In this document: piece after piece, positions 1 to 63,932 of the stretch
Numbering within the stretch: the stretch's first letter is position 1
Layout: every line of letters starts with the position of its first letter
Assembly (NCBI GenBank): GCA_001179505.1
Contig: CDMY01000275.1
Location: forward strand, 1 to 63,932
Reading direction: 5' to 3'
Origin: Vitrella brassicaformis CCMP3155
Taxonomy: Eukaryota > Protista > Chromerida
DNA: 63,932 bases
Notes under the pieces: model-generated
Told to the model about the DNA's origin: nothing
Databases searched by the model: none
Seen by the model: only the letters and a program-made list of their open reading frames with translations
Made by a program: the position numbers and the translations under genes

Positions 1-1060
1 ACGCCAGACTCTGCTGGTGGGTTTGCGGCCTTGGAGATCACATTGGCGCGGGCGGCCTCGTACGTCTGCTCAGCCGTGGGAGGCTCCTGGCCTGCGTCCT
101 CAGCGTCGGCAATGGCGTTCTCGACGGCGTTGTCCATCTTGCTGCGCACAACGAGCACAGGGACGCGACGACGAAGGCACTCCTAGTAGATCTGACACGA
201 GAAGACACACACGGAGACAGAGACACGGAGAGAGGGGTGACAGTCCAGAAAAGAGCCCTCCCGGTCATGTGCTGACCTTGTGGTCAATCGCGCGCAACCG
301 CTCGGCGACGACGAGCAGGACGATGGTGGCGTATCTGATCCCAATCATTCGGGGATATGTATCCTCGGGCACAAGCAACGTCCCTGCCCCTGGGCAGAAG
401 CGACAGAGAAAGGATACACAAACTTTCCTCTGTTTCTCTGTGCCCCCCGTCTCTCTGCTTCCTTTGCCCCGTCACTGCTCGCCCACCCGGTGTGTCGATC
501 ATGATAGCCAGGTGGAAGAGTGGGCTGTCCTCGGCGAAGGTGTAGACGGTGGGTCTCTCCGTGCACTCGCCAAGAGCACTAACCGCGGCCCGCGCGACAG
601 TGCTGCCTCCGCGGGCCAGCGCGTAGAGATGGCTGACCACCATCATCAGCAGGTTGATCAGGGTCGACTTGCCGGTGCCCGCGTTTCCACACAGCATGAC
701 CTGTGCCCTGTTCGGGTGATCCTCCATGGCCTGCTTCTGGTACTCGGTCCTCGGATAGTCCTGCTCGAACTTGCGCTTCCTCTCCTCTTCCTCGGCGAGG
801 GCCTTGCGGGCTCCCTCATCTTGCGCGGCAAACAATTGTTGCTCGTGACGGCGCTGCAGGTCTGCCTCGTTCTGCTGACGGTTGGCTTCTGCCTGCGTCT
901 CCATCTCTTCGGCCGCACCTTTGGCCGCCCGACGAACCGCTTCTGGAACTGGACCGCCTCCACCCCCGCCGAAGGGGAGTTTGGCGACTTCGACGGCTGC
1001 AAGAACGTAGGGCACAGCCTGGAAGACAGCGGAGGCCACGGTAGAGACCACGTTACCCAT
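1..1060 (-). CDS. IRG/IIGP (p47)-like P-loop GTPase; 3' end runs off the window
   Basis: Spliced by eye from exons 1060-487, 389-277 and ~191/182-1. N-terminus MGNVVS (N-myristoylation-type), coiled-coil, G1 GNAGTGKS, G3 DTPG followed by AGTLLVPEDTYPRMIGIRYATIVLLVVAERLRAIDHK, and G4-like VRSKMD. This spacing matches immunity-related GTPases. Confidence 0.7.
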
Positions 1061-1391
1061 GCTGCCGGGGAAAGTGGATGCGAAACCAAGGGAAAGGAAA
1101 GAAACTCGGCGGAAAGAGGAAACAAAGAAGATTGCGAGCGTACAGTACAGTGCGGCTCGGGATCCATCACAACGGCGCTCGGGATCGCCATGCATCCCAT
1201 GGTCGATCCCGAGCTGCGAGCCTGGACAAGAGCTCGCAAGGAATGCCAGGAGGAGGGAAGCGGGAAAAGGCTCGACTGTGCGTGGCAGCTGTGTGAGGGC
1301 GGCAAGATGACTGAAGCATCGGGGGTCAATAGCCACGCACATTTGTAGAGTGTGAGCGAGAACAACGCATACACCGTTTTTCTCTGGTTGC

Positions 1392-2387
1392 ATGTGTGTT
1401 TTTGCGTTATCGCGGCAGATTGAAGCAGCGCGGAGTCACGTCACGAAGAAACTGCGGGAGATTCTTCCCTCTAACTGGAAGGACATCATCAACTGGAAGG
1501 AACGAAACCCAGAAACGGGACTGCCTGTGGAGGTCACGGACGTGACGGGCTCTTGCACGCGGCTGAAGGACAATGGTTGTGACTTAAGCTGTGCCTTCGA
1601 CTTCCCGATACGCAAAGAGCTGCTCAAGAAGCTCAACGAATTGCTGGCTCCGGATGGTGTGGTCGTCCAAAGCGCGTCGGTTCGGTTTGTTGAGCTGAGC
1701 CACATGACAGGGCAACGATTTGGTAAGAGCATTATACAGCTCACTGCAGCAGGAGAAAGAGGAGTGTATGTTGGAATGTCTTGTTGCACACTTCTCCTTC
1801 CCTGATCAGAAGATGTCTATCAGAACAAGGTAAGCTCGGCGGTCGAGTATTGCGGCTACTTGCCGCATTTGGCCTCAAGCCATCCCCCAGACCAACCGGC
1901 TCCATCAGCCGTGAGCTCTTCGCAGTGTCTGAAGCCCTGCTGGACGTTCAACGTGGCGTTCGACGTGGCGGGACGAGCGAGCTTCACCATCACCTACAAG
2001 TATGACAGCACGCGAGAAGCGAAGAAGTGCAAGCGATGCGTCAAATGCAAGCGACCCTACCACACGAGTGATAGAAGCAGACACGAACGTAACTGTGTAT
2101 ACTTAAAGCAAGATGCACTGAATCAGCAGGTCGGCAGATACTCAGATTCTTGCTTTCTTCTATTGATGCACTCACGGGAGAGGACCTGTTGTTGTTCGCA
2201 GGCCTCTGACGCGCCACGCCAACCTGCGCCTGCCCCGCTGCTCGCCGCACTCGATCAGGGGGTGAGTAGCCAGGAAGTATTTGCTGCCTTAATAGACTGT
2301 CTCTCTTCATGCAGTCTTCAGGGGAGATTACAGAGGAACAGCCATTTTGTGGTAAAGCGCAGCGACAGACATCGAGGAAGGCGTTGA
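1392..2387 (+). other. Low-confidence ORF fragments with a Cys/His cluster (possible degenerate TE/gag-like or novel gene)
   Basis: ORFs 1392-1805 and 1860-2387; motif CKRCVKCKRPYHTSDRSRHERNC; lacks the microsatellite-rich introns typical of neighbouring genes. Confidence 0.25.
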
Positions 2388-2877
2388 TATTCTGCTGTGT
2401 GCCTGCAGTAACTGGCGGGCCGCCTGGGCCTTCTCAACAAAAAGCAATCATCTCTCCCCCCTTTGGTACACACTCAGCTTGTGCGCGCCTACGTGCATCT
2501 TTGTGCCATGCTGGTGTTTTTCTGTTCTTGTGTGGCCTTAAGGTCCGTTACATTCCCCCGCCAATGGTATGGATTCATTATGGCGGGTGAATGAATGGGT
2601 GTGTATTCATGATTGGCTCCCTGCTGCTCTCTTACGTACAGGCCAGTCACCGCAGATGCCCTTCTTGGCGCCATCGGGTCCACCCGAAGGGTAGACATGC
2701 ATAGCGAGAGACACAATACAACGACGAGTGCGATGGTCTCGCTGTGCCGTCTTTGCTGCCAGGGTAGTGCGTCAAGGCGCACCGGGTTACGTCAACAATA
2801 CATGCGAGCAGGTGGGAGAAGGACCAAACACTCAGGAGGTGCGATGGTGATCAATCTATGCTCGCTGGCTGATCAGA

Positions 2878-4659
2878 TGCCGCCCGAAGCTGGTTGGGAA
2901 GGTGCTACCGCATTTGCCACAGCGGTCTTTTCTGATGGTGACGAAACTGAGGATATGAGGGTAGGAGAAGAACAGCTGTGCTCTTTTGCTTCAACGCACT
3001 AGACACATACCGGTGTCTGTCATGCGTAGTTGATGGACCTGGACCCACCAGACGTGAACGCATACGACACACTCATCGAGGCATATGGGCGATGCGAACG
3101 ACTCGATGAGGTGAGGAAGGACAGGCAGACACAGACAGTGGTGAATGGATGGATGGGTGGCTGAGTCGATGTGTGTGTAGGCATTGAGACTGTGGCGTAA
3201 AATGACGAATGGGCGCGAGGTGGAGCCCGTGGAGCCCAACAACTACACATTCAAACGCACGCTCGACGCCCTCGCGGATCGGTTCCACAAGTAGCCATTC
3301 ACGCACACACCCCACAGTAACCACAGTTATGCGTGTGCGACTTTCAGGTTGGTTCGTAGTGGTGTGACGCCCAACCCGGTGCAGTACATGATTCTGATCA
3401 AGGGCTTCGCACAGATCAAGCAGATCGACATGGCACTGTGGCTGTACCGAGATATGAAGCGAAAAGGCGTCCCTTGCAACGATGTGATTCGGCCAGCCAC
3501 ACAGCACAACACATACACACACACACACAAACGAACATACCTCTGTGTGCACGTCATCTGTGCGTACGTAGGTGACGTACAAGACGCTGATCGACGCGTG
3601 CAGGCTGGTGTCTGACATGCGTCAAGCGGTGGACATTCTGAAGGACATGAATGCCTCACTCCGGCACCCGCTGTACTGGTGGACCATCGACACGTACAGC
3701 GCCATGATCAAGGGCTTGTGCACACAGGGCAACATAGACGCCGCCCTGGAGCTGTTCGACTCCATGTGGGGCCGCGGTATACAGCCAGACACTATCATAT
3801 ACAACGCACTGCTGGAAGGTGCCCCTGCCCACACACACAGGGATAGAGAAAGAGACAGGGGAAAAGAGCAACGGTGTGTGTGGATGTGTTGTGTAGAGTG
3901 TGCTCGTCGGTACAATCTACACATGACGGAGCAGCTGCTGCAGAACATGATCCAATCCGGAGTGGCCCCCACCTCACACACACTCACCATACTGGTGGGT
4001 CAGGGTGTGTGTATGTGTCAAGGAGTGTCTGTCTGTCTGTCTGTTCCTCGCACAGGTGAAGCTGTACGGCCTGGCCAAGGAGTTTGACAAGGCCCACAGC
4101 GTGGTGACAGAGCTGTTCCGCCGGTTCAGCATCGATCTGAAATACCAGGACGCACACGTATGGACTGCCTTCATGGACGCGTGTATCGCCAACCAACGCC
4201 TACCACTCGCTATGGAAGTGTCTGAAAAGGTCAGACACCCCCACTCCTTCCCACGTCAACACACACAGATTGTTTTCCTTTCTCTCCATTGTGACACGCA
4301 GATGTTGGTCGCTGAGACAAAGCCCAACGCCAGCGCCTTCGGCGCCATCATAGTGGGGTGTGTCGAGGGCGCCTTCAGCTCCGTAACCGACCCCAACGCC
4401 AGCCACGTCGAGTACTCGGTGAATGCCATCGGTTTCGCACAACTCGCCCTCCATTACGAGCTAAAACTCGAGAAATTCGTGTGGCTGAAACTCAAGGCCA
4501 TGAGAGAGAGTCTTATGCCGCCAGATAAGCTTATCAGGCATCTCGACAAGCTTGTGGCCGATTCCAAGGACGGAAAGCACGTAAGCGATGACCACTCAAC
4601 CACCGCCAGCAAATGTCTTGTGACATGTGTCTTTGTGTCATGTCAATCAGACACCTTGA
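2878..4659 (+). CDS. Pentatricopeptide repeat (PPR) protein, multi-exon; start uncertain
   Basis: Tandem ~35-aa repeats across exons: PDVNAYDTLIEAYGRCERLDEALRLW, PNPVQYMILIKGFAQIKQIDMALWLYRDM, VTYKTLIDAC, TYSAMIKGLCTQGNIDAALELFDSM, PDTIIYNALLEG, PTSHTLTILVKLYG. Splice phases are consistent where checked. Confidence 0.9.
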
Positions 4660-5200
4660 CGTGATACACTCTAGGACGCGTCACACACAAAGATAGGCAG
4701 CTACTGGTCACTTTTTGCAGGTATCATTTTGCTGCATGACACTGTGTGAGTGTCATTTCTGTCCGCCTCAAATAGGGGTGTGAATGTGCGTGTGCAGTAA
4801 GGGTGTCTGCGCCTGTGCCTTACGGGCTGTGTCAAGTAAGTCGATCGCCTTCGTCGCGTGTTGTGTGTTATGTTATTTCCACTTTCATTTCACGGATGAC
4901 TCACAGCTGCGTGTATTTGGTCATGAATGCAGTGTTGACCCATCACCAACCACAGAGTCCCAGCGTGCAAGAAAGCACACCAACCATCATACCTTGTCCA
5001 CCGCATGTCCATCCATCCACCAAACTGTCGACTGACACAGCCGCCCCAGGCGGCATGCAGCAATAGCCATCAATGAACCAATCAACACAGTCCGTCGGTG
5101 CGCACCGTACCCTACCGTACCAGCCCGTGGCCGGCTGTGCTGTGCCGCTGTGCGTCGCCTATCACTACCCCACTGCAGCAGCGACACAGCACAGCCCTGC

Positions 5201-5549
5201 CGGAGGCAGCCTCACATGCAGCGTCTCTTACACAGGTATGGTATGGAGAGGGTCAGTCAGTGAAGTGCAGTAGCGACCCCGCAATACCCACCCCAGCCCT
5301 CCGGCTAATCTGACTGCCCGCCTGCCCGCAGCGATTTGTCTCTCTGTGTGTCCCTGACAGTGGACAGGTGTGTGCCCGTGTGCCCTCCTACATGGGTCAT
5401 GTGATGACTAGAAAAGCACTCCATCATCCGGAGGACGACCCGCCTCTGCATAGCAACTGAAAGAAAAAAATCCCTGTCTACCGAGGGCCACTGGTCACGC
5501 AGCATATATCATTACCGCAAAACGGCGTCAAAACGTGCCTGCCCTGCTG
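5201..5549. repeat. ~350-bp dispersed repeat, copy A (inverted relative to 22470-22818)
   Basis: Visual alignment to the reverse complement of 22470-22818. Shared blocks include cagcgtctcttacacaggtatggtatgg, gtgcagtagcgaccccgcaatacccaccccagccctccggct and tccctgtctaccgagggccactggtcacgcagcatatatcatta. Confidence 0.92.
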
Positions 5550-5615
5550 CGAGCCGAACCCCCCATCTATCTATCTCTCCCTCCGTGTCTATCTCTTCCC
5601 CGCCAGACCCGCAGG

Positions 5616-8022
5616 CTAGAACGATGATCCCTCGACCGCTGTAGCCTCGCGTGCTGTGGGCGACACGTCTGGCGATGCTTCACCGTCCGACTCTTCGCCA
5701 GAGACAAACTCATTCTGCCGCACGTGAGCAAAGGCCAGGTGGGCGCGGGCGCCTCGTGGCTGCGCTTCACCACCACAGGGCCCTCGGTCGATAAGAGGCG
5801 CCGACAAGGAACGCCTAAATGGACGGGGCAAGACAACACACAATGTGCACAAGCCGCAACCGGCCGGCTGTCTGTCTCTGTGTTGTTTACCTCATGTAGG
5901 ACCAGCGAGGGCCCTCCCTGGCCACATCCAGGTGAGTGCTGCTCTCGTCGCCCGACACAGCCGTGCGGTCCCCGAGGCCGTCAGAGTATGTGGGCGTCAC
6001 CAACACCGACATGCCGCGCGAGTACAGAGGCAGGCTGCCCCTCTTCAGCAGCCGCATGCCATCGGGAAGGTCGGGCAGCGCCGCGTCGGGCAGGCTGACG
6101 GCTGACTGAGCCACCAACAGAGGGACTTGGGAATCCCTAGATGGGCTGGAGGCGCCTGTGTCGGTCAGCTTGCCATCATGATACGCCGCATTGCCGTCCG
6201 AGAGAGACCGGAACACCGGCTGTCCCACTGGCGCAGCCGGCCTCGTTTGCTGCGCTATCGTCGCTGCCTGTTGCTGCCGTCTTCTCTCCCCCTTGTTCCC
6301 CTCCTCTGTCGCGGCAACGATTAGCGGCACCAACCCCCTCTGTGACGACACATCCACCACGTAATCGTGCGGATGCGGCGGCCCCGATGGCTCCACCATG
6401 TACACGCGCCCCTCGGTGCCCATGGCAATGTCGACCGGCGAGGTGGGGGACCGGCGGTACGCCGACCTGCTGCCAGAGCCCTTCTTGCTGCCAGAGTCGC
6501 TCTTCTGAGGCCTTCTCTGCAGGATGACGGGGACCGACAGAGCGCCAGATGGGAGGGGTGGGAGGGGTGGGGACACCAGGGCTGGCACGGCTGAGTCGTC
6601 CTCTTCCGCCGCGTCGCCTTGGTTGCCGATTGAGGGCGGCAGCGTGTCGCCGCGGTGCTGCCTCCTGCGATCGCTGTCGGTCTTGGCTTGCGACAGCACG
6701 TCGTCGTCGGTGGGCTCCTCAGGCCGCTTCCATGAGATCTTGTGAGTGACACGTGGGTGGGAGTCGGCCCGCTGCCTCTGGAACTCGCTGCTGAGGGGGC
6801 TGGGGACCTCCTTGACGAGCAGACTGTGCCGGCGGATGCGGAAGGCCTTGTGCTCCTCGTCAGATGTGTCGGACGACAACACCTCATCCGCCTCCTCGTC
6901 CCCCTGTTCATGCGATACCGCCGCATCAACCGCCGACTGCTCGCCCACCATGGCCATATCCTGATCCGACGCTGCCGGTGCTGTTGCTGCAGCTGCCGAC
7001 GACGGCGCCGATCCGTCCAGCCAGCGAATGCCGTTGTGTTGCGCCGTCTCGCCCTCCACCTCCATGGCCTCTTCAGGCTTGCTGATGTCCTGCAGTGGCG
7101 ACTCGACCGGGCTCATCAAGTCGGGGGATGGCCGCGGGGTCCATTCGCGAGACGGGCTGGTGGTGCGGCCCTCCGGCGACAGGGGGCTCGTGGGCGCATT
7201 GCCGGCCTCCTCACTCGGCTTGGTCTCCTCTGCGATGGTCTCGGGCAGCCGCGGGTTCTTGCGTGATGCGGCATGGGGCAGAGGAGGGAGGCTGGGTGCG
7301 ATGGCGGATGGGGGGCAAACGGCGGCCTTGCCGGGTGCCGACGATGCGCTGGACCAGATGGTCTGGAAGGCGGTCGAGAGATTGCGGAGGCCGAAGACGT
7401 ACTCCTCGTCGGGCGTCGGGTTGTCTGAGGGAACAACGGTAAGGAGAAATACATGAGAGGCGGTGATTGTGGTTGCGCTTCCCACACGCAAGCACCCACC
7501 TGACAGAAATATCGTGTTGGCGAAGTCAATCATCCGCACGTCGAGCGACTGCATCCAGCCCAGCAACACACCGAGAGAAGAGAGCCACTGTGCCATCGAA
7601 TGCATGAAATGAGTGTGGATGCTGCCTGTCTATCGTACCTTGACCATTTCTCTGGGGTTATCGAGGCCCCCGTCATAGACAATGAGGAGGGACGATGACC
7701 AGAACCGATAATGACGCAACTCAGTCACACCTGATGCACAGACAGACAACACATACACACCCACCCGAGATGATGACACATCCATGCATCTCCGTCCCTC
7801 TCTGTTCATTCACGCACATTGCTGCAGGAGCTGCAGTTTCTCGAGCAGCGGTGGGAACAGGTCGGTGTAGAGCTCGCTGCCATTCCAGAAGCCCAGCTGA
7901 AGCGCCGCCTGCACCTTGTCCTTGGTCACACGCCGGCCCCAATACTTATCCAGAAAACACAACGAATCGCTCTTGCGGTCGTAATACTGCACGCACACAC
8001 GCAGGCAGCGAGAAGCAACGCA

Positions 8023-8058
<36 letters not shown>

Positions 8059-8724
8059 TGTGTACCTGGCATCCGCACAGCCGGAAGCCGAGCGCCCCAC
8101 TGGTGGTGGAGAGGCTCTTCTCCAGCTGGCGCTTCTCCTTGTCGGGGGAGCTGCCCATCTTACGCTGACGCTTACCCATCTTGATATCCAACACACACTA
8201 TACATACCAACACACAGACGACACAAAGCACATGTGACCGACGGAGGGCTTTTCTCTTCTCTGTTCTGTTGGTCTGTTCTTCTCAGTTTTCCCACTGACC
8301 GGTTTGATGAATCCATCGACCAGGTCTTCGAGTATGATGTGCCTCGACTGCTCCGGCTGCATGGGCCCATCCATCATGTCGGTGACGGGCGGGGTGATGG
8401 CCGCCGTCACCTCCACACTCCCGTAGTACTTGGGCACGAACTTCTTGAGAATCTGTAAAGGGCCCGACTCCATGCTCGACGAACCCAACGCCGACAACTG
8501 ACCCACACACCAACACACACAGCCAAAGAGAGAGGCGTCGTGGACGCACACGACTTTCAGTGTGTGCCTGCCTGACTTGAGTGACTGACCTTCTCGTAGA
8601 ATCTGGATTCGTTTTCGCTCCATGGCTTATAAATCTTGCAGCTTGACTTGGGCTTGATGAGCCGCGAGTGGCCGCCCACCTGGTGGCGGTACGGCTCGAC
8701 GTCGGTCGGAAGTACCAACCGCAT
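5616..8724 (-). CDS. Inositol polyphosphate kinase (IP6K/IPMK family) with long low-complexity C-terminal extension
   Basis: Exons give MRLVLPTDVEPYRHQVGGH, FVPKYYG, IILEDLVDGFIKP, MLDIKMG (P-x3-DxKxG region), GFRLCG, SLLIVYDG, VRMIDFA and DEEYVFGLRNL. These are the ordered IPK motifs. Confidence 0.9.
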
Positions 8725-9025
8725 CGATGAGTCCAGGCGGTCGTGGCAACGCTGGCGGGGGATGTCGTGAGCTCAAAATGGGCACGGCGAAGCATCACTG
8801 GAGGGGACACCCGTCCTGTCGGTGCGCAAGGGTCTCCCAGCGCCCTCTGAAGCTCTGACTGAAGCATTGACAGACATCGACACAGAGGAACATGCAACAG
8901 CACTGATGTGTGGCATTCTTCATCTTTCCCACCCTCTCAGTCACTCCAGTTGCGCAACCTTCGTCTTTTTCCTGCGTTTTTGCCGGCGAGCTAACGATCG
9001 AAAGCTCGCAACGCTGAAAGGCGCG

Positions 9026-12000
9026 ATGCTGGCGGAATTGTGGCGTTTGTTCTATCCCCGGAGCCCCTCGTGGGCGCTGGGCCTGTGGATCTTCGTGTTT
9101 GCAACCCTCATCAAACTCATGCTGGTGCCGTGCTAGTAAGAAGAGACTGAGAGATCAACAGCAGGCAGACCATCATCTTGCTGGTATTTGTATGAGTATC
9201 ACGGGCACACAGACGAGTGTTACGGTTAATGACAGTTTCCCCCCCTCATCTTGCTGGTATCTTCTCATGTGTGTGTGCCCCGTCTGTCTGCAGCCACAGC
9301 ACGGACTTCGAGGTGCATCGCAACTGGATGGCCATCACCTACTCCCTGCCCTTGAGGCAGTGGTACACAGAGGTCAGTGAAGGAGTGAATGAGGACGCCG
9401 CACATGCGCTGAGTTGCTATATGAATGCACCCATGACAGTCACGTGGATGCGTTGCGTTCATTCTGTGTTCTCAGGCGACCTCTCCGTGGACGCTGGACT
9501 ACCCCCCTGCTTTCGCATACTTTGAGTGGATTCTGGCCGGGGCCGCCCAGTTCATAGACGCCAAGATGCTCGAGGTGCGTGAACCAGCCAGCCAAAAGAA
9601 GATGACCGGCCGCATTACGCGTGCAGACAGACAGACAGACAGACAGACAGACGTGTGTGGTTCATTTCTCCTGTCATGCAGGTGTCGAATCTTGACTATG
9701 CGAGTGACGGGACGGTGTGGTTCCAGCGGCTGTCGGTCATGGCCACTGACGCCCTCCTGCTTTGGGGCGTCATCAGGTAGGTCAGAACATCATATAGGAA
9801 GACAAGACAGACACCGGCACGCGACCCTCTCTCCGTGGGTGTGCAGTCTGGTGGACGTGCTGACCGGCCGAGCAGAGGATGAGCATGGCACCGGCAGCGG
9901 CGGTAGCAGTGCGTGTGTGGCGCCGGCTGATGGCGACCAGAGCAGCGACACCAGGTCGACAATCGACGGCATCGATGACAAGAAGCTGCGCCGCGATCGC
10001 AACTATGCCGTCATCGGCGGACTCATCTCGTGTGTCCTCAACCCAGGACTCCTCATTGTCGACCGTACGCATTTTGGGCACCAAGAGATCGACGCTGGTG
10101 CGGATGGTCTCATGGGGGGGTTTCTCTGCTTGGGTTTGTTGTTTGTGTAGATGTCCATTTCCAGTACAACGGGATGATGCTGGGTGTGCTGCTGCTCTCC
10201 ATGGCGCAAATAATGAGGGTCCGGACTGACTGACTGAATATCACTGACTGACGCTGGGCTGGCTCACTATTGATATGTATGACATATATGACTGAATGAC
10301 CCGTACGTACACACGTGCAGTGCATGCCCACCCCAAACTCCAATCGCACCCCTCCCTCCCCTCCCCTCCCCTGTGTGCCTTCTCCTGTGTCCTGTGTGCA
10401 GGGTCGCGTGTTGGTCGGCTCGGCCCTGTTTGCGCTGCTGCTGATAATGAAGCACATCTTCCTCTACATTGCCCCGGTCTACTTCGTGTTTCTGCTGCGC
10501 ACATACTGCCTCATGCAGCTCTCACCCAGGGACATCATGGCCTGGTAAGTGATAGAGTGAGTGCAGGGCCACACGCCTGCCGCCGCACCTTGCCAGCCAT
10601 TGATCTCCTTCCTTTCTGTCCGTCAGCTCGTGTGGGAGAGATGACTCCATGAGAGTCGCGAGAAGCCGCAAAGACACCGACAGGAGGGCATTCATGGTTC
10701 GGTTCTGGTCCCTCGGTGCAGTGGTCCTCGCTGTGGTCGCTGCCGCACTCCTGCCCATCCTCCTCACAGGTACACCAACCAACCACTCACACTTGTGCAA
10801 GTCACACCCATCGTGCCGTTTGGTCTGTGCGGTCTCGCCGCCAGGTCAGCTGGGGGCTCTCATCGGTCGGCTCTTCCCCTTCGGCAGGGGCCTGACCCAC
10901 GCCTACTGGGCCCCCAACCTGTGGGCCCTCTACAACGCCACTGACAGGGGCATGTACCAGGTGCTGAGTGTGGCCGGGCGGCTGCTGGGTCGGGGGCTGG
11001 TCAGCAAGGGTGCCGGGGGGGCCATCGCGGGCCTGGCTGAGGTGTATGAGATGGCCGTGCTGCCCAACGTCCCGCCAAAGGCAACTTTTGCCCTCACCCT
11101 TATGCTCTATCTGGTAATGACAGAACCAGCACACACACAGGTTTCCACGTTTCCTCCGGGTCGTTCGTTTACTTCAGCCCTTGCTGTGTCGACTGTGGTC
11201 CACGGGCAATCCCCGGTATCTGCCTCTGTATGTGGCGCTCGGCTCGTGGGTGTCCTTCCTGGCCGGCTGGCACGTGCACGAGAAGGCCATACTCATGACC
11301 ACCATTCCCCTGGGGTACACAAATCGATGCACTCACTCGCTGACGGCACACACCTGTCTTCACGCATATATCTTCTCAGGTCGTGTGTGTGGGCGTACGG
11401 CCTTGGCAGCGTGCCCCCATGCTCCTCAGAGCACCACTTCGAGCTGTCCTTCTGGCTGACCAGCCTGCCGCCCCTGCTGGTCGTCACCAACCTCTTCGCC
11501 AACTTCTCGCTCATGCCACTCCTGCCACACCCCACCGAGACCCCAATCAAGTGGTGCCTGCTCGCCTTGCTGACTCTGGTGGAGGTGACCTTCGCACGGG
11601 TGGTTCTCTACGGCGATGCGCCGTCACCATTGGAGAGGTTTCAGCTTTATCTTGGATCTATCAAGAGGAAGGGCGGTGCAGCAGAGGAGAGGGAGGGGGA
11701 AGGGGAAGGGGAGAGCGAGGAGCAGCAGACGAAGCGGCGGCAGCAGCAGCAGGAGCAGGAGCCTGCTGGTGCTGGTGAGGCGTGCTACCACCTGACACCT
11801 TTGCCATCGCCGTTGATGGTCACTGTGATCGAGATGATCCCGCCTCTCCCTCCACACAAGGCGGCGCTCCCGCCCTTGCCTCCCTGGCCGTCATCCCCCC
11901 CTCCGTCGATGAGAGGAGTTGAGATGGTGCGAAAAGAGGTCACATATCGGCGCGTGTCGTGGCTTGCGGGCGCGTTTATATGGATCGGCAGCTGTGTCGG

Positions 12001-12268
12001 TGTGCCTTTGCTGGGCTTCTGGCAGTCCGGGGGCCATCAGCTGGTGTTCGGTGCGCGTCTGGCGTTCCTGCCGCTGCTGCTGATGTCTGTGTTTTGTGCG
12101 GTGAGTCTGTTGTGTTTGTTTTCGTGTTGGATGAGTGTGGTGACTGCGTTAGTGGCGTACCAGCAGCTGACATTGAGCAGGGGAGGGGGGGAGGGGGAGG
12201 GGGATAGAGATGCGCAGGAGCTGCGTGGCCGGGCGCAGCGTGATGGCAGGAAGGGCAGGACCAAGTGA
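9026..12268 (+). CDS. ALG8: Dolichyl-P-Glc alpha-1,3-glucosyltransferase ALG8 (ALG6/ALG8 family)
   Basis: [81 protein letters not shown]; multiple TM segments. Confidence 0.93.
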
Positions 12269-12638
12269 CACTTGTGACACAATTCCCGTGTGTGATCCTT
12301 GTCCCACACGCACCACTAATCATGATGGGAGTGCAAGAGTAACGCCCTATGTAAATTCACCGGGCAGCAAAAAGAGGGGGAACAGCACAGCAGTCACGCC
12401 AAGGGGAAAGGAGAGAGGAAGACCCGAGGAAGGAGGGCAGTCAAAGTCGCCGTTTTGAGAAAGACGGCCTTCCGCTCTCCAGCCCCCATCACGCCCCCAA
12501 GCAATTCGCCGAAAAGAGACGCTTTCCTCTTTGCAAAACACGTTTCCGAAGCATCAGTACGATTGGTTGTACCAACCCATCGGCGTTTCCATTCGGACTT
12601 CCGTCTCAAACGACATACCCCAGCAGAGTGTGGTCAGG

Positions 12639-14148
12639 ATGTCTGGAAGGACTGAGTGGGTGAGGCTCTACTATGACGAGCACCTCACGTCGAGCAAGAT
12701 AAGGCGCGTGAAGGACCTGGTCGACGAGACTATCCTGCTCCCACACGAGGCCATGCGCGGCAAGGTACGGTGCCGACCTGCGGCAGTGCAGACGAGACGC
12801 CAGTCAGTGCATATGCGCATCTGTCCACTGGTCTGCGGCAGATACGTGAGCTGAGGGAGGTGATGACCAAAGTGGTCATGTGCCAGAAGTGGAGGACAGG
12901 TCACTTTGAAAGAGCGGAGACACCACCCCACCGACCTGCGCATACCCTGACATGTACGCTTCCCTTGGCCTCCCTGCAGACCTTTTCTATCGGTGGTTCC
13001 GTTCGTGTCTGGGCCCCTTCATGGAGAAGGCACTCACACTCGAGATGTATGTCAGCGATGGATGCACAGATGGCTGGGAGGGAGGTGGGTGCTGCTCATG
13101 TCTCCTTCCCTTGTGCGTGGCGGATGCAGCCATTTGATCCAGCGGTTGGACAAGAGGGGCTCCCGTCCTCTTGGGCAGAAGGAAGGGGAGATTGCTGAGG
13201 AGCTGTTCGAAACGTATAAGGAGTGCATGGAGGTGAGTGAGCACACGAGAGGGGATGGGGGCCACGTGTCTCTCATGTCTCCTTGGCTTTGCGTCTCGTC
13301 TGTCTGCAGTTGATCGATGAGGTGGGTGATTGTGGGTGCGGTGCGGGTGTACTCGACGGCCGTCGATTCCAGCTGTCGTTCATCTGATCATACCCGTCTT
13401 CTCTGCTGTGGTGCTGTGGTGTTGTCTGCAGGTTTATGACTGCCATCGCTGGTTCAAGGAGACCAAGCAGATGTCCAAGAACCCCACGCGACGTCTCGAG
13501 TACGGCATACAGACACGCACTCACGCAGAGAACGCCGTCCACCCACGGAGAGGACGCACTCTGTCTCTCTTTTGTGTCCAGCGCTCTGATCCGCGATGTG
13601 GGCGGGGCTGTGGACAACCTCACCAAGCGTTTGGAAGAGCACCTGGTAAGTGGAAGCGACCGACAAGCATGGCCACCGGCTGCTGCCAGGCCAGGCGCAT
13701 AAGTGTTGTGTTCGCTTCGCTTGCCCTGCAGGCCCGGGTGGAAGAAGTGATACCGGCGATGACTCGCCGCAAGTTTGGGTATCGCAACGGGTACGAGAAG
13801 GCCGTGGAGGAGTATGTGCAGGGCATCAAGCTGGCAGACGCTGCGGTGCTGCTGCCCTCCCTCCTCGAGGCCGCTGACAAGTGGATGACCGACGAAGGGA
13901 AGAAAAAAGGGGCCCTGGGCAAGATTACCCAATGCACGGCCTGGCTCAACACAAACTTCTGGCAGAACAACTACTCACATCGCAACAAAAGTGCGCTGAG
14001 AAGGACACATGTGTCCCCGGGAGACATGCTGACGACAGATAGATGTCTTTTCTTCTCCCTGTGTTGGTCAGCTATGCTGGATGACCTGAGAGGTGACGTA
14101 CCGCCTGCTTGCTTCAGATACGGTGGGTGGGCTGGTGGGTACTCATAG
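12639..14148 (+). CDS. Hypothetical multi-exon helical protein
   Basis: Codon-like exons bounded by GT/AG (MSGRTEWVRLYYDEHL..., DLFYRWFRSCLGPFMEKAL, EELFETYKECME, ARVEEVIPAMTRRKFGYRNGYEKAVEEY). No recognised domain; 3' end uncertain. Confidence 0.55.
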
Positions 14149-14823
14149 ATACGTACAGGTAGGTGTTCATGTGCTGGCTGTACATGTGTGTGTGTCTGTC
14201 AGGTTGCTGCTGATTCATCATGAATCCATGATTGATGCGTACGTACGTGAAAGATTCATCCGGCCAGTGATTTGATAGGTGTAGGTCTGTCTGGTGGTGG
14301 CATGGCATGCATGGCATGTGTGTGAGGGCTCTAGGATGGGTGAAATGCCTAAGAGCTCTTGCTGACTGACTGACCTTCACATCGCATCGTATGATTCTCT
14401 TGATACATACGGACATCTCATCTCATCTCATTCGCGTCAAGATACGTACGTGCTTCACAGGCGTGGCGTGTCCGATACAAGATCTGTCCATACACGCCAT
14501 GACGATCGGTCTCTGCATCATTCATGCAGATGGATGGAAAGAGGGCCTCGCTGACTCCAAACGCGCCAGGCACGAAAAGACGTCAGGGTTGCAGAGGGCT
14601 TCGAGTTCGCGGCGGAGTACGAAACGCTGCGCTTCCAAGGATCGAGGAATCGCACCGGCACGTCCTCCTGCACGAACTCGAAGCCCTTTCCAAACCATGG
14701 CGACATAAGTGACGACACACAGCAGCACCAGGGATATGATGCGTCATCCATCGACAGGTCTCTCTCGACATCGCGAGGACCAAAAAGCAAAACAGTACCC
14801 CCCCTCTGAAGTCATTGTCAACA

Positions 14824-15359
14824 TCACCGCGCGTAGGGGTTGAACTGCACACACACGTACACAGACAGACAGCCACAGATGCAGGCCAGGCCAAATGGGC
14901 GTGGCGTCAAGTGCACGTAGATCTATCAGATCTGCCCAACCACCATCTCCCTCCCTCCCTCCCTCCCCCTCCCTCACCCACCTGGAAAGGGAAGTGCTTG
15001 TCGTAGGAGAAGAGTCTGGCCTTGAGCCACAGCGCCATCATCGACTGCTTGACGTCTGTGGTGTGCGCCGGCCGGGGCATGAGCACGTTGAAGGCGTAGT
15101 CCACCCTGGCGCGTTGGCTGCCGGTGCTCTTGAGGTACTCGGGCAGCGCCTTGACCACATTGACGTCGTCCCACGAGAAAGCGTTGAAGGCCATCTTCAT
15201 GGCCTGCTCCTCCTGCCAGTCCGCCGCTGTCTCGTATGCCACTATCATCTTGAGGTCGCTGATAAGCCTCTCAACAGCGGCCGGCTTCTGTTTGGCAAGT
15301 TCAGCTGTCACGAAGGTCTGCTGGTCAGCCGTCAGCGGTGACGATGAGGCCCCTGACAT
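14824..15359 (-). CDS. Small unknown protein (2 exons), head-to-head with Dicer
   Basis: Exon MSGASSSPLTADQQ...WLKARLFSYDKHFPFQ, GT donor, then CAG acceptor at 14845-14847 giving FNPYAR* (TGA 14824-14826). Confidence 0.7.
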
Positions 15360-15672
15360 GGCGAAAGGGTGCAGATCTTCGTTTCCCATGCGCCGATCGC
15401 TTGCAGCTCGCAAGAGAATGAGATGGGCAAATCGCCGCGAATTTCGCTGCAGGAGAATCAGCTCGCTCGGTACTGTCAGTCACTGCTTGGAAACCGTCGT
15501 GTATTCCTACATGACATCAGCAGCCGTCAATTCCTGACTCAGAGCTGGACGCTGTGTGCAAGTGATCTCGGCTGTCCCTGGGGCTGTCCGCAGTGTATTG
15601 GAGGACAGCATCGCTTTGCATAGCCCCTGCTGTGTCGTTTGATTCATCAGCACAAGTGACAAGACCACAAGG

Positions 15673-16877
15673 ATGGACCGCGAGCAGAGCACCCATTCGC
15701 CATCGCGGATGAATGCTCCTCGAGACTACCAGCTGTGGCTCTTTGACAGAGTCAAGAGGGACAACAGCATCGTCTTCATGCCAACAAACACAGGTATGCA
15801 AGGCCGCACTCAACGCCCTCTGCGGTAATTCGTGTGTATATGTGTGTGTGTGTGTGTGGATGGATGGATGTGTGTGTCTGCAGGGAAGACCCGCATAGCC
15901 ACGCTGCTGATCGACCACGTTCTGAATCAGCCTGAGTGCGCGTCCAATATCATCGTTTTTTTGGCGCCAACGTACGTCAAGAAGCACTCTACTCCTGAGC
16001 CCACTCATACGCACTCCATTCATTCGACTGTCAGGAAACCGCTGGGCGCCCAGCAGGAGGCCGTGATTGAGCTCGAGACCCGGGCAGGGCCCGTCCTCAT
16101 TCACGGCGATGTCCGCCTTGTGGGACCTGACTCAGGTAGCTACGAAGACACGCACAAACAAGACGGCGAGAAAGTGCGGCGTACACAGACAGTGGTAGTG
16201 TGTGCGCACATTCAGACAACTGGGACGATCCTTTGACGTGGGATCGACTCTTTTACGACTTGGAGGGCAACGCGGCGACGCCATTCACGTCTGTCGGAGT
16301 AGATCAGGACACCCTCAAGTCGTTCAGGACGTCGTGGATGGACGACGCGCAGCAGACCGCCGCTGCTGAAGACGCGTCGGATGTCTACAGCAGCGTGTGC
16401 GGGCCGCCCCGCGTATTCGTGATGACGCCCGCCAAGATGGTGGAGCTGCTGCATCCCGGCATGATTCGCCTGGATAGGGTGGCGCTGATGGTGCTGGATG
16501 AGTGCCACCACGTCAAGGGAGGCGACATGTACTCGTCCATCATGAGAAACTTCTACGATAGGGTGCCGGTGAGCAAACAGGGGGAAACCAAGGCAGATCC
16601 CAACCGGGACGTAAATATGATGGCGCATGTGTGTGTGTGTGTGCGTGTGTGTGTGCAGGTGAAAGATCGGCCACACATCCTCGGTCTGACTGCGTACCCA
16701 TCGAAAGGGAAGGCCAATGCATATGAGGCGATGGCCCAGGATGAGATCCATGCTATCGAAAGAGTGCTGTGCGCGCGACTGATCGTCCCACCAGCAGCCC
16801 TCTTGGAACCCTTCTGCCCCGTAACCAAAGCAAATGAAGATACTGCGTCGCACCAGAGTCCATCGAGTCTCTCTCCC

Positions 16878-16908
<31 letters not shown>

Positions 16909-19900
16909 TTCTCTGTGTGTGTGTGTGTGTGTGTGTGTCTTCAGTCCGTCACGGAGGAGCAGCTCAGATACGACGTGCCGCCCCCAGACAGCCATGCCGA
17001 CTGGCAATCCGTCCTCGACAACCAGCTGTGGGCACCCCTCTTCGCCACGGAGATCCCGGCTGCATTCGACAGACAGGACAAGGAGGCCCTTGCTCACCTC
17101 AATCCATCCCTGACGGCCGACCAGTGGATCGAGAAGGCCAAGGAGCACGTCACTAAACGCCTGGAGGGGGTGAAGGGAAACGTGTCGGTGGTGTTGACCG
17201 ATGTGGGTATCCGTGGGGTGGTGAATGGGCTGACGGTGGTGGCGCAGAAGGGCGGCATCATGGTGGCCGACGACGAGGACCAGAGCAGCGACGCAAGTGG
17301 CCCTGCGCGTAAGAAACAGAAGCTGCCCCCGGACGCAGGTGCCGATACAGACTGTGCTTTTCCCGTTATATGTGTAGAAGAGCTCTTCTTCTCTGGTGTA
17401 TGCAGGTGCGCCACCTGACCTGCTGCAGGAGATCTATCAGCTGCCACTGCAGCTCCTCACCACAGCCCTTCAACCAAGACCAACAGGCGCCGCTCTGGTC
17501 GCCCCACCCGATGCACCCGGCCCCTCGCCCGTCCTGAGCGATCACATGATGGACCTCCTCCTGACTCCCAAGGTCAAGCTGCTCCGCGAGACCATCCTAG
17601 ATGCACTTGAGCCGTTCAGAGTGGCCGGTGCTGGCGACTTCCAACTCTATGGTGACTCTGCCGGCTCGACAACGGCAATCCGCCACTACTCAGCTGCAGT
17701 GCACCAGCTGAAGGTGCTCGTGTTTGTAGAGCGGCGGCTTGCTGCTGTGGCTCTAAAGGCTGTGCTACAGGAGACCCTCCGAGGGCCGGATGGGAGGGGT
17801 CTGACTGTAGAGGTGGTCATGGGGACCAACGCCAGTGCGGCGGGCAACCCTGGCAAAGTGGAGTTTGATGGTACGCACGGAAGGGCGATACAGGGAGTGT
17901 GGGAGCCCTTCTTCGTGCGCCTGCCTGTGATGTGCAGCCAAGGCCCAGGACGCCATAATGGGTCGGTTTCGGGACACCACAGCAGCAGGCATACAAGTGC
18001 TGGTACGTACGGACACACGACCACAGGCAGGCAAACGGAAGATGAATCAATCGCTCGTGTGCGGTGCGCATGCGTGTCTGTCTCATCCCCTGGCTGTCCA
18101 GATCTCCACCAGCGTGTTAGAGGAGGGCATCGACGTCCCTCTCTGCAACTGTGTCGTCCGCTTCTCTCCCGTCGTCACCGGCAAGGAGAACGTCCAGTGC
18201 CGCGGCCGGGCGAGAAAGGCCGGCTCGCGCTACATCCACCTCATCCCCAACTCGCAAGACGGCATCGCAATCCGGCACCGACTGGCGAGCTATCAGCGAT
18301 TTGAGACGCTGCTGAGAGAACAGGCCAAGGCCAACCAAGAGGCGGCCATGAGAGGCGAGGGCGGAGCGGTGGGGGCTGGGAGGGCGGTGGAGAGTCCGTA
18401 TGTGACTGTGGATGACGTGGAGAGGGAGGCCGGTGTGCGGCCGCTCTTTGTGCCGGCGACGGGCGCTTATGTGCCGCCGGACAGGGGATTCGTCAAGGAC
18501 AAACTCTACAAGTGAGTGGACAGCTGACGGCTGACCTACAGCCATGCATCTCTGATTCTGTCTTTGCTCATGATGTAGGCTGTATCATGCGTACAATCCG
18601 CTGTCTGGCAAGTACGAGAGCGTCTACGGCATCATGGTCCTGGAGAAGGAGAAGGAGACCCTCTCCTACGACCCCTCCACACACACCGCCACACTCACCC
18701 TGCCCGCATTCAAGTAAGAGTGCAGACCCCCATGCGCCTCAGTGGCACAGCAGCAACAAGGGGCCAATGACGGCGACACCATGATTGTCACGCACACGGG
18801 GTGGAGGAGAGCTGTCGGCCGCCTGGGCGGGGAGGAGAGCCCCAAGGAGCTGAAGGAGAGGGTCATCATCGGGGTGTACATGCAGGCCCTGCAGACCCTA
18901 CACCAGGTGAGAGCGGGGGGAGATTGATGCGGTCGGTCGGTCGGTCGGTTCGTGTGTGTGGATGGGGTGGGATGCGTGTGTACGTATTTGTGTCAGATGG
19001 GTATCATAGACGACCACCTGATGCGATACGGCAGCATCGCACGCCAGCACTGGGAGAAGAAACGCAGGAAGTATGGCCAAGCCATCACTCTGCCACGAAA
19101 GGTACGTCGTAGACACGAAGGTCATCGAAACCCCATCCCATCTGCCTTTCATCCTTTCCGCCTCTCTCTCAGCCTCCGCTTTGCACATCGTGGCCTGATG
19201 GCATCCTCCCGCACCACTTCGCCCCCTCCCCACCCCCAGCCCCCTCCTCGCTCCCCTCTCTGCTGCTGCACACGCTGTCATTCTCGCCACCAGGCAGCCT
19301 GCTGCACTTCCCTGACTACGGCGGCCTCATGGGTCGCTACAGAATGGCGGATGGGGTGAAGCACAGGAGAATTGTCACGCCGGTGGGGATTGTGATGGCG
19401 GCTGGGCTCGTCGGGGGCGAGAGCATGGTGCTGGACGGGCTGTTCTACCCGATGAACAACGAGGCGTTTGGCGTGGAGGTGAGGCGAGAGGCCGAGGTCA
19501 GCGTCACGATAGAGTAAGCGCGGAAGCTGCAGGTGGGTGGGTGGGATGGTGGGCATGGATGTGTGCATCCGGATCGGTGCGTGGGTGTCATTGCAGGTGT
19601 GGACCAACAAGAGCTGCCGCCTTCTCGATGTCAAGAACTTCATCCATTGGGGGGGCCAGGGCCAGCAGCACCCGACCAACATCAACTCACTAATGGATGT
19701 CGACGCCTCAACCGACCGTGACCCCCATCTTCCCCCTTTCGCCTTTGCGGCCCCTCTCGACTCATCTGGCAAGGCCATCGACTGGCGATTCGTCGACGCA
19801 GCGCTGGAATACATCAACATGTAGGGAAAGAAGCTGCCGTGCGGGTGCTTTTTCTCTACACACACTGCGCCACGTGTGTTGTCATTCAGGTACGAGAGCC

Positions 19901-22296
19901 AGACGAGGCGTCAGGGGCGGATGGCCGTACCCAGCATGGTGGCGGTGAGGGCGGCGTCCCACGGGCCGGCAGCCGCCATGCTGGAGGCTCTGGGCTCACG
20001 CAATGGCGAGGAGCAGATGGCCCTGTCGCCTTCCAAGCGGACCAAAGCCCGGCGCTACAGATGGCACACGTGGGCGAGGAGGGAGGGAAGGAGAACGTCA
20101 GGAGGGATACATACCCATTTGTGTGTTGCTGCGTTGGGTGTGTTGGTGTCTGTCTGTCAGTGTGAGGGGCATTGTTGAGAACGAGAACGCATCCACTTTT
20201 GCTGTGGAGGATGGCCAGACGCTGCAGCAGTACTGCGCTCAATCATGGTAAGCCGGACGGACACACAGCCAGAGAGTGCCCGCGCTACACGGCTGCGCTG
20301 CAGTTGCGTGTTGTGTTTGTGCCTGTGAGCAGCAAGCACATGACTGAGCGCTTCGATGCACCGTTCCTCGTAGAGGCAGACCAATTCAGAGGGGTGGGTG
20401 TGGAGAGAAGAGACGCTCGCTCACTCATATCTGGTAATACTTGTGTTGTGTGGTTGCTGACAGGGCACTCGCAGTTTGTTGTATGAGGAGGAGAAGCTGC
20501 GCCCGACATCACAGCTGCGGAAGGACCGCTACCACCCACCAGAGCTGCTCAAACTCCTGCCACTTACCGCACCCATGGTATACACACCGAGAGAGAGAGG
20601 AAGATGGCGAGACGACTCTCCACCCATTGCTGCCTCTAATGTCTGCAGGCCGAATCGCTGACGTGGCTGCCCTCCCTCCTGTACCTGATAGAAGTGCAGC
20701 AGGCCATACAGGAGTTCCGCCACACCCTGCTCTCACGCCTCAACGACCGACTCAGCTCAGTCGACCAGACCCAGGCAGCGATCCATCTCGACTATGGCCG
20801 CCTCGTCGAGGCGTTGACGTGCCCCCTGCTCAACTCGCAGATTGGGGCGACCAAGGACGTCTTGGTCGACTGGCGGGCTCCCGCTGATCTGCGCCCGAGT
20901 GGGTGTCGGTCAGACTACCAACGACTAGAGGTGCGTGCAGCCGGCTGGCTGGCCTTCTGCTTGTGTTTGTGGTGGTGGTCACGTTGAGATGGCGTCTGTG
21001 TTGTCTTGAGTTGTGTTGAGTGCAGTGGTTGGGGGATGCCGTGCTGAAGTTCCTTGCCAACCTTGGCGCCTACCACGCGTGCGAGGGCCGCGGGGAGGGG
21101 CCCATGACGTCACTGTCCAGCCAGATGAAGGCCAACGAATACCTCCGCAAGTACGTGAGAGCACGGGAATCTTCGTGCTTGCGTGTGCGTGCATCTTTCC
21201 TGCATCCAGGATGTGCAAGGAGCACCGCTTCTACGAGTACACGTGGGCCCAGCCGTTCAGCCGCAGGCGGACAGTCGAGTCTACCCGAGCACAGACCATC
21301 GGCGACAAGACACTCGCCGACATTGTCGAATCCATCATGGGGGCCATCTACCTCTCCAACATACACCACGATGACACCAAGATAGAGGTGCGCACACCCC
21401 CACCCCCCCTCCACACACACAGAGAGAGAGCAGGTGTCGTATGGCTGCATGACTTGCAGGTCGATGATGTCGCTAACGATGCCCCTGACTACCAGCGGGG
21501 CGTAACAGCTGTAGCCGCCTTTGTCGACACCTTCCTCCACATGGACGACATGCCCTGCCTGCTGCCGCTGCTCTATGCGCCGACGGCCAACGATACGGCG
21601 ATGGCCAACGGTGCTGGGGAAGCGCGTGATTTGGGGCCGATCGAGGCCATGTGGGGGCGGCAGTTCCACGACCAAGGCCTGCTGAGGAAGGCGCTCACGA
21701 GCCGCTCGTGCGTTGGTGCGGGTGTGTCGAGTGCCGCCCAGACGAACGAGGAGCTAGAGTTCGTCGGCGATGCCGTGCTGGAGGTCCTCGTGTGCCATCA
21801 GATCTTCTTCGACGACACGCCGGCCGCCCCGTCGGCCGCCGGCGAGCTGATATCCGTCGACCCCCTAGATACGGAAGAAGGTACACCACCCATACAGGCA
21901 CACACATGACGACCATGGCAAGACGCCCTCTCTCATCGTGCCTGCCATGGTGAATGGGCGTCTGTAGGTCGCCTCACCGATCGAAAGAAGAGCTTGCTCT
22001 CCAACAGACACCTCTGCGAGCGGCTTCTGGCGCGCCTCCGTGACGCACCGTCCGGCCGTCTGTGCATCAGCGACGTGCTGAGGGTGGGCAATGCGGCGCA
22101 GCGTGATCATCTGAGGCAGCTGCAGATGGACTGGGAGGCGAGGAGGGAGGATTGGTCAGCGGGGCGTGAGGAGAGTGGCGTGAAGCATGTGGGGGACCTC
22201 TATGAGGCGCTGGTGGGCGCCACGTATGTCGATAGTGGCGGGGACCTGCTGGCCGTCTGGCGGGTGATAAGTCCCGACACTTGTGTGTGTAGATAG
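15673..22296 (+). CDS. DCL: Dicer-like protein: DExD/H helicase, dimerisation-like region, degenerate PAZ-like region, RNase IIIa + IIIb
   Basis: RDYQ, PTNTGKT, IIVFLAPT, VLDECHH, ILGLTA, VLVFVERR, STSVLEEGIDVPLCNCVVRF, VQCRGRAR. PAZ-like TLQQY...FLVE...PPELL. RNase IIIa YQRLEWLGDAVLKF...LADIVESIMGA; RNase IIIb NEELEFVGDAVLE...VGDLYEALVGATYVDSG. Confidence 0.95.
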
Positions 22297-22469
22297 CCTA
22301 GCCCGTGGTCGGTGCGGGACAGGCGGGCAGTCTTGTAAGTAAACGATTTTCCATGAGTAATATGTATGTAATATGAGGGAGCTCATGATAGAGTGTATGC
22401 GCTTGGCCACTGTGCATGTATCTGTCTTATGTGTCTTGGGTAGGTCATGTGCCCTGCCCGTTTTTGTCA

Positions 22470-22818
22470 CAGCAGGGCAGGCACGTTTTGACGCCGTTTT
22501 GCAGTAATGATATATGCTGCGTGACCAGTGGCCCTCGGTAGACAGGGATTTTTTCTTTCAGTTGCTATGCAGAGGCGGGTGGGTCGTCCTCCGGATGAGT
22601 GCTTTTCTAGTCAGCAGTTGACCCATGCAGGAGGGCACACAGGCACACACCTGTACACTGTCAGAGACACACAGAAAGATAAATCGCTGCGGGCAGAGAG
22701 ATAAAAGCCGGAGGGCTGGGGTGGGTATTGCGGGGTCGCTACTGCACTTCACTCACTGACCCTCTCTCCATACCATACCATACCTGTGTAAGAGACGCTG
22801 CACGTGTGGCTGCCTCCG
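22470..22818. repeat. ~350-bp dispersed repeat, copy B (reverse complement of 5201-5549)
   Basis: See copy A; starts ~174 bp after the Dicer stop codon. Confidence 0.92.
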
Positions 22819-23335
22819 TCACGTTGTGTGTGCCAAGCCAATCTAAGTTGCGTGCGCATACTTATGCACGTACCCCTGGCCGCGTGCGGCATGTGTGTGT
22901 GCATGTACGTGCTTGTCACAGACGACAAGCATTCAGTGAGTAAATCCGACCAGTCAGTCAATCGGTAGCCATACCATAACATGACATGTCACCATGTCAC
23001 CACACCCACCCACCATGTACGTTGATGGTGCCGAGAGAGAACTCACCACGGTAGCGACACACTCTGTCGTCGCATCGTGGCCGGCCAACGACATATACAT
23101 ACCCGCTCATATGAGGCCCCCTCCCCTCTCCCGTCACGTGTGCAGACAGACAGACGGCCAGACAGACAGACAGACAGACCGAAGCATGACGCACCTGTCT
23201 CCAAGTGCACTACTTGCCTCGCTGCAGGCAGAGAGAGTAGAGTGCACACACAGCACACGAAAAAGACGAAAAAGGCGGACACCTGAGTTCTTACAGAAAA
23301 CCATGCATCTCCTACGTCTATCTCTCTGTGTCTAT

Positions 23336-24486
23336 CTATCGGCTGGGAACGTATGGGCAGTCGAATTGGAGGGCATAGTCGGAGCCGGGGAACACACAGA
23401 AATAGACGTACCCGGTGGCGTCGGGGTTCTCGCACACGCGGCACTCGTCATACACGCACCGCCCGCACGACAAGCAAACCTCCTCGTTGGGATACTGCTC
23501 ATCAACAGCCTCATCCGAGTCGTCGGGCGGCTCTGAAAGGATACACACACTCAACTCAGACACACACAGACAGAGCCACATGCTGCCTGTCTGTCTGTCT
23601 GTCTGGCCGTCTGTCTATCATCCGTGCGTGCAATCGATGAGGCCGACCTTCACAAGTGATCATCGTTCCCTGGGTGTCGTTTTTCTTGGCGCCGAGGGTG
23701 GACATGGCGGCGATGTCGAAAGGCATGACACACTCGGCGTTCCGGTAAGCCATCCACACCGACTGCATGCATCATTCATTCAACGATGAAAGAGTGGTCC
23801 CTCCCTCCCTTGCTGCTGGCTCACTCACCACATCGGCCGTCTTATTGTCGACCGCGGCAACCACGGCATGTGCGGCTCCGCCCGTTGACGCAGGCACCCT
23901 GACGACGCCGGACGAGTCGCTCGAACGCGAAACGAGCCTGCATGTCATGTGCGTTGCAAGGGGACATCCAGATGCTTGACAAGGTCTTTTCGCGCCTTAA
24001 TTATCCCCCTCCCCACCTACCCGTGCTCTCCTCTATACAGCACGGCCAAGTGCGCATTGTCCGATTTGGAGCTGACAGCCAACATCACCTCGTCAAAACC
24101 CGCAGCTCGCACGTCACCCTGCATGGACACACACACAGAGCGCATCGGTCAGACAGCCTCACCCACCCACAGCCACACCCACCGTACTGTACCAGATTGA
24201 CGTTGATGTACTGTTCGCTCTGCGCCGGGACAGGTCGGGTGGGCAGCGAGGCGAAATGGACCAGCCTGTCCTTCGGAGGCGGCTTATCCATCAACATAGG
24301 CGCCGTGAACACCGGGCACAGCTGTCGCCCTTTCGAGGACTTTTTGTCAGTGTCATGGCGCGTCTGCGCAAGCAGCTTCTGCACGTCTTCCAGCACTTCC
24401 TCGAGCCTTGTGGTTACCGCCTCGCAATGTGTCGGACTGCCGAAAGCAGCGAGGAGAAAGAGGGGAAACAGGAAGGCCTTCATCAT
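23336..24486 (-). CDS. Putative secreted protein with Cys-rich C-terminus
   Basis: N-terminal hydrophobic signal MMKAFLFPLFLLAAFGSPTHCEA; GT/AG-bounded exons; last exon ...EEVCLSCGRCVYDECRVCENPDATGYVYFCVFPGSDYALQFDCPYVPSR*. Confidence 0.6.
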
Positions 24487-25060
24487 CTCGGCCGTTAGAA
24501 AACCCGCAGTTTACATACCTCATTGTAAATTGCCTGTGTTGAGCATGGATGGTTGACAGTACACACGCAAGGAGAGAGAGAGCATCGTGCATGTCTGCAC
24601 AGATGGATGGATGATCACACACATGCAAGCCATGTTTGAAGTGAAGTGATCATGGTGGCAGGCAGGCAGGAGGGAGGTAGTGGGATGGACAGCACCCACA
24701 CTTCCTTCCGTCCCCCGCCTTCCTGGCTCTCGCTGCCGTCCGTGTCTGCGTGGCTGGCTGCATGTGCGCTAGCCGTCTTCCTCCATCCCCCTCCCTACCT
24801 CCCTCCCCTCCCTCTCTCCCTCCCTCTCTCTCTCAATCTCTCAATCTCTCCCTCTCTCTGTCTAACGAATTGCTGCCCTTGCCTTGGCTGCTGGCTATTG
24901 GCAATGAATGACACACACGTGTGTCATGGAGCTACAACAATCAGACAGACTGAGTATGTACAACCATACAAACAGACGGCATCACCCAGCATCCCATCAA
25001 CCACCCAACCGCCCCCCCCTTCCCCGTCTGTCTGTCTGTCTATCGCATCCGCTCGCTAGT

Positions 25061-28000
25061 CTACAAGTAAAAATTGGTGCAATTGAGGTGCTTGTGGGGC
25101 TTGTCCCACTTCAACGCGCCACTGATGTACTGCAACAACCTAACACACACACACACACACACGCGCGCACGCACGAGTCCATCGTGTAATGCACTCAGTG
25201 TGTTGGCTCTTAGCATGCCCACTTCTCTGCCATCTTGACGGGAGCCGGCACCTTGATGCCCTCATCCCGCTCTGACACACACAGACATCCACATAAACAC
25301 ATGGACACACACGTGGTGTGTGTGGCGATTCGTTCTTGCTACTGCACTGACTGTGGAAGTTCTGATAGCTCATCGTCAGCAGGTGCGTGTAGATGTACAG
25401 GTTGGGCACTGACACGCCTGCAGCACACACACAGCTGCAGACAGACATGGTGGGCGTCGCCCTCCCTCTTTTGGCCCTTTCCCCGCCCACACACCGGTGT
25501 TGTTGTACAGCACGTGGTAGAGCGTTGGTGTGGGGCACGAGCCAGGGGGGGCTCGGCCGTGGTAGAAGTAGAAGTCCCACACGTCCCTCGACGTCACACC
25601 CGAATCCACCACAGTACCTGCACACACAGACAGGCAGACACACAGACAAACGGATCCATCCACACACTCATGCAGTCATCCCTCCCGCGCACCCACCTGG
25701 CTGGACGCTGCCGTCGCCTCTTCGATAGGCGTCGTGCGACCGCTTCCCGCCGTTCCCCCCATACCCGCCCCCATTCCCACCATTGCCGCGCCCATACCCG
25801 CCCCCATAGCGGCCGCCGCGGTCGGTGGGTCGCGCCGGCGACGCGTGCGACGAGGGGTAGGTGGACGGCAGGGAGGGGGTCGTCTGGGTGCTCGTGGCGG
25901 GCGGCACGTCGCCGCCGCGGGGACGCACATCACGGGGCTCCGACACATGAGTGGTGAATCTGACAGAGAAGGAGAGATTATTCACGTGTCGTACGCCGAT
26001 GGTTCGTTCTTTCGTCTGCACGTACCGCATCGTGACGTGTTTGTTGACAAAGATGAACGCGACGGTGGGGCGAGGGAACTCGTTGAGGTCCTTGGTGTGG
26101 GGCGTGAGCTTGGCGGTCGTGAGGGCCGCCTCCTCGTCCTTGCCCTGACTGATGAGGCCGGCGAACTTGTTCTTGCGCGCAGTGAGGGCCTCGTTGGCCT
26201 TGGCGAGGGCCTCGTTGATGCCCTCAAACACGCCGGGCAGCTCGAAACGCACACACGTAACTTTCTGACCCTCAGACACCCCTACACATAAAACACACAC
26301 AACACATACACACACAATGAGCGGCTGGCTGGATGGCTGCCTTGCTCAGTGGCCCACCGCTGCGATAAATGAGGATCTGGTCGGGGAGCTCCGAGTGAGT
26401 GATGAAATACTTCTTGCATGCGGCTGAAGAACCACAAGAGCATCAAGGGGCGTGTGTGTGTGGCATGTGGCGATCTGCTCTGCCCTGCTCACCGGTGAAG
26501 GACTCCTTGACTTTTGTCCAGTCGACGGCCGTGGCCTGAGCGCTCTCGAAGAAGTCCACCTGCATACGTAACACACCACACACAGCAAAGGGTGAAAGGA
26601 CCAGGCCAGCGAATGTGTCAATGTGTGTGTGGCTGAGAGATGAGCGGATGGGTACCCGTGACAGGTATCTCGTGTATTTCTCGTTGAAGGACGCCGTGAA
26701 GACCATGCAGATCTGCCACTTGCCGTGTACTGCACCACACCACACACACACACACACACCCCATTCCCTCTCCCCCGTGTGTACTTGTGCGACTGTCTGA
26801 GTGTGTACCTTTGCGCCTGATGGTGTCGATGCCGCAGACCATGGTCTTCTTGCGGCCCTCCACACCGTCTGGGCCGAAATCGGGGTGCCGATCAGCCACC
26901 TTGACGTGATACGAGTAGCCACTCATCTATATGTGCACAGACACAGACAGACAGACGTATGAGTGACACATTTGGTACATCCATCTCTGTGTGTGTGGGT
27001 GTGTGGGTGGGTGGCTGACCTTGTTGCGGATTTTGTCGATGACCTTCGCCTCGGCCACTCCCCATTTCTTCTGCACCGTACTCGCCTTCAAGCACTGATG
27101 ATCATACTCCACACAAACACATGGATGTGTGCGCGTCTGTCTGGTGTCCTGTGTGTCGTCCCATCCCCTCTATCTACCTGGCTGGCACACACTATGGAGT
27201 CTTGTGTCGAGTGGAGGCTGAAGGCCTGCTTGATCTTGGCCCGGTCCTCCCCCACTGCATCCTTCGAGCGACCGCCACTACAGACACACACACACACACA
27301 CATACATGGCCGCATTAATGTGGTGTGATGGCGTGTTCGGTTCGGTGGGGGGGGGGGGCGTACCTGTCGTCGAGTATCCACACGATGCACGTGATGCCGC
27401 CGTTGAACTCGCGCACACGCTCAGCCGCCTGCCGCAGGTCGGTGTCCGTCACGCCTCGCTCGTGACTCGCCAAATCCACCGTGTAAACTGGGTTGAACCT
27501 GACACACACACAGACACACAGGTGTATGTGAGCATGTCGATAGCAGGCACACGTGTGTGTCGAGGGAGGGAGGGGCGTGTGGTACTCACGGACGGCCCGT
27601 CTGATCGGTGTGTTCGTCGAGCAGACCAAAGCCTGCAATCAACCAAACAAACAAACAAACATACACCCATACTCAGACACCAAGCTCGCAGGAACATCAT
27701 GCTCCTCTGGTGAGGGGGTCCCTCTCTGCTTACGTTTGCCCTTGGTCATGAGGGAGTCGACCAGTCGGCGTCGGAGGTCCGTGTGGCGGCCCTTGCACAC
27801 GAACAGCGCCCTGTTGAACTTCACTGTTTGCTGCTCGTCATCCTGGATACACACACACACACACACACATACACATATGTTGAATGAATGACACTCCTGC
27901 GGCGCTGCGGTGACCTCCAGGTTCTCGGTGGAATAGCCGCTGAACAGGCTGCTCGATATTTGGGAGGCTTCTACTTCTACGGCACTCGGCATCTGAACAA

Positions 28001-30514
28001 CAGATACACACACACACACACACACATATCTGTCTGAGTGTGTTCTATGCGTGTCTGTATGTCTGTCTGTGTATGGTACCATCTGCAGATGGAACTGTCT
28101 GAGGATCTTCTTCTCGCGCTCCACCTTGTCCAGCGCGCCCAGTAGGTCCTCATACATGCGGAAACGCCGATCTGCAAACAAGATACACCTGAAGGCTCTG
28201 TGTGCGTGTGTGTGTGTGTGTCGGTTTATGTGTGGTACCTGGGGGAAGTCGGCAGTAGTTGTGGACGAGCTGCATCTTCTGCCGGTTGCTCTTGGTCTCA
28301 TCATCCAGCCCTGCACACACACGGGTCATACGCACATAAGCAGACCAACACACTTCCCCCGACGGCCGTCTGTGTTGGTGTGTCGCACGTTTCTGACCTG
28401 TCAGGTAGCACAGCGTGGTGGGGATGAATATCTCCTTGCCGTTGCGAATGCTCTTGACAAATGGCTGTCTGCTCGGGGACAGGTACTTGTCCGCCGACAC
28501 GCCACGGAGACGGCTGTAGTGCTGCACACACAGGTACACGAACAGACATGCGAAGAGGGCTATGTGTGTTCTTTTGTGTGTTGCGCGACAGCTGACCTGG
28601 CTAAAGTAGTCAAAGAACGTGACGAAGTCGTTCGTGCGGTTGTTCATGAAGCCATCTTTCTTCAGATCTTTCTCAACCAACTGCAAATCACCCGTCACAC
28701 ACGCACACACACACACACAGACACACACACACACACACACAGAGGTGGGAGAAACATATGGATGCACGCGGCCTCCTTCTCGCTTCTCACTCCGTCGATG
28801 CGATACCACTGGTCCGCATGGTCTGACATCACCCACAGAGAGAGAGAGAGAGAAGCGACACATACATGAAAGCAGCGTGTCGTGTGTATGCGGCGTGTTC
28901 GGCTGTGTGTCTTACATGTGACCACGCCACGCCCCTCATACAACTCGCCGAGCACGGCCAGGTTGGCGGCCTTCGACGAGCTACCTGCACACACATGGAC
29001 GGCAACGGACAAGAAACCGTGTGTGGCCTCTCTCTCTCTCTCCCTGTGTGTGTGTGTGTGTGTGTGTATGTGTGCGTGTGGGATGTGAGCTGACGCATTG
29101 CAGCCTGCAGTATCTCGTAGACCGGGGCCTCCTTGATGCAGATGTGCTTCACATCAAGCTGAACACCAACACACACCAACACACACACACGTGTCTGTGG
29201 TGCCCTCCCTCCCTCCCTCCCTGTTTCCCTCACTCCCCCGCCCGCCACCCCACCTGCAGCACGGGTCCTCTCATGGTGGCGATGGTGGTGAGGATCATGC
29301 CTCGGCACACGCGGATGGAGTGCTGGTCCGGGGTGCTGCGCTCCGGCTTGAGAGTGCACACGGGGGCTGCAAAGTCGAAGTACACCCCTCTCACACCGCA
29401 ACGCTGAACCAGACCATCACCACCACGCCATCACAACCACAGATACATGCCATGCAGCGCATACGTGTTATGGTGTCGTGTTCACCTTTGACTTGCGCGC
29501 CAGGGCCTTGAACAGGTTGTCGAGGTACATACGGCCCTCCTGGCTCCTCATCACACCGAAATCAGCTGCACAGCACACCCACAAAGAGAGAGAAGAGAGG
29601 GACCAAAGACGCACACGTTCGTCGAGGTGTGTTTGTGTGGTGCGTGTGGTTTGGTGGGTTACGTACGGCAGAAAGACTTACCAACGTCGAGTTTCTTGAC
29701 GCGCGTGAATGTGAACTCGTACTCGACGTCCATCTCATCGCTACGCATCGCGGGCTTCTGCAGGACACACCGAGAGAGGGAGGGAGGTGAATGCGTCATG
29801 TGTGCGTGTTTCCCTCCTTTCATCCCTCGTGTACGTACGAGTTTGAGTGTGGCGGTAACCTCGAGCTGCTGGCCGGGAATGGCGGCTGCGATGAGCTGGC
29901 GGCCGGTGGGCACGATGTACTGGCTCTTCAACGCCTGCTCCACCTGAGAAAGCCATCCATCCATCCATCCATTACAGAGAGAGAGAGAGAGAACCATTAC
30001 AGAGAGAGAGCGGTGACACACACACACACACACACGCGCGTAAAATAACAGAGAGGAGGGATGGTGCATCCATCACCTTCTTGGCGCTGCGAGCGACGGC
30101 CGTCCGCATCTGGAAGGAAACCTCCTGAATGAGAACAAATAGTACGCACTTGCGCTCCTGACCTTCGCCAGACACAAGCCACTTACTTTCTCGTTGTACG
30201 CGTCGAGATCCTCGGCCTTGACGTCGTACAACACCCACTCCGCTCCATGGCACTGCTGGAGCTCGAAACAGTTGCTTTTGAGCCTCACCTGCACACACTC
30301 AGACAGGAGGAGCACAGATTCCAAAGAAACGGCCTCTCTGCAGATGAATCTCTCGTGCCTTAGCGAAGTTCTGGCGGTTTGACACATGTGCAGGCTGCTG
30401 CGGTGCACCAGGTGCACTTGCAGGGAAGCCTGCGACGCTCTCTGGCGGTGGAGGGACGGCGCCGGCGGGGTCAGCAGCAGCAACCGCGCTCGAGGACGGC
30501 TGCTGGAAACTCAT
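25061..30514 (-). CDS. Argonaute/PIWI-family protein (PIWI-like C-terminus), many exons
   Basis: N-domain VRLKSNCF...LYDV. PAZ-like VTFFDYF...YLSP.RQPF...IFIPTTLCYLTG. MID IKQAF/HQCL/KIRNKMSG. PIWI MVCGID, ASFNEKYTRYLSR, ILIYRSGVSEGQ, FIFVNKH, PGTVVDSGVT, DFYF, PTLYHVLY, IKVPAPVKMAEK; C-terminus ...HLNCTNFYL* (TAG 25061-25063). Confidence 0.95.
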
Positions 30515-30987
30515 CAGTGAGGAGATATCTGGGGAGCAAATATCAGGCTGCGCAATTCTCTGTATTTGAGACTGCGAGCTAAGCGTGCAAGCGCGAAGAA
30601 GGTAACAGCATCGATTGTGGTGTATCCTCGCGTTGGCGGTGCCCCAAGCGTCGGGAACCAGTTCTCCGTCAGAATCTCGAGTCTACTGCGCCCACACGAT
30701 GGATGAAACGCTCCCCCATTTGTGTGAAACGTCGTGGGGGGAAGAGCTGCGGCAGTATGATGAAAAACGACTGTAAGCGGCGCACAAAGGATGCGCACAA
30801 GTGACACTTCATGTGATTTTGCTGTGTTCGCTTGCCTCAATGCAGTGCATGCTCCGACGAGTTCTTCCAGGGGAGGCAAGAGAAGTTCAGCCACGGTAGG
30901 CGCCACGATGGATGAACACGCCGGGGCTTGACCGGGCTGCTCTGCTTGGTGTCTTCAGCTCACATCAAGGCACGTGAGCAGGTGTTC

Positions 30988-31287
30988 NNNNNNNNNNNNN
31001 NNNNNNNNNNNNNNNNNNNNNNNNNNNNNNNNNNNNNNNNNNNNNNNNNNNNNNNNNNNNNNNNNNNNNNNNNNNNNNNNNNNNNNNNNNNNNNNNNNNN
31101 NNNNNNNNNNNNNNNNNNNNNNNNNNNNNNNNNNNNNNNNNNNNNNNNNNNNNNNNNNNNNNNNNNNNNNNNNNNNNNNNNNNNNNNNNNNNNNNNNNNN
31201 NNNNNNNNNNNNNNNNNNNNNNNNNNNNNNNNNNNNNNNNNNNNNNNNNNNNNNNNNNNNNNNNNNNNNNNNNNNNNNNNNNNNNNN
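30988..31287. other. Assembly gap (300 N)
   Basis: N run. Further 300-N gaps at 48032-48331, 52090-52389 and 60934-61233; the identical size indicates placeholder lengths. Confidence 1.
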
Positions 31288-32149
31288 CTTTCGCAGCCGC
31301 GCGTGTGACACAACACTGTGTGTGTGTGTGTGTATGTGTGTGGGTGTGGGTGTGGGTGTGGGTGCAGGTATGACCAGGCCATCAGTCCTGATTACTTGTG
31401 GGAGGTGCAGCAGGGCATCAACGACGCCTGCATCGGGGCCAGAAGGAACCAGCAGGACTTCATTCCTTTCGTCTCAAGTACGTGAGCCGAATGGCATGCG
31501 CACACACGTGTGCCCGCCTGACTGAGCGCTCTCCTTCTGTTGTCTTGTCTTTTCCCCGCCAGACGACAACTATATGCGAGCCTGCCAGTCGTCATCATCC
31601 GTCTGCACCAGCTTCGACAACTTCGACGAATATAAAGTCAGCAACACCGAACATCCACACACACACACACACACACACGCGCAGGGATATCTGGGGAGCA
31701 AATATCAGGCTGCGCAATTCTCTGTATTTGAGACTGCGAGCTAAGCGTGCAAGCGCGAAGAAGGTAACAGCATCGATTGTGGTGTATCCTCGCGTTGGCG
31801 GTGCCCCAAGCGTCGGGAACCAGTTCTCCGTCAGAATCTCGAGTCTACTGCGCCCACACGATGGATGAAACGCTCCCCCATTTGTGTGAAACGTCGTGGG
31901 GGGAAGAGCTGCGGCAGTATGATGAAAAACGACTGTAAGCGGCGCACAAAGGATGCGCACAAGTGACACTTCATGTGATTTTGCTGTGTTCGCTTGCCTC
32001 AATGCAGTGCATGCTCCGACGAGTTCTTCCAGGGGAGGCAAGAGAAGTTCAGCCACGGTAGGCGCCACGATGGATGAACACGCCGGGGCTTGACCGGGCT
32101 GCTCTGCTTGGTGTCTTCAGCTCACATCAAGGCACGTGAGCAGGTGTTC
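31288..32149. repeat. Gap-adjacent duplicated sequence: 31288-31687 copies 45969-46362; 31686-32149 copies 30524-30987
   Basis: Near-identical text by eye. One substitution (tgcacca vs tgcgcca) and microsatellite length differences in the first block. Confidence 0.9.
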
Positions 32150-33852
32150 AATCCGCTGCTTCAGCTGTACAGAGACCCAAATCAGGTGGATGACGATAGT
32201 CACTGACGTGACTGACCAGAAAAATGCATGGGGGCCGTTCCTATGTATGTGTTCAGGAGGAAGAGAGTAGGATGAGTGAGATGGCCCGCACTCTGCAATC
32301 TCTCAACGCTGCTCGAGACAAGCAGCTCATGGAGGAAACCACGTAATAATAAGCGGAGGTGGTGACTGGGCGGCGATTGATTGATGTCTATCTGTTCATC
32401 TCGTGTTGGTCGTTGGCTGCAGGTACAATGTGGTGACGAACGAGGAACGTCTACCGCCAGGCAAGGACCATCTCAGCACCATTCCGGTACGCCGCGTGCA
32501 GTGATGGGCAGCCAGGGCGTTCATCATTCATGTCTGTCTGCTTCTTGTCTCCATTCTGTCAACAGAAAGACATGGCAGGATTAGCGGGTCGAAAGAGTCG
32601 CCGGCCTGACAAACCACGGATGACAAGAGGCGCTGACGCCCCGCCTCGCTTCCTCAACACATTCGCTGACTTCAACATTGTGACCAACCGGCCGCACGAC
32701 GAACACAACACCTCTCTGGCCATGACGGGCTGCAGGCCACGTCCATCCGACCCGATAAAGGAGCCTAGGGCCAAGCTCATACCTCCCTTCAACATCAGGG
32801 ATTTCAATATCGTCAACAACAAGTACTACGCCCACAACGAGGAGAAAGAGCGGGTAAGTGAGGGGATGCTCGTCCCGTCCAGACATGCTTCCACTGGTCG
32901 GCCTTTCTGCCATGCATTTCAGATGGAGAAGACAATTTCGCTTCTTGAGGCGACGAAAAAATTCCGCAAGACCAACAGGTAAAAGGCTGATGACTAACCG
33001 ACTCGGTGATATGACTGGTAATGAGCTGCGAGTGTTTTCAGGTTCGATCCCCTCTTGGGCGTCTTCAACGAGAGAGACGAAGAAAGAAGGGCTAGAAGGT
33101 GATATGCATAGAGATTATGCCATGCTCGTCGTCCACTTGATCACACATTTGTCCTCAGGATTGAGATGGAGGTTACGTGCAGTGCCCCGCTGCGACAAGC
33201 GGAGGGAAGACCAGACTTCATGCTCTTCAGGTCCGACGACACCGGCGAGATTTTCATCCTCACTGGATGTGTCTGTATGACTGACCGTCAGGGAATCGGA
33301 GCACTACGATATGATTGGACACAGGGCCTTCAATTTAGACCTGCTCGCAGATGTCGATGAAGCGCTGCGGGCAAGAAAAGCCAGGTGAGACGTATACATG
33401 GGAGCACGGAATGGATGGATACCCGCTCGAATCGGATGACACGACGTCGTTTTCCAGGTTTTCAATGCGACACAACGTCGATGCGTCCCGCTCGGTGCGT
33501 GGATGGCTTGACAAAAGAGACGCCAGTGAGAAACAGAGCATGTATGTCGCGTTCAGGCCACTGAGGGCGAGAGGACAGCCAAGATTGAGGCGAGGCAGAT
33601 ACATCGCGCATCACCTGAGCGCTTCAAGGCTCAGCTGGACAGGTATTTGTACGAGATTCTCTATCCCACCAGCTGTACTGCCCTGATCCATCTACTCCAT
33701 GCGTGTCTGCGCGCAGAGGTCATGACATTCTTACGAATGAGCCCTACTTGGGCAGGTACGGTCGCTGCATAGCTAAGCCGCGTGTGTACTATAACACGAG
33801 GCCGACGGCGTGGCAGAGACTCGCCAAGACATCGCTTGCATCAGCGTGCTGA
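31920..33852 (+). CDS. Hypothetical protein with repeated [FY]NI[VL][TN]N motifs (flagellar/ciliary-associated type); 5' end uncertain
   Basis: Exons: HIKAREQVFNPLLQLYRDP, SLNAARDKQL, YNVVTNE, DFNIVTNRP, RDFNIVNNKY, FDPLLGVF, RGHDILTNEPY, RPTAWQRL. The functional guess is inference. Confidence 0.6.
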
Positions 33853-34264
33853 AGTGCATGGAGAAATATGGAGATGCATGCCTGCATGTAAGGAGAATGA
33901 CTTGCGTGGGCCGTATATGTCTCTCAACTGTTCTTATTCACAAGCAGCCAGAGAGGTCGGTAAGTGGACAGTGCACGCGCCCCAATGTGTATTTGCCAGC
34001 TCACAGCAATCAAATTCAGGATATGGAGATCAAATGCCGGTGCCAAGAGCCCATTTGACGTAGAGACGACAGCCGTTTCGCTGACATACTTCCTCTAGCT
34101 GATTAATTTGCTGCGTGACAACATGTTTGTGCACAATTCCGTGCGTACGTGCGCGATTCATCAAAGAGTAGTGTCTCGATTGATATGGCTCGCGTCTCTC
34201 CTCATTCGTCCGCCCCTCACACACATGCAGACATCCATCAGGCACGTAGGGTGGACTAGGCCCT

Positions 34265-35083
34265 TCAGTAGATGGTCAGCTGCGCCATCATCTTTGTAAG
34301 CATCACCACTGGCTCCAGTCTGATGAATTTGCTTCTCTCGAGCGCCCTCAAATCATGGTCCTCAGCAGATCTCTTCTCTCCTCGTTTCACTGCTGGTGAA
34401 CGGACATTCATAGCAGACCTCCGACGGGGCTTGGGCTTGGGCCGGTAGTTCAAGCGACAGACGCCACCAGTGTTGGTGCGGACCTTCTCGTTGAATCGCA
34501 CCGTCTTCTTTGAGCGATCCATTGAGAAGGTCTTCTTCAGAATACTCTTCGGCTGTCCGCTCTGCTGCAACTTGTGGCCATTGCGGCCGGCCTGCAGTGT
34601 CACAGTCTTCAGCCCCTGCCAATCCCGCCGGCAGCAACCCCGCCGGCAGGCCTCGCCCGTCCTGCCCCCGCCGTAATTGTTGCACACGTCAGATGTCTCC
34701 CACACGGACTCGCTCTCAATACCGGTCGAGTTCTTGTCGCGCTGCGGCCCTCGAGCTCCAGATTCTTGGCCGCCTCGCTGCTGCTGCGACTGCCCTCTCT
34801 TGACGTTCAGTTGCAGACTTGTCAGCCTCCCGTCTTGGCCGCCTGGATGGGGGTTGGACGAGTCGGACTCCTCTCTCTCTTTGTCTTTCTGCGGGGGCCG
34901 GGGCACGTGCTTCTGGACGTTCAGCTGCAGCGCTGCTTGCGTGGCGCTGTGGCCGTCATAGCGGTCCTGCTGCGCTGTGCCCTGCATCCTGTCCCGGCTG
35001 TCCGTCTCTGTCTCGCTCTCTGTCTCCCCTGTGGCAGGACTGTTCCAAAAGCGATAGAGCCAGCCAAGCCATGGAACGCGCAT
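34265..35083 (-). CDS. Hypothetical low-complexity protein (single exon)
   Basis: Open frame from MRVPWLGW (ATG 35083); Q/S/R-rich with a basic C-terminus (KSILKK...KKTVRF). Confidence 0.45.
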   Translation of the reverse strand: MRVPWLGWLYRFWNSPATGETESETETDSRDRMQGTAQQDRYDGHSATQAALQLNVQKHVPRPPQKDKEREESDSSNPHPGGQDGRLTSLQLNVKRGQSQQQRGGQESGARGPQRDKNSTGIESESVWETSDVCNNYGGGRTGEACRRGCCRRDWQGLKTVTLQAGRNGHKLQQSGQPKSILKKTFSMDRSKKTVRFNEKVRTNTGGVCRLNYRPKPKPRRRSAMNVRSPAVKRGEKRSAEDHDLRALERSKFIRLEPVVMLTKMMAQLTIY

Positions 35084-35270
35084 CGTTGTGTCTCCTTTGC
35101 CGAGAAAAACAAATACACCGGGAAAGGCAAGCCGGGCCTGCGAGCTGAGCTCGCAGCAGTGCAGGATGGACGCTCCAAAGGCTGAGCGGTGCAAAAGGAA
35201 GTGGGATCTGCACGAGAAGATGGCCCCGGTCCACATGCATTCGTTGTTTGTGTGCAGGCTTCGGCAGGCT

Positions 35271-36925
35271 CATGACGTCGACAGAATCGCCCTCCTGGAG
35301 GGAGGTAAGGTTCATCCAGACGCGGAGTGTCTGCGCTGACCCTCAGAGAGTCTCCATTGTGTCATACTTTGCTATGTGCAGAACTCCAGCGGCAGTGCAG
35401 ACTCAGCCAAAGCCTCATGCACGCGCTCTACCTCGGGTATGTCATCTTGAGTCAATTGATGCAACAAGACAAACAAGTGGCCATCCATTGCAAAGCTGCA
35501 TGCCGTCTCTGTCTCTCATTACTGTCGTCTGCGTTAGATCCACAAGCATCCCTCTGCTCTTCTTCCAGCCCGGTGGAGAAAGAGAGGACGCCGAGCGCCA
35601 CCCGAAAGAGTTTGTACCGTCCTTTGTCTCGCCTTCCTTCCCCTTCATCCCTCCTGTCGGCTGGCCTGGCGAGTTATCGCATGATCAACAGAAACCCTCC
35701 TTACTGTCCTCTCCGCAAAGCCCAGCATCTCCTGTCGACCGTTGTGAAGAGGAGCAGCGAGACAGCTGTGGGGCTGAGGACGGCGAATGGACGGCTTTCC
35801 ATCGTCAAGAGAGGGACGGTGAGACAGATATGGCGGGCCCGTCCATCGTCCTGTGGCGAGACAATGACGATGGCGATGGCTATGAGGAGGGGGAGGAGAA
35901 GGACTGGCAGACAGACCTGGCGAGAGGGATGCGGAAGCTGTCGGAATGGCTGCATGACATTAATCCTTCACTGAGACAGGGACGTGGTGCGGGGAGGACA
36001 CACGCTGGTACAAGCCTCAGGAGCTCCCCCTCAATGTCCAACGCGTCCGTCCGCCTGCCTCCTAGAGCTGGTGGGATGAGCAGAACGGGATCGGTCATGT
36101 CGGTGCACTCGAGACTGCTGCAGTCGACGATCAGCAGTCGAGCAAGAGAGGTGGAAGGGGAGGCGAGACGGTCGCGTGTGCATCCGAGGATGCTGCGAAG
36201 TGAGGAAGCACTCAATGTAAGGAGCGTACGGCTCTATCAGTGAGGAAGGCGGGAGACATGCTCATCTGTGTCCTTTTCAGGACATGACGAGAGAGATCAA
36301 GGAGCTGGTGGTCGAGCTGAAGAACACGCTGAAGCACACAGCGGCCAAGGAAAGAGTGCTGTATGAATTGGAAGAACAGCTGAAGGCAAAAGCAGACATC
36401 CTCGATAACATAACAGCAGATCTTCGTCAGGTCTCCCAGTCGCAATCGAGGACGCGCCTTCGGCAATCCCCTCCCTCACAGCCAGCAGCCGGGCCAGGCT
36501 CGATTATGCGGATGCAAGCTCCCTGTTCGACGTCTCTCGGTCCTGACGAAAGAGTGGGGCGGCCACAACCTCCCTTGCAGGACAGCGGGTCACGCCCCGT
36601 GTCTCCGCCGACCGACAAACGCCCCGTCGTCTCTGCCGCAGTTCCGCAGACGTTGCCTTCCCCCTCACTACCGTCCATCGACAGCTCACTGCTCCAGTCT
36701 GTGACGAGAATGCGAGGCGTCGATGGCGAGGGTGCGTTTCAGCCACACGCCAGGCTGCCGCCTCCGACATCCGCCGAGTCAGCCTCTGGCGGCGATCGGC
36801 GATCTCCTATGAGATTGCCGCATTCGCCCAACATTGCATGTACGGCAGCTGTCAGAACGGTGAACGTTCATACCAAGTCAGACGATGGGAAGACAGCGGA
36901 GGCTAGGGGACGAGCCAGTCAATAA
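35271..36925 (+). CDS. Hypothetical protein with short coiled coil and S/P/R-rich regions; boundaries approximate
   Basis: ORFs 35248-36243 and 36284-36925 joined at plausible splice sites; coiled coil MTREIKELVVELKNTLKHTAAKERVLYELEEQLKAK. Confidence 0.45.
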
Positions 36926-37375
36926 GAAACATCAATTGAAGGTGGCTGACGAATTATGATTTCTTTCACCGTCAGGGAGCTGGCAGGACGTGTCGTGAAG
37001 CGAAAACGCCCCGTCTTGGCCTCGTCGTCAGAGCCCAAGCATCGCACATCCATCTGAGGACATCACACGCATTTTTGCTGGGGGCCAACGAGCCTACCAT
37101 GCTTCAGGCTGGATCGGAGTCGCATTCAGTCCACATTCAAAGCACGCGAGGAAATGAATGAGAGTCTCTGATGTATATATGACTGCTTCGCCCTTGCTGT
37201 GAGACGCAACCATGTGAAGACACTACACTACTGGTGTGTAACTGCTGCCTCTCGTCCCCTTGGAAAAGCTCCCAGACAACAGCAGACCCATGATGTGCAG
37301 TGCACAGCAAGCCGATGAATGCACTGCTCTCTGCACAGTGCAGCAGCAAATCGCAATGCATCGATTTTAATGCAG

Positions 37376-39547
37376 TCAGCTGCCGGTTGTCCGGTCGCGG
37401 AGGAGTTTTTGCTGAAGAGGGCCTGCCCCCGGAACGTAGCCTGAATGCAAAGAGAGATACAGCAACAAGGCAGGTGCCCATCTTGAGGCGACTGCAGCCG
37501 GTTGGATCTGCCTCCTCACCTTGCCCTTTCGCGACTGCCTCCGGTCCACCTTGTGCGTACACGCCCGTATACGTGCTCTTGTCGTCGTGAAACTTGGTGT
37601 ACTCAGCCTTGGTGGCGTTGTATGTCGGGCCCTGAGTGGTCTCGATCTGACATGACAACCATATGGAACGGCATACTCACGGAGACATGTATGTGTCAGT
37701 GTGGATGATTGTCTTCTCTCACCTTCTGTCTGATGGCGTCCTCTGAGACTTTCTTCTTTTCGGCAATCAAAATGAGGGCGTTCTCGAACTCTGTGAATGT
37801 GATTTTGCGTGCTGCGGGGCCGCTTTTGACCTTGGCGAATGTGAGGTCGGCGTCGGTGGTGCTGAAGTCCTTCTCAATCACCTTCGTCTCCTGCAGGGAG
37901 AAAGAATGTCGCGCCAGCTCGTCCACCGATATCTCTCTGTCCTTGCCTTGAGCAGCTTGACAAATGATCGCCCGTCCAGCTCGCTCTGACCCCCGCTGAA
38001 GGCCAAAAAGGCCGAGTGAAGCGCGCCAAGCGAGGCACCTATATCCCAACAAGCAAGGTGCACTTTAGTAAAGCCCTCGTGTCTCTCTTATCGATGTGCG
38101 TCTTACTTCCGTCCTCGAAGTTGATCTCGCCTCGCTCTTTCATGCCAGATATCTTGGTGGCAGCCGCACAGAGCTTCTTTGCAGCAGCAGGGTCGCGGAG
38201 GAGCACGTCCTTGAAATAAGACTGACAGAATAAACGCACAAGTGCATGTTGAGCTCGCTGGCGAATGTCCTCTCCTCACGTACGTGCCACTCCGAGTATT
38301 CGATGATGCCGTTCTTGTTGACGTCTATCGAGTCGAATTGTTTGTAGTCGCTCTGGAGCTGCGGCACCTCCAGGGCCAGCTTGCCGCTCACCTTGATGTA
38401 CTCGTCAACGCTAAAACAGGACACGAGCACGTGTGTCGGTCAGTCTACGTGCAGCTCATCTGATGGGTACCTGATGTGGCCGTTGCCATTCAGGTCGAAT
38501 ATGAGGAAGAACTCCTGCAGGCAAACATCGATTCGGTGACGTGCAACAGCAGGAGGAGACACGATCACAGTGTATCCACCTGGATGCAGGCGTCGAGCTC
38601 AGGGTTCTGCAGACCAAACAGGCCGATCAACAGCCAAATTATCAACAGTGATGGTGTCTGTCTGTCTTGGTGTATCGGCCGGTGCTCAAGCACCTCGGTC
38701 TCCCATGTCTTCTTTCCCTTGTCGGCGGCCTCGACTTTGCCCGCGACCACCTTGCGGCCCTGTGTGGGAGGGCTGGCCTTGGCATCGCCCTCTCCCTCAC
38801 GCAGACCCTTCACACCTACAGATGGACAAATCCAATCCAATTGGTGTTGGCAGTGCAGTCTCTTCCTTCCCATCTGCTTTACTATCGCCATGCTCACCGC
38901 GCTCATTTGCGTTCGATCTGTCGGCGAACTGGGACAGGTCGGTATAGTTGCTGCGTCCAGCGTCGATTGTCGTCGGGCCACCGTGCTGATGGACACCCGT
39001 GTAGGTCGATTTGTCGTCGTGGAACCGCACGTTGTCAGCCACCGTCCCCGTCAGAATGGGGCCCTCAGCGCTCGCCAGACGCTCAATAAGAGCGTCTAGG
39101 GCGCATCCTTTCTGAAACAAACAGACCCACTCGATGGTCAGTGCCGTGGCTGTGTCTTGTGTCTGTGTGTCCAAGTCACCTTCTCTGCGACGAAGCCGAG
39201 GGCAAGATTGAACTGCTCGAAGGTGATTCTCTTTGCGCCTTTGCTCTTGACTTTGGTGAAGATAAGATCTGCACAGGAAAGAGTAATAGTGACAACCACT
39301 GCACGGCTTCTGAGTGTGTGCTCTGGCTGCCGGGTCTACCGGCGTCGGTCTGTGTGTATTTGCCGTCCAGCAGCTTGGTGTCCCTGAACAGCTTCACGAA
39401 CTGTTTGCTCTCCATCTCCTGCGCCCCTGCACGACAGATACCAACCCGCACTCTCACACACGCGGACACACAGACACAAACACGTGACGTGGGTGTGTCC
39501 TGCTTGCCACCAGTGAAGTCCAAGTACGTCTTCATCAAACCCGACAT
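37376..39547 (-). CDS. Multidomain TPPP: p25alpha - EF-hand pair - p25alpha
   Basis: Domain 1: EMESKQFVKLFRDTKLLD...DLIFTKVK...RITFEQF...RFHDDKSTYTGVHQHGGP. EF loops DLNGNGHI and DVNKNGIIEYSE. Domain 2: ELDGRSFVKLLK...DADLTFAKVK...KITFTEF...KFHDDKSTYTGVYAQGGP...GYVPG. The exons join in frame. Confidence 0.88.
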
Positions 39548-39724
39548 GGTCGAAGGAGAAGAGGAGAGGGGAAGAGGGAGAGAAGAAAGCCTGAGGGAGA
39601 GACTGCCTCGGGAGAGACTGCAGTGGGGGCCGGGAGGGGGCCAACCTGCGAGCTAAGCCGAGAACGCGAAGGGAGGTTTCTGTGTCAGCAACAGTTGACA
39701 GCACGAGAAGAAAGCGCAAGGAGG

Positions 39725-41556
39725 ATGGCGACAGGTGACGCCGGTTCGGGCAAGGCCGTTCACCTCAATATCTACGTCGCTCGCGACAGCGGGTCAGTGG
39801 TGCCCCTCCAGTTCGACTTCGACTACCTCAGCCCTGACATCGATGAAGCCAAGAAAGAGGAGCGCGTCCAGCAGGTGCTGGAAGACCTCAAGGAGGCGGT
39901 CATGGACGCCTGCAAGTGCCTTTCGCTCTCGGCCTTCCATCCCGGCACATCAGCCATCCGTCTGAGGGGCAGCGATGCACTCCAATACGAGCTCACCAAC
40001 ACGCAGACTTTCGGCAAAACACTTCGCGAGCTCCTCACCCCGCCCTCGCCCACGGAGGCGGTTCTCGCAGCGGCCCTCTCAACGGATGCATCACCGGCGC
40101 ACAGACGCCCCCCATGCGACTACTACGTCGACTTCGGTGACGAGTCATGGCGGGCGGCGCTTGAGAAGAGGAGCCAGATCAAGAAGGACGATCAGGCCCT
40201 GCGCAAGATGATGGAGAAGACACCTTTACCCAGTCCAAGTCCAGGGAATGGTGGTGCGGCGGCCAGCAGCGGGTCAGGAGAGAGGCTGTCGGGAGCAGGG
40301 CAGCCTGCGAAAGAAGTGGCGTTCGCGTCGCCTGCCAGGACGCCCAAGTCTGCCGCTGCTGCGGCCACTGCCGACCAGTCGATACCAAGGATGGTGAGTG
40401 AGGATCTGCTGCCGCAGGGGATCGAGCTGCCAGATTACGTAGTGAAGGTGAGCCAGGGAGGCGTGTCGGAGGGACAGATACGTGTGTGCGCATTGATCCT
40501 TGGTCGTTGGTCGTGGGTGTGTAGACCAAGGCTGATTTGCTTAAGTACAACTATCAGCCGTCGGTGTTCGGCTGCTCAATTCCCAAGGTATGTGCGCACC
40601 GCACCCAAACACTGACTGACATGACACAGGTCAGTCATTGCAGTCGTTCGTGGGGGTGTGTCCTGTCTGCTTCAGGCTGTCAAGGATCACGAGAAGAAGA
40701 GGTTGGAGGACGCTGAGTGGATCAAACCGAGACTACTCAGGTATACACAGGAAAGGAAAAGCACAACCAACGCGCCGAAGCGCACTTCACTTCACTTCAA
40801 GTGCCCTCCCTCTTTTGCCTCCATGCAGTGGTTTGAGTTTCAGCAAGTGCAGCGCCAAGCACCCGCAGCGAATCGAGCCGCGGAAGCTGCTGGCCAATCC
40901 AAACTACACGCAAATCACCATCGAGGGCGGCAGGAGGGTCCGCACCATACCCATTCACGAGGTGCTCTCAATTCACCTCGGTAGGTACGCCAGTGAGTGC
41001 GGGAGAGAGCGGGGCCGGCCCGCAGAATGAATGCAGACTTGACTTTGCTGCTCCCTCCCATATATCTATCCTGTGTGTGGTGTGTGTGGGGTGGGGTGTG
41101 TATCAGGGAAGGCCTCTCCTGAGCTGCAAAAGAACCAAGTGAACGTGCCCGAAACGCACTGCCTCTGTCTGCACCTGCACAAACGGTACAGACATACAGA
41201 CAGACAGACAGACACATACACACGCGATGAGAGAGCACACGCCCTTGTGTTCATTCACGAGCCACCACATCACATATGCGCATCGCATTCGTGGCTCACT
41301 CACATGACATGTGTGGTCATCACACAGGTACCTATCGATGCTCTTCGGCACACCGGATGACCGCAACCGCACAGCCCAGGGCATTGCCAAGCTGGTCAAG
41401 GTGCCCCTCTACGGCTATGATGGCAATGAGTGCATCCTGGACACCAGCGCCATGGCCTGCCCGGACCCCTGCGTGGCCATGGCCAACAACGGGGGTGTGG
41501 TGGTGCCACCAGCGATGCCTGTGGTGGTGCCGGGCCCGCAGCAGCCGAACGTGTGA
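39725..41556 (+). CDS. Protein with C-terminal PH-like domain
   Basis: Large first exon, then TKADLLKY..., RKLLANPNYTQITIE...RTIPIHEVLSIHLG.KASPEL...CLCLHLHKRYLSMLFGTPDDRNRTAQGIAKL (PH-fold pattern). Confidence 0.55.
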
Positions 41557-42043
41557 GCGAGAGCCCACCACAAGTTAATGAGGTGGCTGCTTGAGTTAAT
41601 GGTCCGTGCCTGTGTCGACAGAGACTGTAACTTCTCGTCCTTGCTGCTGGTGAAATAAAATGAGTGGGCTGTGGACCACAACGGGGGTTTTTGCAGCTGT
41701 AGATGGCGGGTGGGGTGGGGAGGGGGGTGTGGTGTGGGTGGTGGCACTGTGCTGTGGCTTACTCACTCGGTTAGGCTAAGACCCTGTGTGTATCTGTGTG
41801 CATATTGCTCCCTTCCTTGCCTGCTACCTGTTGATCTGACTGCTCCAGTCTGACTGCGCCAGTCTGCTTGACGGATGCACACATGTTTGGTTTGCCTGGC
41901 ATCATGATGGATGTTTGTCTCAAACAAATAAGGCAGGCGGACAACGAATGCGGTATGGCCCAACTACACCCATACATACAAAAGTCCCCACTTCTGTCTG
42001 TCATTCATGTCAAGCCATGAGGGAGGGAATGAACGTGTATCGT

Positions 42044-44834
42044 TCACGCTAAAGGCACCTTCACCAGGATCACACCAGGGGAGCCCAGACGCCACCGCAG
42101 CCGACGCGATAACTGAACAGCCAGCCAGCCAGCCAGCCAGAGAGACGTGACAGGGCCGTCGGCTGTCGTGCGTCTATGTCGCACCAGGAATGTCTGTATG
42201 GCGCCGGGCAGCTTCGGCCCCAAGTGCTTCTCACTGTGCAAACCACGGCCCTACACAACACACAATACACAATACACAATACACAAGCACCACCGAAGTG
42301 TGCGCCGTCGTCACCCTGCCGTCATCTTCCTTCTCACCGTGACAACGTGCATCAGAATCGGCTGGCCTGGATTTGGTGGCGGTTGACTTCTGAGCGGAGT
42401 CACACACCACAACACAATGGACGTAGGCAGGCAGGCAGGCCTACAGATAGATGCATGCATACGTCATGTGTTTCTGCAGCCGATCCATTCGCATCTCGAC
42501 GTACACCACCGCCTCGTCCACATAAAACCCGTGAAGGTCCACATAAAACAGCCCCCGGTCAGCGCCCCCCGCCGCCTCCCCCGGCCCGTTGTGCATGGCC
42601 CTCAGCTGTGTCGAATGGACGTCGATAAGCTCGTCCGCCATGCGGAACAGAGCCTCACGCAATCTGTCCCGCTCCGTCTGAGCCCGGCTGTCGGCCTCTG
42701 ACGCCATGGTTTTCTCCCTGTAAGCTTCGTCGTGACGGCGCATAGAGAAACTGGCAGCCGCATTCCTGCACCGACCATGCACACATTGGAGAGGGTAAGT
42801 GTGTGGCTCGGTTGCATGGAAAAGATGGGGTGGGGTGCAGCGCACCTTTTGAGCATGGCGGCGCTCTTGACCAGCGCCTCGTATCCACCTCGCATCCGAT
42901 CAAGCTGTAGCAAGTTGATCTGCCGCAAACCCTGATGCAATCAACAATTCCAAGATAGCGAATGTGCCTGCATACGTATGCAGGTCATTCCATTTCACCT
43001 GTGGGGTCTCTTCGAATGGCAGTGTAGAGTCCCCGACGAACTGTCGCAGCACGTGACGCGCACGCTTCCCCGGAACAGCGGGCGAGACACTGATCGGCTG
43101 CGGCACCGGCGACCGCCTCACAGCAGCAGCGTCACTGTCGTCAACCGGAGAGTCGTCCCTCCCTATAAGCAGCCGTTTTGGCTCTGGTGATATAGGTGAC
43201 CCCGCTGCCGCCCTCTCCCCCGCTCCCTGGTAGACTGGAGGCCCTTCTGGGTGAGGAATAAGCCCGAATACCTCCGCAAGATGCTGCTCCGTGGCTGTTG
43301 CGTTCTTGCCCAGACCCTCAAAGCACTGCTTGATGTCCTGCGGGTCCACATGGGGGAACTGCTCTCTCAGCCGCTCTTCCTTCCATTTGTCGGCTGCTGG
43401 TAGCCCAGCTCGCCAGCTGTCCTGATCGGAAGACGTCTTGATGGCTGACGCGGCATTGGGAGTGCGGGGGTCAGTGGATGTCACGACGTAGGTCACATCG
43501 CGATGTCGCTCTCGAGACGGCTTATGGATCGACGGAGCCACGGGGGAGTGAGACTGCTGTTTGGGCCTCGGTGCCGATTTGGTGAACCGCTCTTGACGCA
43601 GACGGGCTTTCCGAGATAGCTGCTGGTCAGACTTGTCCCCAACGCCAGTAAGATCTTTCTCAGATGCTTGCCCTGGCTGCTGCCCCTCCTCCCTCTCCCC
43701 AATGGTTGAATCGATGAACTCAATTGTCTTCTGCAGCTCCATTTCGTGCTCGTCGAGGAACAGGGAGAGGCTGTCCTCATCAATCCGGTCACCATAAAGC
43801 GCTGCTAAGATGCCCAGGGAGTCCTCCTTGCTGTCTGATGGCGGGGGCGGCTCGCTCCCGACGGCACGCGGGACCGCCGCATCAATGGCGGGGCTCGTCG
43901 GCAATGATATAGACACGGCCGGCGGTGATACGAGAGGCGCGTCCGTGTCTGTCGATGGAATGCCTTCGGGGAAAGGCGCCGCAGAAGGGAAGAGGGGGCT
44001 CGAGACGGACGATGACGGGCCTGATGATGATGAGTCGTCGGTGATGGTTGCTGACCGGCTGGCCTCGAGGATCTCTGTCAGTGCAGCTACTGATTGACGA
44101 AAGTCGCCTCCGCACCAGTCCATCACATCTGAGGAACACCGCACGCAGACCAGACATCTGTGTATTGTCCATCATCTTCTCACGTTCTATGTCCGTCGGG
44201 GAGAGATTGACGCTACGCTTCGACCTGAAAAACTCTTCAAGAGCCTTAACGCACCCCTCTCTCGTCAGCAATGACAGAAGTGATCCACTCGTGTCAGCCA
44301 ACTGCTGGCCATGGTCGGCCGACTCCTCAGCACCTCCATCTTTCTCAGCATTGCTGGAAGGCAGCAGCCGACTAACGACCTCATTCATGTCGCCCCCGCA
44401 GCCAGCATAAGTCCGGCTGATCACTCCCTCAGAGCAGTCAGACGCCAGCAATTCCTTCAGAAAAGACAGCTCAGCCGCAGACGGCTCGGTGGCCTCAGTT
44501 GCAGCAGCCGGCGGCGGGTCCGGCGGCATGGTTGCGTTGGTGGCTGAGTGCAGCATCACAGACTCTGCGATGGCCTCCTCTGTGGCTGCGTCGAAAGGCT
44601 CTGATGCCGGCGGCTGTGGCTGCATTTGCTTGAGCACCTGCTCCGTCTTGGAGAGATTCTTGCCACAGCCGAGGAAGACCTCGCGGATGACAGTCGCTGC
44701 ACAGAATCACACAGGAACACATTCATGAATATGTTTTGGCATGCGCGCATTTCTGGTTGTGCTGCGTTCGCACCATCAATGGATGGGTACTTGTCGCCAA
44801 GCGCCGACACCATAATCGACTCCATCTTCCCCAA
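42044..44834 (-). CDS. Smr (small MutS-related) domain endonuclease with CUE-like and DUF1771-like regions (N4BP2/Cue2-like)
   Basis: YVDLHGFYVDEAV, MHVVTGRGLHS, KLPGAIQTFL, PGVILV. Upstream helical segments LREQFPHVDPQDIKQCFE and LAALYGDRIDEDSL. Start approximate. Confidence 0.8.
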
Positions 44835-45104
44835 TCAGATCAGACAGTCACCACTGGAAGACAATTATTAATCACACGACCAAGCCGCAATGTATGAACA
44901 ACATCAAGTCACGGTGCCTATGACAAGCATGTGGCTGTATCCTCTGTATCCTCTTCCCCTTTCCTTGGCCCCGCTTCTGCGAGCTAAGCTTGCGCTGAAT
45001 TTGGTGTCTTTCTCGTCTTTTCCGCCGCTTCGAGCGATTGGCGCAAGGCACAGGCATAGATCTGACCCGTCACCGTCCCTCCCTCTCATCGCGTTGCCTT
45101 CAGC

Positions 45105-46802
45105 ATGGTGCCGCCTCACCTCAGCCTCTCGCTCCGCACGGCATTCGCCATGCTGCTCCTGACGTACGCATCCGCATTCCTCACCGTGCTCCCTGCGGTG
45201 TCCCCTTCAAGTACGGCCCCCCACCAGCCACTGGGCAAACCATCGTCATCTCTCCCCCGGAATGCCATGCCGGCCCTCTTTCTGTCGCGACGGCGCGACA
45301 AGGAGACGGCGGCGAGTTCTGTGGCAGTGCCTGAGAGCGTGGATCACCACCGTGCTGCGGTGCCCAAGTGGGAGGTGCTGGATGAGTATGACGAGGCCTC
45401 CAAGAAGGACAACACCAAGATGTTTGAGGAGATGATCGCCATGCGCGACAAGCTCTTCTACAAGATACAGAAGGAGCTGGGGCTCACCGAGGACAAGACC
45501 TTCACCGACCTCAAAGAGATCAAGGGCGAGGGAGATGCACGCCTGGGTAGGTCGGAACCAACGAACCAAGATGCAGTGCATGCTTCAGTTGATTTGCGTG
45601 TCTGCCTGCTGACTGAGAGCTGATACATGTGGCTTGGCTGGTTGATCCAATCCGTGTGTGTGTCAGGTGAGATCTTGAACTATCGCGGTGATAAGATCGA
45701 GTGGGGCGTGCGGTCATGGATCGGTGAGCAGCCATGCACACACACACACACACACACACGGACGGCCATCTGTCTGTCTGTCTGTGTCTGTCGTGTGTTT
45801 CTTCAGGCCGGCCGGCTGAGGCGTTCCACAACATCCATTTGACCATGTGGTGCAACGAGAAGACACACGCGCCGCATTTGGGGCTGGTCTTTGCTGCCGT
45901 GCCCAAACCATTCATCTACCTCGACGTCGTCCCGAGGTGCGCATCGCATCATCGATCATCTGCATGACCTTTCGCAGCCGCGCGTGTGACACAACACTGT
46001 GTGTGTGTGTGTGTATGTGTGGGTGTGGGTGTGGGTGTGGGTGCAGGTATGACCAGGCCATCAGTCCTGATTACTTGTGGGAGGTGCAGCAGGGCATCAA
46101 CGACGCCTGCATCGGGGCCAGAAGGAACCAGCAGGACTTCATTCCTTTCGTCTCAAGTACGTGAGCCGAATGGCATGCGCACACACGTGTGCCCGCCTGA
46201 CTGAGCGCTCTCCTTCTGTTGTCTTGTCTTTTCCCCGCCAGACGACAACTATATGCGAGCCTGCCAGTCGTCATCATCCGTCTGCGCCAGCTTCGACAAC
46301 TTCGACGAATATAAAGTCAGCAACACCGAACATCCACACACACACACACACACGCGCAGGGAGGGAGAAGATGTCATGGTTTCTGCTGGTCATCTCTCTC
46401 TCATCGTTCAGCGCAAAGCGTTTCCCCTGGCGGAGCAATACGTGGACTACTGGATCAGAATGGTCAAGCAGGCCAAACCTGTCGCATCACCCAATGAGCG
46501 GGCCAAGCTCCGCTCACGCGATAAGCTCTTCCGCAAGTACGTCATCGACCGCGACCCCGGCAACCAGTTCGCCGACAGATTCCTGGGACGGGTAAGCAAG
46601 TGGGTCGGTGGGCGTCACCCATCAGTGCTGTTTGTCATCGGGTGTCGTTGGCCTTTGGCTCAGGGAAAGACTGACCGTTACCTGCTGGCCATGAAGGGGG
46701 AACTGCCGACGGCCCTTGACGCGTCGACCGCGGCCGCCAACGCGGTCAAGACGGGAGGCGTGCTCTTCGTCGGATGCACAGGCACGTGACCTCACCAGCA
46801 CA

Positions 46803-46833
<31 letters not shown>

Positions 46834-48677
46834 TCATACCACCGCTCCTATGTGTGGGTGTCGTGTCGTTGACTGCTCAGGTCGGACTGGCCGTCAGGTG
46901 CTGCTGGGAGCGATCGACTCTGGCCTGACGCCCATTACCATCCTGACGCGGTCGGTGGACCGCCCAGCCGTCAAGGAGCTGATGGAAGACCCGCTGCTCA
47001 AGCCACACATCAACTTTGTCGAAGCGGATCTGGACCGACCTGTGAGGGTGGGGTGGCGGCAGTGTCGTGAGCGCACTGTATCTGTGTGTCGGGTGTCGTG
47101 TCGTGGTCAGGATACAGTTGAGAAGGCGCTCGAGGGCATCCAATACGTCTACTTGCACGCCACCTCGCCGTAAGAACACACACACATGCAGTGCCCTGCA
47201 GGCAGCTGTCTTGTCTGTCTGGATTGGTTCGTTCATTCAGTGATCTGACGATACCTCCACCAGAGGAGATTACACGCGCGGAGACGCTCATCGCCGCAGC
47301 CAAGAAGAAGGGTGGGCCAGGCCAGCAGAAAGAAGGACAGACACGGAAGGAAGGGCCAATAAATATTGGCATCATCGCGCCGCGCCTGCTTTTGTGCTGC
47401 CTACCCACCAGATGCGCGTCACATCGTGTTCAACAGCCACGCGTGCACGGACCACAATCCGTTCAAGATCGACCACATCACGCAGAAGGCCGCCATCGAG
47501 GAGGTCGTCAAGAACTCGGGCATCCCTTTCACCATACTCAGGCCGACACTGTTCATGGAGGTAAGTGGGCAGATACAGAGACACACCAGACAGACAGACA
47601 GACACGCCGATGTGCCAGTCTGTCCTGTCGGTCTGTGTACCTTACCGAGTCATGTTGGCATGTTGGTGTGCTGACATGACTGACACACGTCATGTCTACA
47701 GGAGCTATGGAAGGACTACACGCGCAAAGCGGTGATGAAGAAGAAGGTCTTTCCTTTCGCCCTTTCAGACGACACCAAGCTGCAGCTGGTGGGTGGATTG
47801 CCGGTCGCTGGAGCCACCAACCAACCCGACAAAAATATATGCCCTTCACCTGTTTGTTCATTCTTGTGTGTGTGCCTGAATCAATCAACAATCAGGTGTC
47901 GTGTCGTGACATGGGTGTGGAGGCAGCCAAGGCTCTCTTGAGGCCGGAATCCTCACTCGACAAGACTGTCGACATCGCTGGTGAGCAGAGCAAAGTCATA
48001 GCCCCTTCCCCTCCCCCCCCCCCCCCCCCACNNNNNNNNNNNNNNNNNNNNNNNNNNNNNNNNNNNNNNNNNNNNNNNNNNNNNNNNNNNNNNNNNNNNN
48101 NNNNNNNNNNNNNNNNNNNNNNNNNNNNNNNNNNNNNNNNNNNNNNNNNNNNNNNNNNNNNNNNNNNNNNNNNNNNNNNNNNNNNNNNNNNNNNNNNNNN
48201 NNNNNNNNNNNNNNNNNNNNNNNNNNNNNNNNNNNNNNNNNNNNNNNNNNNNNNNNNNNNNNNNNNNNNNNNNNNNNNNNNNNNNNNNNNNNNNNNNNNN
48301 NNNNNNNNNNNNNNNNNNNNNNNNNNNNNNNCCCACACACACACACACGCCTGCCTGCCTGCCTGTGTGTGCGTGTGTGTCCATCCCGTCTATCAGGTGA
48401 CGAGCTGACGATGTCCGAGGTAGCGTCAGCGTTCGGCGAGTCGATGGGCGAGGATGTGCGGTACAAGCACACCAAGCTCTACAAGCTCATCGCCCGCCTC
48501 CTCAACCGCAACCTCTACAACTTCATTCGCTTCTACGAGGGCGAGCCATACCGAGCCGCCATCCAACAACTCACCAACGAGCGGGCCGACGGCGGATTCC
48601 CAGAGCTGTGGAGCTTCAGTAAGTTCCTGGCACAGACGCAGTGGGCCGACAAGAACAGGTCGCTCAAGAACCTGTGA
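45105..48677 (+). CDS. Plastid-targeted red chlorophyll catabolite reductase (RCCR)-like ferredoxin-dependent bilin reductase fused to an NmrA-like NAD(P)-binding domain
   Basis: Signal peptide ending ASA|F plus Ser/Pro-rich transit peptide. RCCR-like HNIHLTMW...APHLGL...FIYLDVVPR...PDYL...FIPFVS...YVDYW...RSRD...RDPGN. Then VLFVGCTG|RTGRQV via GC-AG intron 46782-46880, ITILTR, VEADLD, KAAIEEVVKNSGIPFTILRPTLFME, VSCRDMG, DIAGDELT. Gap at 48032-48331 lies in an intron. Confidence 0.78.
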
Positions 48678-50464
48678 GGGATTTGTGCTCTGTGGTTGTG
48701 TGTAACCGAATTGAGGAAAGAGAGAGTGTTTGTCGGTAAGGCAGGCAGAGCGACGGCATAGCGCATGTAGGGCACTGTTGGTGCTGTATGTGTTCGTAGC
48801 GAGCTCTCGTCGAGTAGATAGAGGGGGCAGGGTAGAGAGAGGGAGGGAAGCTGTGTTTTTTCCCTTGCCTGGTCGGTAGGAAGGTGTGTGTATACCGATT
48901 CTGCCTCTCTCTGTCTTCTGTGTGGTTTCAGTCCGGCGCAGTCGAGCGCAAACTTGAGAGGAGGATAAGATCAGCCAGCTCTTCTTTTTCGTGGCCGGAT
49001 ATGTATCTGTGTGTGTGTGTGTGTGTGTGTGTGCGTGAGAGGGGCGAGAGGCAGTTGGTTGGGTATGGGTGTGTACAGACCGTCTGCACGTGGGTCGATT
49101 CGATTTAAGTACCAGGGCTGGCCTGGCTGCAGGCTGGTGCCCCCCTGCCTCCCTCACACCTCCTCGCTCTCTATCCCCTCCTCTCTCCCGTGTGTAAGCG
49201 ATGCCTACACACCTCCCTCCCTGTGGATACATTTGTTTGTTTCTGTCACGTAACGACCTGCCTGTGAGAGCGGGCAACGGCTCACTGACTGTGAGGGGTT
49301 TTCGATAGGGACGGACACGAGTGAACAGCTGTGTGAGTGTGTGTGTTATGTATACTACCCAATCTGACAGAAAGATTGATCGGACTCGTGTCTGTCTGTT
49401 CTGTCTGTCTGTGACGGCCATTTCTTCAGTAGTACCTCAATGGATAGATTGCACACACGCATACCACGCAGGCAGGAAAACAGAGCCAGTCAGCCACTGA
49501 CTGACTGACTGACCATGGAAAGAAAGAGCCCGGGCAAACACAATGAATGCGGCTGCTGATTCGTGAGTGCTTTGATGTCGTTGTGATGGACGGACAAGTT
49601 GATGCCGTCCATCACAGCGACATCAAGCCATTCACGAATCAGCACGCATGTGTCCGACACATACATGGCTGACAAATAAATGTGACATCTCACTCACTCT
49701 CTCTGAAGAAAATGCCAACACTCCAACAGCCAGCCATGCAATTGCACATCCATCCATGCCATGCAATTTGAGAAGTACTACACACACACAGGCAATCAAC
49801 CCAGCGAGCCTCTCCCTCACTGTTGGCCGATCCCCTGCCTGCCTGCCTGTCTGTCTGCCTGTCTGTTTGTCTGCGCGTCTGATGTCCACGGCTCTTTGGT
49901 GTGGACGACCAGACCAACACGCACAGATACATACGCGAGGGAGAGGGAGGATACATTGTGATATATATAAGGAGGAGTGATGGGTCCCGAAAGCCTAGTA
50001 GCTTTCTGCTTTTCTGCAGGGCCTGCCTGGCCTGTCCATCAGAGCAAACACAACACCCAAACACTCACACATGGAGAGAGACATCATATGTGACGAGCAA
50101 CGCAGTATATATACACACAGACATACATACGTACGTACACACACACATACAGATAGATGTATATGTACACGCCGTGCCGTGCCGTGCCATGCACCCACCC
50201 TACCCCGCCAGTGAGTGCCTTCCTCGGCTGGGCTGGGCTGGGCTGCGTTGCGTACACCATATCAATCGCATCGCATCGCATCAGCCGGCCGGGACAAATG
50301 TATGTGCAGCAGTAAAGAAAGAGCAAACCGACTGAAGCCGGCATGATCCTGGCTGTGGTGAGTGACACATGCATGTCTGCGCCATGCATCCCCCCTTTTC
50401 GGCCTTGTCATGCATGTGACTGCGCCATTCTCACTGAACCCATTTGAAGTGAAGTGAGTCACAC

Positions 50465-51057
50465 CTACCCTCCCCCCTCCTCCCTCCCATGTGCACTGGA
50501 GAACAAGTCCGGAAAAGCCCACACAGATGAACCACGGCCGCCCAGATCACCACCTGCCCCCCTCTGCTGCCGCACACCCGAAGGCGACAGTCGGCTACTC
50601 TCGTCCTTGCTGGCCAGAGGGGTGGTCTGTGCGTCGGTGCCTGTCAGAGGTCGCTTCCATATGTCGCTGAGAGGCACCGGGCGGTCCTCGGCCTTGTTAC
50701 AGACAGCCGACAGACCAGTACTGGCGTCCCATGCGCTGCCGAGGGAGGGCGAGGGAGAGGGTGAGGGGCTGGACGGCTCTTTGTGGTCGTGTGTGGGTGA
50801 GGAGGAGTGGAAGGGGAGGGCGGGAGAGATGTCCATGGCAGAGAACAGACGGGCCAGCTCCAGCTGCTCCTGGGAGCAGCAAATAGGAGGAAAGAGCGAA
50901 GAATGACCGTCGGTTGTGGGCCTTCTTGTGTGGCAATGCATTCGTGGGTGCGGCCGGGCTGGCTCACCTTGACGTGTTTCTGTGCGTTTTCCTGGTCGGA
51001 CTCCCTCTCGCGCCGACGGTTCTTCTTGCGCTTGGCGTGGGGGTGGTGACCTGACAA

Positions 51058-51092
<35 letters not shown>

Positions 51093-52792
51093 AGCGCCCA
51101 TGATAATCGAGGCCAAGCAACGGCTCCTCTGTGCGTGGGTTGGCTCACAGAAGAGGCATAGGAAGCCGTTCCTGCATCCCTTGGTGTGGACGAATGCGCA
51201 CGGCTTGCATATGCCCTCGTCATGCAGCGGGGCCATGGAGCCGACAGACAGCAGATTGCCGTTGTCGTCCCGCGGTATCCTGCTGATGAGCTTTGGGGTT
51301 ATCCGCAGGTTTGGGCTCAACGCCCCCGTCGACAGGGCCACAACAAGCTGAAATATGGGACAGACAGACAGCCAGCAGACGCAGCCAAGAATGCACCACC
51401 GACGAGACCCATTCGTGTGTGTATGTGAAGGAAAGGGGCCTACCTCTTGCACGACGTCGTCATCGTCTTCTCCCTCCGTGCCGTCCACACCAGACAACAA
51501 ACCTTCCTCACACCTCGGACCTTCACCCGGCAGACCATTATTCCCACTCAAGCCCCCAGCCCGCAGCCCAAACAGCCCCCCCATTGCAGGCGGCGAGAAC
51601 ACCTCCTCGTTGGACGAGGCTTCGCTCGCTATGGTCCGGCTAGACACAGCGGCCGACACGGCCACAGGGGTGGGCGACAGGGGAGAGGGGGAGGGGGAGG
51701 GGGCCGACTCGCGGTCGAGGGGCAGCTGGGGCGGCACCTGCTGGGTGTGGTCCAGAGAAACGCTCCTCCTCTGCATGAAGGGGGACGTCGAGGGGAACAG
51801 AGACCTCTCAACGAAGTAATGATAGTGCGGCGTGTCGTCAGTGGGGAAGGGCTGTTGTGCGATGGTGCGGCCTGCCGCCGCGCCCGCCTCATACGACGAC
51901 ATATTGACCAGAGGGGTCAGGCCGTCGGCAGCAGAGTGCACGGGGAACGACGATGCCGCTGCCGCTGCCGCTTTGCTCGCATAGCTGTCGAGGGTATATA
52001 AGTAGGCCGTGGGATGCTGCCGCAAGACCATCCTCGCTTTGGACGGACGGTCCTCTGGCGTGTAGGGCGGGGGAGGGGGTGGAGGAGGGNNNNNNNNNNN
52101 NNNNNNNNNNNNNNNNNNNNNNNNNNNNNNNNNNNNNNNNNNNNNNNNNNNNNNNNNNNNNNNNNNNNNNNNNNNNNNNNNNNNNNNNNNNNNNNNNNNN
52201 NNNNNNNNNNNNNNNNNNNNNNNNNNNNNNNNNNNNNNNNNNNNNNNNNNNNNNNNNNNNNNNNNNNNNNNNNNNNNNNNNNNNNNNNNNNNNNNNNNNN
52301 NNNNNNNNNNNNNNNNNNNNNNNNNNNNNNNNNNNNNNNNNNNNNNNNNNNNNNNNNNNNNNNNNNNNNNNNNNNNNNNNNNNNNNNNNGTGGAGGAGGG
52401 AGTGGGGGTGGAGGGGGCGGGGGAGGGGGAGGTGGGAAGAGGGATCCAGACACAGAGCCACTATCCACTGCATGCAGGTACCCGCGGCCGTTTCCCTGTC
52501 GACTCGTCTTGACCATCGATGGCTGACGACTTGGCGGTGGCGGCGGGTCACCAGCAGCATGCTGCCTGAGCGATGATATGGGAAGAGTCAGCCTGTCGCC
52601 GTTCTCCTGATCCCGCTGCTCCACGCTGCCTCTGAGGGACGGCGCAAAGACCGGCGGCGGACACAGAGTGCGCGACGATGCTGTTGATGGCACATGCAAA
52701 GCGGCCGAGTGATGAGAGATGGCGCTCACGACGGACGAGGCCTCCTGCCGCTCTGCTGCCGACACCTGCCGCCTCTGCTGGCCCCCTTCCAT
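50465..52792 (-). CDS. Low-complexity protein with C3H1-type zinc finger; spans a gap
   Basis: GSMAPLHDEGICKPCAFVHTKGCRNGFLCLFC|HH (C-x8-C-x5-C-x3-H-like) within S/P-rich sequence. Ends approximate. Confidence 0.7.
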
Positions 52793-52933
52793 CGCCGCGA
52801 GAGCAGGCGGAGGACGATATCAGAGAGGCCGAGCGATAAGAGCTTGAGAGAAGAAAGCCTTCGTTGGCGCCATTCTGTGCACGCCCACATACATCCCTTT
52901 TAGCGAGAAAAAGGCGCGGGCGAAATGCAAGCT

Positions 52934-53796
52934 GCCCTTTTCTGTTCTGCCTGGCCTTCCAGCCTGCCCTCCGCAAGCTACAAGAGCAGTTCCCCGACGC
53001 GCTCGTCGCTGGCTTCATGGATGACGGCCTGGGGGGCATGGACGAGTGGGTGGTGGCCCCCTTTCTGACGGCGGCCGCAGCGGAGTTTCTGGCGGTGGGC
53101 TTGGCGCTGCGCTTGGACAAATGTCGAGCGTGGTCCCCTCACTGGCGCACACCTGCCGACCTCCCCACAGCCATCACTCGCCGCGGCGTCCGCGCGTCCA
53201 CCGACGGCATCATCATCCTCTCTGCCCCGATTGGCACGCCTGCCTTCGAGGACCGCACTCTGCAGGCCATTGTGGCCGGCCATCAGCGTCTGCTCGACGC
53301 GCTCGTCGCCTGCAGGCGTGCAAATCGGGGCAGAGAGGATGATGATGCCGTCGGTGGACGCGCGGACGCCGCGGCGAGTGATGGCTATGGGGAGGTCGGC
53401 AGGTGTGCGCCAGTGAGGGGACCACGCTCGACATTTGTCCAAGCGCAGCGCCAAGCCCACCGCCAGAAACTCCGCCGCGGCCGCCGTCAGAAAGGGGGCC
53501 ACCACCCACTCGTCCATGCCCCCCAGGCCGTCATCCATGAAGCCAGCGACGAGCGCGTCGGGGAACTGCTCTTGTAGCTTCCGGAGGGCAGGCTGGAAGG
53601 CCAGGCAGAACAGAAAAGGGCCCGCCGCATCGCCTTGCTGCACGCCCTGCTGGCTGCTCTCTTTGAGAGTCTTGAAAGCTTGCAGGAGTAGATGCCTGCC
53701 GAACCCCTCTCTCGTACTGTTTTGCCGGCGCTCCCTGCAGATCTCCCCCCTTGAGAGGTGAAATCGGACGAGCAGAACCCACCGGCCTTCATCCAC
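52934..53796. mobile_element. Non-LTR retrotransposon reverse-transcriptase fragments arranged as an inverted fold-back
   Basis: GVQQGDAAGPFLFCLAFQPALRKLQEQFPDALVAGFMDDG...GLALRLDKC...IILSAPIGTPAF is encoded on both strands. Arms 52934-53243 and 53312-53621. Confidence 0.88.
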
Positions 53797-53811
53797 CGTG
53801 CAGCAAGGAGC

Positions 53812-54737
53812 ATGTTATTTGTCTGTCCGCTCTACCTCGCCCTCCTCCCCTCCCTCCTCCCACATCTCATCATCCTCATCGCCCTCCTCCCGCCCTCCTC
53901 CTCGGCCTTCGTCGTGCCGCTCGGCAGGGTCGCCGTCTCATCCTCCTCATCGCACAACCCGCGGCACACCGCACTAAGGGCTGAGAGTGAGCAGGCTGTG
54001 GACTTTGACGAGGCGGTGGAGCTGGTGAACGGGCAGGGCACACCGCTGCTGGTGGACTTCTTTGCCAGATGGTGGGCAACCGGGCTGGACACACGCACGC
54101 ATGTGTGTTGCGTGCTTGCATTGTGTTGTGGTGACACAATTGTGTGTCGGTTCGTTCGGTTGTGTGGGTCTGTCTGTGTGCAGGTGTGGGCCTTGTCAGG
54201 TGCGCACTCGCACAATCCGTGTGTGAGTCTCTTGCCGATCGACCGACTGCATTACTTCCTTATCGCATCGTGTGTCCGTCTGTCTGTCTGTCTGGCTGAT
54301 GTGTGCTCCCTCCCATCGATTCGATGAGTGAGTTCAGATGATGTCGCCAGTGCTGGAGAGCGTCGCGCGTGACCTCAAAGGCAAGCTGGTCGTGGCCAAG
54401 GTCGACACCGACCTCAACGCAGACATCGCAAATCGATACGGCATTCAGGCACGTGTCATGTCCACACCACGCACACTCAATCACAGGAATAAACGCGCCA
54501 CAGCCGCCATTGTGGTGTGTGTGTGTGTAGGGTCTTCCCACGTTGATTCTGTTCATGGAGAACAAGCCGGTTCACCGGATCGAGGGCTACATGGAGCCAC
54601 AGGACCTCATGCGCGAGCTCGAACCATTCCTCACATCCGATGAGGACGATAGTGAGGGCGGTGATGACGAAGGCAGCAGCACCCAGATGGTCGCAGAGGG
54701 GGGCGGGCAGCAACCTAAAGTCGAGAGGGAAGAGTAG
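53812..54737 (+). CDS. Plastid-targeted thioredoxin
   Basis: Signal peptide ...SSSA|FVVP; LLVDFFARW|CGPCQ|MMSP, VAKVDTD, YGIQ|GLPTLILF; acidic tail. GC-AG intron 54449-54530. Confidence 0.92.
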
Positions 54738-55134
54738 GGCTTGGCTTGGGAGAGAGAGGCGGTAGAGGGAGGGAGGGAGGGAGGAAGGCAGGGAGGCCAC
54801 GCACGACCCTGTTGTGTCGTGTGGTTGGTTTGATGGGATTGTTGGTTAGGTAGGTAGCTGAGTGTTTTTCTCGTGAGGTCTTCAAGTTGTCTTGTCGTCG
54901 TGCAGTACGTGTCGTGTCATCTTGTCTTGTTGCTTTGGATCGCATACATCCAGCTGGGAGAGTGACAGACAGAGACAGCTGGACCGATTCGTGCACTCGT
55001 CCGACATTGATGGGTCCGTGCCAGCCCAGCCAGTTGATTGTGTTCGTGTCAGTCAGTCAGTCGCCACTTGGCCAGGAACGGCGAGAATCCTAACGGCCAA
55101 GCTGGCAGTTGATTGTCGCGGCAAGAATGCGAGC

Positions 55135-57097
55135 ATGCCCGCCCAGTTCAGCAGCACACCTCTCGTCCCCAAGCACAGACGTCCCGCCCACCGGCTGCCC
55201 CGCCCCCCCTGTCTGCTCCACTGCTGGCTGACCCTCTTCTCCCTCTGCGTCGCCTCCCTCCTCGTCACCCTCATCCACCTCCAGTCACACGCAGCTATGA
55301 TGCACACACTCGACGCCGACGAGGCTGTCGTCGAGTGGCTGGCGCCCCGCACCAGCTCGACCAAGACCGTGGCGAGTGGCACCGCGTACGGCGAGTGGCG
55401 GGTGCCTTACAACACGACGGACCTGCCGGCGACGAATTTTGACGACTGGCTGACAAAGGACGACCTCATCAGGGTGCTTTATCAGACCCCCTACGCGCGG
55501 GAACAGGCTGCGCGTGCAGAGGGGGGAGATCGGGGTGGGAGTGGGGATCGGGGTTCGGATGATGGTCGTAATGATGTCAAGGACGACGGCGTCATTTTCT
55601 TTTCGTCGGCTTACAACGGTAGCGAGTCGACGCGGGAGGCATTGATGCGCTCGCGACAACAGAGTGGTCAGGGCAAGACGAAGAAGCGGACACAGAAGGC
55701 AAAGAAGAAGGAGATGCTCTTGATGGTACGTACGTCAAGCGAGAGGGAGGGGAGGAGACCATGACTGACGTCACGTCTGCACGTCTGCCTGCCTGTGTGT
55801 GTGTGTCTTGGTGGTGTGGTGTGCCTGGCAGGGTTATGAGTCGAGATGGACGCCACCGGTGGATGAGCGGATCGGGTGTGGGCAGTCGGGTCTCATCCCA
55901 AGGATACTGCACACCTCGTGGCCAGACAGGAACATCCCCCAGCGATTCAAAGTACGTACGCCAGACGAAATCAATGGGTGCACACACAGGAATGTTTCTG
56001 CAGGGCCCACCTGTCTGTCTGTCTGTCTGTCCTTGTTTATATATGCAGCCGTATCTTGATGCGTGCTATGCCCTTCACCCCTCACCCACTTTCCAGCAGC
56101 ACTTCTACACCCACTCGGGGATCAGACGACTGGTCAAACGACACTTCCCCCACCTGCTCGACGCCTTTGACGCGCTCGACGACGGGAGGAAAGACGACGT
56201 CGGCCGGGCGGTGGTGGTGTGGGTCCATGGCGGCGTCTATATGGATATGGGTCAGTCGGCTCACCTCACACAGAGGAGGGACAGACAGATGTGGTGCGTG
56301 TGGGGACTCATCTCATGCCATGTGTGCATTGCATTGATGGCGTGGTAGCATTCGATTGTGTGCGGTCGATCGAGGATCTCCTGGACCACGCCGAAGAAGG
56401 GGCAAGGGACATCGTCCTCGGCCAACATAACCCCGTCCAGGCGCACCTCGTCGAGCAAATGACGAATTTTCGTGGACCTCCCGTCCCCGTCTCCCATGCC
56501 TTGATCGCCGCCTCCCCCCGCCACCCCCTGCTGCTCACCTACATCAACGCCACCATGGACACACAGTCCGCCGCTAGGTCAGCCTCTCAGGCCATGACGA
56601 TGGCCGTGGAGCAGTCGATCCGCCGGGAGAGACAGGACACCGAGTGCAGTATGGACCCTGCTTTAGAGCGCCTGGGGTCGGTGCTGGTGGTGCCCTATAC
56701 ACACCTGCACCCAGAGGTGCCTTCGGCGAGCCACGTGTACTCGGGCAAGTGCAGAATGGGCGTCAACCAACCAGGGAGGGCGAGACGCACGCACAGATAC
56801 ACCTTTGACACCACCAGCAGCTGGGGCTGGAGCAACCGCAGTGAGGCTGGCGGCAGAATGGAGGTCTTGTCTTTTGTGTATGACGATCTCGCTGACAAGG
56901 AGTGGGCGGTGTCGGGTTGCGGGCTGCTGAGTGAGGCCATGCGCGACCCTCTGATGTTCTACTCTAACGAGACGTACGCCGTGCTGCACTATGACGCCAG
57001 GAATGAGAGCCATGGCGCTGGCAGAGATGAGAGCGAGGCAGCGGTTGATGTGGCGGACCTCACTGAGGGCAGCGCGGAGCTGCTCGTAATGTCTTGA
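55135..57097 (+). CDS. Type II membrane glycosyltransferase, GT32/DXD sugar-binding family (OCH1/SUR1-like)
   Basis: N-terminal TM (WLTLFSLCVASLLVTLIHL); IP..F, FYTHSGIRRLVKRHFP, RKDDVGRAVVVWVHGGVYMDMD, LIAASPRHPLL. Confidence 0.8.
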
Positions 57098-57632
57098 TGT
57101 AGGGAGACAGACAGACAGACAGACGAGTGGGTGGGTGAGAGGGGACGGAGTGTGTGTAGACAGACATGTGTAGCTAGATCACTCCACTGTGTGCATGTCT
57201 ATCCGTGCCGTGCGTGTGTGTGATGGCACAAACTAGATAGGAGGCAGGTACAATGAATAGCTCAGGCTATGTATGCTATCAGATCAGGCACACAAAAGTT
57301 TGTGTTTGTGCCGGCGTGTTGTATATCGATTGTTTTGATCTATTACAGGGTGCGGGCGGCCAAAGGGGGGGACGGGCATGGCCTATACTCTGCTTAGAGT
57401 CTGTATACTATAAGGTCGTCCATAGGCAGCGCAGCCCTGAGTTAGGTTTGGACACAGAACAGACGGATGTCTTGGGTCTGAGTGATTGCCATTTGATTGC
57501 CATTTGACCTGACCCCTCGGAAAAGTCGCCATGCCATGCGGAGAGCATGCTATCCGAAGGACCCACGAGACATACACACGGGACCATGCACACGAATTGC
57601 AATGCATTCAGAGAAGCCCATCCATCCATGCA

Positions 57633-59191
57633 TCAGAACCGCCATCTTTTCTGCTCCCTTGCCCTCCAGTCAGCCTGCCACTCACGAGGCAGCCGCCTCG
57701 CAATCGTCACCGGCAAGTAGAACAGCAACCCGGTCCTCCCCATCCCATTCTTCCTCCTAGCCCTCGCGAAGCCATCCCTGTCCACAAACTGGTGCGGCAA
57801 TGGACACCCCTCCTCCCCGTCCCCCGCCCCCCCTCCCTTTCCCTCTTGCTGCTCTTTTTGAGTCCGCTGCCAGATGGAGGGCAAGAATGTCCGCACTGGG
57901 AAGTGGAGCGATGAGGCCGTGACGACCGACGAGGCGACGCTTCTCCTCGGAGATGAGTCGCCACCCCGCCGTGTGTGTGTCTCTGCTGGGTGAGGCGGAA
58001 TGGCGGGGTGCTCGTGGTCGTGGTTGTGGTCGTCCATCCATGTGTCCGTCTGCACATCGACCGTCCTGAACGTCGTGGGGCTTTTGGGGCTCTTAGGGCT
58101 CTTCCGGGCGGACGAGAGGCAGGGAGACACCCTCATTCTCGCAGCGGACACCGGCTGCGGCATCCTCACCAACGGCACCACTTGACGCGTCTGAGCACAC
58201 CCACCACACCCAGGCAGAGAAGATAATAAGAGCTGCAAGTACGAGCAACAGTAAGTGTCTCCGCCCTTCCCCCGTCAGTCTCACCTTGCCCCTCGGCGAG
58301 ACGAGCTCCCGGAACGTCTTGGCCTCACCCTCCCCGCCCTTCATCTGCCCCAAGTACCGCGAATACGACACTCTCCCACCACCGCTCTCCTCCCTGCTGC
58401 CCGGCCGCTGGGGCGCCAACGCCAGCGGCACGGGAGAAGGGGAGGAGGGCGAGGGCGCCGTCGGGGTGCAGACATCGGCAGTGACAGCAGCAGCGGTGGG
58501 AGCGGCCGTGGCAATGTCTTCCCTTGTGAGGGTGTGGCGGGGGGATGCTGGTGGAGAGTGGGCGGGAGATGAGGGCGGCGAGGTGGATGGAGGGGCTGGG
58601 GCGGCGGCGGTCGTGACATTGCGGTTGCGGGGGATGAGGCGATGTAGGGCTGATCAACGAAGGCAGAAGGAAGGGAAAACAGTTGGGGAACTTAGATGAA
58701 TGACTGCCTTGCCTTGCCTTACCTGTGTCCAGATGCACCTTGAGCACCGTCACAGCCGGCGTCTCCGGCTCGTTTTTCGACCTATCAGCCTCCACGCCAA
58801 CGCGTCCATGCCTCACGACCGCAGTCACACCTTTCTTCTGCTGCAGAGAAGCGACTCCGCCCTTGTCCTTTCTTCCCCTGCTCTCCCCCTCGCGAGAGTC
58901 CTTCTGTGGCTCCAGGGCTCTCGTTCGTAGGTGTCGCCTTCTCACGTCGCTTGTCAGGCCGTTGAAGCGTCCGTTGCCCTGGTCAGCACTCGTGGGGGAT
59001 TGCGGCTTGAATGGTCGCTTCAGGCGCCCGGGCGCCCGAGGACGCTTCGCTGCTGGGCGGGGAAGGTGAAGCGAGCCCTCCCTCTCCGGCACGACGCCTG
59101 AAGGGGAAGAGAGCAGTTCATGCGACAAGATGAGTGGATGGGGCTTACCGAAAAGGCGCTGTTCTCGCATGGCGCCAGGGATCTTATCCAT
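57633..59191 (-). CDS. Hypothetical low-complexity protein; structure uncertain
   Basis: ORF MDKIPGAM... (58325-59191) with GT/AG-bounded continuations; no recognisable domain. Confidence 0.35.
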
Positions 59192-59417
59192 CTCAATGGT
59201 CAGCAGTGCAACAAACAGGGCTGATCATTCCCCCTCAACCCACTTCGTCATTGCGAGCTTAGCTCTGCGAATCGGCGATCGTGCCTTCCAGGCACTTTGT
59301 GCCGCCAACGAGGAATACCTGCCAGTGGACGTTCTTTCCTGTTGCATTCATGATCCTGGGCTGTTCAGCAACACACAACAATCGACAGGTCTGGCCAGGA
59401 ATCCCATTCGTGGATGT

Positions 59418-59480
59418 ATCAGGGAGCACTCAGCATGCATCAGGGAGCACTCAGCAGTCATCAGGGAGCACTCGGCAGGC
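59418..59480. repeat. 3 x 21-bp tandem repeat
   Basis: atcagggagcactcagcatgc / atcagggagcactcagcagtc / atcagggagcactcggcaggc. Confidence 0.9.
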
Positions 59481-60324
59481 GTCAGAGACTCGGTTTTCAT
59501 TGCAACGTCCCGGTTTTCTGCCCTGAGGACCGGTTTTCTGATGCCTGTGGCTGGTGGGAGCAGCTGGTTTTCTGTACGGGGCGCTCGTGGAGATGGAAAA
59601 CCAGTTTTGCGCTTGTTTCCCGCTGGTGGTGACTGTCTGGCCAGCTTAATGAGTGGAGGGCCAGCCTGCCGGCCGAAGCACCAGTTTTTTTGCCGCACCT
59701 CGTCGGGTAGTGTGGCAGCTGCAGCTGCGGTCAAGGAGGCTTTTGGCTTTGGGGGACGGCTGAAGAGCCAAGGGGACAAGGACACCGAACCAGTGAGGTT
59801 TCTCATCAGATACCAATGAATGACTGACAGATTCATAGGCCGTGTAGGCGAGCCGAAAGTGTGTTCACTCACTGCTTCTGTCGGAAACTCCGCAACCCTC
59901 ATGAGAAACACATACACACACACACACGCGCACACACGCGGCTGCACTCACTGCACTGTGCTGTGATAAAAAACTGACCAGACGGCGCAAAAAGTGGCCG
60001 GTCGCCTTAAACCCTCAGGACATATAGCCTACAACCACATCAGACGGCAGGCAGACGAACAGAGCATCTGATCTGTAGGGCCTAACTAATAAAGCGTAAA
60101 TAAAGCACAAAGGGCAGACAGGCAGACAGGCAGGCAAAGATCACTAAGTTCGACACACGTCACAGCACCGCACCACATGTGCCTCTCCTCTCTATGATAC
60201 ACCCTGCTCCGTTGATCGATCGCACAACGCACCGACTAACAAATGACACAATCACTGCTCCATTGAATGCACACACACCCACACACACACCCACACGCAT
60301 ACCCCCGTCTGTCTGCCCGCCCTC

Positions 60325-60933
60325 TCAAGCCACAAGTCGCTTTCTCAGCTGCTTCATCTTGGCATCGACTTCCTCCACCCGGGCCACCTTCTGTGTCATT
60401 GTCGTGTTGCTATCGCTGAGGATGGCCTCCCTCGTGTGCTGCCAGGCACTCTTGTCCAGCTCAGCCATCAGCCGCACCGCATCACTCAGCCGATCCAGCT
60501 CAGCCTTGTCCGTCACATCATGGGCTTTGATGGCCTCGATACCCGCGTTGAGCGCATCAGTCGCCTTCTGGTTGTCCGCTCGCAGCGCATCGGTGGCCGC
60601 CTTAATCTCCGCTTGCACAGTCTCATTACTCGGCAGCGTAGCAACGTTGGCAGCCAGGTTGTTGTTGTCGCCTCTGATGGCGTCGATGTCCGTCTTCAGC
60701 GCATAGACGCCGCGGTCGGCTCTGAGTGCGACGCTGTCGGCTTTGATGGCCTCAATGTCCTTCTGCAGGGCGGTGATATCCGACTTGAACTGCCAGGTGA
60801 GGTACAGAATGAGGGCGAAGACGGCGACTACTGCGACGGAGCCGCAGCAATTGATGGGAAGAAGCTGGTCGCTGACGTGCTTGTTGACGCGCTTCTCCAG
60901 TGCTTTCAGCTGCTCCCCGGCATCGGCGGCATC
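60325..60933 (-). CDS. TM + coiled-coil protein, copy 1 (5' end lost in gap)
   Basis: DAGEQLKALEKRV...SVAVVAVFALILYLTWQF (TM)...DITALQKDIEAIKAD...KQLRKRLVA*; matches 62718-63328. Confidence 0.7.
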   Translation of the reverse strand, partial: DAADAGEQLKALEKRVNKHVSDQLLPINCCGSVAVVAVFALILYLTWQFKSDITALQKDIEAIKADSVALRADRGVYALKTDIDAIRGDNNNLAANVATLPSNETVQAEIKAATDALRADNQKATDALNAGIEAIKAHDVTDKAELDRLSDAVRLMAELDKSAWQHTREAILSDSNTTMTQKVARVEEVDAKMKQLRKRLVA

Positions 60934-61233
60934 NNNNNNNNNNNNNNNNNNNNNNNNNNNNNNNNNNNNNNNNNNNNNNNNNNNNNNNNNNNNNNNNNNN
61001 NNNNNNNNNNNNNNNNNNNNNNNNNNNNNNNNNNNNNNNNNNNNNNNNNNNNNNNNNNNNNNNNNNNNNNNNNNNNNNNNNNNNNNNNNNNNNNNNNNNN
61101 NNNNNNNNNNNNNNNNNNNNNNNNNNNNNNNNNNNNNNNNNNNNNNNNNNNNNNNNNNNNNNNNNNNNNNNNNNNNNNNNNNNNNNNNNNNNNNNNNNNN
61201 NNNNNNNNNNNNNNNNNNNNNNNNNNNNNNNNN

Positions 61234-62033
61234 CACACAGGCTGGGGCCAGTCCTTTTCGTCCATTCTGTCGGCCATTCAGCGGGGCGTCAAGCGGGCCT
61301 GCGAGAGGTGTGAGAATGGCATCCACGTCGGCCTCATCTGCATCGCTGTGGGCGCGTCGGGCCACCAGGAGTTCGACCGCACGGCGACCTTCGCCCTCGA
61401 GCATCGCGACGCCCTCGTTGGGTTCGACATTGCCGGCTCCGAGCTGCACCCTGAGCAATACGCCCCTTGGATGGACAAGATTCACGAGGCCGGGATGCCC
61501 ATCACCATACACGCCGCCGAGGTACAGTACACACCCTCACACCACACACGACAGCCCGAACGGTGCTGTCTGTGTTGGTGTGTCAGGATCGTGTGAGTGG
61601 CCTTCCCGAGAACGCGGCCATAGCCGTCGACCGCCTGCATGCCCGCCGTATCGGCCACGGCATTCAGACGATCAAGGACCGGGCCCTCTGGCGGCGCCTC
61701 ATCGACCAGCAGGTGACCTTCGAGCTGTGCCCCACGTCCAACTATCTCACCAACGCGGTCGACAGCCTCGAGGCGCATCCCATTGGCGAGTTCCTGAGCG
61801 GGGGTGCGCGCGTCTGTCTGAGCAGCGACGACCCAGGCATCATGGCATGCGATCTGCCGAGGGAATACGAGGTGTGTCACGAGGTGCTGGGCCTGACGGA
61901 GGATGACTTCCGCCGGATGAACGTGACGGCACTCGAGGCGTCTTTTTGCGACGATGGTGTCAAGGCGAGTGTGCGCGCCAAGTGGGCCAATTGGTTTGCA
62001 GACAGCAAGCCCGACTGCGTCAAGGGGGGGTGA
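61234..62033 (+). CDS. ADA: Adenosine deaminase (C-terminal part; 5' end lost in gap)
   Basis: LVGFDIAGSE, ITIHAAE, RRIGHG, FELCPTSN, HPI, LSSDDP, ALEASF. Confidence 0.93.
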
Positions 62034-62717
62034 GATAGATGAGTGAGTGTATATGATGTGAGGGCTCCATCTTGTGTTTATTCGCAGCGGCTGGTTAATA
62101 TGTGAGGGCTGGGCGGGGGATGATGTGTGTTGATGTTGACGACCGACGCGACCATGGATCAGACAAGGATGAGTAGGACCTCTGTGTGTGTGTGTGAGGG
62201 TGGGTAAACGGTAGGCGGGACTCTCAAGCCAGATTTGCCACAAGCTCGCTGAAGAATTCTGTTCACTCACTGCGCTGGACATTCCGGAATCCCTCATGTA
62301 GACAGCACACCCACATACACACACACGTGGCTGCCCTCACTGCACTGTGGTAATATATAAGAAACTGACCAGACGGCGCAAAGTGGCCTGCCGGTCGCCT
62401 TAAGCCCTCAGGACATACAGCCTACACGCACATCACACAGCAGGCAGACGAGTAGAGCATCGATCTGTAGGGCCTAACTAATAAAGCGTAAATAAAGCAC
62501 AAACAGGCAGACAGGCAGGCAGGCAAAGATCACTAAGTTCGACACGTCACAGCACGGCACCAGATGTGCATATCCTCTCTCTGATACACTCTGCTCCCTT
62601 GATCGATCGCACAACGCACCGACTAACAAATGACGCAATCACTGCTTCACTGAATGAATGCACACATAACACGCACACACACACACACGCCATACCACCG
62701 TCTGTCTGCCCGCCCCC

Positions 62718-63420
62718 TCACGCCACAAGTCGCTTTCTCAGCTGCTTCATCTTGGCATCGACTTCCTCCACCCGGGCCACCTTCTGTGTCATTGTCGTGT
62801 TGCTATCGCTGAGGATGGCCTCCCTCGTGTGCTGCCAGGCACTCTTGTCCAGCTCAGCCATCAGCCGCACCGCATCACTCAGCCGATCCAGCTCAGCCTT
62901 GTCCGTCACATCATGGGCTTTGATGGCCTCGATACCCGCGTTGAGCGCATCAGTCGCCTTCTGGTTGTCCGCTCGCAGCGCATCGGTGGCCGCCTTAATC
63001 TCCGCTTGCACAGTCTCATTACTCGGCAGCGTAGCAACGTTGGCAGCCAGGTTGTTGTTGTCGCCTCTGATGGCGTCGATGTCCGTCTTCAGCGCATAGA
63101 CGCCGCGGTCGGCTCTGAGTGCGACGCTGTCGGCTTTGATGGCCTCAATGTCCTTCTGCAGGGCGGTGATATCCGACTTGAACTGCCAGGTGAGGTACAG
63201 AATGAGGGCGAAGACGGCGACTACTGCGACGGAGCCGCAGCAATTGATGGGAAGAAGCTGGTCGCTGACGTGCTTGTTGACGCGCTTCTCCAGTGCTTTC
63301 AGCTGCTCCCCGGCATCGGCGGCATCGACGGACAGCGCAGGCATATAGGGCACAGGTGTTCCCTCCGTTGCGGGAGGGGCACTCGCCTCGACGTCGGGAT
63401 ACGCACAGGACACACAGCCT
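62718..63420 (-). CDS. TM + coiled-coil protein, copy 2; 5' exons uncertain
   Basis: Same coding sequence as copy 1, preceded by exon-like ...AYPDVEASAPPATEGTPVPYMPALSV; last codon GCG vs GCT in copy 1. Confidence 0.7.
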
Positions 63421-63932
63421 GACAAGCATACCCACATCCACAAGCCTACGCATGAAAGACAAAACGGATGCGTGCGGAGATCTCTGCCCTTACCTCTTCG
63501 TCGAGGGCGTTTGCTTGACAAACAAATACAACCCAACTTGCGACAAAACGGGCGGAGATCATCCCCAAGCTCGCCGTGAAATGCGAAGTCAGTGTGGCCA
63601 GGCCTGCCAGGCCTGTCACCCTGGAGTGAACAGATCTTGTCCTCATCTGTCCAAGAGCCATGACTCGGATCGGAGAAGTGTCGTCGGCGTGTGGTTGGTG
63701 CTGCTGCCGGGGAGCCTGTCTGTCGGCGGTCACCAGCTCTGCAGAAGCAACATGCAGCGGATGGCACACAGGTACATACGTCAGCAGACGGACACACGAG
63801 GCAGGCAGGCAACAATTCATCAAGGGCTTGCGTGTGTGTGCAGTCTGCCTTCGTGCATCTTGGCCGCCCCACGGTGCCCGTCCCCACAGCCTCGTCACTG
63901 CGTCGCATCACCCGCCACGATCGCTTTGTGGC

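What the first reader, a model, noticed from the sequence alone, without database searches (positions are those of the whole stretch)
15673..30514. Physically clustered Dicer and PIWI-type Argonaute: a compact RNA-silencing locus
Seen: a full Dicer-like gene and an Argonaute gene converge within ~2.8 kb, separated by one small gene and a repeat. Known: eukaryotic RNAi genes are normally dispersed, and the pathway is lost or reduced in many apicomplexans. Inference: a co-inherited or co-regulated Dicer/PIWI module, possibly a Dicer-dependent PIWI-clade pathway as in ciliates. A retroelement hairpin and an Smr nuclease in the same window may be a substrate and a helper.
Basis: partly seen in the sequence, partly recalled or inferred. 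Interest (0 to 1): 0.8.

Follow-up and report, generated by a model that had tools for sequence, protein, structure and literature searches.

The report
Dicer and slicer-dead PIWI genes adjacent
In the alga Vitrella brassicaformis, a relative of malaria parasites, a real Dicer-like gene and a real PIWI-type Argonaute gene lie tail-to-tail 2.8 kb apart, but both belong to large scattered gene families, so I found nothing showing that the closeness matters.

Summary
A Dicer-like gene lies on the + strand at 15,673-22,296. It has a DECH helicase, Helicase_C and two RNase III domains with their acidic residues present. A 984-aa Argonaute gene of about 27 exons lies on the - strand at 25,061-30,514. 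It is already deposited as a 'Piwi domain-containing protein' of Vitrella brassicaformis CCMP3155. The two stop codons are 2,764 bp apart, with no assembly gap between them.

The Argonaute matches solved PIWI-clade proteins at 84-88 bits, against about 24 bits for human AGO2. Two of its cutting-site residues are clearly changed (YRDG to YRSG; His to Glu), and the glutamate-finger position aligns to Thr/Ala. It is probably slicer-dead.

The 'module' reading is not supported:
- The genes converge.
- An unrelated single-copy gene on the - strand, predicted by eye to be secreted, lies between them.
- Dicer's start codon faces an ATP-synthase subunit gene about 280 bp away.
- The genome has at least 2 more Dicer-like loci, at least 10 more PIWI-like loci and several RdRP loci. 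All are on other contigs and none is paired.

Random placement gives such a pair with p about 0.003, but this is a post-hoc figure. Linkage in other species could not be tested, because no orthologue was reachable. This scan had already noted other PIWI-type Argonautes and Dicers elsewhere in this genome.

The parts
15673..22296 (+). Dicer-like gene (coding range; multi-exon). DECH-box helicase, Helicase_C, an unassigned middle region, then RNase IIIa and RNase IIIb.
   Evidence: Pfam exon by exon. The best PDB relatives are Dicers and DCLs. ATG and stop positions. Motifs read.
16140..18512 (+). Helicase core of the Dicer-like gene. Contains the DEAD-family motif 'VLDECHH' and the Helicase_C motif 'QCRGRARK'.
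   Evidence: DEAD E=1.7e-4 and Helicase_C E=3.7e-6. PDB best hits are DCL3 and DCL1, and Dcr-1 and human Dicer ahead of the RIG-I-like helicases.
20960..22296 (+). Tandem RNase IIIa and IIIb domains. Acidic pairs read as present: '..RLE/..WLGDAV', 'ADIVES', 'ELEFVGDAV' and 'GDLYEAL'.
   Evidence: Ribonuclease_3 hits. PDB best hit is Arabidopsis DCL1. Motifs read.
23339..24486 (-). Small intervening gene of about 5 exons, built by eye. It has an N-terminal signal-peptide-like start (MMKAFLFPLFLLAAFG) and a Cys-rich C-terminus. It is single-copy and matches no known family.
   Evidence: Frames. No meaningful Pfam hit. No paralogue in the genome. No Atlas relative. The exon joins are inferred, not shown.
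24788..24863 (.). CT-rich simple tandem repeat between the small gene and the PIWI stop codon.
   Evidence: TRF.
25061..30514 (-). PIWI-type Argonaute gene of about 27 exons, 984 aa (= P0001).
28234..28991 (-). PAZ-domain exons (P0001 aa about 277-389).
   Evidence: Pfam PAZ E=1.5e-8 at aa 277-379. Exon map. Aligns to the MILI PAZ region.
25064..27100 (-). PIWI-domain exons (aa about 568-984). Residues at the tetrad positions: D632 (GID); T672 aligned to the glutamate finger; S in 'YRSG' in place of the second Asp; E in 'VPAPVKMAEK' in place of His. A G/Y/R-rich loop is inserted at about 25,695-25,990.
   Evidence: Pfam Piwi 2.7e-26. Residue-by-residue alignment to MILI 7yfy. TRF repeat at 25753-25808.
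14910..15391 (-). ATPTG10-like gene (ATP-synthase-associated). It lies head-to-head with Dicer, about 280 bp between the start codons.
   Evidence: Pfam PF20716 E=9e-44. Met positions.
30988..31287 (.). 300-N scaffold gap, 474 bp upstream of the PIWI start codon. It is the nearest gap and lies outside the Dicer-PIWI interval.

Best explanation
Two ordinary, intron-rich nuclear genes of Vitrella brassicaformis lie tail-to-tail.

Gene 1 is a Dicer-like enzyme with a Dicer-type helicase and two apparently intact RNase III domains. No PAZ or dsRBD was detectable, the same apparent layout as Toxoplasma Tg-Dicer. It is inferred to cut long double-stranded RNA into small duplexes. The several RdRP genes in the genome are a plausible source of that RNA.

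Gene 2 is a full-length PIWI-clade Argonaute (N, PAZ, MID and PIWI domains). Two of its four cutting-site residues are clearly replaced (Asp to Ser, His to Glu), and the glutamate-finger position aligns to Thr/Ala. It is inferred to bind small RNAs and to silence without slicing, by recruiting partners. The same substitutions occur in several paralogues, so this is an old family trait and not decay.

Each gene is one member of a multi-copy family scattered over the genome. Their adjacency is most likely a coincidence of gene order with no mechanistic role. They have separate promoters, and an unrelated gene lies between them.
For: Shown:
- Domain content of both genes.
- PIWI-clade scores far above AGO-clade scores.
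- Argonaute fold of the deposited model: pTM 0.77, TM 0.70-0.72 to Aubergine and Piwi-like 1.
- Substitutions at the tetrad positions.
- The same YR[S/T/C]G and VPAPxKYAE variants at loci on C537, C227, C413, C425 and C319.
- Other Dicer-like loci: one on C376 with helicase plus two RNase III domains, and one on C473 with two RNase III domains.
- PIWI/PAZ hits on 7 other contigs, plus PIWI C-terminal exons on C255 and C113.
- RdRP hits on C246 (two places), C91, C338 and C379.
- No Argonaute hit within 10 kb of the other Dicer loci, and no Dicer hit beside the C255 and C113 loci.
- Convergent layout with a gene on the - strand in between.
- Dicer is head-to-head with an ATPTG10-like gene.

Inferred: the dicing activity, the loss of slicing, small-RNA loading and the lack of co-regulation.
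Against: - With about 3 Dicer-like and about 12 PIWI-like genes in 72.7 Mb, one pair within 3 kb is expected by chance only about 0.3% of the time. Coincidence is therefore not a comfortable explanation, although the test is post hoc.
Co-expression is not excluded.
- Linkage in Chromera or other alveolates was not testable.
- The glutamate-finger position lies on a loop with acidic residues nearby (E667, D675). Only two of the four tetrad changes are firm.
Confidence: 0.62

Rival explanations
1. The pair is a functional unit. This Dicer makes the small RNAs that this PIWI protein carries, and selection keeps the two genes linked or in one chromatin domain so that they are inherited or expressed together.
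For: - The adjacency is unlikely under random placement (p about 0.003).
- Both genes belong to the same pathway.
- PIWI-clade Argonautes outside animals are loaded with Dicer products in ciliates (established knowledge).
Against: - The genes converge and an unrelated gene lies between them.
- Dicer shares its upstream region with an ATP-synthase subunit gene.
- No other Dicer-like or PIWI-like locus in the genome is paired.
- No orthologous locus was found in which to test conservation.
Confidence: 0.15
2. The PIWI gene is a decaying or non-functional copy, and its degenerate catalytic site reflects relaxed constraint.
For: - The tetrad reads D-(T/A)-S-E.
- The sequence is very divergent. The exhaustive phmmer search with one 95-residue exon and three word-index searches with the whole protein or parts of it found no relative other than itself.
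Against: - All of about 27 exons are intact and collinear with a 984-aa product.
- The predicted model has a confident Argonaute fold.
- The same substitutions are shared by several paralogues, which argues for an old, retained state.
Confidence: 0.08
3. The adjacency is an assembly artefact: a chimeric join between 22.3 and 25 kb.
For: - The assembly is a scaffold with four 300-N gaps in this window.
- Simple repeats lie in the interval.
Against: - There is no N between 15.6 and 30.9 kb.
- The 6-kb stretch 22,000-27,999 is held at 0.89-0.99 of its sampled 31-mers by runs of at least three studies. This shows that the sequence is present in those runs, not that it is contiguous.
- Base composition is even across the interval.
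Confidence: 0.03

Closest known systems
[quoted passage not shown] 2010, PMC2877743)
   Same: - It is in the same wider lineage (apicomplexans plus chromerids).
- Its Dicer has a helicase and two RNase III domains but no recognisable PAZ or dsRBD.
- Its Argonaute has PAZ and PIWI domains but lacks the slicer residues.
- Its Argonaute carries Gly/Arg-rich repeats that recruit PRMT1 and Tudor-SN.
   Different: - Toxoplasma has one Dicer and one Argonaute. Vitrella has at least 3 Dicer-like and at least 11 PIWI-like loci.
- The Gly-rich stretch here is a loop inside the PIWI domain, not an N-terminal tail.
- Tg-AGO has been placed near plant and algal AGO-like proteins (PMC9935688), whereas this protein scores as PIWI-clade.
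- Orthology was not tested.
- I know of no report of gene linkage in Toxoplasma, and none appeared in the passages read.
Ciliate Dicer-like and PIWI pathways (Tetrahymena Dcl1/Twi1, Paramecium Dcl/Ptiwi), from established knowledge
   Same: - They are alveolates.
- Their Argonautes are PIWI-clade and are loaded with Dicer products.
- Their PIWI families are large.
   Different: - Ciliate Twi1 keeps slicer residues, which it needs to remove the passenger strand. Here they are replaced.
- No ciliate sequence was compared here.
- Chromerids are not known to eliminate DNA.
Animal PIWI proteins with solved structures (mouse MILI 7yfy, Drosophila Piwi 6kr6, sponge Piwi-A 7kx7, silkworm Siwi 5guh)
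   Same: - They are the best sequence matches over the PAZ, PIWI-N and PIWI-C regions (47-88 bits).
- The PIWI-type motif 'RVPAPxKYA' is shared.
- They are the best structural neighbours.
   Different: - Animal piRNAs are made without Dicer.
- MILI and Siwi keep the DEDH tetrad.
- Identity is low, and this protein has an insertion of about 85 residues in a PIWI-domain loop.
Prokaryotic Argonaute operons (pAgo with a nuclease, helicase, SIR2 or TIR partner), from established knowledge
   Same: This is the known case in which an Argonaute gene is physically linked to its functional partner.
   Different: - Those are co-transcribed operons in bacteria and archaea.
- Here two eukaryotic genes with many introns converge, with another gene between them.

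Membership tests
Dicer / Dicer-like (class of RNase III with two catalytic domains) | Two tandem RNase III domains in one protein, with the catalytic acidic residues present | tested here: met
   Ribonuclease_3 hits on three consecutive + strand frames between 21,010 and 22,293. The motifs WLGDAV / ADIVES and ELEFVGDAV / GDLYEAL were read directly.
Dicer / Dicer-like (class of RNase III with two catalytic domains) | N-terminal Dicer/RIG-I-type DExD/H helicase | tested here: met
   DEAD and Helicase_C hits. The DECH box was read. Top PDB hits are DCL3, DCL1, Dcr-1 and human Dicer.
Dicer / Dicer-like (class of RNase III with two catalytic domains) | PAZ/platform, DUF283 (Dicer dimerisation) and C-terminal dsRBD | tested here: inconclusive
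   None was detected in exon-level scans of 18.5-21 kb. The genome-wide PF03368 scan found nothing in the window. Short exons weaken these scans, and several protist Dicers lack these domains (PMC2877743).
Dicer / Dicer-like (class of RNase III with two catalytic domains) | The helicase and RNase III parts lie on one transcript | not testable with these tools
Support is indirect: same strand, correct order, and the C376 paralogue has the same order.
Argonaute/PIWI family | PAZ domain plus Piwi domain in one protein with the Argonaute fold | tested here: met
   Piwi 93 bits and PAZ 35 bits, both above Pfam's cut-offs. The Atlas model has TM 0.70-0.72 to PIWI and AGO clusters over 740-800 residues.
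PIWI clade (as opposed to AGO clade) | Groups with PIWI proteins rather than AGO proteins | tested here: inconclusive
   No tree could be built, because no homologues were retrievable. As a proxy, PIWI-clade chains score 84-88 bits with three matched stretches, while human AGO2 scores 24.5 bits. The top structural neighbours are Aubergine and Piwi-like 1. This points strongly to PIWI but is not a phylogeny.
Slicer-competent Argonaute | DEDH (or DEDD) catalytic tetrad | tested here: not met
   Alignment to MILI: D573 = D632 (kept); E611 = T672; D643 = Ser in 'YRSG'; His in 'KYAHK' = Glu in 'KMAEK'.
Functionally linked gene pair / gene cluster | Physical adjacency | tested here: met
   The stop codons are 2,764 bp apart, with no N between them.
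Functionally linked gene pair / gene cluster | Shared promoter or same-strand co-transcription | tested here: not met
   The genes converge. A gene on the - strand at 23,339-24,486 lies between them. Dicer's upstream region faces an ATPTG10-like gene.
Functionally linked gene pair / gene cluster | The linkage recurs among paralogues in the same genome | tested here: not met
   RNase III/Dicer-like loci lie on C376, C473, C341 and C688. PIWI-like loci lie on C537, C227, C413, C425, C309, C531, C319, C255 and C113. There are no cross-hits within 10 kb.
Functionally linked gene pair / gene cluster | The linkage is conserved in other species | not testable with these tools
   No orthologue of P0001 was returned. 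Metagenome scans were blank. No eukaryotic relative genome is on hand.

The most novel reading that the evidence does not exclude
Vitrella runs a ciliate-like small-RNA system. Its Argonautes are an expanded family of PIWI-clade proteins loaded by Dicer products, and most of them are slicer-dead. Some carry Gly/Arg/Tyr-rich loops inside the PIWI domain as docking sites for methyl-arginine readers. Within this system, the Dicer-PIWI pair in this window is a dedicated producer-effector couple kept in linkage.
Probability: 0.1. Interest if true: 0.6.

Novelty: new member of a known kind. Interest (0 to 1): 0.3.

Why it matters
Chromerids are the free-living photosynthetic cousins of apicomplexan parasites, most of which have lost RNA silencing or reduced it to a single Dicer and a single Argonaute. 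This window shows that Vitrella keeps a helicase-type Dicer and a PIWI-clade Argonaute. The genome-wide counts show a rich, dispersed toolkit of several Dicers, a dozen PIWI-like genes and several RdRPs.

That is useful background for working out what the apicomplexan ancestor had. It also bears on whether PIWI-clade proteins loaded by Dicer are an old alveolate trait.

The adjacency itself would matter only if it were conserved or co-regulated. It would then be a rare eukaryotic example of a linked producer-effector pair. Nothing found here shows that.

Tried and rejected
- **Six-frame Pfam scans.** Scans of the whole genome for Piwi and PAZ, and of the long - strand open frames, gave no hit in the window. 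For a while this suggested there was no Argonaute. It was a sensitivity failure caused by short, divergent exons, and overturned it.
- **Homologue searches.** All three homologous-protein searches with P0001 (whole protein, residues 55-795, residues 872-984) returned only the protein itself. The exhaustive phmmer search with exon 25995-26279 also found only itself. So no phylogeny and no Chromera locus could be obtained.
- **Encoding contig.** The look-up of encoding contigs has no record for P0001.
- **Metagenome scans.** Both scans, with P0001 and with the RNase III exon, were blank.
- **Reads.** There is therefore no read-level evidence on splicing, expression or contiguity. Those 40 positions were not sent to any search tool afterwards.
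- **Literature.** Searches for Vitrella or Chromera together with Dicer, Argonaute or Piwi found nothing relevant. One broad search was badly framed and useless.
- **Clade of two paralogues.** PDB searches with exons of two paralogues did not settle this. The C537 exon scores about equally against PIWI and AGO proteins, and the C227 exon leans towards PIWI.
- **Joined Dicer model.** Dicer was searched exon by exon by reference only, so its PAZ, DUF283 and dsRBD content stays open.
- **Complex prediction.** It was not used, because the report does not claim that the two proteins bind.
Full report
**What the window is.** The genome behind the window has 72.7 Mb in 1,064 contigs. The protein recovered from the window is deposited as an unnamed or 'Piwi domain-containing' protein of Vitrella brassicaformis CCMP3155. 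G+C content is even at 0.55-0.61 across 14-30 kb. The window has four 300-N gaps, at 30,988, 48,032, 52,090 and 60,934. None lies between the two genes in question.

**The Dicer-like gene.**
- Consecutive open frames on the + strand give these Pfam hits: DEAD (16140-17153), Helicase_C (17931-18512), and Ribonuclease_3 in 21020-21382, 21010-21906 and 21910-22293.
- The sequence shows a DECH box ('VLDECHH') and the motif 'QCRGRARK'. Both RNase III signatures are present, as are the downstream acidic pairs: WLGDAV/ADIVES and ELEFVGDAV/GDLYEAL.
- Against solved structures, the helicase frames hit Dicers first (DCL3, DCL1, fly Dcr-1, human Dicer), and RIG-I-like helicases only after them. The RNase III frame hits Arabidopsis DCL1 first.
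The last frame ends in TAG at 22,294-22,296. I saw no protein-like frame further downstream.
- No PAZ, DUF283 or dsRBD was detected in exon-level scans. That is inconclusive, because the exons are short. It matches what is reported for Toxoplasma Tg-Dicer (PMC2877743).
- Whether the helicase and RNase III parts are joined in one mRNA is inferred from strand and order, and from a paralogue on contig C376 with the same order. I searched Dicer exon by exon by reference and left out the step of searching a joined model.

**The Argonaute gene.**
- My first scans argued against it. Six-frame Pfam searches of the whole genome for Piwi and PAZ found hits on other contigs but none in the window. The long - strand frames gave nothing either.
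- Reading all - strand frames showed Argonaute motifs on short exons: MVCGIDT, LIYRSG/VSEGQ, PTVAFIFVNKH, GTVVDSG...PTLYHVLYN and VPAPVKMAEK. Single exons gave only weak Piwi (E=0.005) and PAZ (E=0.03) hits.
- An exhaustive phmmer search with the exon at 25995-26279 found exactly one protein, P0001, of 984 aa.
- P0001 scores Piwi 2.7e-26 (93 bits) and PAZ 1.5e-8 (35 bits), both above Pfam's cut-offs. It maps back to about 27 collinear exons from 30,514 to 25,064 on the - strand. The stop codon is at 25,061-25,063.
- The ESM Atlas holds this exact sequence with a confident model (pTM 0.77). Its nearest folds are Aubergine and Piwi-like 1 clusters (TM 0.70-0.72 over 740-800 residues), followed by AGO clusters.

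**PIWI or AGO clade.**
- Against all PDB sequences, P0001 scores 88.5 bits against mouse MILI and 83.5-87.4 bits against further Piwi-like 2 chains and chains named Piwi, Piwi-A or Piwi-like 1, each with three matched stretches (PAZ, PIWI-N, PIWI-C).
- It scores 65.9 bits against Drosophila Piwi and 47.3 bits against Siwi.
- Human AGO2 scores 24.5 bits, and KpAGO and QDE-2 score lower still.
- This supports 'PIWI-type' strongly, but it is not a phylogeny. I could not build a tree, because all three word-index searches returned only the protein itself.

**Catalytic site.** The residue-level alignment to MILI gives the following.

| MILI residue | Role | P0001 |
|---|---|---|
| D573 | first Asp | D632 (kept) |
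| E611 | glutamate finger | T672, flanked by Ala |
| D643 | Asp in 'YRDG' | Ser ('YRSG') |
| His in 'KYAHK' | fourth position | Glu ('KMAEK') |

- E611 is identified as the glutamate finger by its spacing: 38 residues after the first Asp and 32 before the second.
- The second position lies on a loop with acidic residues nearby, so it is less certain.
- The protein is most likely unable to slice. This is inferred, not shown.
- The same variants occur in other PIWI-like loci of the genome. 'YRSGVGEGQ' and 'VPAPFKYAE' are on C537. 'YRTGLGEGQ' is on C227, C413 and C425. 'YRCGLSDSQ' and 'VPAPVKYAE' are on C227. 'VPAPVKYAE' is also on C319.
- The degenerate site is therefore a retained family trait and not recent decay.

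**What lies between and around the genes.**
- The stop codons are 2,764 bp apart.
- The small gene in the interval is on the - strand, the same strand as PIWI. I read about five exons from 24,486 to 23,339. It has a hydrophobic signal-peptide-like start and a Cys-rich end.
- That gene has no Pfam family, no paralogue and no Atlas relative. Its exon joins are my inference.
- The repeats are simple: (CAGA)n at 23,143-23,179 and a CT-rich array at 24,788-24,863.
- Upstream of Dicer, an ATPTG10-like gene (Pfam E=9e-44) lies head-to-head with it. Its likely ATG is at about 15,391, roughly 280 bp from the Dicer ATG.
- A 300-N gap lies 474 bp upstream of the PIWI start codon.

**Is the pair a module?**
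- Paralogue counts argue that these are ordinary members of dispersed families.
- RNase III hits lie on C473, C376, C341 and C688. The C376 locus has helicase exons plus two RNase III domains. The C473 locus has two RNase III domains and no helicase hit.
- Piwi or PAZ hits lie on C537, C227 (two places), C413, C425, C309, C531 and C319. PIWI-like C-terminal exons lie on C255 and C113.
- RdRP hits lie on C246 (two places), C91, C338 and C379.
- Within 10 kb of the other Dicer-like loci there is no Argonaute hit. Beside the C255 and C113 loci there is no Dicer hit.
- Earlier notes of this scan, which I did not verify unless stated, also list a helicase-less Dicer, a full-length helicase-type Dicer, other PIWI-type Argonautes (one with a DEDD tetrad, one slicer-dead beside NRDE2), HEN1 and a GTSF1-like gene elsewhere in this genome. 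The scan has therefore met these gene kinds before, on other DNA of this genome.
- The convergent layout, with a gene in between, rules out a shared promoter.
- On the other side, a simple random-placement estimate (3 Dicers, 12 PIWIs, within 3 kb either side, 72.7 Mb) gives p about 0.003. The adjacency is not what chance readily gives. The estimate is post hoc, though, and many functionally related gene pairs could have been noticed.
- Conservation in other species, the decisive test, was out of reach. No orthologue was returned, the metagenome scans were blank and no relative genome is available.

**Contiguity and expression.**
- The 6-kb stretch 22,000-27,999 is held at 0.89-0.99 of its sampled words by runs of at least three studies. 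Two runs guessed to be RNA hold 0.44-0.51 of the words.
- Contiguity therefore rests on the absence of N and on the even composition. Expression is not shown here.

**The side claims.**
- The fold-back at 52,934-53,621 is real, with 344-nt arms that are 94% complementary.
- Its arm is a dispersed repeat, with 99-100% copies on C278 and 73-78% copies on several other contigs.
- It lies about 22 kb from the PIWI gene and 545 bp from an N gap. It is a possible Dicer substrate only in the general sense that any hairpin transcript is.
- No Smr domain was found by the six-frame scan.

**Comparison with what is known.**
- The nearest described system is Toxoplasma's. Its Dicer has a helicase and two RNase III domains but lacks PAZ and dsRBD. 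Its Argonaute is slicer-deficient and carries RGG repeats that recruit PRMT1 and Tudor-SN (PMC2877743). A later perspective places Tg-AGO nearer the plant and algal AGO-like proteins (PMC9935688).
- The Vitrella protein differs in three ways. It scores as PIWI-clade, it belongs to a large family, and its Gly/Tyr/Arg-rich stretch is a loop inside the PIWI domain.
- Ciliate Dcl/PIWI pathways are the closest functional analogy (established knowledge). Prokaryotic pAgo operons are the known example of an Argonaute linked to its partner.
- I found no paper on chromerid RNA silencing in the library.

**Verdict.** The 'compact silencing locus' reading is not supported and was largely untestable. The genes are new, automatically annotated members of known families. 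Interest is modest.

Noticed in passing
window 25,695-25,990 (- strand); L001 1333-1500 (- strand): An insertion of about 85 residues lies in a PIWI-domain loop, between 'VNKHVTMR' and 'GTVVDSG'. It is S/T/P-rich and then G/Y/R/N-rich (RGGRYGGGYGRGNGG...), and it is encoded by the 12/21-nt tandem repeat at 25,753-25,808. The paralogue on C537 has an in-frame (GGR)n run at the same place. It may be a methyl-arginine/Tudor docking loop, but whether it is exonic was not checked against transcripts.
   Followed up: partly
L001, L002, L003, L004, L007, L008 (contigs C537, C227, C413, C425, C319): Several other PIWI-like loci of the genome share the degenerate slicer residues: YR[S/T/C]G in place of YRDG, and VPAPxKYAE in place of ..YAH. 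This looks like a lineage-wide expansion of probably slicer-dead PIWI-like proteins.
   Followed up: partly
window 52,934-53,621: A perfect-centre fold-back with 344-nt arms that are 94% complementary. The arm is a dispersed repeat, with 99-100% copies on C278 and 73-78% copies on C816, C707, C418 and C656. It lies 545 bp from an N gap, so an assembly artefact is possible.
   Followed up: partly
window 14,910-15,391 (- strand): An ATPTG10-like gene (apicomplexan-type ATP-synthase-associated subunit; Pfam PF20716, E=9e-44) lies head-to-head with the Dicer-like gene, about 280 bp between the start codons.
   Followed up: partly
window 23,339-24,486 (- strand): A single-copy orphan gene with a signal-peptide-like N-terminus and a Cys-rich C-terminal exon. 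It has no family in Pfam and no relative in the Atlas.
   Followed up: yes
L028 (C113:41,500-51,499) at 48-104 and 4390-4527 (+); L027 (C255) at 21-146 (-): PIWI-like C-terminal exons, 43-89% identical to the end of P0001. Two of them lie 4.3 kb apart on C113. They may be tandem PIWI paralogues or gene fragments that the Pfam six-frame scan misses.
   Followed up: no
window 16,868-16,938, 28,696-28,741, 29,045-29,080 and many introns: The introns of both genes are rich in (TG)n/(CA)n and (TC)n microsatellites, which read as 'CVCVCV' or 'HTHTHT' in translation. This is a handy marker of intron sequence in this genome.
   Followed up: no

What the first reader, a model, noticed from the sequence alone, without database searches (positions are those of the whole stretch)
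25061..26900. Argonaute catalytic tetrad is degenerate: D-A-S-E instead of D-E-D-H
Seen after splicing: the first Asp is kept (MVCGID). The Glu-finger position reads SAQA. The RDG motif reads YRSGVSEGQ (AGC at 26359-26361, across an intron). The final His position reads PAPVKMAEK (GAG at 25225-25227). Known: slicing needs DEDX. Inference: a non-slicing Argonaute that silences by recruiting effectors (chromatin, translation or a separate nuclease). The alignments were made by eye.
Basis: partly seen in the sequence, partly recalled or inferred. Interest (0 to 1): 0.7.

Follow-up and report, generated by a model that had tools for sequence, protein, structure and literature searches.

The report
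Slicer-dead Piwi gene, mostly mis-spliced
This gene of the alga Vitrella brassicaformis encodes a very divergent Piwi-type Argonaute that has lost three of its four RNA-cutting residues, and its main assembled transcript is also spliced out of frame before the protein's end, so it is an ordinary, possibly decaying, member of the known non-cutting Argonautes.

Summary
The minus-strand gene at 25061-30514 has 30 exons. It is the annotated 984-aa "Piwi domain-containing protein" of Vitrella brassicaformis CCMP3155 (P0001). Pfam finds PAZ and Piwi domains, and the best solved relatives are PIWI-clade proteins (MILI, E 2.7e-24).

Alignments give this tetrad:
- D632 is kept.
- The Glu finger is A671 (T672 in one alignment).
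- The second Asp is S706 (YRSGVSEGQ).
- The His is E958 (PAPVKMAEK).

Spliced RNA contigs from three runs in two studies confirm the exon structure, including the RSG junction, and show no base differences. No splicing restores RDG or AH.

New here: those contigs use an exon-28 acceptor at 25434, 17 nt upstream of the annotated 25417. That shifts the frame and stops at codon 940 (TGA 25378-25376). The assembled mRNA therefore never reads PAPVKMAEK or the C-terminal ...NFYL.

The "non-slicing" inference is well supported. "Silences by recruiting effectors" is untested. The locus may be mostly unproductive or decaying.

No close relative was found. The scan has already noted many Piwi paralogues with broken tetrads elsewhere in this genome, so this is a new member of a known kind and of low interest.

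The parts
25061..30514 (-). Whole coding region of the Piwi-type Argonaute gene. It has 30 exons and 29 short introns of 62-133 nt. All are GT-AG except intron 1, which is GC-AG. Annotated product is P0001, 984 aa.
   Evidence: Hand model and translation. Identity with P0001. Record CDMY01000275.1 of GCA_001179505.1. Spliced contig of 3267 nt in run X7, whose coordinates fit the exon sums exactly.
28239..28984 (-). Exons 9-13, which encode the PAZ domain (about residues 277-379).
   Evidence: Pfam PF02170 scores 35 bits against a cut-off of 28.8. The region aligns to MILI and to the PIWIL1 PAZ structure 2xfm.
26825..26827 (-). GAC codon of D632, the first catalytic Asp, kept (MVCGID).
   Evidence: Aligned with GMD/GID of MILI, EfPiwi and PIWIL1.
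26530..26535 (-). Codons of A671 (GCC) and T672 (ACG), the Glu-finger position, where no acidic residue sits.
   Evidence: The QE of EfPiwi and lizard PIWIL1 aligns with Q670-A671. The MILI alignment puts its Glu on T672.
26359..26361 (-). AGC codon of S706, which replaces the third catalytic residue (Asp) in YRSGVSEGQ. It lies at the end of exon 24.
   Evidence: Sequence. YRDGVSDGQ of MILI aligns column for column. The exon 22-24 lengths are confirmed by X1 contig coordinates, and no other letters are seen in RNA or DNA runs.
25225..25227 (-). GAG codon of E958, which replaces the fourth catalytic residue (His) in PAPVKMAEK. It is in frame only in the annotated isoform.
   Evidence: VPAPCKYAHKL of MILI aligns with VPAPVKMAEKL. 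The frame problem is shown.
25418..25434 (-). 17 nt that the RNA contigs include in exon 28. The RNA acceptor AG is at 25436-25435 and the annotated acceptor AG at 25419-25418. Inclusion shifts the frame.
   Evidence: The joint 25434/25495 appears in X1, X2 and X7. The predicted mRNA length is 3072 nt with this acceptor, which equals the X7 contig coordinate, against 3055 with the annotated one.
25376..25378 (-). Premature TGA of the assembled mRNA isoform, at codon 940. The product would end ...LYHVLYNNT plus 19 foreign residues.
   Evidence: Translation of the RNA-supported exon set.
25697..25959 (-). Exon 26, an 86-residue insertion rich in Gly, Arg, Ser and Pro (residues 793-878, with RGG/GGY repeats) inside the PIWI domain.
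   Evidence: It is a gap against PIWIL1. Composition is given. The whole exon is present in the spliced contig of X7.
26097..26213 (-). A ~39-residue insertion in exon 25 (about residues 730-768), absent from PIWIL1 and predicted helical.
   Evidence: It is a gap in the alignment. It is the only region with pLDDT 70-88 in an otherwise poor AF2 model.
27020..27180 (-). Exon 20 and the end of exon 19. These hold Q573 (CAG 27180-27178) and K598 (AAG 27022-27020), two kept residues of the 5'-phosphate pocket.
   Evidence: SQC and KM.G are invariant against PIWIL1. The Tyr/Lys pair of the pocket could not be placed with confidence.
30357..30358 (-). GC donor of intron 1. Exon 1 runs to 30359, 27 nt beyond the GT I first chose.
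   Evidence: The X7 contig piece covers 30358-30553 and the record arithmetic fits. P0001 carries the 9 extra residues.

Best explanation
This is a real, transcribed and very divergent PIWI-clade Argonaute paralogue of Vitrella brassicaformis. It cannot cut RNA by the canonical two-metal mechanism, because three of the four slicer residues are replaced (D632, A671/T672, S706, E958). Its 30-exon frame is intact, and it keeps recognisable PAZ and PIWI domains and a Piwi-type C-terminus. By inference, it therefore served for a long time as a non-slicing small-RNA-binding protein. In the cultures sampled, the assembled mRNA uses an acceptor 17 nt upstream in intron 27. The frame then breaks, translation would stop at codon 940, and the last 64 residues of the PIWI domain are lost, including the C-terminal end that Piwi proteins use in the 5'-phosphate pocket. 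The locus is therefore mostly unproductive. It is either in early decay or kept at low dose through a minor in-frame isoform. Shown here: the residues, the splicing and the frame shift. Inferred: loss of slicing, past function, and present decay or low dose.
For: Gene model and motifs. Identity with the annotated protein P0001 of V. brassicaformis. Pfam Piwi scores 93 bits and PAZ 35 bits, both above cut-off. PDB relatives are PIWI-clade at E 1e-24 to 1e-12, against AGO2 at about 1e-4. Residue-level alignments for all four positions. The third residue is a catalytic residue at the two-metal site, and its D-to-A mutant was used to obtain an uncleaved guide-target structure of AtAGO10 (PMC10772731, read). 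Spliced contigs in X1, X2 and X7 (two studies) reproduce the exon sums, show no base differences, and carry the 25434/25495 joint. The X7 contig coordinate of 3072 fits only the longer exon 28 and gives a stop at codon 940. The ESM Atlas's own model of the full-length protein has pTM 0.77 and TM 0.70-0.72 to Aubergine/PIWIL1 clusters.
Against: Contigs show only the dominant variant, so an in-frame isoform using 25417 could exist at an unknown level. Exons 28-30 keep an open, Piwi-like frame (VPAP..., ...NFYL), which argues that the in-frame isoform is, or was until recently, under selection. No slicer assay exists. E958 could still bind metal, and E667 sits on the same loop as the missing Glu finger. 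The runs are only guessed to be RNA in their records. Their spliced contigs are the evidence that they are.
Confidence: 0.6

Rival explanations
1. It is a fully functional non-slicing Argonaute. A minor or condition-specific in-frame isoform (acceptor 25417) yields the 984-aa protein. That protein binds small RNAs and silences by recruiting partners, and the frame-shifted isoform is regulated unproductive splicing.
For: The 984-codon frame is intact across 30 exons with good splice sites. The annotated-frame C-terminus is conserved. Q573 and K598 of the 5' pocket are kept. The gene is expressed in two studies. A Dicer-like gene lies next door. Upstream AGs in introns 1, 2, 13 and 19 are skipped, so the choice of AG is not simply 'first come'.
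Against: All three RNA runs assembled only the frame-shifted junction. The Tyr/Lys of the 5' pocket could not be found. No orthologue or close paralogue was found that would show constraint. Partners and small RNAs are untested.
Confidence: 0.3
2. It is a non-canonical nuclease. The changed site (Asp, Ser, Glu, plus E667 on the finger loop) still binds metal and cleaves, so the protein is a slicer with an unusual active site.
For: Two acidic residues remain at tetrad positions, D632 and E958. DEDD tetrads with an acidic fourth residue are known in prokaryotic Argonautes (PMC10772731). E667 lies 4 residues before the finger position.
Against: The third-position Asp is a core catalytic residue at the two-metal site in all known slicers, and here it is Ser. 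No alignment puts an acidic residue at the finger. E958 is out of frame in the assembled mRNA.
Confidence: 0.04
3. It is an annotation or assembly artefact. The degenerate motifs would come from wrong exon choices or sequencing errors, and the true protein would have DEDH.
For: There is an assembly gap with a 464-nt perfect duplicate just upstream of the gene.
Against: Independent DNA contigs (X3) match the window without differences over 25096-27840. RNA contigs confirm the exons that carry S706 and D632. The codons lie inside exons, not at ambiguous junctions.
Confidence: 0.02

Closest known systems
Animal PIWI-clade Argonautes (mouse MILI/PIWIL2, PIWIL1, Ephydatia Piwi-A, Drosophila Piwi, Bombyx Siwi)
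   Same: Same PAZ and PIWI domains and the best sequence matches (E 2.7e-24 to 7e-12). It shares the motif frames GxD, YR.GVS.GQ and VPAP..A.KL and a C-terminal ...YL. The fold of the Atlas model is closest to Aubergine/PIWIL1 clusters.
   Different: About 23-26% identity only. The tetrad reads D-A/T-S-E instead of D-E-D-H. There are two insertions in the PIWI domain, of about 39 and 86 residues. There are no N-terminal RG repeats. The Tyr/Lys of the 5' pocket are not identifiable. The host is a photosynthetic alveolate, not an animal.
Naturally slicer-deficient Argonautes (human AGO1 and AGO4 are my own knowledge; C. elegans WAGOs likewise; Drosophila Piwi acts without needing slicing, per the abstract and topic of PMC7015924)
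   Same: Argonaute scaffold with non-catalytic residues at tetrad positions, expected to act by binding rather than cutting.
   Different: Those proteins are demonstrably produced and loaded with small RNAs. Here three positions are changed at once, and the main mRNA isoform cannot encode the end of the PIWI domain.
Other Piwi paralogues of the same genome noted by this scan (for example s1-199308, s1-199337, s1-212143)
   Same: Same genome and the same kind of claim, a PIWI-clade gene with a broken tetrad. One followed-up copy was judged slicer-dead and decaying.
   Different: They lie on other contigs and I could not fetch their sequences. This copy has no detectable close paralogue in exon 25. 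Its damage is at the level of splicing, not a genomic frame break.

Membership tests
Argonaute/PIWI superfamily | PIWI (RNase H-like) domain | tested here: met
   Pfam PF02171 scores 93 bits, E 2.7e-26, against a cut-off of 28.9. Exon 27 alone gives a weak hit to profile positions 218-255.
Argonaute/PIWI superfamily | PAZ domain | tested here: met
   Pfam PF02170 scores 35 bits against a cut-off of 28.8. The region aligns to the PIWIL1 PAZ structure 2xfm.
Argonaute/PIWI superfamily | Bilobed N-PAZ-MID-PIWI fold | tested here: inconclusive
   The ESM Atlas's own model has pTM 0.77 and TM 0.70-0.72 over about 740-770 residues to Aubergine/PIWIL1 clusters. My own AF2 model failed (pLDDT 34).
PIWI clade (as opposed to AGO clade) | Closer to PIWI than to AGO proteins, ideally shown by phylogeny | tested here: inconclusive
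   Best-hit evidence only. PIWI structures score E 1e-24 to 1e-12 and AGO2 about 1e-4. The C-terminal ...FYL is Piwi-like. No tree was possible, because only one homologue could be fetched.
Slicer-competent Argonaute | Catalytic tetrad D-E-D-H/D | tested here: not met
   The positions read D632, A671/T672, S706 and E958. No RNA or DNA variant restores them.
Guide-binding Argonaute | 5'-phosphate pocket Y-K-Q-K in MID/PIWI, plus the free C-terminus | tested here: inconclusive
   Q573 and K598 are kept. The Tyr/Lys pair falls on K556/S560 in the MAFFT alignment, or on R552/K556 if shifted. The C-terminus is missing from the assembled mRNA isoform.
piRNA-type pathway | Loaded small RNAs, 2'-O-methylated 3' ends, Tudor partners | not testable with these tools
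   No small-RNA data or partner information is available here.

The most novel reading that the evidence does not exclude
The 86-residue RGG/GGY-rich exon inserted in the PIWI domain would be a docking or condensate-forming module. It would stand in for the N-terminal arginine-rich Tudor-binding tails of animal Piwis. The gene would then be a purpose-built, slicing-independent scaffold, and its dose would be set by a regulated choice between two acceptors 17 nt apart (productive against frame-shifted).
Probability: 0.08. Interest if true: 0.5.

Novelty: new member of a known kind. Interest (0 to 1): 0.22.

Why it matters
Non-slicing Argonautes are common, and the scan has already noted many broken-tetrad Piwi paralogues in this genome, so the finding adds one more case. 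Its modest value has two parts. It documents Piwi-clade genes, next to a Dicer-like gene, in a free-living photosynthetic relative of apicomplexans. It also warns that the annotated 984-aa protein rests on an acceptor that the assembled transcripts do not use. Catalogues of 'intact' RNAi genes in chromerids should be checked against RNA.

Tried and rejected
- **Exon-by-exon scans.** Exons of 21-87 residues are too short. Only exon 27 touched Piwi (E 0.12) and Drosophila Piwi (E 0.48). The rest gave chance hits (DUF6376, engineered proteins, aminoglycoside nucleotidyltransferase).
- **No typed or joined model went to any search tool.** Whole-protein searches used the database's own record P0001, which the exon-25 search returned. 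Exons were joined only inside local scripts, to translate them and compare them with P0001.
- **Word-index homologue searches.** These were swamped by low-complexity words or fell below threshold. They returned only the protein itself and one lizard PIWIL1. No phylogeny, dN/dS or deep alignment was therefore possible.
- **AF2 with the 2-sequence alignment.** It gave pLDDT 34, so I made no fold search on it.
- **Literature searches for Argonaute, Piwi or Dicer in Vitrella, Chromera or chromerids.** None found a relevant paper.
- **E667 as a displaced Glu finger.** I considered and rejected this. It aligns with a non-catalytic Glu of EfPiwi, and it would not compensate for S706.
- **The low-complexity exon 26 as an unrecognised intron.** I considered and rejected this. 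It is fully present in the spliced contig.

Full report
**What is there**

Reading the minus strand of 24500-32500 gives a gene of 30 short exons from ATG 30514 to TAG 25063-25061. My hand model has every junction at a canonical site.

I searched it exon by exon by reference. The exons are too short for significance. Only exon 27 (25496-25615) touched Pfam Piwi (E 0.12, profile positions 218-255) and Drosophila Piwi 6kr6 (E 0.48).

A full HMMER scan of 1.84 billion representatives with exon 25 (26028-26279) returned one protein, P0001 (984 aa, 100% identical over the exon). P0001 is the annotated product of this locus: an "unnamed protein product" of Vitrella brassicaformis CCMP3155, called "Piwi domain-containing protein" in UniRef. 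It lies on CDMY01000275.1 of GCA_001179505.1, and window coordinates equal record coordinates. It equals my model except that exon 1 runs 27 nt further, to a GC donor. No typed or joined model was sent to any search tool. Joined exons were used only in local scripts.

**Family**

- Pfam scores P0001 at 93 bits for Piwi and 35 bits for PAZ, both above the curated cut-offs.
- Against solved structures the best matches are all PIWI-clade: MILI 2.7e-24, EfPiwi 8e-23, PIWIL1 5e-23, Drosophila Piwi 2e-17 and Siwi 7e-12. Human AGO2 reaches only about 1e-4.
- The ESM Atlas holds the sequence with a model of pTM 0.77. Its nearest structural clusters are Aubergine/PIWIL1, at TM 0.70-0.72.
- My own AF2 run with a two-sequence alignment failed (pLDDT 34), so I made no fold search on it.
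- The protein has no close relative that I could find. The exon-25 scan hit only itself. Three word-index searches returned only itself and one lizard PIWIL1 at 23% identity (P0002).

**The tetrad**

| Position | Canonical residue | Here | Evidence |
|---|---|---|---|
| 1 | Asp | D632 (GID; GAC 26827-26825) | aligns with GMD/GID |
| 2 | Glu finger | A671, or T672 in one alignment | see below |
| 3 | Asp | S706 (AGC 26361-26359) | YRSGVSEGQ aligns with YRDGVSDGQ |
| 4 | His | E958 (GAG 25227-25225) | VPAPVKMAEKL aligns with VPAPCKYAHKL |

The alignments are the HMMER alignments to MILI and EfPiwi and the MAFFT alignment to PIWIL1. For the Glu finger, the QE of EfPiwi and PIWIL1 aligns with Q670-A671, and the MILI alignment places its Glu on T672. 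D675 matches the conserved Asp four residues later. E667 aligns with a non-catalytic Glu of EfPiwi.

The Glu finger is critical for cleavage (PMC10772731). Loss of canonical slicing is therefore a safe inference.

In the MID/PIWI 5' pocket, Q573 and K598 are kept. The Tyr/Lys pair cannot be placed with confidence.

**Transcripts**

One run search found eight holders. I laid four of them on 25000-30600.

- X3 holds unspliced genomic contigs with no differences from the window.
- X1, X2 and X7 (two studies) hold spliced contigs, so they are RNA or cDNA.
- The 3267-nt X7 contig runs from 30553 to 25000.
- The record coordinates of its pieces, and of the 1701-nt X1 contig, reproduce my exon lengths block by block. 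This includes exons 22-24 (207 nt), which carry the Glu-finger position and S706. It also includes all of exon 26, the low-complexity exon.
- No other letters, insertions or deletions are reported, so neither editing nor splicing restores RDG or AH.

There are two departures from the hand model. The first is the GC donor of intron 1. The second is more important. The joint 25434/25495 appears in all three RNA runs, so exon 28 starts 17 nt upstream of the annotated acceptor (25417).

With this acceptor the predicted length from 30553 to 25000 is 3072 nt, which is exactly the X7 contig coordinate. With the annotated acceptor it would be 3055 nt. The 17 nt shift the frame. Translation reads ...LYHVLYNNT, then 19 foreign residues, and stops at TGA 25378-25376 (codon 940). 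The assembled mRNA thus never encodes residues 921-984, including E958 and the terminal ...NFYL.

Contigs keep only the dominant variant, so an in-frame minor isoform cannot be excluded. Twenty-four of the 29 introns have no AG in their last 30 nt. Intron 27 is one of five that do. In the other four the upstream AG is skipped.

**Interpretation**

The protein is very divergent. Three catalytic positions are replaced and it carries two lineage-specific insertions: about 39 residues in exon 25, and the 86-residue Gly/Arg/Ser/Pro-rich exon 26. Yet it keeps a 984-codon frame over 30 exons. Together these argue that it persisted for a long time as a non-slicing Argonaute.

The frame-shifted main transcript argues that the locus is now mostly unproductive. 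It is either in early decay or held at low dose. The still-open, Piwi-like frame of exons 28-30 means the change is recent, or that the in-frame isoform is still used.

My rough odds for the three readings:

| Reading | Probability |
|---|---|
| Slicer-dead and mostly unproductive | about 0.6 |
| Functional non-slicer via a minor isoform | about 0.3 |
| Unusual active nuclease, or an artefact | a few per cent together |

**Context and novelty**

A Dicer-like pair of gene models lies convergent to this gene: a helicase at 15673-18717 and a double RNase III at 18781-22296, both on the plus strand.

The scan's earlier notes list many other Piwi paralogues with broken tetrads in this genome. One followed-up copy was judged slicer-dead and decaying. 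I could not check those notes, because the sequences are not in reach. The library holds no paper on chromerid Argonautes.

Non-slicing Argonautes are a known kind, so this is a new member of it and of low interest. The practical point is that the annotated protein relies on an acceptor that the assembled transcripts do not use.

Noticed in passing
window 15673-22296 (+): Two adjacent annotated gene models lie tail-to-tail with the Piwi gene. One is a 765-aa helicase (DEAD/ResIII faint, Helicase_C). The other is an 851-aa protein with two Ribonuclease_3 domains. Together they look like one Dicer-like gene split by the annotation.
   Followed up: partly
window 30524-30987 and 31686-32149, flanking the N run 30988-31287: A 464-nt, 100% identical direct duplicate lies around an assembly gap, starting 10 nt upstream of the Piwi start codon. 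It is probably a gap-closing artefact. The 5' UTR seen in RNA (up to 30553) lies inside it, so the promoter region is uncertain.
   Followed up: partly
window 25960-26025 (-): Intron 25 is 66 nt, in frame and free of stops, so retaining it would add 22 residues without breaking the frame. The RNA contigs splice it out.
   Followed up: yes
window 30357-30358 (-): Intron 1 uses a GC-AG pair, while all the other 28 introns are GT-AG.
   Followed up: yes
window 25000-30500, most introns: Nearly every intron carries a (GT)n/(CA)n or (GTCT)n microsatellite just upstream of the acceptor. These repeats attract many unrelated contigs in the run data, which gives depth spikes and false joints.
   Followed up: no
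window 23336-24486 (-): An annotated 270-aa gene without any Pfam hit lies between the Dicer-like gene and the Piwi gene.
   Followed up: no

Follow-up and report, generated by a model that had tools for sequence, protein, structure and literature searches.

An RCCR-like domain and an NmrA-like Rossmann domain joined in one spliced gene of the chromerid Vitrella brassicaformis

Does Vitrella brassicaformis encode a protein in which an RCCR-like domain runs into an NmrA-like domain, and what might such a protein do? The question is raised by a locus within a 63,932-nucleotide stretch of DNA (contig CDMY01000275.1; hereafter, the window) from strain CCMP3155, whose assembly has 1064 scaffolds with a total of 72,700,666 bp. 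In the first part, the reading frame (...GGVLFVGCTGT) runs into a TGA at 46787-46789, and an in-frame ATG lies further on at 46850. A preliminary description of the locus had nevertheless joined the two parts into one gene, across a GC donor at 46782 and an acceptor at 46880. Our analysis confirms that this is one nuclear, intron-rich, transcribed gene for a single RCCR-like plus NmrA-like polypeptide (Table 1). In an exon-by-exon codon walk, the spliced coding length is 2004 nt, or 668 codons, with the sole stop at 48675-48677; of the 13 introns, 12 have a GT donor and one a GC donor, and all end in a CAG acceptor. The protein consists, in this order, of a putative bipartite plastid-type presequence, the RCCR-like domain, a linker of 16 residues and an NmrA-like Rossmann domain that is complete.

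Table 1. Coordinates of the gene and of the parts of its product in the window.
Feature	Position	Strand	Remarks
Whole coding region	45105..48677	+	14 exons, 667 residues plus stop (letters read; phases checked codon by codon)
Exons 1-7	45105-45546, 45667-45723, 45807-45936, 46047-46156, 46242-46315, 46412-46591, 46664-46781	+	
Exons 8-14	46881-47041, 47111-47169, 47241-47311, 47412-47560, 47702-47788, 47896-47980, 48397-48677	+	
Signal-peptide-like segment, residues 1-24	45105..45176	+	Hydrophobic core AFAMLLLTYASA, A-S-A then Phe, read from sequence
Transit-peptide-like stretch, residues 25-85	45177..45359	+	No counterpart in bacterial homologues
RCCR-like (RCCR/FDBR superfamily) domain	45360..46708	+	Exon 1 (3' part) to exon 7 (5' part); profile A2 matches
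Ala/Thr-rich linker TALDASTAAANAVKTG, 16 residues	46709..46756	+	In exon 7, past the bacterial-alignable end and ahead of Rossmann strand beta-1
NmrA-like NAD(P)H-binding domain, about 295 residues	46757..48674	+	3' end of exon 7 to exon 14; Pfam, PDB, Atlas
GxxGxxG motif G-C-T-G-R-T-G	46772..46891	+	46772-46781 plus 46881-46891, split by intron 7; spliced form in RNA-type contigs
Intron 7, GC-AG, 99 nt	46782..46880	+	Joint in X1, X7 and X8, lacking in DNA run X3; RNA depth nil across the intron
Intron 13, GT-AG	47981..48396	+	Joint 47980|48397 in three RNA-type runs; contigs continue to 48800

Splicing is documented by RNA-type contigs from three runs of three studies (X1, X7 and X8), in which all 13 introns are removed; for 10 junctions the joint itself is recorded, and the remaining 3 follow from the coordinates of the contig pieces. 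The recorded joints have a depth of 0 in the DNA run X3, whose contigs read through the edges of intron 7. This intron opens with the GC donor at 46782-46783 (ACAG|GCACGT) and closes with a CAG that ends at 46880, exon 8 starting at 46881. The recorded position of its joint is 46778>46878, with an ambiguity of 4 letters, and a shift of +3 brings it to exactly 46781|46881 with GC..AG ends. Across it, the codon G|GT is divided between the two exons and the product reads VLFVGCT-G-RTGRQVLLGA, so that the GxxGxxG motif (GCTGRTG), which had been predicted to be rebuilt by this splice, is read in the spliced sequence. One X1 contig (1603 nt) reaches from exon 5 through exons 6-8 as far as exon 14 and into the 3' UTR. 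The RNA-type contigs thus splice past the TGA, and since the bin depth is that expected from 48 exonic nt alone, no contig retaining intron 7 is seen. Intron 13 contains an assembly gap (48032-48331) plus flanking poly-C and CA repeats; the RNA joint, which gives GT..AG ends after a +1 shift in X1, X7 and X8, places this gap wholly inside the intron. The frame is intact across it (GCT G|GT GAC, read as ..IA-G-DELT..), giving a contiguous NmrA-type motif.

Could the locus still be two genes, or an artefact of assembly or annotation, with an RCCR-like protein that ends at TGA 46787 and an NmrA mRNA that starts downstream, e.g., at ATG 46850? The in-frame stop only 5 nt past the GC donor and the in-frame ATG within the intron would suit such an arrangement, and the contig data are compatible with rare isoforms. 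However, the spliced joint recurs in all three RNA-type runs with no depth over the intron, one contig spans exons 5 to 14, and the DNA contigs are colinear with the window over 46053-46788 and 46840-48025. A protein started at ATG 46850 would also lack beta-1, the first strand, together with half the glycine motif. Moreover, the last part of the RCCR-like domain, the linker and beta-1 all lie in exon 7, and hence the fusion is independent of the intron 7 splice. We rejected separate genes or an artefact as highly improbable. As the preliminary description had it, the NmrA part has no Rossmann start or presequence of its own.

Protein-level comparisons were run exon by exon, with individual exons as queries; most exons are too short for Pfam or NCBIfam scoring, and the family matches come from exons 6, 11 and 14 alone. 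In the C-terminal part, Pfam NmrA (PF05368) matches exon 11 with 19.2 bits (1e-3; positions 101-154 of 298) and exon 14 with 11.2 bits (0.27; positions 219-251). Each match is sub-threshold by itself; the two are collinear, and their simple sum is 30.4 bits against a cut-off of 27. In the PDB, exon 11 also matches triphenylmethane reductase and KstA11 (5f5n; 6.8e-4; residues 103-149 of 289); the searches with exons 8 and 14 returned nothing of use there. In the ESM Atlas, the score of exon 14 to NmrA clusters is 0.96. The motifs TILTR (with the Arg after strand 2), FNS and HITQK can be read from the sequence. The putative active site is that of an atypical SDR, D-H-I-T-Q-K in exon 11, which aligns with V-P-H-F-E-T-K of KstA11 and is an HxxxK in which the Tyr of YxxxK is replaced. 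These data support the assignment of the C-terminal part as a probable NmrA-like domain. The GxxGxxG motif, the Arg after strand 2, the HxxxK for YxxxK and the segments ..TILRP..F.. and ..G-D-E-L-T.. are shared with NmrA-like atypical SDRs (NmrA, HSCARG/NMRAL1, PCBER/IFR reductases, KstA11, triphenylmethane reductase and QOR2); the Vitrella domain differs from these in its place C-terminal to an RCCR-like domain. No close paralogue of it was found in the Vitrella genome.

A link to biliverdin reductase B had been suggested for this domain and is reduced by our data to a shared fold class. With exon 11, the corresponding family NAD_binding_10 (PF13460) reaches a weak 17.7 bits, less than NmrA, and no BLVRB structure is among the PDB matches to the C-terminal exons. 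Biliverdin reductase B/flavin reductase and the anaerobilin reductase ChuY (mentioned in PMC10151467) are NADPH-dependent Rossmann proteins that work on linear tetrapyrroles; they offer a functional analogy for what the second domain might do, and the only match in their direction is the weak one to NAD_binding_10.

The N-terminal domain is connected to known enzymes through bacterial relatives. A profile built from bacterial RCCR-like proteins (A2) matches exon 6 with 53.3 bits, exon 3 with 48.2, exon 1 with 26.5 and exon 2 with 15.1; the matches are collinear and confined to this locus genome-wide, with E-values down to 9e-13. Against the PDB, the same profile finds Arabidopsis RCCR at 1.4e-20 (residues 30-267), PEBB at 1.6e-7 and HY2 at 2.5e-6, and the bacterial relatives pass Pfam RCC_reductase (PF06405; 58.3 bits). 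The direct matches of exon 6 are sub-threshold in Pfam (Fe_bilin_red, PF05996, 20.2 bits, 5e-4; RCC_reductase, 14.8 bits, 0.017) and weak for the PebB/PebA models of NCBIfam. The evidence supports membership in the RCCR/FDBR superfamily by a link that is transitive through the profile of the bacterial relatives. The Vitrella domain keeps 29 of the 39 covered family-conserved columns, one of the 29 being an artefactual first Met. Both Asp are among them, that of Y-L-D-V-V-P-R (the D129 column of the bacterial homologue P0004) and that of D-P-G-N (the D243 column), each invariant in the bacterial family. By analogy only, this pair might be the proton donors of an FDBR-type catalysis; the arrangement resembles the PebS/PebA/HY2 type.

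In Arabidopsis RCCR, Glu154 and Asp291 form a conserved acidic pair around the double bond that is reduced. In the alignments, the Glu154 column (residue numbering of Sugishima et al. 2009/2010) holds Val in Vitrella and Ala in the bacterial family; the equivalent of Asp291 is the Asp of R-D-P-G-N, which Vitrella keeps. With Glu154 replaced by Val or Ala, plant-type RCC chemistry is not guaranteed, and the Val led us to reject a plant-type RCCR orthologue (EC 1.3.7.12). The label "RCCR-like" of the preliminary description stands for the superfamily and falls for the plant-type enzyme, the nearest kin being bacterial.

The presequence follows, as read by eye, the pattern of proteins sent to a chromerid-type complex plastid, in which a signal peptide precedes a transit peptide that begins with Phe. 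It has a hydrophobic core, then A-S-A|F and an extension of 61 residues rich in S/T/A/P/R/K, in line with the plastid targeting proposed earlier. Hydropathy is 1.6-1.9 across residues 10-32, S/T/A/P/R/K make up 61% of residues 25-85 (basic 7, acidic 4), and the alignment with bacterial RCCR-like proteins begins only at about residue 86-90. The PebA-like FDBR of the same genome (L001) begins with a similar ..VSA|F.. segment. The mature protein is thus probably located in the plastid.

The nearest relatives are RCCR-like proteins of bacteria, stand-alone, uncharacterised and about 270 aa long, from Microbulbifer, Biformimicrobium, Rheinheimera, Paraglaciecola, Chloroflexota and Acidimicrobiia, and the family counts 284 loci among GTDB species representatives. 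Identity to the Vitrella protein is 37-44% over exons 3 and 6, the whole domain is collinear and most invariant residues are common to both. In contrast to the Vitrella protein, the bacterial ones are single-domain, lack a presequence, end with the RCCR-like part and are encoded in catabolic gene clusters. The stop-free ORF at 46253-46786, compared with 1.84 billion representatives, gave 8 matches (5 short RCCR-like proteins and 3 cases of low-complexity or TPR noise), none of them a long fusion protein; the Vitrella protein itself was not returned either, and absence from other eukaryotes, e.g., Chromera, cannot be concluded from this search. A word-index search with P0004 found bacterial or metagenomic matches only, within a range of 150-480 aa that leaves out the size of the fusion. 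A Rosetta-stone test on 80 bacterial loci showed no C-terminal extension on any RCCR-like ORF; two long bacterial ORFs with weak matches have no Pfam domain in the extension. Within 6 kb of the RCCR-like gene, these loci also contain nothing related to the NmrA exons of Vitrella, which means that a functional pair gains no independent support from them. The literature search found no publication linking FDBR or RCCR with Vitrella, Chromera or NmrA. In all the proteins and loci searched, the RCCR-like plus NmrA-like architecture was found nowhere else, in agreement with the preliminary description, which knew of no described example and had called for a search of domain architectures in algae and bacteria.

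In the 80 bacterial loci, CN_hydrolase (amidase/nitrilase-type) genes are neighbours in 55, and a Rieske oxygenase adjoins the RCCR-like gene in 21. Other neighbours encode aldehyde dehydrogenase, aromatic-type FAD monooxygenase, Rieske/VanA_C, Amdase/EutA-like, CoA-transferase and methylisocitrate-lyase-like proteins; no recognisable tetrapyrrole gene, heme oxygenase or PaO was seen in these clusters. Short-chain or extended SDR genes adjoin RCCR-like genes in some bacterial clusters. A 286-aa Rossmann gene beside a Microbulbifer RCCR-like paralogue was considered as a counterpart of the NmrA part and rejected, as its product is YfcH/epimerase-like and has no similarity to the Vitrella exons.

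Plant RCCR (Arabidopsis ACD2/RCCR; PDB 2ZXL and 3AGB) has the superfamily and the domain length in common with the Vitrella domain, with a similarity that is detectable only via the bacterial intermediates. Both are plastid enzymes, presumably so in Vitrella, of organisms with PaO-domain oxygenases: the Vitrella genome has at least 4 PaO-domain loci above the Pfam cut-off. Plant-type RCCR, working together with PAO, converts RCC into pFCC at the expense of ferredoxin. We know of no plant RCCR with a Rossmann domain. The FDBRs (PebA/PebB, PebS, PcyA and HY2) belong to the same fold family but are more distant from the Vitrella domain than RCCR is. All of their steps draw on ferredoxin, and they lack an NAD(P)H domain; the PebA-PebB pair sets a precedent for two serial reductions in which the intermediate is handed over. 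Reports of true RCCR orthologues are confined to streptophytes, and RCCR is regarded as an innovation of that group (PMC9306834). Vitrella has one canonical FDBR, the PebA-like one, and Pfam and A2 profile searches of its genome gave no second RCCR-like locus. Heme oxygenase was not found in an exon-level Pfam search of the genome, a weak negative because the genes are split by introns.

What, then, could the fusion do? It is likeliest to be a plastid linear-tetrapyrrole reductase with a second, NADPH-dependent or NADPH-sensing module, as judged from the sequence. The best explanation, which we favour tentatively and at somewhat less than an even chance, is that a ferredoxin-dependent RCCR-like site and an NADPH-dependent NmrA-like site act in series on one linear tetrapyrrole. 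The plastid RCCR-like domain would bind either red chlorophyll catabolite from a PaO-type oxygenase or a bilin, e.g., the product of the PebA-like FDBR, and use ferredoxin electrons to reduce one C=C bond, with the Asp residues of Y-L-D..PR and R-D-P-G-N as possible proton donors. The tethered NmrA-like domain would bind NADPH and perform a second, hydride-type reduction of the same molecule, so that the photoreactive intermediate would never be released. It would not feed electrons to the first site. The genomic setting speaks for this reading, with PaO-domain loci, a single canonical FDBR and no second RCCR-like locus in Vitrella, as do the SDR genes beside RCCR-like genes in some bacterial clusters. 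A self-sufficient reductase, with a relay from NADPH to the FDBR-type site, had also been proposed; we rejected it as unlikely and mechanistically weak, since an NmrA-type Rossmann domain has no flavin or Fe-S centre that could convert the NADPH hydride into single electrons, as used in FDBR/RCCR chemistry.

The role of the second domain and the nature of the substrate are where other explanations compete with two reductions in series. Several NmrA-family members (NmrA, HSCARG) are sensors, not enzymes. The NmrA-like domain of the same fusion could likewise be non-catalytic and sense the stromal NADPH/NADP+ ratio or dock the enzyme to a partner, thereby gating or positioning the ferredoxin-dependent RCCR-like reductase, in the manner of NmrA, HSCARG/NMRAL1 and the N-terminal domain of Tic62. 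The replaced catalytic Tyr speaks for this, the HxxxK resembling that of sensor-type NmrA/HSCARG proteins, as do the best family match, which is NmrA and not a named reductase family, and the NCBIfam comparison, in which no enzyme model matched any exon beyond the weak PebB/PebA matches of exon 6. Yet active members of the family, e.g., PCBER/IFR-type reductases, show an HxxxK or Lys-only arrangement as well. Moreover, both KstA11, which is the closest solved match, and triphenylmethane reductase are enzymes, and the Ser (FNS) and Lys are retained in Vitrella. We consider a non-catalytic domain somewhat unlikely.

Alternatively, the substrate may not be a tetrapyrrole at all. The bacterial-type RCCR-like clade, the Vitrella domain included, could reduce another conjugated metabolite, e.g., an N-heterocycle or its ring-opened product, and the fusion would then carry out two reductions in some unrelated plastid pathway. 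This would fit the catabolic-type neighbours of the 80 bacterial homologues, with neither heme oxygenase nor PaO among them, and the lack of conservation at the Glu154 position. The same neighbourhoods can be read the other way: the adjoining Rieske oxygenases mirror the plant PAO-RCCR couple and, speculatively, the amidase, maleate-isomerase-like and methylisocitrate-lyase-like genes would fit the breakdown of pyrrole-derived maleimides. Furthermore, the known enzyme families of this fold (FDBRs, RCCR and CPO) all bind tetrapyrroles (PMC13193486). A substrate of another kind seems unlikely to us, and the fuller proposal, that the chromerid lineage turned a bacterial-type RCCR-like gene into a two-cofactor tetrapyrrole-catabolite reductase with ferredoxin and NADPH steps in one polypeptide, is more doubtful still.

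As it stands, the Vitrella fusion is a novelty of domain architecture. To our knowledge, the disposal of phototoxic ring-opened chlorophyll in algae with complex plastids is essentially unknown, and the only RCCR-like gene of Vitrella provides a concrete, expressible candidate for this step. If both halves are active, the protein would be the first enzyme of the FDBR/RCCR superfamily that is physically coupled to a pyridine-nucleotide module. Should the two-cofactor reading be true, an alveolate algal route, independent of streptophyte RCCR, would detoxify ring-opened chlorophyll or finish the bilin of the PebA-like FDBR. The fusion also points to a large, uncharacterised bacterial RCCR-like family, and in the same case it would reveal the substrate class of these widespread proteins.

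The RCCR-like and NmrA-like halves of the 45105-48677 locus belong to a single, transcribed gene. The chromerid alga Vitrella brassicaformis has a complex plastid, and its CCMP3155 assembly has 1064 contigs that total 72,700,666 bases (Woo et al. 2015, PMC4501334). A model of 14 exons (see the table) was read from the three forward frames, and a codon walk across the exon borders gave 2004 nt, or 668 codons, of which the stop at 48675-48677 is the only one. Every one of the 13 introns has a CAG acceptor, and the donors are GT except for one GC. The preliminary description had proposed that two apparent genes are joined at this GC donor, and each element of the proposal proved exact: the RCCR-like frame reads ...GGVLFVGCTGT into a TGA at 46787-46789, the intron extends from the donor ACAG|GCACGT at 46782 to the end of its acceptor at 46880, and the split codon G|GT restores VLFVGCT-G-RTGRQVLLGA with its G-C-T-G-R-T-G motif. 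Exon 7 alone encodes, in this order, the final helix of domain 1 (GKTDRYLLAMKGELP, resembling ..ELADRLFGILRGEER of bacterial homologues), a 16-residue Ala/Thr linker, and strand beta-1 together with the initial glycine of domain 2 (GVLFVGCT); hence, the fusion is independent of how intron 7 is spliced. Strand beta-1 shares an exon with the end of the RCCR-like domain, and the NmrA part has neither a Rossmann beginning nor a presequence of its own. An ATG at 46850-46852 within intron 7, covered by no RNA contig, is in frame with exon 8 and accounts for the separate 'NmrA' ORF (46850-47173) that an ORF finder reports.

Eight public sequencing runs contain the stretch; in four of them about 47% of its words are present, as would be expected from exons alone. 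We compared three of these four, RNA-type runs from different studies (X1, X7 and X8), with a DNA-type run (X3) containing 99% of the words. The runs are labeled 'RNA?' or '?', and their nature was judged from behavior: they behave as cDNA because 13 introns are removed and intron sequence is absent. The ten joints listed in X1, X7 and X8 all agree with the exon borders after the stated ambiguity shift, and the junctions of exons 2/3, 3/4 and 5/6 were deduced from the coordinates of contig pieces. For intron 7 the listed joint is 46778>46878, with an ambiguity of 4 letters; the mRNA is identical for all placements, and only the +3 placement (46781|46881) has recognized intron ends (GC..AG). 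This joint has a depth of 0 in X3, whose contigs are colinear over 46053-46788 and 46840-48025. The claim of one gene instead of two is thus borne out by the joint in all three RNA-type runs and by a single X1 contig of 1603 nt that runs from exon 5 through exons 6, 7, 8 and onward to exon 14 and the 3' UTR. In each RNA-type run the depth in the intron 7 bin is the value from its 48 exonic bases alone, and no contig retaining intron 7 was present among these runs, contigs being insensitive to rare isoforms. At position 46286 one contig, in X1 only, has A for G (depth 29.9 of 73), changing an exon 5 codon from Ala to Thr; X1 transcript contigs break there, and the variant probably reflects a difference between strains or alleles.

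The assembly gap at 48032-48331 lies wholly within intron 13, and the joint 47980|48397 (GT..AG) is present in X1, X7 and X8. The frame across this intron reads ..D-I-A-G-D-E-L-T.., a motif contiguous in NmrA-family proteins, so the gap leaves the coding sequence unaffected. At least 6 of the 13 introns carry (CA)n, (GT)n or (GA)n microsatellites. The gap itself is bordered by a poly-C run and then CA repeats, which are its probable cause; the bridges that DNA contigs make from 48031 to 48349 or 48364 have short anchors (18 to 21 nt) and are not reliable.

Coordinates of the features of the fusion gene and of related loci
Feature	Location	Strand	Remark
Exons 1-7	45105-45546, 45667-45723, 45807-45936, 46047-46156, 46242-46315, 46412-46591, 46664-46781	+	
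Exons 8-14	46881-47041, 47111-47169, 47241-47311, 47412-47560, 47702-47788, 47896-47980, 48397-48677	+	
Microsatellites	45740-45760, 46000-46045, 46335-46355, 46800-46835, 47170-47185, 48011-48031, 48332-48350		window positions
A2 match, exon 6	profile positions 192-255		53.3 bits
A2 match, exon 3	profile positions 90-135		48.2 bits
A2 match, exon 1	profile positions 11-69		26.5 bits
A2 match, exon 2	profile positions 68-103		15.1 bits
PaO-domain loci	G000:C311:95215-95583; C635:170882-171151; C1064:168916-169083 and 176698-176898		
Canonical FDBR (L001)	G000:C908:184308-187850		
FDBR match in L001	C908:185808-186350	-	
Example bacterial neighborhoods	L046:4324-5985; L094:6802-7950; L021:6841-7716		
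Two-paralogue clusters	L006:3894-9837; L007:6711-9804		L006, Microbulbifer bruguierae CP118605.1
Operon-like pair	L004:3-1079		metagenomic contig

Protein comparisons were made exon by exon. Exon 6 alone matches Pfam Fe_bilin_red (5e-4) and RCC_reductase (0.017). When the stop-free ORF 46253-46786 was compared by HMMER with 1.84 billion representatives, only eight matches emerged, of which five were true, all short RCCR-like proteins. A word-index search with one such protein (P0004, 274 aa) led to a family of about 270 aa, with named members from Microbulbifer and Biformimicrobium; UniRef-named members are called 'red chlorophyll catabolite reductase,' and every member listed with Pfam PF06405 is full-length. 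Scanning GTDB species genomes revealed 284 RCCR-like loci; 80 were kept, from Gammaproteobacteria, Chloroflexota and Acidimicrobiia, with single loci labeled Rhodospirillaceae, Nitriliruptoria and 'proteobacterium.' A profile of these stand-alone proteins (A2) matches the structures of Arabidopsis RCCR (1.4e-20), cryptophyte PEBB (1.6e-7) and HY2 (2.5e-6), and the first of these values places the bacterial clade nearer to RCCR than to FDBRs. In the whole Vitrella genome, A2 matches this locus only, collinearly on exons 1, 2, 3 and 6, and the exon pieces tile the bacterial alignment end to end. They keep 29 of the 39 covered near-invariant columns (one of the 29 being an artefactual first Met of a row), including W, S, H, T, F-x-Y-x-D-x-x-P, N, R, W, R-D-x-x-x-R and D-P-x-N. 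As previously suggested, the first domain is, judged by these alignments, a member of the RCCR/FDBR superfamily, and its closest relatives are in the bacterial RCCR-like clade. In the AtRCCR numbering of Sugishima et al. (2009/2010), the A2 alignment equates Asp291 with the kept Asp of R-D-P-G-N, and in the Glu154 column the bacterial family has Ala where Vitrella has Val. We rejected a plant RCCR orthologue on account of this Val, in agreement with the reported confinement of true RCCR orthologues to streptophytes (PMC9306834).

Membership of the second domain in the NmrA-like family, as first described, is well supported by sequence comparison, with Pfam scores that are sub-threshold exon by exon. 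The Pfam NmrA profile is matched by exon 11 (1e-3, positions 101-154 of 298) and by exon 14 (0.27, positions 219-251). Exon 11 further matches NAD_binding_10, at a weaker score, and, among NmrA-like proteins, KstA11 (5f5n; 6.8e-4, residues 103-149 of 289) as well as triphenylmethane reductase; exon 14 also matches NmrA clusters in the ESM Atlas (0.96). Motifs read from the sequence are GxxGxxG, T-I-L-T-R after strand 2, F-N-S, P-F-T-I-L-R-P-T-L-F-M-E and I-A-G-D-E-L-T. NADP(H) binders typically have an Arg at the end of such a segment. Each half is present once in the Vitrella genome.

Residues 1-24 contain a hydrophobic core, end in A-S-A and are followed by Phe, and residues 25-85, net basic and 61% S/T/A/P/R/K, have no counterpart in bacterial relatives (the alignment begins at about residue 86-90). 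Complex plastids use a bipartite presequence, which this N-terminal region fits, suggesting plastid targeting. The genome's sole canonical FDBR found, L001, starts with a similar signal-peptide-like segment (..V-S-A|F..); it is PebA-like, scoring 126 bits against the NCBIfam 15,16-dihydrobiliverdin:ferredoxin oxidoreductase model versus 76 for PebB models. At least four candidate loci with a PaO domain (pheophorbide a oxygenase/Tic55-type) exceed the Pfam cutoff in the Vitrella genome. The same genome yielded no second RCCR-like gene, and exon-level searches of it recovered no second, PebB/PcyA-like FDBR and, as a weak negative, no heme oxygenase.

The bacterial RCCR-like genes sit in conserved catabolic clusters. 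Neighbors at the 80 loci include a CN_hydrolase of the amidase/nitrilase type (about 554 aa; 55 loci), aldehyde dehydrogenase (33), MFS (26), aromatic-type FAD monooxygenase (24), Rieske/VanA_C oxygenase (21), Amdase/EutA-like proteins (17), CoA-transferase III (17) and methylisocitrate-lyase-like proteins (13); single clusters also contain SDR genes, TonB receptors and a second RCCR-like paralogue. Two divergent paralogues occur in each of two clusters: in L006 one of them comes after an adh_short SDR and a YfcH/epimerase-like Rossmann gene, with TonB-dependent receptors flanking the cluster, and in L007 a Rieske/VanA_C oxygenase lies between them. In L004 an alpha/beta-hydrolase-like gene with weak Pfam matches overlaps the RCCR-like start by one base, in an operon-like arrangement. 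At all 80 loci the RCCR-like match ends at the C terminus of the ORF, with no C-terminal extension; the extensions of two long, weakly matching ORFs contain no Pfam domain, and none of the Vitrella NmrA exons has a similar ORF within 6 kb. The 1.84 billion representatives gave no long protein that includes an RCCR-like region; their chromerid coverage is uncertain because the Vitrella protein itself was not returned. The literature searched contained nothing on RCCR/FDBR together with NmrA, Vitrella or Chromera. The fusion is composed of two known families, and it is unseen in the other sequences reached.

What does the protein do? Two genes or an artefact can be essentially excluded: an mRNA starting at ATG 46850 would lack the end of domain 1, the linker and strand beta-1. 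FDBR and RCCR enzymes receive single electrons from ferredoxin, and acidic residues protonate the substrate radicals. An NmrA-type domain is not known to carry a flavin or Fe-S center and would perform hydride transfer only, which makes an NADPH relay into the RCCR-like site, the 'self-sufficient' enzyme envisaged earlier, unlikely. We tentatively favor, at somewhat less than even chances, two sites that would act one after the other on a single plastid metabolite, for which a linear tetrapyrrole is the likeliest identity.

It is rather unlikely that the NmrA module, in which H-I-T-Q-K replaces YxxxK by our reading, instead senses NADPH or docks the enzyme. A substrate other than a tetrapyrrole is improbable, at roughly one chance in five. 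The bacterial RCCR-like clusters at the 80 loci contain no recognizable tetrapyrrole gene; their pairing of Rieske and RCCR-like genes recalls the plant PAO-RCCR couple, and they could represent a pathway for pyrrole- or tetrapyrrole-derived compounds. The fusion protein supplies a specific candidate for the reduction of chlorophyll catabolites or bilins in alveolate algae, together with a handle on a large uncharacterized family of bacterial RCCR-like proteins.

Follow-up and report, generated by a model that had tools for sequence, protein, structure and literature searches.

How did two copies of one reverse transcriptase (RT) segment come to lie head-on between two genes of Vitrella brassicaformis, is the arrangement present in the chromosome as it stands in the assembly, and does it serve any purpose? 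The stretch of DNA analysed here, referred to as the window, covers positions 1 to 63,932 of contig C275; the assembly totals 72.7 Mb in 1064 scaffolds. An earlier note on the window, made from its letters, had described a fold-back hairpin of retrotransposon sequence and had proposed that it acts as an siRNA source against its own retroelement family.

Geometry of the inverted repeat

A base-by-base count bears out the arms of 310 bp with few mismatches and the 68-nt loop that had been described. The arms are complementary at 306 of 310 positions (98.7%), with each position i paired with 106555-i, and the four mismatches lie at 52974, 53079, 53168 and 53233. The same inverted repeat was recovered, independently of the earlier reader, by a repeat search of the window, and no comparable close inverted repeat was found elsewhere in these 63,932 nt. 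Pairing drops to chance level in the 34 bases beyond the arms (8/34). Between the arms, the spacer is itself self-complementary at 19 of 34 pairs, and the perfect 10-bp palindrome TGGCCGGCCA, which had been placed on the repeat axis, is indeed centred exactly there (Table 1).

DNA of element origin extends from 52934 to 53656 and forms an insert of 723 bp. Within it, the sense fragment can be traced rightwards to 53313 and the antisense fragment begins at 53312, leaving a 2-nt microhomology, GC, at the inner junction. The additional upstream RT sequence noticed on the minus arm amounts to 35 nt and the additional downstream sequence noticed on the plus arm runs into the spacer; both match a dispersed copy of the element on contig C278. 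Both arms translate as RT, with the motifs that had been read from the translations (QQGD..GPFLF, FMDD, LDKC and APIG, the last appearing as APIC in the minus arm) and with a Pfam RVT_1 match. An RNA spanning the repeat is predicted to fold at -775.6 kcal/mol (z = -72), as a near-perfect duplex of 310 bp.

Table 1. Features of the inverted repeat and its surroundings, in coordinates of the window.
Feature	Position	Strand	Remarks
Dicer-like gene ORFs	16200..21909	+	Two RNase III matches and a DEAD helicase match; context only, without a physical link to the repeat
Left neighbour, annotated Vitrella C3H1-type zinc-finger protein gene	50468..52031	-	ATG at 52031; transcribed leftwards
Scaffold gap, 300 N	52090..52389	.	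545 bp left of the repeat; bears on trust in the assembly
Plus arm	52934..53243	+	Sense RT fragment, equivalent to C278:136096-136406; ancestral (copy-B-like) bases at three informative sites
Spacer (loop)	53244..53311	+	Downstream continuation of the element, C278:136407-136474; natural quasi-palindrome, 19/34 pairs
10-bp palindrome TGGCCGGCCA	53273..53282	.	On the axis; normal element copies carry TGGCCGGCCA too
Inner junction J2	53312..53313	.	GC with which the sense fragment ends and the antisense fragment starts; unique in the assembly
Minus arm	53312..53621	-	Antisense of the same RT segment; three derived bases in common with C278 copy A; one private change (53581)
Extension of the minus fragment	53622..53656	-	35 nt more upstream RT (..QQGVQQGD); element homology stops at 53656
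Right neighbour, thioredoxin gene	53812..54737	+	Four exons by eye; ATG at 53812; transcribed rightwards

The neighbouring genes

The repeat was said to lie between two divergent genes, and this description holds, with a zinc-finger gene on the minus strand to its left and a thioredoxin gene on the plus strand to its right. Pfam gave no match on the ORFs neighbouring the repeat, and the two genes were named from the annotated protein and from the thioredoxin exons, of which the third matches Pfam Thioredoxin (E 1.3e-5) when the exons are scanned singly. The thioredoxin ATG lies 156 nt to the right of the last element-derived base. Since the genes are divergent, their mRNAs leave the repeat uncrossed, unless a start site lies beyond the repeat or upstream-antisense transcription occurs. 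The expectation that transcription from either side would yield double-stranded RNA (dsRNA) is thus not supported for the mRNAs themselves, both of which run away from the repeat.

Several further observations concern this neighbourhood. With exon borders drawn by eye, the WCGPC active site of the thioredoxin is apparently encoded on a 16-nt micro-exon (54184-54199), its Trp codon being split TG|G by the first intron, and the intron after 54448 would start with GC and not GT; the N-terminus of the protein looks like a signal peptide plus transit peptide. G-rich tracts of the GGGGGAGGGGG type are found at 52065-52435, to the left of the fold-back and beside the N gap, and complementary C-rich tracts at 53824-53914 in the first thioredoxin exon, out of register with the fold-back axis. 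The next gene starts near 55021 on the plus strand. The stretch 55021-56334 (+) is co-linear, at about 70% identity over 463 positions, with a 447-aa protein of an ENA-sourced 3.2-kb contig (P0006), which resembles an ORF read through an unspliced or incompletely spliced sequence of this next gene. Finally, 5246-5552 and 22467-22766 form an inverted pair of about 300 bp at a distance of 17 kb, with three blocks of 91-98% identity; one of its arms lies in the Dicer/PIWI region, and the pair is probably a dispersed repeat.

The source element

By similarity, both arms are assigned to the RT of a young subfamily of an R2-like non-LTR retrotransposon of V. brassicaformis. A search of the same genome returned copies on contigs C278 and C492 that are 99% identical to the arms. 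The minus-strand fragment (53312-53656) corresponds to C278:136406-136061, and the plus fragment together with the spacer (52934-53311) to C278:136096-136474, the spacer being the element's own next 68 bases, as in the C278 copy. The inserted piece is a 416-bp internal RT segment, present twice and head-on. The recent origin that had been claimed for it is supported, as a dispersed copy with at least 99% identity exists for each fragment. The nucleotide search of the same genome also gave upwards of 20 relatives with 72-80% identity, and a protein search gave over 100 RT matches, most of them on small contigs rich in repeats.

The element itself is considerably longer than the fragment. Its open frames start about 4.2 kb upstream of the fragment and about 2.9 kb more element sequence follows downstream, through the end of C278 into C492; the element is at least 7 kb long. 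The earlier note had advised looking for full-length family members; an apparently intact one lies on the minus strand of contig C656 (977-7549), as a single open frame of 2190 codons, 100 of them under a 300-N gap. This ORF has an IBR/RING-like match near its N-terminus and RVT_1 further on. The RVT_1 matches have E values of 3.9e-13 in the C278 copy and 1.5e-12 in the C656 copy, and the best solved relatives of the C656 RT are the R2 proteins 9nl3 and 9dou (E about 2e-4). No Pfam match to an AP endonuclease (Exo_endo_phos) was obtained in 2090 aa of the C656 ORF, in which a 300-N gap hides about 100 residues, or in the C278 ORFs. Behind the RT, a pattern seen by eye recurs in six copies, with a CCHC-like C.C..x..GDH...C, (R/K)H(N/D), R(M/I)D(L/I) ... 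DVT(V/I).HP ... K..KY. This C-terminal CCHC and acidic/lysine pattern resembles, as far as such motifs can tell, the restriction-like endonuclease of R2, CRE and NeSL elements. Searched against the PDB, the C-terminal domain gave no match, either as a single sequence or as a six-sequence profile, and its AlphaFold model (pLDDT 38.6) was too low in confidence for a fold search. The label of an early-branching, CRE-like non-LTR element is thus reasonable at the level of the R2/CRE group, in view of the R2 relatives, the lack of an AP-endonuclease match and the C-terminal CCHC with its D..D.T..K pattern.

The C278 locus (C278:130000-138820) has irregularities of its own. In locus coordinates, the region 5433-8222 is a near-identical copy that is either mis-scaffolded or tandemly arranged: 5433-6193 equals 6828-7588 at 100% (a 761-bp duplicate), and there are two 300-N gaps, the second of which (7589-7888) has a true length of zero, its flanking bases corresponding to neighbouring bases of copy A. 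Copy A carries a private +1 T frameshift inside FMDDGL, and C492:1-739 overlaps the end of C278 at 99.2%.

Arm mismatches and element variants

The near-identical arms do not look like simple copies of each other: at three of the four mismatches they carry the alleles of two element variants. The plus arm agrees with C278 copy B at 53079, 53168 and 53233, and the minus arm agrees with copy A at their partners 53476, 53387 and 53322. Among seven more distant copies, the plus-arm base is found in every one (7/7) at 53168 and 53233; at 53079 it is found in four, and the minus-arm base in none (0/7). From these bases of the distant copies, the state common to the minus arm and copy A is judged to be derived, so that the two appear to share three derived changes while the plus arm keeps the ancestral bases. 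Two of the three derived changes are missense at conserved RT positions, one T to I and one G to C in APIG. The minus arm alone has the change at the fourth mismatch; both arms lack the +1 T frameshift of copy A and a private change of copy B. The beginning of C492 holds a third element variant.

The three variant bases stay together in one consistent phase and are not scattered. Plain self-copying does not predict such a pattern, which on our analysis requires one of three things. The palindrome pairing may have been intermolecular, between two copies or transcripts that served as two templates; a single tract of ectopic gene conversion, at least 155 bp long, could have produced the same bases; or they may be an effect of the assembly.

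How the fold-back probably formed

The axis of the repeat falls on a palindrome that the element already carried. The element has 2.1 perfect 10-bp palindromes per kb and the window 1.2, and the 72-base quasi-palindrome that surrounds the axis pairs at 20 of 36 positions, among the top three of the 4593 centres in the element; a random junction would land on such a centre with a chance of about 0.001-0.002. An axis on a pre-existing palindrome, being this rare by chance, is a sign of fold-back priming or template switching nucleated by a hairpin. It was the sense strand that turned, and the event is therefore not a classical snap-back of first-strand cDNA. The minimum free energy of the natural quasi-palindrome does not mark it as an unusually stable hairpin (z = -1.0), so the argument for formation is built on pair counts and exact centring.

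Palindromes are known to arise by fold-back priming at short inverted repeats (PMC7999016), and a route of this kind is proposed here. What the analysis shows is the geometry of the repeat, its source element, the on-axis palindrome, the junction microhomology and the single-copy flanks. The 3' end of a sense DNA strand, about 35 nt past the element's natural palindrome, would pair back through the quasi-palindrome, its partner being either its own strand or the same site of a second copy or transcript. Extension of the paired 3' end would then yield the antisense arm, and the product would be joined into a chromosome break in the promoter region by end joining or templated repair. We infer both the route of insertion and the copying enzyme, which, as far as the sequence shows, may have been either the element's RT or a repair DNA polymerase.

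Better-known routes fit less well. Ordinary target-primed insertion was rejected for a fragment that is internal, has neither a 3' end nor poly(A) and contains a 310-bp overlap; the two fragments stop about 2.9 kb short of the element's 3' end. L1-type twin priming was likewise rejected, the parts being overlapping, internal and without a 3' end. A search for a target-site duplication found no real one, only GCTG at both borders (52931-52934 and 53653-53656), which is partly element sequence. The fold-back is absent at ten other loci of the family, and the idea that it is an inherent feature of the element was rejected on this ground.

We thus favour, at a little better than even odds (roughly 0.55), an accidental one-off insertion in which an internal RT segment of a young R2-like element, turned at a small natural palindrome, came to lie between two genes. 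The repeat is best seen as retroelement debris, ordinary for a transposon, and not as a new kind of system.

Alternative explanations

The published Vitrella assembly was made from Illumina reads only, with Velvet at k=75 followed by SSPACE, GapFiller, IMAGE, ICORN and REAPR (PMC4501334), and the fold-back might be a product of that process. On this account, hairpin-mediated chimeric library molecules, or a gap-filling error at the Velvet, SSPACE, GapFiller or IMAGE stage, would stand in for a true locus of another form, for example with longer arms or with two misjoined 5'-truncated copies. The several gap-closing steps, the 300-N gap to the left of the repeat and the visible mis-scaffolding of the same element on C278 (the 761-bp duplicate at 100%, with its two N gaps) are in keeping with such an error, as are the arms, which carry the alleles of two variants as if reads of different copies had been mixed; the three variant bases are, however, phased consistently and not scattered. 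The inner junction also speaks against it. A 2-nt junction cannot arise from graph paths at k=75 or from a merge over a 10-bp overlap, so reads with the junction must exist. A GapFiller or SSPACE merge at the 10-bp palindrome was rejected, since it would give a perfect palindrome without a spacer, whereas an asymmetric spacer is present. At each outer junction the element is entered in its 5' to 3' direction, and an inverted pair is therefore required whatever the middle. REAPR mate-pair checks, moreover, were applied to the assembly. The flanks (52390-52933 and 53657-54500) are single-copy in the assembly and the inner junction sequence is unique in it; a 28-nt sequence spanning that junction is absent from metagenome contigs. 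The flanks were also considered as older element sequence, which was rejected because they are single-copy and show no RT similarity. On balance we consider an artefact unlikely.

A second possibility shares its origin with the accidental insertion that we favour and adds a function, namely that the repeat is a working hairpin-RNA locus, in which a transcript crossing it folds, Dicer cuts the duplex into siRNAs and the young R2-like subfamily is silenced. If any transcript crosses the repeat, the resulting duplex would be one that Dicer can cut, as the predicted near-perfect fold of 310 bp suggests, and its small RNAs would match only the young subfamily. The 99% identity to dispersed copies is favourable to such a role, as is the state of copy B and the C492 piece, which are still open across their readable stretches, and so is the presence of a Dicer-like gene. 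The Dicer of which the earlier note had spoken is indeed in the window, as a Dicer-like gene with two RNase III matches and a DEAD helicase match (Table 1), but its nearness says nothing about function. The compact bidirectional promoter region, with the element ending so close to the thioredoxin ATG, makes upstream-antisense transcription plausible, and Mu killer shows that the principle works (PMC3440606).

Against a working locus stand the orientation of both neighbouring mRNAs, which run away from the repeat, and the protein record. A word search of proteins with the 272-aa ORF that spans 53656/53657 and 53311-53314 returned only two ordinary Vitrella RT proteins of about 72% identity, neither of which covers the fold-back, and it yielded no annotated or transcript-derived protein of comparable length that covers the fold-back ORF. 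Only some two to three near-identical target copies are assembled, the other subfamilies being 73-76% identical, and a single locus in a single genome gives no showing of conservation or selection. A literature search for papers on small RNAs of Vitrella or of chromerids found none. We judge a working hairpin-RNA locus to be quite unlikely, and would rate a real silencing role for the fold-back as improbable at best. Its most specific form, a natural 'killer' locus in which low upstream-antisense transcription from the thioredoxin or the zinc-finger promoter would give a 310-bp hairpin RNA and siRNAs against the young R2-like subfamily, we regard as very doubtful.

Least probable of all, in our view, are two independent events without hairpin pairing, in which two cDNA or DNA fragments of two variants were captured head-on at one break, or two 5'-truncated insertions came to lie tail to tail, as the two variants in the arms and the outer ends, which look like the 5' truncations typical of non-LTR elements, might suggest; the junction is nevertheless symmetric about a natural 10-bp palindrome, which independent capture would achieve only by the rare coincidence estimated above, the fragments come from almost the same 400 bp of an element of at least 7 kb and have outer ends only 35 bp apart, and neither reaches the element's 3' end.

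Significance and comparison with known systems

The locus is of modest interest pending read-level and small-RNA data. If its structure is real, it offers a clean natural case of a short palindrome in a mobile element seeding a long inverted duplication, as well as a ready dsRNA template against a young retrotransposon in a Dicer-bearing organism for which we found no published small-RNA biology. If the reading as a killer locus were true, it would be the first hairpin described as taming a transposon in chromerids, algae related to the apicomplexan parasites. If, on the other hand, the repeat is an artefact, fold-backs in the widely used Vitrella reference need read-level checks. In each of its aspects the locus appears to add one more case to known kinds, as a product of fold-back priming and as a potential hairpin locus.

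The source element is like R2/CRE-type elements in its single giant ORF, its RT closest to R2, the absence of an AP-endonuclease match and, as read by eye, its CCHC-like C-terminus with an acidic-residue motif, and differs from them by the IBR/RING-like match at the N-terminus. With L1 twin priming, the locus has in common that a non-LTR insertion contains an inverted segment. In twin priming, however, the two parts adjoin without overlapping, extend to the 3' end and poly(A) and are flanked by a target-site duplication, whereas the parts seen here overlap by 310 bp, are internal and are bordered by no more than the 4-nt GCTG.

The closest mechanistic parallel is fold-back priming as described in yeast and CHO cells, where the turn likewise coincides with a short inverted repeat that was there beforehand, the natural sequence within and flanking this short repeat makes up the spacer, and microhomology is found at the priming point (PMC7999016). 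The classical process leads to hairpin-capped chromosome ends and giant palindromic chromosomes, in contrast to the 723-bp insert at an ectopic single-copy site described here; the arms also depart from the model in differing at sites that track two source variants.

For the possible function, the comparison is with Mu killer of maize, an inverted partial duplicate of a transposon gene that is transcribed from a flanking gene (PMC3440606). Mu killer measures about 4 kb and derives from a DNA transposon; its read-through transcription and the heritable silencing of MuDR have been shown (PMC3440606). The Vitrella locus, known here from its sequence, differs in its 310-bp arms, its non-LTR source and its flanking genes, which point away from the repeat. 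Both are natural inverted duplicates of part of the enzyme gene of an active transposon, situated beside a host gene, with the potential for a long hairpin RNA that matches active copies (PMC3440606).
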